This document shows, in pieces, positions 1-36,393 of a stretch of 36,393 bases of DNA. Position 1 is the stretch's first letter, and each line of letters begins with the position of its first letter. Location of the stretch: the IMG/VR virus record IMGVR_UViG_3300020360_000006, positions 1-36,393 of that record, one strand, 5' to 3'. The notes under the pieces are model-generated. The model was not told where the DNA came from, made no database searches, and saw nothing but the letters and a program-made list of their open reading frames with translations. Origin of the DNA: a virus (Duplodnaviria; Caudoviricetes). The position numbers and the translations under genes were made by a program.

Positions 1-1
1 T

Positions 2-1597
2 AACGATGCAGAAATAAATATTTTAAAAACTGAATCTGAAATAAAAGCAATGCAAAAAAAATTAGAACAAGCAAGAGCAATGGGTATTACATTAGATGCT
101 ACCGACTTGTTTACAGATTATCCAAATGTTGCAAAATTAATGAGAGTTTTACAATACACTGATGACGGACAACAATTAAAAAACATGTTAGGTAAAGGGA
201 AAGATGCCATAAATAGTTTAGAAGAATTATTAGACATATCTATAGGTCGTTTAGACGATAGTGTAGGCAATATTACACCTTCACAATTTGCAAAACAATT
301 ACAAGATGATTTTAATCAACGCAATAAAGATGCAACAAATAACTTTAGAAATTTTACGGATGTAGATGGTAATGGATGGATTCAAAATCCTGTAAACCAA
401 GTTTACAAAGATGAAGTTGTTATTATTGCAAGTGATGTAAGAAGGCAATTAGACGCAAAGGTGGCAAAAGGAATTGATGATAACGTAGATAAAGTTATGT
501 TAGAATTTTTAGAGTCTTTTGAAAACCTAGCAAAAGTAGAAAACCTTGGAACAATGGACAAAGCCGATAACGCAATTAGAGTTTTAATAAAAAAATATGA
601 CGATATAAAAAATGAAAAAGGTGCGTACAAAGATTTTGGTGGCATGCCACAAATTATGGATGGCATTATATTAAGAGCTATTGAAGAGGCTAAATTAAAA
701 CTTAGACAAAGCGATAATATTTATGCAGATGCAGTAGAAGCATTTAGAAAAGAAAAAGAGCTGTATGTAGATCCTGTAAGAAAAAGTGAAATACTATCAA
801 ATATGATGTCTGGTAATCCAAAGGTAGTCATAAATGCAATCAACGAAATGGTTAATAACAAAATCTTAGTAGGAGATGAAATTGAACCTATCATAGAATC
901 ACTAAATAGGATTGGCGGTAAAAATATGATTAATACTGTCTTAACCCAATATTTAGGTAATGTTTTAAAAAATACTGTAAATCCAAAGAAAACTGATTTG
1001 GCAAATACTATAGCAATAAGCAATAAATTAATTGGCAATGAAGTTGCAAAAGAAAGATTGTTCTTGTTACTAAACGAAATTAAAAAGAACAGTCAAGATC
1101 CAACTTGGTTTACAAGTTCTGGTAGCAAGTCATTAAAACAAACAGAAATGGAAGAGCTTGCAGTTGGTTTAGAAGCATGGCTTGATACTACAAGCACATT
1201 TAAAAATCCTGCAAGTGAATCTATAACAAGCTATTCAAGAGAGTTTGTAGATCAAGCAGAGCAAATAGGATTAATGGTTACTGATATTACAAATCCATCA
1301 ATGTTAAATACTAAATTTAGAACAGCATGGGGTGAATATAATATCGGGCAACTAAGTAAAGCTCTAAATAATAATCCTCAAAAAACTTATAATTTGTTAA
1401 TGGAAATGGCAAGAGAGTCGCAAAAAGGCAAATCTAGAAAAGTCTTAGAAGGTTTGGTTTCAGCAATTTATTACACAACTGCAAAAGGAGTACCTTCGGC
1501 TCTACCACTTACTTACGAAAATATAAAAGAGGGTGAAAAAATATTAAATGGATATGAACCTCCGGTAACAAATAATTTATTTGATAATCAATTTTAA
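2..1597 (+). CDS. Large internal virion / DNA ejection protein, 5'-truncated
   Basis: Frame is open from position 2 (AAC GAT GCA...) into the 50..1597 ORF; helical protein located between ejection genes (across the window ends) and fibre genes, as in P22/T7-like podoviruses. Confidence 0.6.
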   Translation, partial: NDAEINILKTESEIKAMQKKLEQARAMGITLDATDLFTDYPNVAKLMRVLQYTDDGQQLKNMLGKGKDAINSLEELLDISIGRLDDSVGNITPSQFAKQLQDDFNQRNKDATNNFRNFTDVDGNGWIQNPVNQVYKDEVVIIASDVRRQLDAKVAKGIDDNVDKVMLEFLESFENLAKVENLGTMDKADNAIRVLIKKYDDIKNEKGAYKDFGGMPQIMDGIILRAIEEAKLKLRQSDNIYADAVEAFRKEKELYVDPVRKSEILSNMMSGNPKVVINAINEMVNNKILVGDEIEPIIESLNRIGGKNMINTVLTQYLGNVLKNTVNPKKTDLANTIAISNKLIGNEVAKERLFLLLNEIKKNSQDPTWFTSSGSKSLKQTEMEELAVGLEAWLDTTSTFKNPASESITSYSREFVDQAEQIGLMVTDITNPSMLNTKFRTAWGEYNIGQLSKALNNNPQKTYNLLMEMARESQKGKSRKVLEGLVSAIYYTTAKGVPSALPLTYENIKEGEKILNGYEPPVTNNLFDNQF

Positions 1598-1603
1598 AAA
1601 ATT

Positions 1604-2653
1604 ATGAGTATAACAGCATGGGACACTAACCCAAACAACAACGGAAACAGATTAGCCACAGGCAACCTTTCTGAAGGACAAGCACCTAGCACATTAAATG
1701 ATGCTTCTAGAGAAATTATGGCATCAATTAGACGATGGACAAACGAGCTTGAATGGTATGAGTTTGGTTCAGGAAGCAATACGACTTCATATACAAGAGT
1801 AAGCGCAACACAAATATCAATTCCTTTAGACGTTACAGATCAATTTACTATAAACAGAAGAGTAAAAATTACAGATGGACAAGGAACAATTTTATTTGGC
1901 AGTATTACAGCATCAACATTTTCATCTCCAAACACAACAATAACTATAAATTTTGACAGTGGATCATTAGGATCTGGCAATCCCACAATTGTTAAGTTTG
2001 GCATTATAAATTCTGAAAACAGTTCTTTACCATCAATTACACCGGTAGGTTCTATTATTACTTTTGCGGGATCTACTGCCCCACAAGGTTTTCTAATATG
2101 TGATGGTAGTTTAGTTTCAAAAACAACATATGCTCAATTATTTGCTGTCTGTGGTACTACATATGGTGCGGGCAATGCTACACAATTTCAATTACCAGAT
2201 TTAAGTAGTAAGTTTCCTTTAGGTAAATCAGGCTCATTTAGTTTAGGTTCAACTGGAGGTGCATTTGCTCAGACTCCTGCGGGAACAGTATCATCAAGTT
2301 TTACTGGTAATCCATTTACACCACTCGGTAATATTAGTGTTTCTGGTACAGTTGCGGGTCATGCAATTACTCAAGCGCAGTTACCTAATATTACTTTACA
2401 ATCAAACGAACTTGTAAAAATAGAACAACCACCCGCAAACAGAGGTTCATCATCAGGTGCGGGTGCAACTTACGCACAAGCAAATATACCGCTAGGTGGT
2501 TCTGGTCAAACACACTCACATGGATTTTCCGGTTCTGGTACTTTTAGCGGAACATCATCAACACCAACTGGTTCTGTATCAGCATCATTTAGTGGTTCAT
2601 CAATAGACATAACAAACCCCTATTTATCATTAAATTATATTATTAAACATTAA
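1604..2653 (+). CDS. Tail fibre protein with phage tail-collar domain (paralog 1)
   Basis: Collar motif PVGSIITFAGSTAPQGFLICDGSLVSKTTYAQLFAVCGTTYG...FQLPDL; C-terminal NPYLSLNYIIK; HSH motif. Confidence 0.9.
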   Translation: MSITAWDTNPNNNGNRLATGNLSEGQAPSTLNDASREIMASIRRWTNELEWYEFGSGSNTTSYTRVSATQISIPLDVTDQFTINRRVKITDGQGTILFGSITASTFSSPNTTITINFDSGSLGSGNPTIVKFGIINSENSSLPSITPVGSIITFAGSTAPQGFLICDGSLVSKTTYAQLFAVCGTTYGAGNATQFQLPDLSSKFPLGKSGSFSLGSTGGAFAQTPAGTVSSSFTGNPFTPLGNISVSGTVAGHAITQAQLPNITLQSNELVKIEQPPANRGSSSGAGATYAQANIPLGGSGQTHSHGFSGSGTFSGTSSTPTGSVSASFSGSSIDITNPYLSLNYIIKH

Positions 2654-2655
2654 CC

Positions 2656-3759
2656 ATGAGTAACATAAAAAATTATAATACAAATCCAAATAACAATGGA
2701 AGTGTCCTTGCAACTGGAAGCATGCTTGAAGGACAAAGCCCTTCAAGTGTTAATGATGCTATGCGTCAGATATGCAGTGATTTAAGGATTTTCTACAACG
2801 ATCCTCAATGGATAGAGTTTGGCATTGGCAATGGATCAACAACTTATACCAGAGTTGACAGCACAACTGTCACAATAGGTGCAAATGTAATAGAACAATA
2901 TCACGCAGGAAGAAGAGTAAAAATTGTAGATGGAACATCCACGACTATATATGGAACAATAACATCATCTAACTTTAACTCACCTAATACTACAATAGTT
3001 ATGTCATTTGACGATGGGGCATCTATAGGATCTGGTACAATAACAAGCTTTAAAATTGGCGCTGTTAGCGCAACAAATACTTCTTCACCTACAAATGTAG
3101 CAACAGGAGGTATTATAATGTGGACAGCTTCTACTTTACCGGATGGATGGTTACTTGCTGACGGATCATTAGTAAATAAATCTGATTACGCAGGATTGTT
3201 CTCAATTCTTGGAGATACTTATGGCACTGCAACATCAACACAATTTTATTTACCTAATCTAACAGATAAATTTGTTATTGGTAAAGGTAGCACTTATGGT
3301 CTTGCAACTACTGGTGGAGCATCAAGCATAACACCATCAGGTACTAACTCAGCATTGTCATTTAGTGGAAACTCATTTACACCAAGCGGTTCTGTTTCTG
3401 TATCAGTAAGCAACCATACTCTTACTTTGTCTCAGATACCTAGCCACTCGCACTTTGTATCAAGTAGTGGCAATGGTTTCCCAAACCAAGTACAAGATAA
3501 TAGTGCTTTAACTTTGACAAGTAAATCGAATGGTGGTGCAGGAAACAACGACTACATTTTATTTGGTGTATCGGGTCAAGCTAACCAATCACCATCTCAA
3601 TCTGTTGGTGGTTCTGGCGGTCATAATCATGGTGCATCTGGCTCATTTAGTGGTAACAGTGTTACACCATCTGGTTCTATTAATACACCTACATTTACAG
3701 GCAACAGTGCATCAATCATTAACCCATACATTGCTTTGAGCTACATAATTAAAACATGA
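2656..3759 (+). CDS. Tail fibre protein with phage tail-collar domain (paralog 2)
   Basis: Collar motif TGGIIMW...LPDGWLLADG...YAGLFSILGDTYG...FYLPNL; HTLTLSQIPSHSH and GHNH motifs; NPYIALSYIIK. Confidence 0.9.
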   Translation: MSNIKNYNTNPNNNGSVLATGSMLEGQSPSSVNDAMRQICSDLRIFYNDPQWIEFGIGNGSTTYTRVDSTTVTIGANVIEQYHAGRRVKIVDGTSTTIYGTITSSNFNSPNTTIVMSFDDGASIGSGTITSFKIGAVSATNTSSPTNVATGGIIMWTASTLPDGWLLADGSLVNKSDYAGLFSILGDTYGTATSTQFYLPNLTDKFVIGKGSTYGLATTGGASSITPSGTNSALSFSGNSFTPSGSVSVSVSNHTLTLSQIPSHSHFVSSSGNGFPNQVQDNSALTLTSKSNGGAGNNDYILFGVSGQANQSPSQSVGGSGGHNHGASGSFSGNSVTPSGSINTPTFTGNSASIINPYIALSYIIKT

Positions 3760-3995
3760 CACAAAAGAAAATATTAGAAAAGTTAGACCACATTGAGCAT
3801 GATGTTCACGAACTTAAGACAAGTCAAAAACTTATAGAAAAAGATTTATCGGTAATTAAGTCTAACCATTTAGCTCACACAGAGTCCAGTTTAAAACTCT
3901 TGTGGAAATGGTCATTAGCAATAGGCATTTTAATTATCTTAATGTTTGTAGACGAAGCACAAACTTTCTTACTTAACTACTTAGGTATGAAATAA
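3756..3995 (+). CDS. Small coiled-coil plus C-terminal transmembrane protein (XhlA/holin-like, lysis region)
   Basis: Coiled N-terminus, IKSNHLAH motif, hydrophobic WSLAIGILIILMF; ATGA overlap with the upstream stop. Confidence 0.55.
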   Translation: MTQKKILEKLDHIEHDVHELKTSQKLIEKDLSVIKSNHLAHTESSLKLLWKWSLAIGILIILMFVDEAQTFLLNYLGMK

Positions 3996-4088
3996 ATAAA
4001 CAACTGTAAAAAAACAGTAACAACAAAAAACATCTTACAACTGGTGAACGCATAATTACCTATATAGGTACTTTAGAATTATTATAAA

Positions 4089-4448
4089 GTGGAAAGGATA
4101 GTCAATTTGGCAACAATACACCAAAGAGGACTATGGGCAGAGTCCATCGCACATGCTCATTTTGCCACAAAAAGAAATCTACTTGTCTTTCCATCACTAC
4201 AAGGAGTCGGATTATGTGATTTTATGACTCTTGATATTAAGACTGGGGAAGTAAAAAAATATGACGTTAAGTATGGTGGAACAAGATTTCTTTACAACAG
4301 AAATAACAAAACTGGGAATGGTGGCATGAGACTTATACACCGAGTCCAATCAAAAAAACAAAAACAACTTGGTATAGAAATAATTTATGTCATGGAAGAT
4401 GGCACAATCCGACAACCAAAAAAAAGAAAGTTAAAAAATGAAAAATGA
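4089..4448 (+). CDS. PD-(D/E)XK nuclease, Hjc/resolvase-like (likely start TTG at 4107)
   Basis: RG..AE...A helix, CDFMTLD, YDVK motif; AAAGGA RBS precedes TTG 4107. Confidence 0.6.
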   Translation: MERIVNLATIHQRGLWAESIAHAHFATKRNLLVFPSLQGVGLCDFMTLDIKTGEVKKYDVKYGGTRFLYNRNNKTGNGGMRLIHRVQSKKQKQLGIEIIYVMEDGTIRQPKKRKLKNEK

Positions 4449-4866
4449 TGATTTAATCTTGATAGAGAACCCAATTAGTTTTGTAGATAAATGGGATTAC
4501 AAATATTTTAGTATTGACGAAGTTAAATGCAAAGAAACTAACGTACTGGGTTATGATGAAAGATTTATGGACAGTATGACTACACTTAGAGAAAGGTGTG
4601 GTTTCCCATTTGTAATAAGTTCATTCTACCGATCACCTGAACATAGCATCGAAAAAGCAAAAGGTAATGGTGGAGGGGCGCACACCACAGGCAAGGCTTG
4701 TGACGTGGTTTGTGACAGAGAAAGAGCTTATATTTTGCTCAAAAATGCTATGGAAATGAATTTTATGGGTATAGGTATCAAACAGAAGGGAAATGGCAGA
4801 TTCATCCATTTAGACATGCTTACAGCGCAGGAAGGATTGGTTAGACCTACAATATGGAGTTATTAA
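4438..4866 (+). CDS. Endolysin, peptidase M15A family
   Basis: ISSFYRSPEH, AHTTGKACD, GIGI and FIHLD Zn-peptidase motifs. Confidence 0.9.
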   Translation: MKNDDLILIENPISFVDKWDYKYFSIDEVKCKETNVLGYDERFMDSMTTLRERCGFPFVISSFYRSPEHSIEKAKGNGGGAHTTGKACDVVCDRERAYILLKNAMEMNFMGIGIKQKGNGRFIHLDMLTAQEGLVRPTIWSY

Positions 4867-5087
4867 ACATATGGGTAATTTCCGTCATATTGAGCTTTAG
4901 CAATTCACCGGACTACCAATCACATTATCAAGTTGTAACCTTTAATAGTCAAAATGGTTGCCAAGAATTTCTAGATGATAAACGCATTGAACTGGAACAT
5001 GACTTAATTCACGTTTTTGAAAACCAACCTGAAAAACTTATTAAAATTAATTTTAACTGTGAAATTTTGGAGGGCGATACAGTATGA
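4854..5087 (+). CDS. Hypothetical protein with hydrophobic N-terminus and two Cys
   Basis: ORF coupled between endolysin and holin. Confidence 0.6.
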   Translation: MELLNIWVISVILSFSNSPDYQSHYQVVTFNSQNGCQEFLDDKRIELEHDLIHVFENQPEKLIKINFNCEILEGDTV

Positions 5088-5500
5088 ATCCACTAATGTT
5101 AATCAAACCATTATTAGGTGTAGCAAAACCATTGTTGAGTCTAGGTGGTGGTTTACTAAAAAATCCCGTTGTGGATCTTGTAGTTTCAAAAACTTCGGGA
5201 GCAATTCAGCATAAAATAGACAAAGATAAGATCATAAGAGCTAAAGAGATAGAGGGCGCAACTAAGACTGATCTAGCTTTAATTAACGCACAAAAGGATA
5301 GCATAAAAGACGAAATCGTAACCGCTACCTTCATGCTATTGTTGCTCGGGCATTTCGTACCTTACACACAACCATTTATGGCAAGAGGTTGGGAAATACT
5401 TAAAAACGCAGATCCTATGTTTTGGATTATTATATCAATAGTTGTATCAGCATCTATGGGTGTAACAGGAATACAAAAGATTTTCCCAAAGAAAAAATAA
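5084..5500 (+). CDS. Holin (3TM/GTA-holin-like)
   Basis: DSIKDE followed by two hydrophobic segments, basic C-terminus PKKK, adjacent to endolysin. Confidence 0.7.
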   Translation: MNPLMLIKPLLGVAKPLLSLGGGLLKNPVVDLVVSKTSGAIQHKIDKDKIIRAKEIEGATKTDLALINAQKDSIKDEIVTATFMLLLLGHFVPYTQPFMARGWEILKNADPMFWIIISIVVSASMGVTGIQKIFPKKK

Positions 5501-5776
5501 TTGCCTAGAAGAGATAAGTACCATCCTTATTCAAGAAAATATAAGGGTTCAGACATATTAGGTAAATGCCTAATATGTGGACAGAATGTATACAGGAAAT
5601 CAGGATTTATTGTCCGTGAACAATGGATGCCAGAAATCAAAAAAGATTATATACATCACTCTTTAGAAAAAAAATGTTTTACTAAATTGTGTGAACAAGA
5701 ACGCATCGAGGACGAAGCCAAACAAAAGAAGAAATTAAATTTGCCTGACAATCCTCTCGATGCTTTACTAAAATAA
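5501..5776 (+). CDS. Hypothetical protein, putative Zn-binding (CxxC...H...C)
   Basis: CLIC, HH and C residues; TTG start directly after the holin stop. Confidence 0.55.
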   Translation: MPRRDKYHPYSRKYKGSDILGKCLICGQNVYRKSGFIVREQWMPEIKKDYIHHSLEKKCFTKLCEQERIEDEAKQKKKLNLPDNPLDALLK

Positions 5777-7030
5777 CAATCCATCTATGTAATCTTGACG
5801 ATTACACCTATCCTCTTCCTCTAAAGCTTTACAGAAATAATGAGTATATAATCTAGCTGTAACTGTTTCATCTTTATGACCAACATATCTGCTTATGTCA
5901 TAACTGCTATAAATGTTGTGTCTTTTCCAATATGTAATGCACCAATGCCTGAAGAAATGAAATTTATGACTTTTAGGCAAAGCAAACTTACCCGTTAGAT
6001 ATGGTTCAATAATTTTGTTGCATGTCCTATACACATGCCATGTTGCTCTACCATCTTTAATAAATGGAAACATAATATTATTGTTGCCATAAATATCATT
6101 TTTACGATGCTCTATATATGATCGTAAATCATCTGCTAAACCTTTTCCCACTGGTATTAGACGTTTTCCTGCCGGTGTTTTAACATCCCTCTTATAAATA
6201 TCCTTCTGACTTATCTGTCCCCGTATATCTAATTTAGGCATAACATTTCCCGTACTATCTATAAAATCATTTATCTCAGCACCTAATACTTCTCCAATTC
6301 TTAAACCCAGTTGAAAACAAATTCTGACAATTAATTTAGCAGTGACATCATCAATAGAGTTTCTAAATTCTTTGACATGATCAAAATGCCACTTTTCTAC
6401 TAAATTCATTGTTTCTGCTTTATGAGTCTCAGTATCGACTTTTAAAAGTAATTTGTTAATAGGATTTTGTTTGTACTGCACAATTGGATTTTCAAGCTTG
6501 GCATCATAATCATTTGTATTTGTTGAATTGTAAAAAGCATCTTGCACAACTTTTAGATATGCACCAAGAACATTAGGAGACTTAGTTTGCTTTCTAAACA
6601 TATCAACTAATTTTGCAGAGTCACTGCCCTCCCAATCTCTAATGTTTTTACATGCCATATGATCATCAAGACAAACTATCTTAATGACTTTTTTTGCCAA
6701 ACCATGCTTGTAATTAAAATTGCCTTGAGACATCCTATTGTTGATCCTAGCCATCTCATATTGTTTTATTAAATTACTAATTGACTGAGGTAGAGTTGCT
6801 TTAGGTCTAGGTACAAGTATCTCTCCACGATCTATTTTTTTTATAGCAGATGCAATGGCAACAACTAGATCTTCATGTTTCTTTCTAGTTATTTGTTGTA
6901 CTGATCCGTCAATTAATTTTAATCTTGTTTGAAAATTTTTAAATCGTTTAACTCCATCTCTATCTTTTGTATATGTTTTATATACTTGTCCTTGACCATA
7001 TTCTTTTTGCCATCGTTGTATTGTGTCCAT
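5768..7030 (-). CDS. int: Tyrosine recombinase / phage integrase
   Basis: Catalytic motifs GLRIGE (R), KTPAGKR (K), HFFRH (HxxR), VGH and LYTH (Y); GAAGGAG RBS before the ATG. Confidence 0.95.
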   Translation of the reverse strand: MDTIQRWQKEYGQGQVYKTYTKDRDGVKRFKNFQTRLKLIDGSVQQITRKKHEDLVVAIASAIKKIDRGEILVPRPKATLPQSISNLIKQYEMARINNRMSQGNFNYKHGLAKKVIKIVCLDDHMACKNIRDWEGSDSAKLVDMFRKQTKSPNVLGAYLKVVQDAFYNSTNTNDYDAKLENPIVQYKQNPINKLLLKVDTETHKAETMNLVEKWHFDHVKEFRNSIDDVTAKLIVRICFQLGLRIGEVLGAEINDFIDSTGNVMPKLDIRGQISQKDIYKRDVKTPAGKRLIPVGKGLADDLRSYIEHRKNDIYGNNNIMFPFIKDGRATWHVYRTCNKIIEPYLTGKFALPKSHKFHFFRHWCITYWKRHNIYSSYDISRYVGHKDETVTARLYTHYFCKALEEEDRCNRQDYIDGLLF

Positions 7031-7194
7031 AATTTTACTCCTTCATAAAAATTAATAAATTCCAAAACATACTTCATAAGTTCAGGGTTATTTTTATTTA
7101 ATGCGTCAATTTCCTCTTGTGTCAGAGCTTTAGATCCATGACGATCATCCATCAAATAAGTATCAACTCTTTGTTTATTCATTTTACTTATCAT
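6919..7194 (-). CDS. Small hypothetical protein overlapping the int start
   Basis: GAAAGG RBS-like sequence upstream; 112-nt out-of-frame overlap with int. Confidence 0.4.
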   Translation of the reverse strand: MISKMNKQRVDTYLMDDRHGSKALTQEEIDALNKNNPELMKYVLEFINFYEGVKLWTQYNDGKKNMVKDKYIKHIQKIEMELNDLKIFKQD

Positions 7195-7261
7195 TGTTCC
7201 AGATACCTTTCTGTTTGTAAATAATGAGGAACTATATAAATATTATGTATAATATTCCTAT

Positions 7262-7523
7262 ATTCACTATGTTTAGAGTTTCACTCATACGGAATGAAAA
7301 TCAAAAAAACGCTAGATTTACTGGTATTTAATTTATCGTAATTTAAAGGTTTTTTAGTTTTTGGGGCGAATCAACAGCTTATAAATCTTGGTACATAATA
7401 TTCTTGAACTTACTGTGACCCGCCAAAATCCTTAACTTTTTAACCCTTCAATCTAAAAAATTAATTATAAGTTCACTAACATTGTAGCCAGTATACACTA
7501 TTAGTGAACAAATGTAAGTGAAT
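7262..7523. other. attP: attP region with TTCACT arm-type repeats flanking the core
   Basis: Non-coding gap next to int; TTCACT at ~7263, ~7280 and ~7472 (+) and ~7503 and ~7517 (-) flanks a host-gene fragment at 7390-7426. Confidence 0.75.
7379..7426 (-). other. yebC: 5' replacement fragment of host yebC (MAGHSKFKNIMY, then QDL-stop), predicted att core
   Basis: Minus strand reads TTG GCG GGT CAC AGT AAG TTC AAG AAT ATT ATG TAC C, the conserved alphaproteobacterial YebC N-terminus MAGHSKFKNIM(Y/H)R. Confidence 0.85.
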
Positions 7524-7696
7524 TATTTTTCTAAAATTTCTGAATGGATTTCGCTGACTTGTAAACGCAATATATCAATTTCACTTTCGCACCACGCATT
7601 GTCATATAACTTTACTCTTTCAAAAAATATAAGAAATTGCAATGCAGTCATAAAAGCTATACTAATTATTATCGTTGCATAAAATGTAAATTTCAT
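7523..7696 (-). CDS. Small membrane protein, 57 aa (not in ORF track)
   Basis: MKFTFYATIIISIAFMTALQFLIFFERVK...EILEK*; ATGA-coupled to the upstream ORF. Confidence 0.65.
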   Translation of the reverse strand: MKFTFYATIIISIAFMTALQFLIFFERVKLYDNAWCESEIDILRLQVSEIHSEILEK

Positions 7697-7872
7697 ATCC
7701 TGCCATAAAATGAATTAAATTTAATCCTGCCTTCTTCCTCAGATAAGATAGTTTCATTGTATCTTCTTCTTTCACGATTTGCCCATCTTAGCCATTTTTG
7801 GAAATTTGCTTCATAAGACGCATCAACGTCCATCTCAAACAACTCATCTTGTTGTATGATCAAATTGCTCAA
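7693..7872 (-). CDS. Hypothetical protein, 59 aa (not in ORF track)
   Basis: TTG start overlapping the upstream TGA; MSNLIIQQDELFEMDVDASYEANFQKWLRWANRERRRYNE...GRI*. Confidence 0.65.
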   Translation of the reverse strand: MSNLIIQQDELFEMDVDASYEANFQKWLRWANRERRRYNETILSEEEGRIKFNSFYGRI

Positions 7873-8228
7873 GCCCCGTATATTCCGGTAGAGTCGTTAC
7901 TTATAGCTTCTGCTATATCAGTCTCTAATTGTACTTTTTGTTCATCACCTTTCATGCCCTCTTTATTTGCTTGCATACGATTGTAGGCTTCATTTATTAT
8001 ATCGCATATAACACTTGATTTACTTGCTTTACCTGATTTTTGATTTTTTACATTAATTTCTATACTCATTTCTTCTGCTTGCTTATGTAAAAGATCAGCT
8101 TTAGCAAAGAAATTATTATTAGCAAATTTAACTAATTCACTTAATTTTTTATTCATATCATCGCATTGCGTTTCTTCCATAGATATTGATAAAGTTTTAA
8201 AAAATATTCTTTGTCCGTTTTTTGTCAT
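7869..8228 (-). CDS. Hypothetical protein (possible DNA-binding)
   Basis: Coupled ORF in the leftward operon. Confidence 0.6.
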   Translation of the reverse strand: MTKNGQRIFFKTLSISMEETQCDDMNKKLSELVKFANNNFFAKADLLHKQAEEMSIEINVKNQKSGKASKSSVICDIINEAYNRMQANKEGMKGDEQKVQLETDIAEAISNDSTGIYGA

Positions 8229-8722
8229 ACTGCCTCTCCAGTTAATAATTGCTCTTTATAATTTGTACTTAGTCGGTTTTTTGAGTCTAATTGTAGTTCA
8301 ACAATTTTTTGTTCTAATTTGCCATCAATCCATATGTTGTCTGGTTTTTTATGTAATATGTCATAAAAATTATCATGCACATAATTACCTATCACACCAA
8401 CAAATCCAGATTTACCAAGTGCCTTAACTTCTTGCTCAAAGACACCACCTTTTTTTAGATTTCTATTTATGCCTATTAATGACTCATTAATTAATGATTC
8501 TAAAAAATCAGTTCTTGCAGTAGCACCCTTCCAAGGTCTTGCTTTAATAATAATTTTTTTTATCACTGGCAAACCATCTACATATTTGCCATACAATTCC
8601 CAATAGATCATAACGTGCGCTTTGTAAGCGCTACCATTGGTGCTACGAATTGTTAATTTACATCCTACACCAGTCATTCTATTCGGTATTAAAACTTCTT
8701 TGCTTTTCATATTCTTTATCAT
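8225..8722 (-). CDS. Hypothetical protein, possibly a stand-alone TSCPD (class II RNR C-terminal)-like domain
   Basis: IPNR..., DGLPV, ..I.RNLKKG pattern resembles the TSCPD family; start probably ATG 8722 or 8710. Confidence 0.4.
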   Translation of the reverse strand: MIKNMKSKEVLIPNRMTGVGCKLTIRSTNGSAYKAHVMIYWELYGKYVDGLPVIKKIIIKARPWKGATARTDFLESLINESLIGINRNLKKGGVFEQEVKALGKSGFVGVIGNYVHDNFYDILHKKPDNIWIDGKLEQKIVELQLDSKNRLSTNYKEQLLTGEAV

Positions 8723-8993
8723 CCACTTCTTTAGATTTAATTTCACCACCGATTGCTAAATAACCATTGCTATCTATCCAATCATCTTTGTTGTAACTAC
8801 CAGATTTTGTTCTGCCAATTTTCATTAATGCAAGTAAGACAGATACCATTTCAGGGGAAATGCTTTGATCAAGATATGCCGACCATAGAGTTGCTATGTT
8901 TTGAAAGTTTTCATGGTAATCTCCATGCTGTTCAGCTCTATCTTTTTGTACTAAATTTTTAGCTGTATCTAAAATCTCACTTGCATAAATCAT
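8679..8993 (-). CDS. DUF6378-family phage protein
   Basis: DRAEQHGD...NFQNIA.LWSAYL...LLALMKIGR...DDWID..GY motif. Confidence 0.8.
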   Translation of the reverse strand: MIYASEILDTAKNLVQKDRAEQHGDYHENFQNIATLWSAYLDQSISPEMVSVLLALMKIGRTKSGSYNKDDWIDSNGYLAIGGEIKSKEVDDKEYEKQRSFNTE

Positions 8994-8996
8994 ATG

Positions 8997-9308
8997 CTAA
9001 TCCTTGTTAGGAGCATTATATTTTGGTTTTAATCTGATATTGACCATACCATTATATTGTTGAAAGATTTGTCTTACCAACTCATTGACTGGTCTACCAT
9101 TTGCATCAGTTTGCTCACCAAAATCTAGATAAGCATCAAACTGAACCCAACCCTTATCAAGCTTTGATTGTTCAACAAGTGCAGTCTCAAGCATAATGTT
9201 GCTTGAAAATTCTTGTTTCTTTTTCCAGTATGCTTGAAAATCTGGTGCGCTTGGGTGTGGTTTTTCACCATCAGTTACCTTCGCATTAATATACATTGCT
9301 TCTGACAT
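8997..9308 (-). CDS. Putative ssDNA-binding protein
   Basis: HPSAPDF motif; position downstream of exonuclease and ERF-like genes. Confidence 0.4.
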   Translation of the reverse strand: MSEAMYINAKVTDGEKPHPSAPDFQAYWKKKQEFSSNIMLETALVEQSKLDKGWVQFDAYLDFGEQTDANGRPVNELVRQIFQQYNGMVNIRLKPKYNAPNKD

Positions 9309-9320
9309 AATGTTTCCTTT

Positions 9321-9836
9321 CTAATTTTTTTTTAAAACATTGGTTAAATCTACCGGATTGTTAGAAGCGCCTCCGGCAAATGTCTTTCCTTTATCAATGT
9401 CTTGATCATCCTCAACACCAATAAAAAAACCTTTTTGTTGCGCATATTTACTGGCATAACTGCTAACTTGCCCACACAACATCGCATCATTAATTTTCGG
9501 ATTCCATTTTAAATAGGCATAACCCTTGCCAACAAACTTTCTTTCATTAAAAAGATTACCATCTGCATTTTTTTGTAACTCAGGATTTTCTACAATGAAT
9601 GTTGCATGACAACCTACACCAAGGTCATCTTTCTCATAATGTAGTTCCATTTGTGGTATCAGATTTTCTTGCAGACAAGCATCTTTCACAGCTTTACATA
9701 TAGCATTATGTGTAAACCCTTTTACAAATCCTTGTTCTTTTTGCACATCAGCACAGTTATTAATTGCATCATAAAGCTTTTCACTTGTACCTTTATATGC
9801 AGTTTGTTTAATTTCTTTTTGTTTTTTTTCTGCCAT
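9321..9836 (-). CDS. erf: ERF-family single-strand annealing protein
   Basis: GFTHNAI..AVK, GQVSSYASKYA...F.I...QDID match ERF motifs. Confidence 0.7.
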   Translation of the reverse strand: MAEKKQKEIKQTAYKGTSEKLYDAINNCADVQKEQGFVKGFTHNAICKAVKDACLQENLIPQMELHYEKDDLGVGCHATFIVENPELQKNADGNLFNERKFVGKGYAYLKWNPKINDAMLCGQVSSYASKYAQQKGFFIGVEDDQDIDKGKTFAGGASNNPVDLTNVLKKN

Positions 9837-9837
9837 T

Positions 9838-10830
9838 TTATTCTCCTTGATTAAACCATTTTGCTTTTGCAGTTTTAAGATATTCAGGTTCTATACCTTT
9901 CCATTTAAAATTATTAAAATCAGGTTGTATGATCATGTATAGATCTCTAGGATCGCTTACTAGCTTTAAGAGATTTTGTTTAGTAATAGCTTTCAATCTA
10001 AAATAATCTAAGTAAGATTTTAATTGTTCAGCTTGTATCTCTCCAAAGTCTTGAGCTTCATGTAACACTGCCCCACTTTCACTTGCATACAAAATATCTA
10101 AATCCAATTCCAAAGCTTTTCCGTACAATGCTAATTGTGTAAAATGCTTGTCCATTGGTGCATTTGGTAGACTTGGTTTTTGCCAAATCCTTTCTCCTTG
10201 CTTATGATTTTTAAAATCTTTTTTATATTTTTTCTTAGTCGGATTTGCCCACATTGTTTTTAATTCAACAGCTTTCTTTATTTCGCCATCTGTAATAAAT
10301 ACATAGTCGAGCATGCCAATGACCGGCACATTTAATCCTGAGAAAGTTATTGTTATTGGGTACTGAGTAAGCATCGTGCCATACTCTTGTTTGAGGGGAA
10401 ATAATATATTTACGACATTATCTAAATAGTCTTCAACAACATCAAGATAATGTTTAATTCTGATTGCATCACTTTCATCTGCTGTACTAGGTTCATATCT
10501 TTTTATTTGATCAGCAATATTTAATAATACTTGTTTTTTAGATAACTCATTATTAACAATGTAACCCGCACCATCATCTACAAATTTACCAAATTCCATT
10601 CTCGAATGTCTTGAATATTTATGTCTGTTAGTTGGATCATTAATGTATTTTTGATACCATAGATCTAATTCTTCATTGCTGTTATTAGACATCCAGAAAA
10701 TACCGGCTTTCATCCATTCTTCACCGATTTCAAAATTGTTTCTAGCGCACCAATTTTTTATAATATCTAATTGTGTAGGATTTTTACCATCGGTAACTTC
10801 TATATCCTTGCTTGTATTTTCTACCCTCAA
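9838..10830 (-). CDS. PD-(D/E)XK exonuclease (RecE/Cas4-like recombination exonuclease)
   Basis: IGMLDYV...VELKT...QLALY motifs; paired with ERF. Confidence 0.75.
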   Translation of the reverse strand: MRVENTSKDIEVTDGKNPTQLDIIKNWCARNNFEIGEEWMKAGIFWMSNNSNEELDLWYQKYINDPTNRHKYSRHSRMEFGKFVDDGAGYIVNNELSKKQVLLNIADQIKRYEPSTADESDAIRIKHYLDVVEDYLDNVVNILFPLKQEYGTMLTQYPITITFSGLNVPVIGMLDYVFITDGEIKKAVELKTMWANPTKKKYKKDFKNHKQGERIWQKPSLPNAPMDKHFTQLALYGKALELDLDILYASESGAVLHEAQDFGEIQAEQLKSYLDYFRLKAITKQNLLKLVSDPRDLYMIIQPDFNNFKWKGIEPEYLKTAKAKWFNQGE

Positions 10831-10844
10831 ACCTTCACCAAATC

Positions 10845-10895
10845 GGTGCTACGCAAAGTTTTATGAATGTAACGAACCTACCCTTGCGTAGCACC
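10845..10895. repeat. Perfect 12-bp inverted repeat GGTGCTACGCAA/TTGCGTAGCACC with 27-nt loop
   Basis: Arms at 10845-10856 and 10884-10895, in the leader of the leftward early operon. Confidence 0.9.
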
Positions 10896-11135
10896 TAACC
10901 TCTTACAAGTTATAAAGGAGTTGTAGGTCGCTGTATTTTTGCAACACTAAAGTTCGAATTATTCGAATCATCAATGTTACCTAAAACTAATAATAGTGCG
11001 ATTTAATTTACAATGCAAAGAAAAGATAGCCACTTTAATATTTAATTTATATTAACATGAATTAAATATATAAATAACATTGAAAATCCAATGTTTTTAT
11101 GTAGCCAATATATTATGTAGATAGTTCTATTTTAT

Positions 11136-11780
11136 TTACTTTTTAATTTGATATGACGAACACATCTCTTCAATCTCATCCACAGACATATCATGCCAAG
11201 TGTAATTAAAATCAGTTCTCGAAACAGGAATTACAAATTCTATTTTATTGTCATCAAATTTTTTACCTATTTCCCACCATTTACTAGTTTTGCCTAGTGA
11301 AAGCCTAATAAATGTATATTTACCTGATTTAGTTTTTACAAAATATAACCCGCTTGTTTTTACAGGATTATTTTGACTTTCTATAAAAGTTCGGGCATCC
11401 ATTTGACGATGTTTTTCCATAAGCATCATGCAATGATCATTTACGTCATGTATACAAATCAAATTATCTACATGATTTAAATAATTTTTAAGTATAACTT
11501 TTTTATTTTTTGCAGATAATGGGTCGTTAATTGTAACAATGTCAGATACATATGGGTGTATATATCCATTTACTTCAGCGATCACATCTGTCGGTTCAAA
11601 CAACTCAAACCAAGTTTTGCCTACAATATCAGCTATTTTTTTTGCTGTTTTAACGTCCAATTTTCTTGTTCCATTGACAATTTTATTAAAATTGATCCTT
11701 GATTGACCAATTTGTTCTGCCATACTTGTTTGGCTTATGTTGGCATTGCTAAGTATTTCTTTTAGATAATTTGGTTTCAT
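11136..11780 (-). CDS. CI-like XRE HTH repressor
   Basis: ISQTSMAEQIGQSRINFNKIVNGTRKL HTH; GAGGAG RBS; divergent from a cro-like gene. Confidence 0.85.
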   Translation of the reverse strand: MKPNYLKEILSNANISQTSMAEQIGQSRINFNKIVNGTRKLDVKTAKKIADIVGKTWFELFEPTDVIAEVNGYIHPYVSDIVTINDPLSAKNKKVILKNYLNHVDNLICIHDVNDHCMMLMEKHRQMDARTFIESQNNPVKTSGLYFVKTKSGKYTFIRLSLGKTSKWWEIGKKFDDNKIEFVIPVSRTDFNYTWHDMSVDEIEEMCSSYQIKK

Positions 11781-11806
11781 TTCGTGTCTCCTCTAATTAT
11801 AGACGC

Positions 11807-11847
11807 ATTGTAGCATTATAAACAAATTGTATCAATATGTTTATAAT
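11807..11847 (-). promoter_or_regulatory. Repressor promoter TTGATA-17-TACAAT overlapped by a palindromic operator candidate
   Basis: -35 at 11830-11835 and -10 at 11807-11812 (minus strand); inverted repeat ATTATAAACA (11815-11824)/TGTTTATAAT (11838-11847). Confidence 0.7.
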
Positions 11848-11897
11848 TATAATTGTAACTTTACATATATAATAATAGTTAACATAGTTCTTTTTAG

Positions 11898-11926
11898 TTT
11901 ACAAGTAGCCAAGAATATCGTACCAA
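11898..11926 (+). promoter_or_regulatory. Putative cro promoter TTTACA-17-TACCAA
   Basis: -10 ends 6 nt before the cro ATG; no SD sequence. Confidence 0.5.
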
Positions 11927-11932
11927 TCTCCC

Positions 11933-12157
11933 ATGCGCTTACAAAAATACAGACAAATCAATAATTTAACATTGAAAAATTTGGCAGAATTGCTTGAAAT
12001 TACAGGCAAAAATCCAAGATGGACAGTAGATAGATGGTGTTTAGGGCTAAGAAAACCAAACTTTGATACGATGGAAAAGATCGAAAAAGTAACAAATGGT
12101 GCAGTAAAATATGAGGACTTTTTTAATCACTACACAGAAGTGCATGAAAAAAAGTAA
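11933..12157 (+). CDS. Cro-like HTH regulator
   Basis: LTLKNLAELL...TVDRWCLGLRKP...IEKVTNGAV..DF, typical of Cro/YdaS-like proteins. Confidence 0.85.
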   Translation: MRLQKYRQINNLTLKNLAELLEITGKNPRWTVDRWCLGLRKPNFDTMEKIEKVTNGAVKYEDFFNHYTEVHEKK

Positions 12158-12494
12158 ACTGAAATTACCTAGCACAATAGATATTAGCTATCACACCATC
12201 AAATTAGAGTTACTGAAACCTGAAATTTCACTGGAAGTTGGTGATCAGCAAGGCAGTTATGTAGCCAGAGATCAAATCATATATTTGGATAGTAGCATAA
12301 TTGAACAAGGCGGTGCAAGGGGAGTTTCGCTAGTATTACATGAAATCGGTCATGCTATTTATTACGTTTTTAATCTTAAAGATCGTGATGAAGAGCCAGT
12401 AGTAGATAGTTTTGCAAACGCATATACAGAAGTTTTAAGACGGAATAAAAAATTAACAAAGTGGATTGTGGCAAATTTACATGGCAAATTTTGA
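12144..12494 (+). CDS. HEXXH Zn-metallopeptidase (ImmA/IrrE-like)
   Basis: VLHEIGHA...DEE..VDSFAN; likely start ATG 12144. Confidence 0.7.
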   Translation: MKKSKLKLPSTIDISYHTIKLELLKPEISLEVGDQQGSYVARDQIIYLDSSIIEQGGARGVSLVLHEIGHAIYYVFNLKDRDEEPVVDSFANAYTEVLRRNKKLTKWIVANLHGKF

Positions 12495-12924
12495 TGAAAG
12501 TTTATTAGCGGGTCGTAAAGTAGAACATTTAGTACTCGATAGAATAAAAAATAAATATCCAAGTGCGGTGCTTATCGAAAATAAGTTTGCAGAGTACGAT
12601 ATTTTTGTACCAGAAAACGACACTAAAATTGAAGTAAAATTAGATAAAAAGAGTCAATTTACTGGCAATTTAGTGGTCGAACTATTCATGTTTGGCAAAC
12701 CATCAGGCATATTAAAAACAACTGCTGATTACTGGTACTGGGAGACCGGTAAAAATCTTCTCATTGCAAAACCAAAAAAAATAATTGAGTGCCTTCTTAT
12801 GAACAATATACGAACCAATGTTTTTATAGGTAAGGGTGATACACATCCAAAAACAGCATGTTTAGTGAAAATAGAATTATTAAAAAGATATTGTGAAAGC
12901 ATAAATCCAAGTTTGTTTAATTAA
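12481..12924 (+). CDS. PD-(D/E)XK nuclease-like protein
   Basis: G.KVE, YDIF, IEVK.D motifs; likely start ATG 12481. Confidence 0.65.
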   Translation: MANFDESLLAGRKVEHLVLDRIKNKYPSAVLIENKFAEYDIFVPENDTKIEVKLDKKSQFTGNLVVELFMFGKPSGILKTTADYWYWETGKNLLIAKPKKIIECLLMNNIRTNVFIGKGDTHPKTACLVKIELLKRYCESINPSLFN

Positions 12925-13511
12925 TGGCAGAAATATACGACATAGAAACAGGCATCAGAATACATAATGTAGAGCCATTTCCTGAAAAAAAGGTATATGA
13001 CATATTGTATTGCGATCCACCTTGGGAGTTTAAAACATATAATAAAAAGTCGGTAGTTCCCTATCCTACCATGACAGACGAGCAATTATATGAGTTGCCA
13101 ATAGAAAGTTTAGGCAAGGAAAACAGCATTTTATTTTTATGGGTAACTTATCCAAAATTGATTGATGCCTTAAACCTTATGGCAAGTTGGAATTATGCCT
13201 ATAAAACATGTGGTTTTTGTTGGGTAAAGAGAAACAAAAAAAGCAATAGTTTTTTCTTCGGTCAAGGATTTTATACAAGAGCTAACACCGAGCTTTGTTT
13301 AATTGGAACAAGAGGTAAAGCACCTAGAGTTAGCAGAGCTGTAAGCCAAATTATTTATGAACCTATAAGAGAACACAGTCGCAAGCCAGACATCGTAAGA
13401 GATAAAATCGTTGAATTATGTGGCGATTTACCAAGGATAGAGCTATTTAGTCGTGAAAATATTGCCGGTTGGGACTCATGGGGCTTTGATAAGGGCATGT
13501 TTAATGAGTAA
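12924..13511 (+). CDS. MT-A70 family N6-adenine methyltransferase
   Basis: DPPW, LFLWVT, TELCLIG, HSRKP and RIELFSR motifs. Confidence 0.92.
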   Translation: MAEIYDIETGIRIHNVEPFPEKKVYDILYCDPPWEFKTYNKKSVVPYPTMTDEQLYELPIESLGKENSILFLWVTYPKLIDALNLMASWNYAYKTCGFCWVKRNKKSNSFFFGQGFYTRANTELCLIGTRGKAPRVSRAVSQIIYEPIREHSRKPDIVRDKIVELCGDLPRIELFSRENIAGWDSWGFDKGMFNE

Positions 13512-13938
13512 AGATTATACAGATTACGATATATGCAATCCTAAATCACATTTTGTGAAAGTATCACAGGGTATATTTCAATTAAAGATAAGTAGCCATG
13601 CAAAGATCTTATTGATGGTTTTAATAGGATTTAAGAACAACAATAAATCAGGGGTACATCCATCACTTAGATACCTTGCAAAACAGATTAACGTAAAGTG
13701 TAGAAAGAGTGTAATGAAACCACTTAAAGAGCTAAGAGATGCCGGAATGATCGAGTGGGAACAGAAACACCACAATGGTGCTAATCATTATTACTTTGAT
13801 AGTTATAACAAGTCGAGAATAAGAGAGAAAAGATTAAGAAAGACGGGTGGTGAATCTTCCCATCGAAGGGGGGTAAATGTTCCTACCTATAAAGATATAA
13901 CACTATATAGAAATAATATAATACCGATAAAAAAATGA
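13504..13938 (+). CDS. Winged-helix (HTH_36-like) replication initiator
   Basis: HPSLRYLAKQ...SVMKPLKELRDAGMI...NHYY; likely start ATG 13504. Confidence 0.7.
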   Translation: MSKDYTDYDICNPKSHFVKVSQGIFQLKISSHAKILLMVLIGFKNNNKSGVHPSLRYLAKQINVKCRKSVMKPLKELRDAGMIEWEQKHHNGANHYYFDSYNKSRIREKRLRKTGGESSHRRGVNVPTYKDITLYRNNIIPIKK

Positions 13939-14204
13939 CATTAATTGAAGATCTACTTGGTAAGAGTAAACCTATATCAAAAGAAGAGTACAGGGCTAGG
14001 AAATTGAAAGAGCTAAAGGTTTTGGCGAGTCAGGTGTCTAAGAAGAAGAGTTTTGCCTATCAACAAGCAGTTGAACGAAACAAGAGAAGAAAAGAGTATC
14101 ATAGATCTTTACTCAAAGCTCATGCAGAAATAAGTGAAAGGAAACAAGGTGAAATCATTGCAGAATACATGTCTAAGCAAGGAAATAATGATAAAAATAG
14201 ATGA
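13935..14204 (+). CDS. Hypothetical basic protein
   Basis: ATGA-coupled ORF. Confidence 0.6.
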   Translation: MTLIEDLLGKSKPISKEEYRARKLKELKVLASQVSKKKSFAYQQAVERNKRRKEYHRSLLKAHAEISERKQGEIIAEYMSKQGNNDKNR

Positions 14205-14610
14205 TCTTATAGATTTATATGACGATTTCTTTAAGACTGATCAAAGATTACCAAAAATAGTGCCTAAATCGCTAAAAGGAAACATTATGAAATGGGAATA
14301 CCCAGAAGAATTTAGTGATAAAGTTAATACATGGAAGCAAAAGAAGAAAGTTTACATCGCACCGAGTAAAGATGATATAGATCGCTACTGGTTAGCCACA
14401 GAATTAGCATTAACTTTAACAGAGTACGATAGAAATCTAGTATATGATAGGCACAGAGGCAATTCTTACCGCAAATTAGGCAAGTTATATAACACATCAC
14501 ACGAAAAAATACGTTTGGACTATCTTACAGTGTTATTCATGTTGCAAACCCAAATAAATAGTCTTGCTGATGGCAACATCAAAAAATACATATATTTAAA
14601 AAAGAATTGA
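14188..14610 (+). CDS. DUF6362-like sigma4-type HTH regulator (putative late-gene activator/antiterminator)
   Basis: PS.DDIDR...L...DRNLV..R..G.SYRKLG..Y.TSHEKIR; AAGGA RBS before ATG 14188; last gene of the replication operon. Confidence 0.6.
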   Translation: MIKIDDLIDLYDDFFKTDQRLPKIVPKSLKGNIMKWEYPEEFSDKVNTWKQKKKVYIAPSKDDIDRYWLATELALTLTEYDRNLVYDRHRGNSYRKLGKLYNTSHEKIRLDYLTVLFMLQTQINSLADGNIKKYIYLKKN

Positions 14611-14663
14611 CAATACATACTATATGTAGTCTAAATTGAGTATAATAAGGCAACATGTATACC
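14607..14663 (+). promoter_or_regulatory. Promoter region (TTGACA at 14607; TATAAT at 14641) with two NrdR-box-like sites
   Basis: ATACTATATGTAGTCT at 14617-14632 and AGGCAACATGTATACC at 14648-14663. Confidence 0.45.
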
Positions 14664-14707
14664 TTATCGAAACTTATCATAAAAAAATCAAATATTTAGC
14701 AAAGAAT

Positions 14708-14806
14708 CATTCTACCGACTACAATAATTTTATTGTGTATTTGCGCTCACATTCTACCGGATGAAAAAAATTTATTATAGATTCACTGAAACCATTCTAC
14801 CGGATG
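14708..14806 (+). repeat. Three direct repeats CATTCTACCG(GATG) at 42-43 bp period
   Basis: Copies start at 14708, 14750 and 14793. Confidence 0.9.
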
Positions 14807-14815
14807 GTTTTTTTT
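14789..14815 (+). terminator. Intrinsic terminator formed by the third repeat
   Basis: AAACCATTC-TACC-GGATGGTTT followed by a T run. Confidence 0.65.
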
Positions 14816-14849
14816 CATTATATCTTTTAACAAAAAACATAGGAATCCC

Positions 14850-15002
14850 ATGCAATTTATTGAAAAAATAATTGAAAAGATCAAAGACTATTATTTTTTA
14901 GAATTTGAACTTTTATCAAACAAAGAAAAATTTAAAAAAGCAAGTATCTCAATTATTGCGGTTATAATTGTAATAAGCGCTATTTCTGCGCTTGTATCTT
15001 AA
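14850..15002 (+). CDS. Small C-terminally anchored membrane protein, 50 aa (not in ORF track)
   Basis: AGGA RBS; MQFIEKIIEK...ASISIIAVIIVISAISALVS*. Confidence 0.65.
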   Translation: MQFIEKIIEKIKDYYFLEFELLSNKEKFKKASISIIAVIIVISAISALVS

Positions 15003-15061
15003 ATGGTTACTATTAATTAATTATCAATACTTTTTATAAAATAAAATTAATTTATATAATG

Positions 15062-15102
15062 TGTAAATAGTTTATTTACATTGTTAACAAATACTATACA
15101 AT
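15062..15102 (+). promoter_or_regulatory. Putative promoter TTTACA-16-TACAAT with an inverted repeat over the -35
   Basis: TGTAAATA-gtt-TATTTACA at 15062-15080; TACAAT at 15097-15102. Confidence 0.55.
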
Positions 15103-15132
15103 ACGACTCATTAATTAACAAGGAGTCGTTTT

Positions 15133-15255
15133 ATGGATAATTATATAATATTAGATTCTGAATTTGATAATGAAGAGTCTTTATTTGATCAGTTAACAAA
15201 TGAATTAAATGCTAAATATTTAGATCAATCAGGGGAGTCAGAATATGACTCTTAA
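15133..15255 (+). CDS. Very acidic 40-aa protein (not in ORF track)
   Basis: AAGGAG RBS; MDNYIILDSEFDNEESLFDQLTNELNAKYLDQSGESEYDS* (12 D/E, 1 K). Confidence 0.65.
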   Translation: MDNYIILDSEFDNEESLFDQLTNELNAKYLDQSGESEYDS

Positions 15256-15577
15256 TGTAGTATCAAATAACACTGAGTCCGCTTTCTTTATTCAATTAAT
15301 GGAGTCGGACATAATAGCTAAACATGAAGCAAAAAAATTAGATCAAAAAGATATATTACTTGCTAAAGCTACAATTGACAGGGTCTTAAAAAATGTACCT
15401 CGAAAATATTGCGATAACAAATTAACTATACAAGTATATAGACGTAAAATTTTACAAGCTAACATTAAGCATTATAAGACTATTAATAGCAATATAGCCC
15501 GTCATATTGTCAATTATTGCATTGTCATTATGCAAAATGGGCTTTCTAATTTTGACAAAGGAGTCATTTATGGATGA
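15245..15577 (+). CDS. Hypothetical protein
   Basis: GGGGAG RBS. Confidence 0.65.
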   Translation: MTLNVVSNNTESAFFIQLMESDIIAKHEAKKLDQKDILLAKATIDRVLKNVPRKYCDNKLTIQVYRRKILQANIKHYKTINSNIARHIVNYCIVIMQNGLSNFDKGVIYG

Positions 15578-15713
15578 TTTCTTTAAAATTTCTATATTGT
15601 TTTTATTAATTGTAACAATAGCGCTCATGTTTAACACCGGTTACATTGTTTTGGGTGTTTGTATGTCTGTACTAACTATTATTAAAACTATTGATTTTTT
15701 TAAGGGTTGGTAA
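15570..15713 (+). CDS. Small two-TM membrane protein
   Basis: AAGGAG RBS before ATG 15570; hydrophobic. Confidence 0.6.
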   Translation: MDDFFKISILFLLIVTIALMFNTGYIVLGVCMSVLTIIKTIDFFKGW

Positions 15714-15715
15714 TT

Positions 15716-15904
15716 ATGATTAATAAAAAACATGGTTATATACGAATAAATTTAGAATTTGTTAAACCTGATAAAGACTGTAACCAAGGTTGTGATAATT
15801 TAACCAATTATGCTTGTTTTGATTGCTTATCAGATCAAGTAAAAAATAAATATCCGAACTCAATTTATACTGATGATTGTGAATGGATCATTAGAAGGGG
15901 TTAA
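15716..15904 (+). CDS. Small Cys-rich (CxxxC...CxxC) protein
   Basis: CNQGC...CFDC. Confidence 0.6.
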   Translation: MINKKHGYIRINLEFVKPDKDCNQGCDNLTNYACFDCLSDQVKNKYPNSIYTDDCEWIIRRG

Positions 15905-15906
15905 TT

Positions 15907-16122
15907 ATGCAAAATTTAAAAACAATTAAAAGTATATCTCAATTATATAATATAATGAGTGATACAAAAAATAAATCTGATGCCGATAAGCATAAAGTAT
16001 TAGATCAAAGACTTAGATTTTATTTAGTCTCTAATATTGGAATTATTAAACCTGATAACTGGGATGAATTAAGCGCTACAGAGAAACAAAGGCGCTTGGA
16101 TAAAATGGAGTCGGTAATATGA
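15907..16122 (+). CDS. Hypothetical protein
   Basis: GAAGGGG RBS; KPDNWDELS..EKQRRLD. Confidence 0.65.
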   Translation: MQNLKTIKSISQLYNIMSDTKNKSDADKHKVLDQRLRFYLVSNIGIIKPDNWDELSATEKQRRLDKMESVI

Positions 16123-16286
16123 AAATGAATGAATATAATTGTGTTATTAAGATTGAGTGGGGCTGTAATAACCATGAAGCAAAAAGCAAAGATGATTACA
16201 TTGAGAAAGTTAAAAGCCAATATTACGAGCAATATGGAATTAGCTTAGATCCTACAGAAATAACACAAATAAAAATGAAAAAATAA
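16119..16286 (+). CDS. Hypothetical protein, 55 aa (not in ORF track)
   Basis: GGAG RBS, ATGA overlap; MKMNEYNCVIKIEWGCNNHEAKSKDDYIEKVK...*. Confidence 0.65.
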   Translation: MKMNEYNCVIKIEWGCNNHEAKSKDDYIEKVKSQYYEQYGISLDPTEITQIKMKK

Positions 16287-16307
16287 TTGAAATTTAGGAG
16301 TCAATTT

Positions 16308-17000
16308 ATGAATATACAAAGTAAAGATATTAAAAAAAATATCGAAGTTAGTAAAAAACCATTTAACAAAAATCAAATTGAATATTTTTCAGAAAGATTA
16401 AGTAACATCATTAATTCTAAAGAAAGAGAATTAAAACTTAAATATAACGAGGAAATTGAGAAGCTATCAAAGAAAAATAAACAAACATTTGTTAAAAGTT
16501 TAAATCTAGATAATTTAACGAAACAACTAAAACAAGTTGAAAATAAGATTACAAAAAGCTTAGATAATAAAAATAAATTAGTACATAAACTAAATGAAGA
16601 AATATCAAAACTCGATAAGTTAATTCAAACAACCGAGAAAAAATACGAGGCACAAAGAGAAAAATTAGATATTCAAAACAATCAATTAGTTGGTAAAATT
16701 AGAAGCGCATTGGATCGTATGAATGATCTTAGAGAATGGGGTCAAAGATTCGAAATTGAACAAATTAGAGATATTGTAGATTTACAGCGCTTTATAGATA
16801 AAGCTTGTTATGCCGAAACAACTGAAGCATTTTATAAATCTGTAGGGGCAGAAGAATTACAAAAAGTAAGTAATACACAGACCGCCATAATGGATGCTAT
16901 TTATAGTAACAATCTTGATCGTAATATATTAGAGTTTATGAGTACCAAACTCGAGGGAATTGGCATAAAAAACCAATATTTAATAACTAATAATTATTAA
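16308..17000 (+). CDS. Coiled-coil hypothetical protein
   Basis: AGGAG RBS before ATG 16308; K/E/L heptads. Confidence 0.7.
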   Translation: MNIQSKDIKKNIEVSKKPFNKNQIEYFSERLSNIINSKERELKLKYNEEIEKLSKKNKQTFVKSLNLDNLTKQLKQVENKITKSLDNKNKLVHKLNEEISKLDKLIQTTEKKYEAQREKLDIQNNQLVGKIRSALDRMNDLREWGQRFEIEQIRDIVDLQRFIDKACYAETTEAFYKSVGAEELQKVSNTQTAIMDAIYSNNLDRNILEFMSTKLEGIGIKNQYLITNNY

Positions 17001-17029
17001 ATTAGACATAAAAAGAAAGAAAACAAAGC

Positions 17030-17063
17030 AAAGGGAGTCGGCTTTTTATAGGTCGACTCCTTT
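17030..17063. terminator. Hairpin / likely bidirectional terminator
   Basis: AGGGAGTCGGCTT pairs with AGGTCGACTCCTT (with G-U pairs); A-rich upstream, short T run downstream. Confidence 0.65.
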
Positions 17064-17329
17064 ATGATTCAATAACTTAACTTACAAACAACCCGAGTCT
17101 TACATACAAAAAGTTGACTAGACTCATGAAGAAAACAAAAATTAACTATAAATTTAGTGAATTTCTTATGATTTTTGGCTAAAAACTAACAAAAAAAATA
17201 TATATTTCATAAATTTTTAAGTATTTTTCTTAATTTTAGGCGGGTTTTACCAAATGACCATGGGCAAAATCTTTTTCTGTACTCCAGAAGCCAGATAGGT
17301 ACTTCAAACACACAACAACGGAAGGCATT

Positions 17330-17530
17330 ATGACTCTTTTAAAAGTAGATTACGGATATGACATTGATATGGAGATCTTGGACGATAAAGACATGGTCTG
17401 CCTAAAGATAACGGGGTTTGATAACGATATTGAACGTCAAGAATTTGGCGCTTTACTTATGACAGCTATACATTTTGATAAATTATATTTCTCTAAGCTC
17501 TTTAGAACCTCAGAAGAGACATTGCATTAG
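17330..17530 (+). CDS. Hypothetical protein
   Basis: GGAAGG RBS; first gene of the packaging operon. Confidence 0.65.
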   Translation: MTLLKVDYGYDIDMEILDDKDMVCLKITGFDNDIERQEFGALLMTAIHFDKLYFSKLFRTSEETLH

Positions 17531-17534
17531 CTTT

Positions 17535-17786
17535 ATGTCTATAAATTATCGTGGAGAAAGATTTTCTGGTTATAACAAACCAAAAAGAACACCTAACAAA
17601 TCAAAAAAGTTTGCTGTCCTTGCTAAACAAGGGGAACAAGTCAAATTAATTCGTTATGGAGATCCTAATATGTCCATAAAGAAATCGAACCCTGAAAACC
17701 GCAAATCTTTTAGGGCAAGACATCGGTGCGATACAGCACCACCATCAAAATTAACAGCAAGATATTGGTCTTGCAAAAATTGGTAA
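17535..17786 (+). CDS. Small basic conserved phage protein
   Basis: IRYGDPNM...RKSFRARH.CD...ARYWSC..W; likely start ATG 17535. Confidence 0.7.
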   Translation: MSINYRGERFSGYNKPKRTPNKSKKFAVLAKQGEQVKLIRYGDPNMSIKKSNPENRKSFRARHRCDTAPPSKLTARYWSCKNW

Positions 17787-17804
17787 TTATAGAAAGGAAA
17801 CCGA

Positions 17805-17993
17805 ATGACAAATATTTTTAAAGGTCAAATGTCAGAACGAGAAATGGCAAGAATACAAAACTTGATGCAAGGAACTACCGGTGCGCAAATGAGTGAAGCT
17901 GAGTATCAAAGAATGGTAAATGCTATAAAAAGAAAAAGATTAACAGGCGCACAATTAACACAGAAAGAAAAAGCATTGCTAGACAGCATGTAA
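17805..17993 (+). CDS. Hypothetical protein with internal G(A)QMSE.E repeats
   Basis: GQMSERE, GAQMSEAE, GAQLTQKE; AAAGGA RBS. Confidence 0.65.
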   Translation: MTNIFKGQMSEREMARIQNLMQGTTGAQMSEAEYQRMVNAIKRKRLTGAQLTQKEKALLDSM

Positions 17994-17996
17994 ACT

Positions 17997-19286
17997 ATGC
18001 CAACAGTTGTAATACCCTACAAACCTAGGGAAGTACAAAAGCATCTACACAAACAAATAGATAAACACCGATTTAGTGTAATAGTTGCTCATAGGAGGCT
18101 TGGTAAAAGCCTTATGACCATTATGCACTTGATTAAAGATGCTTTAAGAACAAAAAAGAAAAATTATAGGGGGGTTTATGTAGCTCCAACTATAACAATG
18201 GCTAAGTCCGTTGCTTGGGACTATGTAAAAACTTTTACTGAAAAACTGCCTAATACAAAATATAACGAAGCAGAGTTACGGGTTGATTTTTCAAATGGAA
18301 GTAGGTTGCAATTAGTAGGTGCTAATGATGGCGGGCAAAAACTAAGGGGCAGATACTTTGATAGCTGTGTCTTAGATGAAACACAAATGCTATCTGCTGA
18401 TTTGTTCAATCAAATTATTAGACCGGCTCTTGTAGATAGAAATGGATTAGAAGGCGAGCATACTTGGTGTGTTTTTATTGGTACACCACAATTACAGAAT
18501 TATTTTTATCAAATTTTCGAGTACGCACAAAAAACCGAGGGTTGGTACAGTGTTGTCTTGCCAGTTAGTGAGACAAAGGTAGTACCAGAATCAGAATTAG
18601 AACAAGCAAAAAAGATCATGGGCGAAGATGCTTATGAACAAGAGTTTGAATGTTCATTCAATGCTAACATAAGTGGAAGTTTTTATGGGAAACTTATGCA
18701 AAAGGCATATGACGAAGGAAGAATTGGCAAGGTAGATGAAGATCTTGATTTAGAGACTGAAGTTTACCTTGATTTAGGCATGAACGACAATACCGCAATG
18801 TGGTTCGTACAAAGGCACAAACATGAATACAGATTTATTGATTATGCTGAATTTAATGGAGAGGGACTCCAATATTTAGCAGATTTTTTAGAGAAACGTG
18901 GATATGTGTATTCAAGGATTGTAGTACCACACGATATTCGTGTTAAAGAATTAGGTACGGGGGTTTCTAGACTAGAAATTATGCAAAGCTTGGGGGTTGG
19001 CAATATTGAGATAGCTCCAAAATTACCACTAAACGATGGTATTGAGTCAGTAAGACATAATTTTGATAATTTTTGGTTTGATGAAACTAAATGCGCTGAA
19101 GGTATACAGCATCTAAAAGCTTATACAAAAGTTTATGATGCAAGACACAGAATTTATAGAAATAGACCCAAACACGATAATGCTAGTCATTCAGCAGATG
19201 CACTGCGCTATGGCATGGTTATGGGAGGATCTATAAATAGCAAATGGGATCAACCCTTAAACTTAGAAAACAGAGGTATAGTATGA
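17997..19286 (+). CDS. terL: Terminase large subunit
   Basis: Walker A HRRLGKS, Walker B CVLDE, GTP motif, nuclease LDLGMND...SHSADALRY. Confidence 0.95.
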   Translation: MPTVVIPYKPREVQKHLHKQIDKHRFSVIVAHRRLGKSLMTIMHLIKDALRTKKKNYRGVYVAPTITMAKSVAWDYVKTFTEKLPNTKYNEAELRVDFSNGSRLQLVGANDGGQKLRGRYFDSCVLDETQMLSADLFNQIIRPALVDRNGLEGEHTWCVFIGTPQLQNYFYQIFEYAQKTEGWYSVVLPVSETKVVPESELEQAKKIMGEDAYEQEFECSFNANISGSFYGKLMQKAYDEGRIGKVDEDLDLETEVYLDLGMNDNTAMWFVQRHKHEYRFIDYAEFNGEGLQYLADFLEKRGYVYSRIVVPHDIRVKELGTGVSRLEIMQSLGVGNIEIAPKLPLNDGIESVRHNFDNFWFDETKCAEGIQHLKAYTKVYDARHRIYRNRPKHDNASHSADALRYGMVMGGSINSKWDQPLNLENRGIV

Positions 19287-19363
19287 ACTACGAGCATAAA
19301 ACCAAAAATAAAAAAGGTAAAAAAGGAAAAAAAGGTAAAGGCAAGGGAGGCAAGAAATCATAA
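19283..19363 (+). CDS. Lys/Gly-rich 26-aa peptide (not in ORF track)
   Basis: GAGGT RBS, ATGA overlap; MNYEHKTKNKKGKKGKKGKGKGGKKS*. Confidence 0.6.
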   Translation: MNYEHKTKNKKGKKGKKGKGKGGKKS

Positions 19364-19518
19364 TGGGATTATACGATAATATAAATAGAAGGAAACGTAA
19401 TAAGTCTAGCAGACCAAAGAGCAAAAGTACTATTACACCTAAAGCATATGCAGAAATGCAAAAAGGTTTTCCTAACAGCAAAAAAAATAAGGCAAAAAGA
19501 AGAAGAGCTAAAGCATAA
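19363..19518 (+). CDS. Small basic protein, 51 aa (not in ORF track)
   Basis: GGAGG RBS; TAATG coupling on both sides; MGLYDNINRRKRNKSSRPKSKSTITPKAYAEMQKGF...*. Confidence 0.7.
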   Translation: MGLYDNINRRKRNKSSRPKSKSTITPKAYAEMQKGFPNSKKNKAKRRRAKA

Positions 19519-21746
19519 TGTCTAAGATCAGTGAATCAGAGCTTAAATCACTTGTAGGTGGTCATATAAGCAATTCCCAAGGTGTAGACGGGGGTAGCTT
19601 ATCATCACAGCGAGAAAAGTCTCTAGATTATTATTTAAGCGAAAGACTAGGCAATGAAGTCGAAGGAAGGTCACAAGTTGTTTCTTCTGATGTTAGTGAT
19701 GCCATAGAACCACTTATGGCAAACCTTATGCGCATTTTTACGTCAAGCAATGAACTGTGGAGATGCGAACCCGTGGGCGCAGAAGATATTGATGTAGCTG
19801 AACAAGCAACAAATTATATCAATCACGTTTTTTATAAAAAAAATAATGGTTGGTTAGTCCTGCATAACTTTATAAAGGACGCATTGATAGAAAAGAACGG
19901 GGTTTGCAAGGTTTACTATCATCAAACAGACAAAATAGAACGTGAAGAATACAAAAGACTTACAGATGACGAATTTACCTTGTTGGTTGACGATAAAGAG
20001 GTCGAACTTATTGAACACACTGAGTATGTAGACGATAATCCGTCAAATAGTACAGGCGATATGACTAATCCGATTGCACAAGACATGCAGTCTGTAGCAC
20101 CCATGCCACAACCAGATCCGCTTGCTAAGCCACCCATGTTACATGATGCAGTAATACATAGAGTTAATAAAAAAGGTAAATGTGTTGTGGAAGGCATCCC
20201 ACCAGAAGAGTTTTTAATTGAAGCAAGAGCAAAAACTATAGATGAAGCTAATTTTTGCGCACATAGAACAACAAAGACTAGAGGCGAGTTGTTAGAGATG
20301 GGGTACGATAAAGATTTAGTTGATATGTTGCCTAGCAAAAATCAAAGAGATCTTAATTCTGAAGTATCAGCTAGACACAAAGAAATAGACAATAATTTAG
20401 GTCGTGAAACAAATGATTATGCTACTGAGGAAGTTGATATATACGAAACTTATGTAAAATGCGATTACGAAGGCACTGGTAAACCAATATTACGAAAAGT
20501 TACAGTTGCCGGAGAGACTGCGGGTACAATCCTAGACGATGAACCATGTGATACAATGCCATTTGTAAGCATGACACCAATTATTATGCCACACAGATTT
20601 TATGGTAGATCTGTTGCAGAATTAGTCGAGGACGTACAATTAGTTAAAACTTATGTTATAAGGGCATTAAATGATAACATTTATGGTATTAACAACAATC
20701 GACTTATAGTTAATGATAGTGTAACTAACTTATCAGATATTTTAACTAATAGACCAAATATGGTTGTTAGAGTTAAAGGATCACCTAGCGATGCAGTTCA
20801 ATCAATGCCGGTGCAATCTATTGGCGATACCGCTTATCCTTTACTGCAATACTACGATAGTTTGAAAGAAGCCAGAACCGGAGTCACTAAAGTGGGTCAA
20901 GGTCTTGATCCTGATGCTCTTAAATCTAGGACTGCATCTGGTGTAAATCAGGTAATGACACAAGCTCAAGGTCGTATGGAATTTTTTGCACGAACTTTCA
21001 GCAATACAGGAATTAATGATCTAGGTAGAAAGATACTTGAATGTGTAATTAAGTATCAAGACAAAGAAGATATTGTTCGTGTAAACGGAAAATTTGTACC
21101 ATTTAAACCTTATGAATGGAAAGATAGATGCGATATAACAGTTACTTCAGGTCTAGGTAATGGTAACAGAGAACAAAATCTTGTTATGTTAAACTCTATA
21201 CTAGAAAGACAAATACAAGCATTAGAAGTACAAGGCAACCCAGATGCTCCAATTGTAAACGTAAATAAAATATACAATACTCTGAAAAGAATAGTTGAGG
21301 CAGGGGGAATGAAAGATGTAGATTCATTCTTTATGAACCCTATAGAGGGCATGGAAAACATGCCAGAAGAAGAGCCAAAAGAACCATCTGATTTTGAGAA
21401 AGTATCTATGGCACAGATACAAGGAGAAAATCAACGCAAGATACTTGAATTAGAGTTAAAGAATAAACAATTAGAACTTGATAGGACAAAAGCATTGTAC
21501 GATCTTGAACTAAAAGCAAAAGAAATGGAATTAAAATACCAAACGCAGATTGATCAAGAAAAAATAAAAAACGATACAAAGCTTACAACTGAATTAATGA
21601 AACTAGAGGGACAGATGAGATCAGCACCTTCACCACAAAACCCTTCACAGCAGATTGATGTCCCTCAACCAAATCCAATAGATATATCTGATGTTAATGC
21701 GCCTGCGCCTTTACCAAAGTTACCACCAGATGTACCTAAACAATAA
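19518..21746 (+). CDS. Portal protein (P22-like)
   Basis: GNEVEGRSQVVS.DV, ALIEKNG.CKVY, PPEEFLI, PHRFYGRS, ARTGV motifs; C-terminal coiled coil. Confidence 0.93.
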   Translation: MSKISESELKSLVGGHISNSQGVDGGSLSSQREKSLDYYLSERLGNEVEGRSQVVSSDVSDAIEPLMANLMRIFTSSNELWRCEPVGAEDIDVAEQATNYINHVFYKKNNGWLVLHNFIKDALIEKNGVCKVYYHQTDKIEREEYKRLTDDEFTLLVDDKEVELIEHTEYVDDNPSNSTGDMTNPIAQDMQSVAPMPQPDPLAKPPMLHDAVIHRVNKKGKCVVEGIPPEEFLIEARAKTIDEANFCAHRTTKTRGELLEMGYDKDLVDMLPSKNQRDLNSEVSARHKEIDNNLGRETNDYATEEVDIYETYVKCDYEGTGKPILRKVTVAGETAGTILDDEPCDTMPFVSMTPIIMPHRFYGRSVAELVEDVQLVKTYVIRALNDNIYGINNNRLIVNDSVTNLSDILTNRPNMVVRVKGSPSDAVQSMPVQSIGDTAYPLLQYYDSLKEARTGVTKVGQGLDPDALKSRTASGVNQVMTQAQGRMEFFARTFSNTGINDLGRKILECVIKYQDKEDIVRVNGKFVPFKPYEWKDRCDITVTSGLGNGNREQNLVMLNSILERQIQALEVQGNPDAPIVNVNKIYNTLKRIVEAGGMKDVDSFFMNPIEGMENMPEEEPKEPSDFEKVSMAQIQGENQRKILELELKNKQLELDRTKALYDLELKAKEMELKYQTQIDQEKIKNDTKLTTELMKLEGQMRSAPSPQNPSQQIDVPQPNPIDISDVNAPAPLPKLPPDVPKQ

Positions 21747-22141
21747 TGGCAAAAAAAAGTAAACAACTTATAGAGTCTATACTTAGCGAGCTTATAAAAG
21801 CAAAAACTATAAAACAAGTTCTTAAAGAACACGATTTAAGTTTTCAAGCATGGAATACATGGCTAATAAAAGATCCAGAATTGATGAATAGATATCATCA
21901 AACAAAACTATCTGCTCTAGATCTTGAGTTATCTGATTTAGAAGATGAACTTACTAAAGCAATATCAGAGAGTAGAGAAAAAGGCAAAAAGGACATGTCA
22001 TTTATCAATGCTGTAAAGTTAAAAATGACACACATACATTGGAAGCTTTCAAGATTAGATCCAAAAAAATATAGTGGCAATACTACTTTGACACATAAAG
22101 GTGATCAGGCAGAACCACTTATTGTAAAATTTTTAGATTGA
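21746..22141 (+). CDS. terS: Terminase small subunit (Sf6-like)
   Basis: N-terminal HTH with W...DPE...RY, C-terminal WKLSRLDPKKY...H.GD. Confidence 0.7.
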   Translation: MAKKSKQLIESILSELIKAKTIKQVLKEHDLSFQAWNTWLIKDPELMNRYHQTKLSALDLELSDLEDELTKAISESREKGKKDMSFINAVKLKMTHIHWKLSRLDPKKYSGNTTLTHKGDQAEPLIVKFLD

Positions 22142-22142
22142 T

Positions 22143-22412
22143 ATGGATGAAGAATTACGTTTAGCAAAAGAAAACGACAAAGGTGTTCGTGCAGAAGTTT
22201 TGTTAAAAGACGAAATATTTAGAGAAGCTATAGATACTTTAAAAAAAACATACACTGAAGAAATGTTTAAAACAAAGTTTAGCGAAGAACAAAAAAGATT
22301 AAGTTTGTTAGTTCATTTTAATACTTTAGAAAGTATTGAAAAACATATTAAGGATGTCATAAACACAGGCAAACTTGCAAACGAACAATTAAAACAACTT
22401 AAAAAAATTTAG
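22143..22412 (+). CDS. Conserved head-module hypothetical protein
   Basis: A..LL.D..F.EA...TGKLA pattern; between portal and scaffold. Confidence 0.7.
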   Translation: MDEELRLAKENDKGVRAEVLLKDEIFREAIDTLKKTYTEEMFKTKFSEEQKRLSLLVHFNTLESIEKHIKDVINTGKLANEQLKQLKKI

Positions 22413-22454
22413 ATATTCAATTAGTCAACCTACGGGAACTGACTGAATATGTCT
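22411..22454 (+). promoter_or_regulatory. Stem-loop with CUACGG (UNCG) tetraloop in the scaffold leader
   Basis: TAGTCA-A-CC-TACG-GG-AAC-TGACTG flanked by ATATT/AATAT. Confidence 0.55.
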
Positions 22455-22490
22455 GACAATAATGTTAGGCATCATAAAGAAAGGTCTATC

Positions 22491-23516
22491 ATGGCAAATG
22501 ATGGTTCAATATCATCTGCTACTGACAGCATAATTGGTTTATTACAACAGAGCGGTACTACAAATAACGATCTGTCAAGTTTAACCGAAGATGTTACCAT
22601 AGCAGATAAACAAGAAGGTTTGGTTCAAACGCAACCTGACACAGCACAAGAAACAAATGCAACTCAACCAGATTCGGAAGTTGCAGTAGTAGATGAAACT
22701 GTAGAAGTAGGCGAGGATTCAGTAGAGCCAGACGAACAACCAATTCAAGAAACAGAGATAGTTTCAGACGAACCAACTGATGAATATCATACAGTCAAGG
22801 TTCAAGGTGAAACATACGATGTAAATCTTGATGAGCTAAAAGCGGGTTATCAAAGAGAGTCCGATTATAGAAGAAAAACCGAGTCATTAAGTATCGAGAA
22901 GCAACAGCACGTTGAACAAATGCAAAAAGATAGCGCAGTTGTTCAAGAAAAACTGAACAGTCTTGATAAACTTAATCAAATGGCAAGGCAACAACTTGAC
23001 TTAGATGCAGGAGATTTAAACGAACTTATGCAAAAAGATCCAGTTGAAGGAATGAGAAAAAAACATGCTCTTGAACAAAGAGCTATGCAATTACAAGCGC
23101 AAGAAGAAGAAGCTCGAAAAATCAGAGCTAATGAAATGCAAAAAGTTCTCGTAGAAGAAGAGAAAAAGATGTACTTGCGTATTCCTGAAATGAGAGATCC
23201 TGTAAAAAAACAAAAGTTTGTTAATAACATGAGAAGTTATCTTACTTCACTAGATTTCACAGATCGTGAAATTAATGGAGTTACAGATTCTCGATATGTA
23301 AGTCTTATTAGTGATGGCATGAAGTGGCGAGAGTTACAAAAGTCAAAACCTAACATTGCAAAAAAAGTACAAAATACTCCTAAAGTTTTAAGGGGTGGAG
23401 TTGCTACGTCAAAAGGTGTAAGGCAAAAAAGATCATCAGATGAAAAAATGGCTAGACTGAAAAAGACTGGCTCATTAGATGATGCTTCAGCAATACTTAA
23501 AGACATTTTTGGTTAA
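22491..23516 (+). CDS. Capsid scaffolding protein
   Basis: Acidic N-terminus, VKVQGE...V.LDELKAGYQRESDYRRKT, C-terminal RLKKTGS.DDA; AAAGG RBS before ATG 22491. Confidence 0.85.
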   Translation: MANDGSISSATDSIIGLLQQSGTTNNDLSSLTEDVTIADKQEGLVQTQPDTAQETNATQPDSEVAVVDETVEVGEDSVEPDEQPIQETEIVSDEPTDEYHTVKVQGETYDVNLDELKAGYQRESDYRRKTESLSIEKQQHVEQMQKDSAVVQEKLNSLDKLNQMARQQLDLDAGDLNELMQKDPVEGMRKKHALEQRAMQLQAQEEEARKIRANEMQKVLVEEEKKMYLRIPEMRDPVKKQKFVNNMRSYLTSLDFTDREINGVTDSRYVSLISDGMKWRELQKSKPNIAKKVQNTPKVLRGGVATSKGVRQKRSSDEKMARLKKTGSLDDASAILKDIFG

Positions 23517-23558
23517 TCTTCTTTTTTTTAATAACAAATAAAGAAAAGGATAACGACT

Positions 23559-24524
23559 ATGGCAATAGTAACTAATGCAGGGAATACTTATGCAACGGGT
23601 GGACAAGATGCTACTATTAGAGAACAGTTATCGGATGTAATCTCTAATATAAGCCCTTTTGAAACACCTTTCCTAAGTTCCCTTAGAAAAGAAAATGCGA
23701 AGAATACTAAAGTGGAATTTTTAAAAGACACTTTATCTTCTCCGTCAACAAGTAACGCACAGCTAGAAGGTGAAACCTACAGTGCTTCAGCGATCACTGA
23801 TGTAACAAGACTTGACAATATGTGTCAAATTTTTGCTAAATCATTTGCAGTCAGTGGCACTCAGGATTCTGTAGACCATGCTTCCATGAGTACCTATAGC
23901 GCTTACGTTTTGTCAAAAAGAGCAAAAGAACTTAAAACAGACATTGAGTCTGCTCTTATGCAAAATGGTGCTAAAGTATCTGGTGGTACTACAACTGCGA
24001 GAGAACTTGCAGGACTAAAATCTTGGATTGCTACAAACACTTCAAGAGGTACTTCTGGTGCTGACCCAACTGGTGATGGCTCTGATGCTCCTACTGATGG
24101 AACACAAAGAGCAATGACTGAAGATCTACTAAAAACTGTTCTCAAAGGAATTTGGGATAGTGGCGGGGATGCTAAAAATATCTACGTTGGATCTTTTAAT
24201 AAACAGAAGATAAGTTCAGTATTTACTGGCGGTTCATCTGTAACAGTTAACAGAGACACTAAAGATGATACAATCTTTGGTGCTGTTTCAGTCTACCAAA
24301 GTGATTTCGGTCAACTAACTATCAATCCTTCAAGACACCAAAGAGCTAGAGATGCTTGGATCATTGATCCTGATCTATGGGCAGTTGGTACTTTGAGAGA
24401 TTACAAAGTTGAAGAACTTGCTAAAACTGGTGATGCAAAACACTTCTTGTTAACTTGTGAACATACTTTTATTGCTAAAAACGAAAGCGGTAATGGTGTA
24501 GTTGCAGATTTAACAACATCTTAA
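23559..24524 (+). CDS. Major capsid protein (SU10/DUF5309-like)
   Basis: REQLSDVI.NISP.ETPF, N..QIF.K...VSGT, KELK.DIE, YQSDFG, LAKTGDA motifs. Confidence 0.93.
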   Translation: MAIVTNAGNTYATGGQDATIREQLSDVISNISPFETPFLSSLRKENAKNTKVEFLKDTLSSPSTSNAQLEGETYSASAITDVTRLDNMCQIFAKSFAVSGTQDSVDHASMSTYSAYVLSKRAKELKTDIESALMQNGAKVSGGTTTARELAGLKSWIATNTSRGTSGADPTGDGSDAPTDGTQRAMTEDLLKTVLKGIWDSGGDAKNIYVGSFNKQKISSVFTGGSSVTVNRDTKDDTIFGAVSVYQSDFGQLTINPSRHQRARDAWIIDPDLWAVGTLRDYKVEELAKTGDAKHFLLTCEHTFIAKNESGNGVVADLTTS

Positions 24525-24532
24525 TCACTATA

Positions 24533-24564
24533 ATAGTGGGGATCTTTGATCCCCACTATCTTTT
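24533..24564 (+). terminator. Intrinsic terminator after MCP
   Basis: ATAGTGGGGATC-TTT-GATCCCCACTAT followed by CTTTT. Confidence 0.85.
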
Positions 24565-24575
24565 AAGGAAATCAA

Positions 24576-24845
24576 ATGGAATACAGAGATAAAAGTACAG
24601 AAAAAGTTTCAATATCAACAACATCAGCGCAGTCATCAGCAATAGAACAGAGCATTGGTACGATAAGATTAATTTGCACAGCTAGTTCTCATTTTGTAAT
24701 TGGCACAAATCCAACTGCAACAATAAACGATGCTTATATACCGGCAGATACAGAATTTTATCTTGGTATAAGTTCTGGTGAAAAAGTTGCAATACGAACA
24801 GTTACCGGTTCAGGATCAGCTTTTGTAACATCATTAACTAAGTAA
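24576..24845 (+). CDS. Small beta-rich virion protein (head decoration/spike-base-like), paralog 1
   Basis: G.NPTAT...IPA...GEKVA motif shared with the next gene. Confidence 0.65.
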   Translation: MEYRDKSTEKVSISTTSAQSSAIEQSIGTIRLICTASSHFVIGTNPTATINDAYIPADTEFYLGISSGEKVAIRTVTGSGSAFVTSLTK

Positions 24846-24856
24846 AGGACAAAAAA

Positions 24857-25150
24857 ATGGCAATAGGTGGTTATCCAACAGCATATATTTTAGGAAGCAC
24901 ACAAACTGTAACAGCAGGAGCAACTTCCCAACAATCAAGCGCAGTAGCGGGCAAATTAAATATTTATAGAATAGTTGCATCTTGCGACTGTCATATAGAA
25001 ACAGGAGTCAATCCTACAGCGACTACTGGATCAGCAATGATACCGGCATACACAATCGAATATATAGTAATTCCAGAAGGCGAAAAAGTTGCTGTATTGA
25101 AATTCGCTACTCAAACTGGAACTATGTATATAACGGAGTGTACTCGCTAA
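24857..25150 (+). CDS. Small beta-rich virion protein, paralog 2
   Basis: Same motifs as 24576..24845. Confidence 0.65.
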   Translation: MAIGGYPTAYILGSTQTVTAGATSQQSSAVAGKLNIYRIVASCDCHIETGVNPTATTGSAMIPAYTIEYIVIPEGEKVAVLKFATQTGTMYITECTR

Positions 25151-25365
25151 TGTTAGGTGGTCGTTTAACACAGAGAAAAAACATTAGATCTCCCGCAAGA
25201 TACAGAGGTAAAAGAACTGATGTAGGTGGCTCTAATATTCTTGCTGACGATGGTTCTGGTGGCTTTGTTTCTTTAACTATACAAGAAACTAACGACAACA
25301 TTTTGTTAGAACAAGGAAGAAGTTATAACTTAGATACTTCTGAGCCTATTTCACCTAATGGCTAA
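25150..25365 (+). CDS. Hypothetical virion protein (likely start ATG 25150)
   Basis: TAATG coupling; GGAG upstream; DNILLE motif. Confidence 0.6.
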   Translation: MLGGRLTQRKNIRSPARYRGKRTDVGGSNILADDGSGGFVSLTIQETNDNILLEQGRSYNLDTSEPISPNG

Positions 25366-25489
25366 AAAATCTAAAACTTTTACACCGCATGAAAGAATTA
25401 TTAAAAGGACTTCAATTGGAAATCCAAGAAAAACAAAACTTAAATTAAGTTCAATGAATAAACATAAAAGATTAAATAAAGGATTATAA
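25358..25489 (+). CDS. Small basic protein, 43 aa (not in ORF track)
   Basis: MAKKSKTFTPHERIIKRTSIGNPRKTKLKLSSMNKHKRLNKGL*. Confidence 0.65.
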   Translation: MAKKSKTFTPHERIIKRTSIGNPRKTKLKLSSMNKHKRLNKGL

Positions 25490-27886
25490 ATGGCAGATAA
25501 GAAAATTTCTGAATTGACTGGCATGACAGCTAGTGAAATTGCTAATGACGATAATATTGTTATTGCAGATACATCAGATAACCATACGAAAAGAGCGCCA
25601 ATTTCTGAACTAGCGACATTTTTTGGTGTTAATACAGAAGGTATACAAGACACTGTTGGATCTATGTTTACAGGACACAGTTCTCATTCTGGTATAACAC
25701 CAGTATATGATGATCCAAATGGACATATTATTTTTAGTTTAGCAGGCGGTGTAACAACTGCTGAAATGGGATTTTTAGCAGGCACTACATCTGACATCCA
25801 AACACAATTAGATGCAAAAGCTCCTATAGCATCTCCAACATTTACAGGAACACCATCTGCTCCAACTGCATCAGCTAATACAGTAACTACTCAAGTCGCA
25901 ACTACTGAATATGTTGCTTCAGAACTTGGTGATTATGCAAGCGACACAGTAACTTTTACAAACAAATCTGGAAATATATCACAGTGGACAAATGACTCTG
26001 TATATGTAACACCCTCATCAACAGCTACATTTACTAATAAATCTGGTAACATTTCTCAATGGACTAATAATAGCAATTACCTGACTCCTGATAGTACAAA
26101 CACCCTGACAAACAAATCCATTAATGGAAGTAACAATACAATCACTGATATTCCTTACTCTGCAATCACAAGTATTGTTGATACCGATATAACATCAGTA
26201 AGCGCATCTGACGATGAATTAGCATCAAGCAAAGCAATAAAAACTTATGTTGATTCACAAATATCAGGCATTGATACTCTTGCAGAGGCAGGGGACTCAA
26301 ACATATCGTCACCATCAGCAGGACAAATATTGGTTCACGATGGCACTGATAGCTTTGACAACCAAACAAGCACTGTAACTTTATCTGGTGCGGTAACTGG
26401 CACAGCAGACATGGATTCATCTGGTGATTTTGCAATAACAACGACCATACCAACAGACACTATTACAATTAATGGTCAAGCAGTTGCACTAGGCGGTTCA
26501 GCTACTATACCATCAGTGCTACAGTCAGGTGGTACATTTACTGGTGAATTACATTTAAACGATGATGTTGAGTTATCATTTGGTGGCGGAATTGGTAGTG
26601 GTGATTTTAGAATAAAACATGACTCTTCATCTAATAAAACAATTTTTGCCGAAAGCGGTGCAGGTGAGTTAGAAATACAGGCATCAGATTTTGTAGTTAA
26701 AAATGGTGCTAATAACAAAACAATGATCAACGCAGAAGATGGTGGAAGTGTTGAGTTGTTTGAAAATAACACAAAGGTCTTTGAAACATCTGCAACTGGT
26801 GTTGATGTTACTGGCAACATAGTTGTATCAGGTACAGTAGACGGAGTTGATATTGGTGCATTAAACACCGCAGTTGGCAACCTAGCAACTGTAGCAACTA
26901 CTGGTTTATATTCAGATTTATCTGGTTCACCTACCCTAGCCACAGTTGCAACATCAGGCGCATACTCAGATCTATCAGGCACACCAACACTTGCAACAGT
27001 CGCTACAAGTGGTGCATATTCTGATTTATCTGGCACACCTACTTTTGCAACAGTCGCAACAAGTGGGGCATATTCAGACTTGTCAGGTACGCCATCTGCA
27101 ATAGGTGGAGCTAACGCAGTTAATTTTAATGATAATGTCAAAGCAACTTTTGGAGATAGTTCTGATTTAGAAATTTATCACGATGGTACTAATAGCTTTA
27201 TTAAAGATGTAGGAACAGGCGGATTATTTTTAAGAGGTGATACAGTCTTATCACTAGGTGTTGGTAGTGAAAGTGCAGTAAGATGCACAATAAATAGTGA
27301 TGTTAAATTATATTACGATGACGCACTTAAATTCAGTACTACAAGTCAAGGAGTTCAAGTTGCTGCTGACCAAAGATTAGAAATCGTTAATGGCTCTAAC
27401 TGGTCAGGTGAAGTAGTTGGTAAAATAGAACACCATTCAAATAATATGTATCATCAATATAACTCAAATTGGATTGCAAGAAATTCAAGTGGTACTAATA
27501 CTCTTACTATTGATAGTTCTGGAAATGGTACTTTTAATGGCAATGTTACAGCTTACAGTGATAGTCGTTTAAAAGAAAATATTAAAACAATAGATAATGC
27601 TCTTGATAAAGTTTCTAAACTAAGAGGTGTTGAGTACACAAGAAAAGAAACAGAAGCTAGAGAGATTGGTGTTATTGCTCAAGAGGTAAAAGAAATCGTA
27701 CCTGAATTAGTAACTATAGAAAATTTAAAGTCAGATATTAACCCAGATGCCTTAGAGGATATGCACACCATGAAATATGGCAATACTGTTGGTTTACTTA
27801 TTGAGGCAATCAAACAATTAAAAGATAGAAACGAAAAATTAGAATTAATTGTGAATAGATTGATAACTGAGGTTGAGGAAAAGTAG
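25490..27886 (+). CDS. Long fibre protein with C-terminal peptidase S74 intramolecular chaperone
   Basis: MADKKISEL N-terminus, KAPIASPTFTGTPSAPT motif, YSDSRLKENI...IGVIAQEV...PELV. Confidence 0.9.
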   Translation: MADKKISELTGMTASEIANDDNIVIADTSDNHTKRAPISELATFFGVNTEGIQDTVGSMFTGHSSHSGITPVYDDPNGHIIFSLAGGVTTAEMGFLAGTTSDIQTQLDAKAPIASPTFTGTPSAPTASANTVTTQVATTEYVASELGDYASDTVTFTNKSGNISQWTNDSVYVTPSSTATFTNKSGNISQWTNNSNYLTPDSTNTLTNKSINGSNNTITDIPYSAITSIVDTDITSVSASDDELASSKAIKTYVDSQISGIDTLAEAGDSNISSPSAGQILVHDGTDSFDNQTSTVTLSGAVTGTADMDSSGDFAITTTIPTDTITINGQAVALGGSATIPSVLQSGGTFTGELHLNDDVELSFGGGIGSGDFRIKHDSSSNKTIFAESGAGELEIQASDFVVKNGANNKTMINAEDGGSVELFENNTKVFETSATGVDVTGNIVVSGTVDGVDIGALNTAVGNLATVATTGLYSDLSGSPTLATVATSGAYSDLSGTPTLATVATSGAYSDLSGTPTFATVATSGAYSDLSGTPSAIGGANAVNFNDNVKATFGDSSDLEIYHDGTNSFIKDVGTGGLFLRGDTVLSLGVGSESAVRCTINSDVKLYYDDALKFSTTSQGVQVAADQRLEIVNGSNWSGEVVGKIEHHSNNMYHQYNSNWIARNSSGTNTLTIDSSGNGTFNGNVTAYSDSRLKENIKTIDNALDKVSKLRGVEYTRKETEAREIGVIAQEVKEIVPELVTIENLKSDINPDALEDMHTMKYGNTVGLLIEAIKQLKDRNEKLELIVNRLITEVEEK
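26882..27097 (+). repeat. Four tandem 54-bp (18-aa) repeats LATVATSGAYSDLSGTPT
   Basis: Read directly; synonymous codons differ between units. Confidence 0.9.
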
Positions 27887-27888
27887 AC

Positions 27889-28554
27889 ATGACTCTACCT
27901 AGTAGTGGTGTTATAAGTTTAAATTCAATTCAAGGTGAGTTCGGTGGCAGTAATCCTATTGGACTTAATGAGTATTACAGAGGTGGTGGTTTAGTACCCA
28001 ATCATTCTAACACCTCATCTATACCAACAAGTGGTACTATAGATGCTCAAGATTTTTATGGTACATCAGCTACATCACCAATTGATTTAACTCATAACAT
28101 AAACATGAGACAATTTAAGCAAGGTGCAGGAAAGTTTATATTTGATATGTATGGTTATTCTACCAATGTTGTTCCAAACACAGGAACACCATCTGCATCA
28201 GATACATCAATAGTCGCAGGTGGGTTTTCAGCTTCGATAATCGATTCAAATAAACTTAAAGGTACAAGTGCAACTAATGCGGCTTGGCAACTTGGATTTA
28301 GTGTTGCTGGCATAGCTCAATATTTATATCAAAACTATTCTGGTGCTACTTTTCAAGGTCTTGGTTTTCAGGCTTGGAACAACACTAACAATGATAATTC
28401 AGCAGGGGGTCTTGCTTTCACACCGCCAAATTCGTCAGCTACAACTTTAGTTTGGGGTGGCATAACCAGAGCAAATTATGCGGCAATGGGTACTACATTT
28501 GATAACTGGGCGGCAGGTCGGCTTAATTCAAACACAAGTATTGTAATTAGTTAA
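27889..28554 (+). CDS. Putative fibre-tip adhesin / receptor-binding protein
   Basis: LPSSG.ISL..I..EFGGSNPI.L.EYY N-terminus typical of genes following S74 fibres; Gly/aromatic-rich C-terminus. Confidence 0.65.
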   Translation: MTLPSSGVISLNSIQGEFGGSNPIGLNEYYRGGGLVPNHSNTSSIPTSGTIDAQDFYGTSATSPIDLTHNINMRQFKQGAGKFIFDMYGYSTNVVPNTGTPSASDTSIVAGGFSASIIDSNKLKGTSATNAAWQLGFSVAGIAQYLYQNYSGATFQGLGFQAWNNTNNDNSAGGLAFTPPNSSATTLVWGGITRANYAAMGTTFDNWAAGRLNSNTSIVIS

Positions 28555-28643
28555 TGAAATTACACATTTTAGAATTAATTATAACAATAATTGTTTTGTC
28601 ATGTGTTTTTACTTTTATGCTGTCTATAAATAATTTTTTATGA
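28554..28643 (+). CDS. 29-aa hydrophobic peptide (not in ORF track)
   Basis: TAATG and ATGA coupling; MKLHILELIITIIVLSCVFTFMLSINNFL*. Confidence 0.5.
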   Translation: MKLHILELIITIIVLSCVFTFMLSINNFL

Positions 28644-29275
28644 TTTTAAAAGATAATGCTTTAAATCTAAATTTTGATTTAGTTGAAACAAATTGTTATA
28701 AAAGTTTACCTCACTACAATTACTGGCGAGGTTGGTGGAATGAAAAACCAAGAAATATAATTGAAATAGTAATTAAACAATTATGGGAAAATCATATTAA
28801 TGTAAATGAATGTATAGATGGTGGTTTTGAATATTGGGGAAGAACTTTGGACAAGGGGGGTTCTTTAGAATGGCATCAAGACACAGGCGAATATAATTAT
28901 TTAGATGAAAATTACTGGTGTTCAGATGAAAGTTTGTTGTATTACCCAAAAGTAAGTGAAGATTGTATTGGTGGTTTTTTAGAAATAGCACCTTATAAGA
29001 TAAGAAGTACTTTAGAAAATTCACAAACCGCAGGTAGACAAGTTGATACTAACGAAGTTGAAAGAATAAAGCCAGTAACAGATAGAATGGTTTTATTTGA
29101 CTCTGCACAACTACACAGAGTCACATCAGTATATCAGGGAGTAAGATACAATCTAGCAGTTGCACTTTGGAAAAAGAGTCCTGCATTTTTTATTGAATAT
29201 GAAAACTGGAACAATGTTGGTAATTTCAAATTAGAAAAAATTGAATGGAAACACAAAAATGATTTTAAAATATAA
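28640..29275 (+). CDS. 2OG-Fe(II) oxygenase
   Basis: WHQD (HxD), GGFL, LFDS..LHRV (distal H), GVRYNL (2OG-binding R). Confidence 0.88.
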   Translation: MILKDNALNLNFDLVETNCYKSLPHYNYWRGWWNEKPRNIIEIVIKQLWENHINVNECIDGGFEYWGRTLDKGGSLEWHQDTGEYNYLDENYWCSDESLLYYPKVSEDCIGGFLEIAPYKIRSTLENSQTAGRQVDTNEVERIKPVTDRMVLFDSAQLHRVTSVYQGVRYNLAVALWKKSPAFFIEYENWNNVGNFKLEKIEWKHKNDFKI

Positions 29276-29600
29276 AAAAGTATTAAAATGTGCAGTACCC
29301 AAAGGTTGTGAACATATTGAAAATGGCATTATTAGACGAGATGATTTAATGCAAACAGATTTTATACCACAAAATTTTAATGGTTCTTATAAAAACTATG
29401 TTTTAAGAGATGGTCATCAACAATGGGAAAGTATGCACCAAGAAGCTGAAAGAAGAATACAAAAGGAATGGTTGTCTGAGCTTGGTTATAATCCTGATGG
29501 TTTTTATGTTGACCCAGAAACATTTGAAGTAAAACAAAAAAACAACCCTCAATGGAATGTTGAAAAAGAAAAAAATAACACAGAGGTAGAGTCTATATGA
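29259..29600 (+). CDS. Hypothetical protein
   Basis: Coupled ORF; likely start ATG 29259. Confidence 0.65.
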   Translation: MILKYKKVLKCAVPKGCEHIENGIIRRDDLMQTDFIPQNFNGSYKNYVLRDGHQQWESMHQEAERRIQKEWLSELGYNPDGFYVDPETFEVKQKNNPQWNVEKEKNNTEVESI

Positions 29601-30334
29601 ATTTAATATTTACTTATAAGTTTGATGATACAAAGTTAGCGACTTTAAATGGTGATTTACAGTTAGCTTTTCCTGACTATGAAAATATAGAAATTGGAAT
29701 GGAGATAGGCAGACTTGGAAAGATAGACCTTGACCCTGCAAAAATAAAAACGACCCACAAATACTCTGAAAAGATAAAGGAAAATCAGCAAAATTATATC
29801 CTTGTTAATGGGTCTGTTTCTGTAACTTATGAATGGATAGAAGAAGATAACATAGAAGAAAAAGATGTTGATGCTTTTATACAATATCTTGAGGACTGCC
29901 CTGAAACTTGGGAATGTGAAAAAGATTTAGACAACAACAAACTTGTTACAAGAATTACACTTTCAGGTGAGAACAAAGATTGGACAACATTTCCTTTAAG
30001 TTATATGTTAGATACATCAAACCTACATATTGTTGCTGAAAGCACTGATGCAGAGATTATGTGTATCATGCAAAAAAATGCAAAAATCAACTGGAGCATG
30101 CAACACATAGATGTTGCCCCTAATGAGACAATTAAAATAGAAAAACCAGTTTGTGATGTCGCTTATGTGATAACAACACAAGATGCTGTTATAGAAACAA
30201 CACTTCTTGGTTCAGCAAACGATGGACACACAATGCCATTTAACAAATATGAATATAAAAAATTAGAAAGTCCATCTGTAAAACTAAAAAATATAAGCAA
30301 CAAACCAAATAAAATTATTATCTATTCTAGATGA
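29597..30334 (+). CDS. Hypothetical acidic beta-rich protein
   Basis: GAGGT RBS, ATGA coupling. Confidence 0.7.
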   Translation: MNLIFTYKFDDTKLATLNGDLQLAFPDYENIEIGMEIGRLGKIDLDPAKIKTTHKYSEKIKENQQNYILVNGSVSVTYEWIEEDNIEEKDVDAFIQYLEDCPETWECEKDLDNNKLVTRITLSGENKDWTTFPLSYMLDTSNLHIVAESTDAEIMCIMQKNAKINWSMQHIDVAPNETIKIEKPVCDVAYVITTQDAVIETTLLGSANDGHTMPFNKYEYKKLESPSVKLKNISNKPNKIIIYSR

Positions 30335-30957
30335 TTGGCAATTATACTGCACACAAATTATTAACCAATTTTCAAAAATTTGATTTTGAGGGTCGGTTAA
30401 TTAAAAAATATAAGCCAAAGTACAATCTGTACAATTTAATTAATGATGATTTAAAAAAACTGCCAGATGGTTCATTTGGAAAAGATTTTTATAAATACAT
30501 GAACTATGACAACAGTACTATTGTTGATTTATATAACTTATATAAAAATAAAAAAGATACTGAAAAAGTTAAAAGATATAAACAAGACTGGTGTGTAGTA
30601 CATGACTTGCAACATTTCATTACAGGATATGATACATCACTTGCAGGCGAGGGTCTTATGTTTACTTTTGGTATGAGACATGAGTTTAGAATTTCAATAA
30701 TTATGATGTGGATATTTACTGTCATTAATGAGTTCTTTAAAAAGAATGGGTTATTTAAAAGTAAGTATTGGATAAAATTATTATTAGAATCTTATAATTT
30801 AAGCAAAGACACACAATGGTTAATGGAAGTTGATTGGAAAAAAAAATTTACAAAACCTACTAAGCAAGTTTTACAAGAATTAAATATAACAAAAAAACCA
30901 GAACTTTGGTTAATGGCGAAAAGTTATATAAAACACAATTATAAAGGTGAGCAATAA
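30331..30957 (+). CDS. Coq4-family protein
   Basis: LKKLPDGSFG..F and exact HDxxH-x11-E motif (HDLQHFITGYDTSLAGE). Confidence 0.85.
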   Translation: MIGNYTAHKLLTNFQKFDFEGRLIKKYKPKYNLYNLINDDLKKLPDGSFGKDFYKYMNYDNSTIVDLYNLYKNKKDTEKVKRYKQDWCVVHDLQHFITGYDTSLAGEGLMFTFGMRHEFRISIIMMWIFTVINEFFKKNGLFKSKYWIKLLLESYNLSKDTQWLMEVDWKKKFTKPTKQVLQELNITKKPELWLMAKSYIKHNYKGEQ

Positions 30958-30966
30958 TTTAATCAA

Positions 30967-31305
30967 ATGGCAAAAAAATATGATGAAACATATGATCCAG
31001 AAACAGGTATTAAAACAGTATATAAAGGGGATGAAGTAACTGGTAATTTAGAGCAACATTTTTCTCAAGATGTTGAACCAATACTAAAAGCAAACAAAAT
31101 TAAAAGAAATAATTTTGATGGTTATAACAAGGACAAGTCTGTCAAATCAATTGCAGAAATACCAATTGTTGTATTGTATCAATGGTTGCAAGAAGGCGAT
31201 CAATTTCTTTTTTCAATGCCACCGGCAGAACAACACACTTATTTAAGAAAAAAACTTAATGACCCAAAATGGGCATATTTAAAAACTTCAGAGGGAACTT
31301 ACTAA
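30967..31305 (+). CDS. Conserved virion-module protein
   Basis: QDVEPIL..NK..RN...IAEIP...W...LNDP...LKT. Confidence 0.7.
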   Translation: MAKKYDETYDPETGIKTVYKGDEVTGNLEQHFSQDVEPILKANKIKRNNFDGYNKDKSVKSIAEIPIVVLYQWLQEGDQFLFSMPPAEQHTYLRKKLNDPKWAYLKTSEGTY

Positions 31306-31944
31306 ATGGCACTAAATAATTACGCAAACTTAAAATCAAGTATTGCAAACTGGCTAGGTAGATCAGACTTAACAAATGAATTGTCAGATTTTGTAAAATT
31401 AGCAGAGCAAGATTTTAACGCAAAATTAGCACAATATGGTTACAACAAAATGGTTAACCTAGAGTCTGTAACTGCTGATGCTGAATCAGAAAACCTACCG
31501 GATGGATTTTTAGGAATAAATGCTATTTATGTAGAAAGAAGTCCTAAAGTTGCCTTGCAATATGTAACACCATCACAAGCATTTGATATGTTTGGATCTT
31601 CACTGACAGGCATGCCAAAGGTTTATACTATTATAAACGATAAAATACATTTCTACCCAATACCAGACAGTTCCTACACAGTAAAAATGTATTATTACAA
31701 ACAATTTGCACCATTAGTAAATGACTCTGATGCAAACGATATTTTAACAAATCATCCAGATTGTTATTTATTTGGCTCTTTGTATTTTGCCCATACTTTT
31801 ATTAGAGGTATAGATCAAAATATAGTTGCTGAATGGTTTAAATTTTACACAAATGCAATTGAAAGAATTGTAAACATTAACCTTGCTAACAAATACAATC
31901 AAGATGCACCTCTAGTTATGAGGGGTACTGTATCTAACGAATAA
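31306..31944 (+). CDS. Head-tail adaptor protein
   Basis: MAL.NY..LK.SIANWL.RSDLT...F..LAE, GMPK.Y, YPIPD, HPD.YLFGSL. Confidence 0.8.
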   Translation: MALNNYANLKSSIANWLGRSDLTNELSDFVKLAEQDFNAKLAQYGYNKMVNLESVTADAESENLPDGFLGINAIYVERSPKVALQYVTPSQAFDMFGSSLTGMPKVYTIINDKIHFYPIPDSSYTVKMYYYKQFAPLVNDSDANDILTNHPDCYLFGSLYFAHTFIRGIDQNIVAEWFKFYTNAIERIVNINLANKYNQDAPLVMRGTVSNE

Positions 31945-33623
31945 TGGCTTATAAAGATTTTAAAGACTGGTTGCCTGATGCTCCAGAATATAGAAACGAA
32001 GGTCTAGTAAATGCTAGAAATGTAGTTCCTTCTTTTAAATCTTATAGACCCATGAAAGATATAAGCCCAGTAAGCACTAATTCTTTAGACAACAGATGTC
32101 AGGGGTTTGCATCTTTTAGGTCAAGCGCAGGGAATATTACTTCTTTTGCAGGAGATGAAACAAAACTATACAAATATTTAAGTAACTCATTTAGCGATGT
32201 ATCTGGAGGTTTGACCTATTCAACTCCGGCAGAGAATGATTGGACTTTTACTCAATTTGGTAATTTTGTTATTGCAAGCAATGGTTCTAACAACCCCGTT
32301 GTTTGGGAACTAGATAATTCAAGTACGTTTGCTAACTTGTCTGGTGCGCCTACTTTTTGGCACAGCGCAGTTGTTCGTAATTTTTTAGTTACCGCTTGGC
32401 AACCAAGTAATAGAAATAGAGTACAATGGTCATCTATTAATGATCATACAGGGTGGACAGCAGGCACTAATCAATCTGACTTTGAAACAATATTTGATAC
32501 TGCTGAAATTACCGGCATAGTTGGTGGAGAGTTTGGTATCATATTTGGACTTAAAAAAATATTCCAATTAAATTTTGTTGGCGGATCATCAATATTTCAA
32601 TTAAGAACGATAGAACAAGAAAGAGGATGTATTGCTCATGGTTCTATAGTAACAGTTGGAAACACAACATACTTTTTATCACAAGATGGATTTGCATCTA
32701 CAGATGGTGAAACATCTAAATTAATTGGCGAAAACAGAGTCGATGATTTTTTCGATCAGAACTTAGATCAATCTAATATTTTAAGAATAACATCTGGGCA
32801 TGACCCTTTAAATAAATTAATTTTTTGGTCATACCCCACTACAAATTCTTCTAATGGAAATCCAGATCGCATATTGTGTTACAATTATTCTGCTGATAGG
32901 TGGTCTTACATTGACTTAGCAACTCAGTTTGTAGGTAGCGCCTTTACAACTGGAACAACTTTAGAATTACTTGATAACATAAGTACAAACATTGACACCG
33001 GTTTCACTGACTCTTTTGATAGTAGAGTATGGCAAGGCGGATCATTATTCTTTTCTGCTTTTAATGAAAATAACTTTTTTTCTACTTTTAGCGGTAACTC
33101 TTTAGAAGCTGAAATTTCAATTGGAGAGCAAGAATATGCTGAAGGTAAACGTACATTTGTTTCTTCTATAAATCCAGTAATTGATGTTGCCCCTAAAACT
33201 AAAACAGGAACTATAAGTATTACAAACAATACAATCGTAGGTACAGGAACAAGTTTCACTTCAGAATTAAATGTTGGTGATGTGGTAAGAGTAGATGATG
33301 TAACAAGTCAATTTAATAATGCCAAGTTTATTATTGCTACTTTAGTAAGCGACACACTAGCAACAGTAGTTGTTGCTCCTGATACTGTTATTAGTAATGT
33401 TACATTCACTGGTTATACACCAAGTCAAATAAATTTAGTAAGCAGAGAAAGAGCCGGTGGTAAAGTAAAACAAACTGGTTTTAGTGCATGCAATGACAAT
33501 GGTGTAGCTTCATTTCGTCAAAGCGGAAAATATCATAAAATTGAAGTTAAAATACCGGCAAACAGTTCTTGGACAAATGCTATGGGTGTAGAGATAGAAG
33601 CATCAATTGATGGGGTTCAGTAA
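31944..33623 (+). CDS. Tail nozzle / DNA-stabilisation protein (P22 gp10-like)
   Basis: WLPD, WTFTQFG, VQWS.IND, RGCIA..S, FLSQDGF, IGENRVD, CYNY...RWS. Confidence 0.85.
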   Translation: MAYKDFKDWLPDAPEYRNEGLVNARNVVPSFKSYRPMKDISPVSTNSLDNRCQGFASFRSSAGNITSFAGDETKLYKYLSNSFSDVSGGLTYSTPAENDWTFTQFGNFVIASNGSNNPVVWELDNSSTFANLSGAPTFWHSAVVRNFLVTAWQPSNRNRVQWSSINDHTGWTAGTNQSDFETIFDTAEITGIVGGEFGIIFGLKKIFQLNFVGGSSIFQLRTIEQERGCIAHGSIVTVGNTTYFLSQDGFASTDGETSKLIGENRVDDFFDQNLDQSNILRITSGHDPLNKLIFWSYPTTNSSNGNPDRILCYNYSADRWSYIDLATQFVGSAFTTGTTLELLDNISTNIDTGFTDSFDSRVWQGGSLFFSAFNENNFFSTFSGNSLEAEISIGEQEYAEGKRTFVSSINPVIDVAPKTKTGTISITNNTIVGTGTSFTSELNVGDVVRVDDVTSQFNNAKFIIATLVSDTLATVVVAPDTVISNVTFTGYTPSQINLVSRERAGGKVKQTGFSACNDNGVASFRQSGKYHKIEVKIPANSSWTNAMGVEIEASIDGVQ

Positions 33624-33976
33624 TGTCTAAGTCTATTAATTTGTCAGAGGACAGCAAAGTAAGTCTCCCTGCCAAAAATTTAATAACCATAATTGGTGGA
33701 ATTTTAGTTGGATCGTGGTTTGCTTTTGGTGTAATTGAGAGATTAAATGTAATCGAGACTGAGTTACAATTGATGCAACAAGATTTACTTGAAGCCTCAA
33801 CCCAAAAACCTATTGACCAAGAACAATTTATGTTACTTGAGTTTTTGTCAAAAGAGCAAGACAAACTTAAAGAAAAGATTGAAGCTGAAGTACCTAATAT
33901 CAAAAAGAACGATATGACCATACAGTTTCACGAAGAAAGAATTATTGATTTAGAAGAAAAGAATGGGACTTACTAA
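33623..33976 (+). CDS. Hypothetical membrane-anchored coiled-coil protein
   Basis: One TM segment, then coiled coil. Confidence 0.65.
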   Translation: MSKSINLSEDSKVSLPAKNLITIIGGILVGSWFAFGVIERLNVIETELQLMQQDLLEASTQKPIDQEQFMLLEFLSKEQDKLKEKIEAEVPNIKKNDMTIQFHEERIIDLEEKNGTY

Positions 33977-34194
33977 TGATTGAAATGGTATTTGCAATGA
34001 TGATGATTCAAAATGAGGATAAAATATTAGAGTATGTTCCAACTAAAGGTATGTCAGACTGTTTAGCACAGAAGCGAATTGTATCAAGGTCGATAGGTGA
34101 GGATCAAGAAGGTATCAGGGTCATGTGTAAAGAATTAAAAGTCGAGCTTGAAAATGACATGGGTAGATTAAGAATAAAAAGGATTATTGATTAG
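33976..34194 (+). CDS. Hypothetical protein with hydrophobic N-terminus and two Cys
   Basis: TAATG coupling. Confidence 0.6.
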   Translation: MIEMVFAMMMIQNEDKILEYVPTKGMSDCLAQKRIVSRSIGEDQEGIRVMCKELKVELENDMGRLRIKRIID

Positions 34195-34586
34195 TGGCTA
34201 TAGAATACATAAGACGGACACCTACAACTAACCAAGAATATTTTAATAAACAATTAGAACAAGCAGTAAATGAAATAGTTAATAGAGTTAATATTAATTA
34301 TAAAAAAGTTACAACTTCTACTTACGATATTTTAGTTGATAATTTATTTATTGATGTGAATGTAGGTACAGCAACAACATTGTCGCTTCCGCAAAACCCG
34401 CCTATAGGAACAAATTTTATTGTAAAAGATAGCAGTGGTAGCGCAGGAACAAACAATATTACAGTTACACCGGCATCTGGTAACACGATACAAGGTCAAG
34501 CAAACTTTGTAATCAACAACAATTTTGGATCACTAGAAATAATTTATAATGGCACTAATCAATGGTTAGTAATACAGAATCAATAG
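34194..34586 (+). CDS. Virion protein with a fibre-type beta domain
   Basis: TLSLP...G..F.VKD..G.AGTNNITV...TIQG...W motif. Confidence 0.65.
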   Translation: MAIEYIRRTPTTNQEYFNKQLEQAVNEIVNRVNINYKKVTTSTYDILVDNLFIDVNVGTATTLSLPQNPPIGTNFIVKDSSGSAGTNNITVTPASGNTIQGQANFVINNNFGSLEIIYNGTNQWLVIQNQ

Positions 34587-35017
34587 ATATTATAAGAATA
34601 CCAAGCAATAAAATTATAGACGTTTTTCCTCTTGTAAAAAAAGAAATAAATTTGTCGTTAAAAAAACAAGATAATGGATATGACGTTGATAATATTTTAC
34701 AAGAATTACAAGAAGATTTGCTTACCATGTGGATTGCTTGGGATATAAAAAACAATAAGCATATTGGTATAGTAATTGGTCAAATTTATAAAAGACCAAA
34801 ATTTAAAGTTTTTTCTATCTTTATGGTTTTAGGTAAAGATAGAGAGAAATGGCAACATCTAGCACAGAAGAAAACTGAAGATTTTGCTTTAGAAAATGAC
34901 TGTCATAAATGTGTTCATCCGGCACGAAAAGGATGGTCAAAAATTTTTAAAAAACATGATTATAAAGAAACACACGTTGTTTTAGAAAAAACATTAATTA
35001 AGAAAGAGAGAACTTAA
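34562..35017 (+). CDS. GNAT-like protein of the podovirus tail module
   Basis: W....EDFA....C......RKGW.K.F. Confidence 0.55.
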   Translation: MVSNTESIDIIRIPSNKIIDVFPLVKKEINLSLKKQDNGYDVDNILQELQEDLLTMWIAWDIKNNKHIGIVIGQIYKRPKFKVFSIFMVLGKDREKWQHLAQKKTEDFALENDCHKCVHPARKGWSKIFKKHDYKETHVVLEKTLIKKERT

Positions 35018-35018
35018 A

Positions 35019-36017
35019 ATGGGAGTACAAATAGGTGGAAGCAAAGAAAAAGCTAAAACCAATCAACAATCTACAAGTGAATATACACCTTATGCGCCTG
35101 CTGAACCTTTAATAAGTAATGCGCTTACTGGATTACAAAACTATTATGACACACCACAACAATTTATGGGTGGTTTTGATGCAGATAATTTTCTTACACC
35201 TTTTACAGAAAATCAGTTAGACATCATAGATCAAGGCGGTAGTATGTTTAACTTAGCAAACGATCCAAGGTTTGCTACATCTGATGCTGTTTTAAATTCT
35301 TACATGGGTGGACAACCAACTAGCATTGCAGGAAATCAATTACTAAATTTAGCTCAAGGACAAACTGGTACATCTCTCGACCAATTTAATGCCGGTACAG
35401 CGCCTAATGCTTTTAACATGATGAACACCCCTACAAGCTCTTATTTAGATAATTTACAAGGGACACTTACAAACAATGCTGTAAATCGAATTTCATCTGA
35501 AATGGCGGGAATGGGTAGATTTGATCCTAACAGCGCTACATTTGCGTCAAATGTTGCGCAAACGTATGGAGATAGCATAAACCCTTACTTATTTGATTTA
35601 GAAAATAAAGAACGACAAAGAGAGTTTGATGCTAATACAAATCAAGTTAACAATATGTTTAATGCCGGATCGGCAATAACTGACAATGCTTATCAAGCCT
35701 CTTCTGGATTAAGCGATGATGAAATCAACATTGCTAAAGGAACTACAGGACGAGTTACTGATTTTGCAAATTTACAAAACAGTTTACTAAATAGTTCTTT
35801 TGGTTTTGATAACATGCTTAGAGAAATGACTGATGCAGAGAAACAAATACAAATTGCAGAATTGTTGTTTGCACAAGACAACCCTTATAATCAATTAATA
35901 AACTTCTTAAATCCTGTAATGTCCATAGCAAGTGGATTTCCTGTAGTAAATCAACAAGGAACAAGTAGCAGTAAACAAAGTGGGTTTGGATTTGGAATGA
36001 GTTTTGGGGGTCAGTAA
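35019..36017 (+). CDS. DNA ejection / internal virion protein
   Basis: N/Q/G/A-rich; follows nozzle and GNAT-like genes. Confidence 0.6.
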   Translation: MGVQIGGSKEKAKTNQQSTSEYTPYAPAEPLISNALTGLQNYYDTPQQFMGGFDADNFLTPFTENQLDIIDQGGSMFNLANDPRFATSDAVLNSYMGGQPTSIAGNQLLNLAQGQTGTSLDQFNAGTAPNAFNMMNTPTSSYLDNLQGTLTNNAVNRISSEMAGMGRFDPNSATFASNVAQTYGDSINPYLFDLENKERQREFDANTNQVNNMFNAGSAITDNAYQASSGLSDDEINIAKGTTGRVTDFANLQNSLLNSSFGFDNMLREMTDAEKQIQIAELLFAQDNPYNQLINFLNPVMSIASGFPVVNQQGTSSSKQSGFGFGMSFGGQ

Positions 36018-36393
36018 TGGCAAAGTTTAGCACAGCATCAAATGTAGATATGTTATTGCAAGCTAGTGGATTCATTGCTACCCCAGTCAATGCTCCAAAT
36101 GGCATGTATTGGACACAAAAAGATAAACAAAAAAAATTAGACGAAATTAATCAGTCAAATTTTCGTATGCAAAACAGCAATCTAAATTTATCTGTCCCAC
36201 AAGTACAAGGTAAAAATAAATCTATTTTGGCTATACAAAAAGCTTTAAATCAAACACCTGCTTCGTCAAAACCAAAAATACAAACTAATTATACAAGTGG
36301 ATCTGCACCAACTGTAAGGTTTCCTAATCTCAGACCGCAGAATTTTACACCTATAAAAACGAATCCAGTACAAGATGGTAGTGGCTTGTTAAC
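36017..36393 (+). CDS. Internal virion protein, open to the window end
   Basis: TAATG coupling; MAKFSTASNVDMLLQASG...DGSGLL with no stop codon. Confidence 0.6.
   Translation, partial: MAKFSTASNVDMLLQASGFIATPVNAPNGMYWTQKDKQKKLDEINQSNFRMQNSNLNLSVPQVQGKNKSILAIQKALNQTPASSKPKIQTNYTSGSAPTVRFPNLRPQNFTPIKTNPVQDGSGLL

What the first reader, a model, noticed from the sequence alone, without database searches (positions are those of the whole stretch)
7379..7490. attP carries a replacement 5' end of host yebC, implying integration into yebC
Seen: in the gap beside the tyrosine integrase, the minus strand reads TTG GCG GGT CAC AGT AAG TTC AAG AAT ATT ATG TAC C|AA GAT TTA TAA. This gives MAGHSKFKNIMY, then an unrelated QDL-stop. 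Upstream are AAGGA and a GGCTACAAT -10-like element (7481-7489). Known: MAGHSKFKNIM(Y/H)RKG is the conserved N-terminus of alphaproteobacterial YebC/PmpR; integrases that target the 5' end of a CDS carry a replacement fragment; yebC often lies upstream of ruvCAB. Inference: crossover falls within or at the end of these ~37 bp. The prophage would restore yebC under a phage-supplied promoter and a TTG start, downstream of the phage early operon, while the host yebC promoter would face int. I do not know of yebC as a described phage attB. The fragment is also a host-identifying tag.
Basis: partly seen in the sequence, partly recalled or inferred. Interest (0 to 1): 0.9.

Follow-up and report, generated by a model that had tools for sequence, protein, structure and literature searches.

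The report
Phage attP rebuilds SAR11 yebC start
Beside its integrase gene this marine phage carries a copy of the first 12 codons of yebC, a bacterial translation-factor gene, so it likely inserts into the start of that gene in SAR11 clade IV bacteria and likely rebuilds it, using a protein-coding landing site where the SAR11 phages I found described use tRNA genes.

Summary
Observation confirmed: window 7426-7379 (minus) reads TTG-AGHSKFKNIMY-QDL-stop beside an intact tyrosine integrase. Every close integrase relative with enough flanking DNA carries the fragment at the same place. Codons 2-10 vary only synonymously (7 of 7 alternative codons). Nucleotides 31-37 (window 7390-7396) look like the crossover: the best inverted repeat flanks them in 4 of 7 phage sequences, and identity to host yebC ends there or just after. 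The three phage spacers (ATGTACC, CAATACC, CAATTTC) equal yebC alleles in 36 of 46 SAR11 clade IV (family AG-422-B15) genomes, while five genomes of the order's other family start YebC differently. No attL/attR junction or prophage was found, so integration is inferred (about 0.85). Corrections: host yebC has no promoter gap (it abuts ymdB), ruvC does not follow it, the AAGGA site is too close to TTG and not conserved, and GGCTACA looks more like a protein-binding site than a -10. The design is known from dusA integrases, and one oral phage is reported at the 3' end of yebC. The 5'-yebC target and clade IV host are new as far as searched. The scan had not noted this integrase before, only analogous designs (htpG, dusA, CPR yebC stubs).

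The parts
7379..7426 (-). 15-codon stub ORF (TTG start): YebC residues 1-12, then QDL-stop
   Evidence: present in all close relatives with enough flank
7390..7426 (-). 37-bp replacement 5' end of yebC; codons 2-10 vary only synonymously among phages
7390..7396 (-). predicted 7-bp crossover (overlap) ATGTACC = yebC codons 11-12 plus the first base of codon 13
   Evidence: best 7-bp-spaced inverted repeat in window, L006, L007, L018; equals the yebC allele of 19 of 46 clade IV genomes
7397..7405 (-). predicted left core-binding arm (AAGAATATT)
   Evidence: 6 of 9 matches to the reverse complement of the right arm, P=0.04 in window; P=0.0003-0.005 in three relatives
7381..7389 (-). predicted right core-binding arm (AAGATTTAT); similarity to the host gene ends here
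7490..7518 (-). candidate replacement promoter CTTACA-17-TATACT
   Evidence: 9 of 12 consensus, count not above shuffles; same pattern at the same offset (-91/-92) in 5 of 6 lineages
7483..7489 (-). GGCTACA motif, likely a phage-protein binding site (operator or arm site) rather than a -10
   Evidence: at -62/-63 in 5 lineages, twice elsewhere in L020; GGCTAC also at 11101-11106 and 11905-11910 flanking the repressor; 3-4 copies upstream of 8 of 8 distant integrases counted
7367..7372 (-). GATTCG motif conserved at +53/+54; candidate arm or accessory site
   Evidence: 5 of 6 lineages at this offset, +81 in L020
7263..7522 (.). attP arms with repeated TTCAC/GTGAA motifs on both sides of the core (7518-7522, 7504-7508, 7472-7476, 7280-7284, 7263-7267); candidate Int arm sites
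   Evidence: role inferred, and the pentamer is common genome-wide
6919..7194 (-). small ORF upstream of int; candidate directionality factor or regulator
   Evidence: similarly placed small ORFs in L001-L003 and L020; no Pfam or PHROG match; promoter-like TTTACA-17-AACAAT at 7193-7221
5768..7030 (-). tyrosine integrase, 420 aa, with R244, K284, H358-x-x-R361, H385, Y395
   Evidence: PF00589 30.1 bits vs cut-off 27.1; phrog_1; residues invariant in 10 family members

Best explanation
The 37-bp yebC copy beside the integrase gene is likely the core of the phage attachment site: the tyrosine integrase would cross over at the 7-bp ATGTACC (codons 11-13) with yebC of a SAR11 clade IV host, and the phage copy would rebuild the gene's start. 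Shown: the sequence, its conservation next to this integrase clade, synonymous-only change in codons 2-10, the core symmetry, and spacer identity with host alleles. Inferred: at attR the phage would supply a promoter, a TTG start and codons 1-10, giving a YebC identical in amino acids and restoring transcription of yebC and the nuclease gene behind it, which the insertion would otherwise cut off from the ygfA(5-FCL)-ymdB operon transcript. At attL the host's own codons 1-12 would run into the phage QDL-stop and on towards the small ORF and int. The 7-bp spacer is predicted to act as a host-allele key, because phages with nearly the same left arm (L006, L007, L018) carry three different spacers and each matches a different clade IV allele.
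For: Fragment upstream of int in 6 of 6 IMG/VR loci with 50-56% identical integrases and in 7 of 12 metagenome loci examined; the other 5 are 1 truncated locus and 4 distant (26-27%) integrases. 0 of 21 distant-integrase loci carry it. 7 of 7 alternative codons in codons 2-10 are synonymous: P about 5e-6 under uniform substitution, 5e-4 transitions-only; a rough null that ignores phylogeny. attP regions of six lineages are only 47-78% identical. The best 6-8-bp-spaced inverted repeat centres on nt 31-37 in 4 of 7 sequences. Identity to same-allele hosts stops at nt 37-39, nt 44 in L020. Host alleles in 46 clade IV genomes: ATGTACC 19, CAATACC 13, ATGTATC 5, CAATTTC 4, others 5; I expected a CAA-TTT-C host allele from L007 before seeing it. 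CAATACC and CAATTTC are in 0 of the 150 rows listed (of 320 matches) from a 401-genome alphaproteobacterial sample (read by eye). Five genomes of the order's other family begin MAGHSHWAGIKHKKG. G001 and G002 are f__AG-422-B15 / SILVA Clade IV. Phage GC is 33% and host loci are 31-35%. The nearest portal is pelagiphage HTVC106P at 46%.
Against: No junction or prophage: integrase absent from the GTDB scan, from 60 of 60 family genomes and 401 of 401 order genomes; capsid absent from 60 of 60. No loose end at the core in 4 runs laid on the phage. None among the rows shown for 4 runs laid on host yebC, with 208 loose-end rows not shown. The longest contig listed with any family integrase is 40.8 kb, phage-sized. 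No core symmetry at nt 31-37 in L004, L005 or L020. The longest exact phage-host run is only 13-19 bp, and the left arm differs from most sampled hosts (AGY at Ser5 in 6 of 46), so the exact host strain was not found. No conserved Shine-Dalgarno, TTG where 46 of 46 hosts use ATG, and the promoter is a weak consensus. ATGTACC alone is common across Alphaproteobacteria, so the window's host rests on its sister phages.
Confidence: 0.85

Rival explanations
1. The site is a real attP, but the host is another low-GC marine alphaproteobacterial lineage, not (only) SAR11 clade IV.
For: MAGHSKFKNIMY with ATGTACC occurs in many Alphaproteobacteria. Phage left-arm codons differ from most clade IV alleles. 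No prophage in 60 family genomes. Only 150 of 320 class matches were listed.
Against: The sister phages' spacers CAATACC and CAATTTC occur in 17 of 46 clade IV genomes and in 0 of 150 listed class rows. GC matches. Contigs with 0-2 differences from clade IV yebC occur in runs that also hold relatives of the phage (weak).
Confidence: 0.12
2. Relic or rarely used site: the phages descend from yebC-integrating ancestors but now grow mostly lytically, and the fragment persists through recent descent or repeated capture of host alleles.
For: No integrated copy in any search.
Against: Catalytic residues are intact. The amino acids are kept while the surrounding DNA is 47-78% identical. The phage arms share traits rare in hosts (TTG start 0 of 46, AGY Ser 6 of 46), so they evolved in the phage while keeping the peptide. 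Even so, this reading needs past recombination at this site.
Confidence: 0.08
3. The stub works without integration, as a 15-residue mimic of the YebC N-terminus or as an RNA decoy acting on host yebC or ribosomes.
For: Purifying selection on the peptide. The 5' region folds somewhat better than shuffles (z -2.5 for window 7380-7490).
Against: The tails after residue 12 are unrelated among phages. The nucleotide-exact 7-mer tracks host alleles. The inverted repeat and the fixed place next to int are not explained. The 7290-7400 region does not fold better than shuffles (z +1.0).
Confidence: 0.04

Closest known systems
dusA-associated integrases (DAI) of prophages and genomic islands (Farrugia et al. 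2015, PMC4482086; passages read)
   Same: [quoted passage not shown]
   Different: Target is yebC, not dusA/dusB. The replacement here is amino-acid identical over 12 codons. The host gene sits inside an operon, so the element must add a promoter the gene did not have. Homology to DAI was not tested. DAI excision was shown by PCR; here nothing is shown experimentally.
Temperate pelagiphages of the HTVC019P and HTVC010P types (bioRxiv 10.1101/410191; PMC8477408; passages read)
   Same: Tyrosine integrase, core in the intergenic region beside int, SAR11-order host, and replacement of the 5' part of the target in several cases.
   Different: Their attB sites are tRNA genes (PMC8477408 says all then-known temperate pelagiphages use tRNA genes) with 11-46-bp cores, in Pelagibacteraceae hosts. 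This integrase has no tblastn match among 50,697 GenBank phages, and the predicted target is a coding gene in clade IV.
'Oral phage 12' (bioRxiv 10.1101/633727; one passage read)
   Same: Putative phage integration inside a YebC/PmpR-family gene.
   Different: It hits the 3' end and changes the C-terminus (AIMDEEE to SILINE) in an oral bacterium; different site and setting.
Pelagibacter phage HTVC106P (MN698244)
   Same: Best portal match (46% over 96% of the protein); capsid 40%; similar genome size.
   Different: No integrase is annotated among its 70 features, and tblastn found none.

Membership tests
Tyrosine recombinase (phage integrase) family | PF00589 catalytic domain | tested here: met
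   30.1 bits vs cut-off 27.1; phrog_1 E 5e-22
Tyrosine recombinase (phage integrase) family | R-K-H-x-x-R-H-Y catalytic residues | tested here: met
   R244, K284, H358, R361, H385, Y395 invariant in 10 sequences; catalytic roles assigned from general knowledge
Lambda-type attP | Inverted core-binding sites around a 6-8-bp overlap | tested here: met
   7-bp spacer in 4 of 7 sequences, P 0.04-0.0003; not seen in L004, L005, L020
Lambda-type attP | Overlap identical to a host chromosomal site | tested here: met
   all three phage spacers occur in clade IV yebC, together 36 of 46 genomes
Lambda-type attP | Arm-type integrase sites in the flanks | tested here: inconclusive
   position-conserved TTCAC/GTGAA, GGCTACA and GATTCG motifs; binding not testable
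Lambda-type attP | attL/attR junctions or an integrated prophage | tested here: inconclusive
   none found; genomes are incomplete species representatives and contigs drop rare forms
Lambda-type attP | Integrase-dependent recombination with attB | not testable with these tools
   needs an assay
dusA-associated integrases | Target is the 5' end of dusA/dusB | tested here: not met
   the fragment is yebC
dusA-associated integrases | Element carries a replacement 5' end and promoter | tested here: met
   replacement codons shown; promoter only by conservation
dusA-associated integrases | Integrase falls in the DAI clade | not tested
   no DAI sequence compared
Known temperate pelagiphages (HTVC019P/HTVC010P types) | tRNA-gene attB | tested here: not met
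   the conserved element is yebC; no tRNA gene in the window or in 27 related loci (ARAGORN would miss short tRNA fragments)
Known temperate pelagiphages (HTVC019P/HTVC010P types) | Homologous integrase among sequenced isolates | tested here: not met
   no tblastn match in 50,697 phage records

The most novel reading that the evidence does not exclude
A small family of temperate phages of uncultured SAR11 clade IV integrates into protein-coding genes. It chooses host strains by swapping a 7-bp spacer to match yebC alleles, and it puts the ribosome-rescue factor YebC and the operon's Holliday-junction-type nuclease under a phage promoter overlapped by a phage-regulator site (GGCTACA), so lysogeny rewires host translation and repair genes. 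Sister integrases may do the same at other coding genes; L211 carries an NDUS4-like 5' stub.
Probability: 0.3. Interest if true: 0.78.

Novelty: new variant of a known kind. Interest (0 to 1): 0.58.

Why it matters
It would link a marine phage group to SAR11 clade IV, none of whose 60 genomes searched here holds this integrase or capsid. It would be a non-tRNA integration site for a SAR11-order phage, against the tRNA-only picture in PMC8477408. It would also explain why identity-based host prediction misses such phages: the exact match is only 13-19 bp because the replacement arm has drifted synonymously. The three natural spacer alleles give a direct test of overlap-determined host range. 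YebC relieves ribosome stalling at proline-rich stretches (PMC12234827), so selection to rebuild its start suggests it matters even in streamlined genomes.

Tried and rejected
Exact 27-nt match in IMG/VR: 0. Single-sequence integrase scan of IMG/VR: 0. Integrase in GTDB contigs, in 5 candidate hosts, in 60 family and 401 order genomes: 0. Capsid in the family: 0 of 60. The GTDB pattern scan covered about 55 of 64 parts and gave 120 loci that read on as YebC or end at a contig edge; one (L107) frameshifts after codon 21, and none continued into phage-like sequence by the translation check. Reads on the phage and on host yebC: no junction seen; contigs only, no RNA holder listed. The 24-aa L020 stub was too short for an NCBIfam hit. 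G608 has a second partial yebC start, but no integrase-like ORF by my reading of the listed ORFs; judged unrelated. G007 shares 26 nt with the L007 arm, but its first codons are no more diverged from relatives than the rest of the gene, so there is no evidence of conversion. Short or long members of YebC clusters were alternative start calls, fragments or mis-clustered proteins, not junction products. Target searches for distant integrases gave only AT-rich matches inside genes; the exact NDUS4-like stub pattern was in 0 of 151 order genomes. No intrinsic terminator was found in 7000-7700. Literature: 0 papers for yebC+attB+prophage, yebC+integration site+phage+integrase and yebC+genomic island+insertion site; 7 for yebC+integrase+prophage, of which I opened 1. 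The TIGER island-mapping paper (Mageeney et al. 2020, recalled) is not held, so its target tables were not checked.

Full report
Observation. The window is a 36.4-kb phage contig and is the whole of G000. It holds terminase, portal, capsid, tail, repressor and integrase genes and is 33% GC. On the minus strand, 7426-7379 reads TTG-AGHSKFKNIMY-QDL-stop. It lies between the last early gene (7523-7696) and a 91-aa ORF (6919-7194) that precedes the integrase (5768-7030). The integrase passes the PF00589 cut-off and keeps R244, K284, H358, R361, H385 and Y395, invariant in 10 family members. Proteins that begin with this peptide score above the YebC/PmpR cut-offs.

The fragment travels with one integrase clade. 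A degenerate 10-codon pattern hit 3 IMG/VR contigs, all 3 upstream of homologous integrases. Searching by integrase instead, 6 of 6 viral loci at 50-56% identity carry it. Of 15 metagenome loci I examined 12, leaving out L012 and L013 (apparently the same contigs as L004 and L005) and L019 (no upstream DNA). Seven carry it, including L020 at 30% identity, which reads ATG-AGHSKFKNIQYRKG. L015 is cut short, and four distant loci lack it. None of 21 distant-integrase loci has it, though several have short flanks. The family is small: 9 representatives at E below 1e-30 among 1.84 billion proteins and no match in GenBank phages.

It is under selection as a coding sequence. Across seven phage sequences, codons 2-10 show 7 alternative codons, all synonymous. 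The probability is about 5e-6 under uniform substitution and 5e-4 with transitions only, a rough null that ignores relatedness. The surrounding 380 bp are only 47-78% identical among six lineages. The phage arms share traits rare in the candidate hosts: TTG start (6 of 7 phages, 0 of 46 hosts) and AGY at Ser5 (7 of 7 against 6 of 46). I infer that the arm evolved in the phages while keeping the peptide.

The crossover can be placed. Scanning 6-8-bp spacers, the best inverted repeat centres on nt 31-37 in the window, L006, L007 and L018 (6, 7, 8 and 8 of 9 matches; P 0.04, 0.005, 0.0008 and 0.0003). It does not in L004, L005 or L020. The spacers are ATGTACC (window, L004, L005, L006), CAATACC (L018, L020) and CAATTTC (L007). 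Identity to hosts with the same 7-mer ends at nt 37-39 (nt 44 for L020), and the longest exact run is 13-19 bp. L006, L007 and L018 have nearly the same left arm but three different spacers.

The host. A GTDB scan gave 120 loci; the two lowest-GC ones (L086, L059) are single-cell genomes classed as f__AG-422-B15, SILVA SAR11 Clade IV (supplement rows of PMC11247762; files 13-14 not searched). In their family, 46 of 60 genomes match the yebC start, with 7-mers ATGTACC 19, CAATACC 13, ATGTATC 5, CAATTTC 4 and others 5. The three phage spacers thus cover 36 of 46. In a sample of 401 Alphaproteobacteria, 317 matched a wider pattern. Among the 150 rows listed of 320, I saw no CAATACC or CAATTTC, while ATGTACC was common (two genomes of that sample are flagged unpublished and affect only the tallies). 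Five genomes of the order's other family begin MAGHSHWAGIKHKKG, and the two compared are 85% identical in 16S to three family genomes. The best portal match is pelagiphage HTVC106P at 46%. The host assignment is an inference that rests mainly on the sister phages.

Why a replacement is needed. In 46 of 46 host loci yebC starts 0-5 nt after an upstream stop. That gene is ymdB, preceded by 5-formyl-THF cyclo-ligase, and yebC is followed by a PD-(D/E)XK nuclease with a weak Hjc match (two loci read, one scanned). Integration at codon 11-13 would separate yebC from its operon transcript, so the phage would have to supply promoter, start and codons 1-10. A CTTRCA-17-WATAMT pattern sits at -91/-92 in 5 of 6 lineages, although promoter counts in the window are not above shuffles (7 against 4.9 +/- 1.9). 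AAGGA is 2 nt from the TTG and absent in L006, L007 and L018. GGCTACA is conserved at -62/-63, but GGCTAC also flanks the repressor gene (11101-11106, 11905-11910) and occurs 3-4 times upstream of 8 of 8 distant integrases counted. Genome-wide it is not enriched (5 seen, 6 expected), so the argument is positional. I read it as a likely operator or arm site. At attL the host transcript would meet QDL-stop, and no intrinsic terminator was found before the small ORF and int.

Against. I found no prophage or junction: integrase scans of GTDB, 60 family genomes and 401 order genomes, a capsid search of the family, and contigs of four runs laid on the phage and of four on host yebC (one run shared, 208 loose-end rows not shown). 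The longest contigs listed with these integrases are phage-sized, at most 40.8 kb. These negatives are weak, because the genomes are incomplete species representatives and contigs drop rare forms. Still, integration remains inferred.

Comparison. The design matches dusA-associated integrases, which replace the 5' end of dusA and bring promoter elements (PMC4482086, passages); the target differs and membership is not claimed. Known temperate pelagiphages use tRNA genes (PMC8477408 and bioRxiv 10.1101/410191, passages). One oral phage is reported at the 3' end of a YebC/PmpR gene (bioRxiv 10.1101/633727, one passage). Four searches found no report of a 5' yebC attB; the library lacks most subscription papers, and the TIGER paper (recalled) was not held. 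YebC relieves stalling at proline-rich stretches, and positively charged surface residues of domains I and II are needed (PMC12234827, passages and section 8); that text does not name residues 1-12. The scan's own notes hold nothing on this integrase, but they describe analogous designs at htpG, dusA and an MFS gene, and recoded yebC stubs in CPR bacteria (unchecked).

Verdict. The feature is real and very likely an attP with a gene-restoring 5' fragment (0.85). The mechanism class is known. The new points are the target position, the SAR11 clade IV host, and spacer alleles that track host alleles. New variant of a known kind; interest 0.58.

Noticed in passing
L211:1200-1232: A distant (26%) integrase relative has, in its upstream intergenic region, ATG-RVKIYQPAKT followed by unrelated codons and a stop. 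It resembles the N-terminus of NDUS4 (PF04800; clade IV proteins start MIVKIYKPAKT or MKAKIYKPAKT) and may be a second protein-coding target. The exact pattern was in 0 of 151 order genomes.
   Followed up: partly
L212 and L219, about 900-1000 bp upstream of int, minus strand: Both read VRLxLxKNLEKTE-stop with synonymous differences (read by eye); possibly a 3' replacement of a host gene. A DNA search of 201 order genomes did not identify it.
   Followed up: partly
L086:2305-2679; L059:2312-2692: In SAR11 clade IV the gene after yebC, where ruvC usually lies (recalled), is a 124-126-aa PD-(D/E)XK nuclease (Pfam PDDEXK_15 above cut-off, weak Hjc; named Holliday junction resolvase by JGI); possible displacement of ruvC by a phage-type resolvase.
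   Followed up: partly
L210, L212, L219, L224, L023, upstream of int: Distant relatives carry variable small ORFs separated by a repeated GC-rich hairpin-like element (CACCCC...GGGGTG), like a small cassette array in front of int (seen).
   Followed up: no
window 11074-11125 and 11900-11915: TGTAGCCAAT / AGTAGCCAAG motifs on both sides of the repressor gene, the reverse complement of the GGCTAC motif in attP; candidate operators.
   Followed up: partly
L196:2940-3108 and L197:2967-3135 (G608): A closed 1.33-Mb alphaproteobacterial chromosome has a second 169-bp copy of the yebC start (78 bp upstream plus about 30 codons), about 977 kb from the gene; no integrase-like ORF seen nearby.
   Followed up: partly
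L153 (G007:C2), yebC codon 128: In-frame TGA in an otherwise intact yebC; the same genome shares 26 nt exactly with the left arm of phage L007. No sign of local conversion.
   Followed up: partly
window 7382: A relative in run X7 lacks one base in the right arm, as L004 and L005 do; no differences were listed in 7390-7426 among the rows shown.
   Followed up: no
L259 (IMG/VR contig, 63% GC): A viral-collection contig holds a full yebC followed by a RuvC-like ORF (my reading), probably host flank; unrelated to this family.
   Followed up: no
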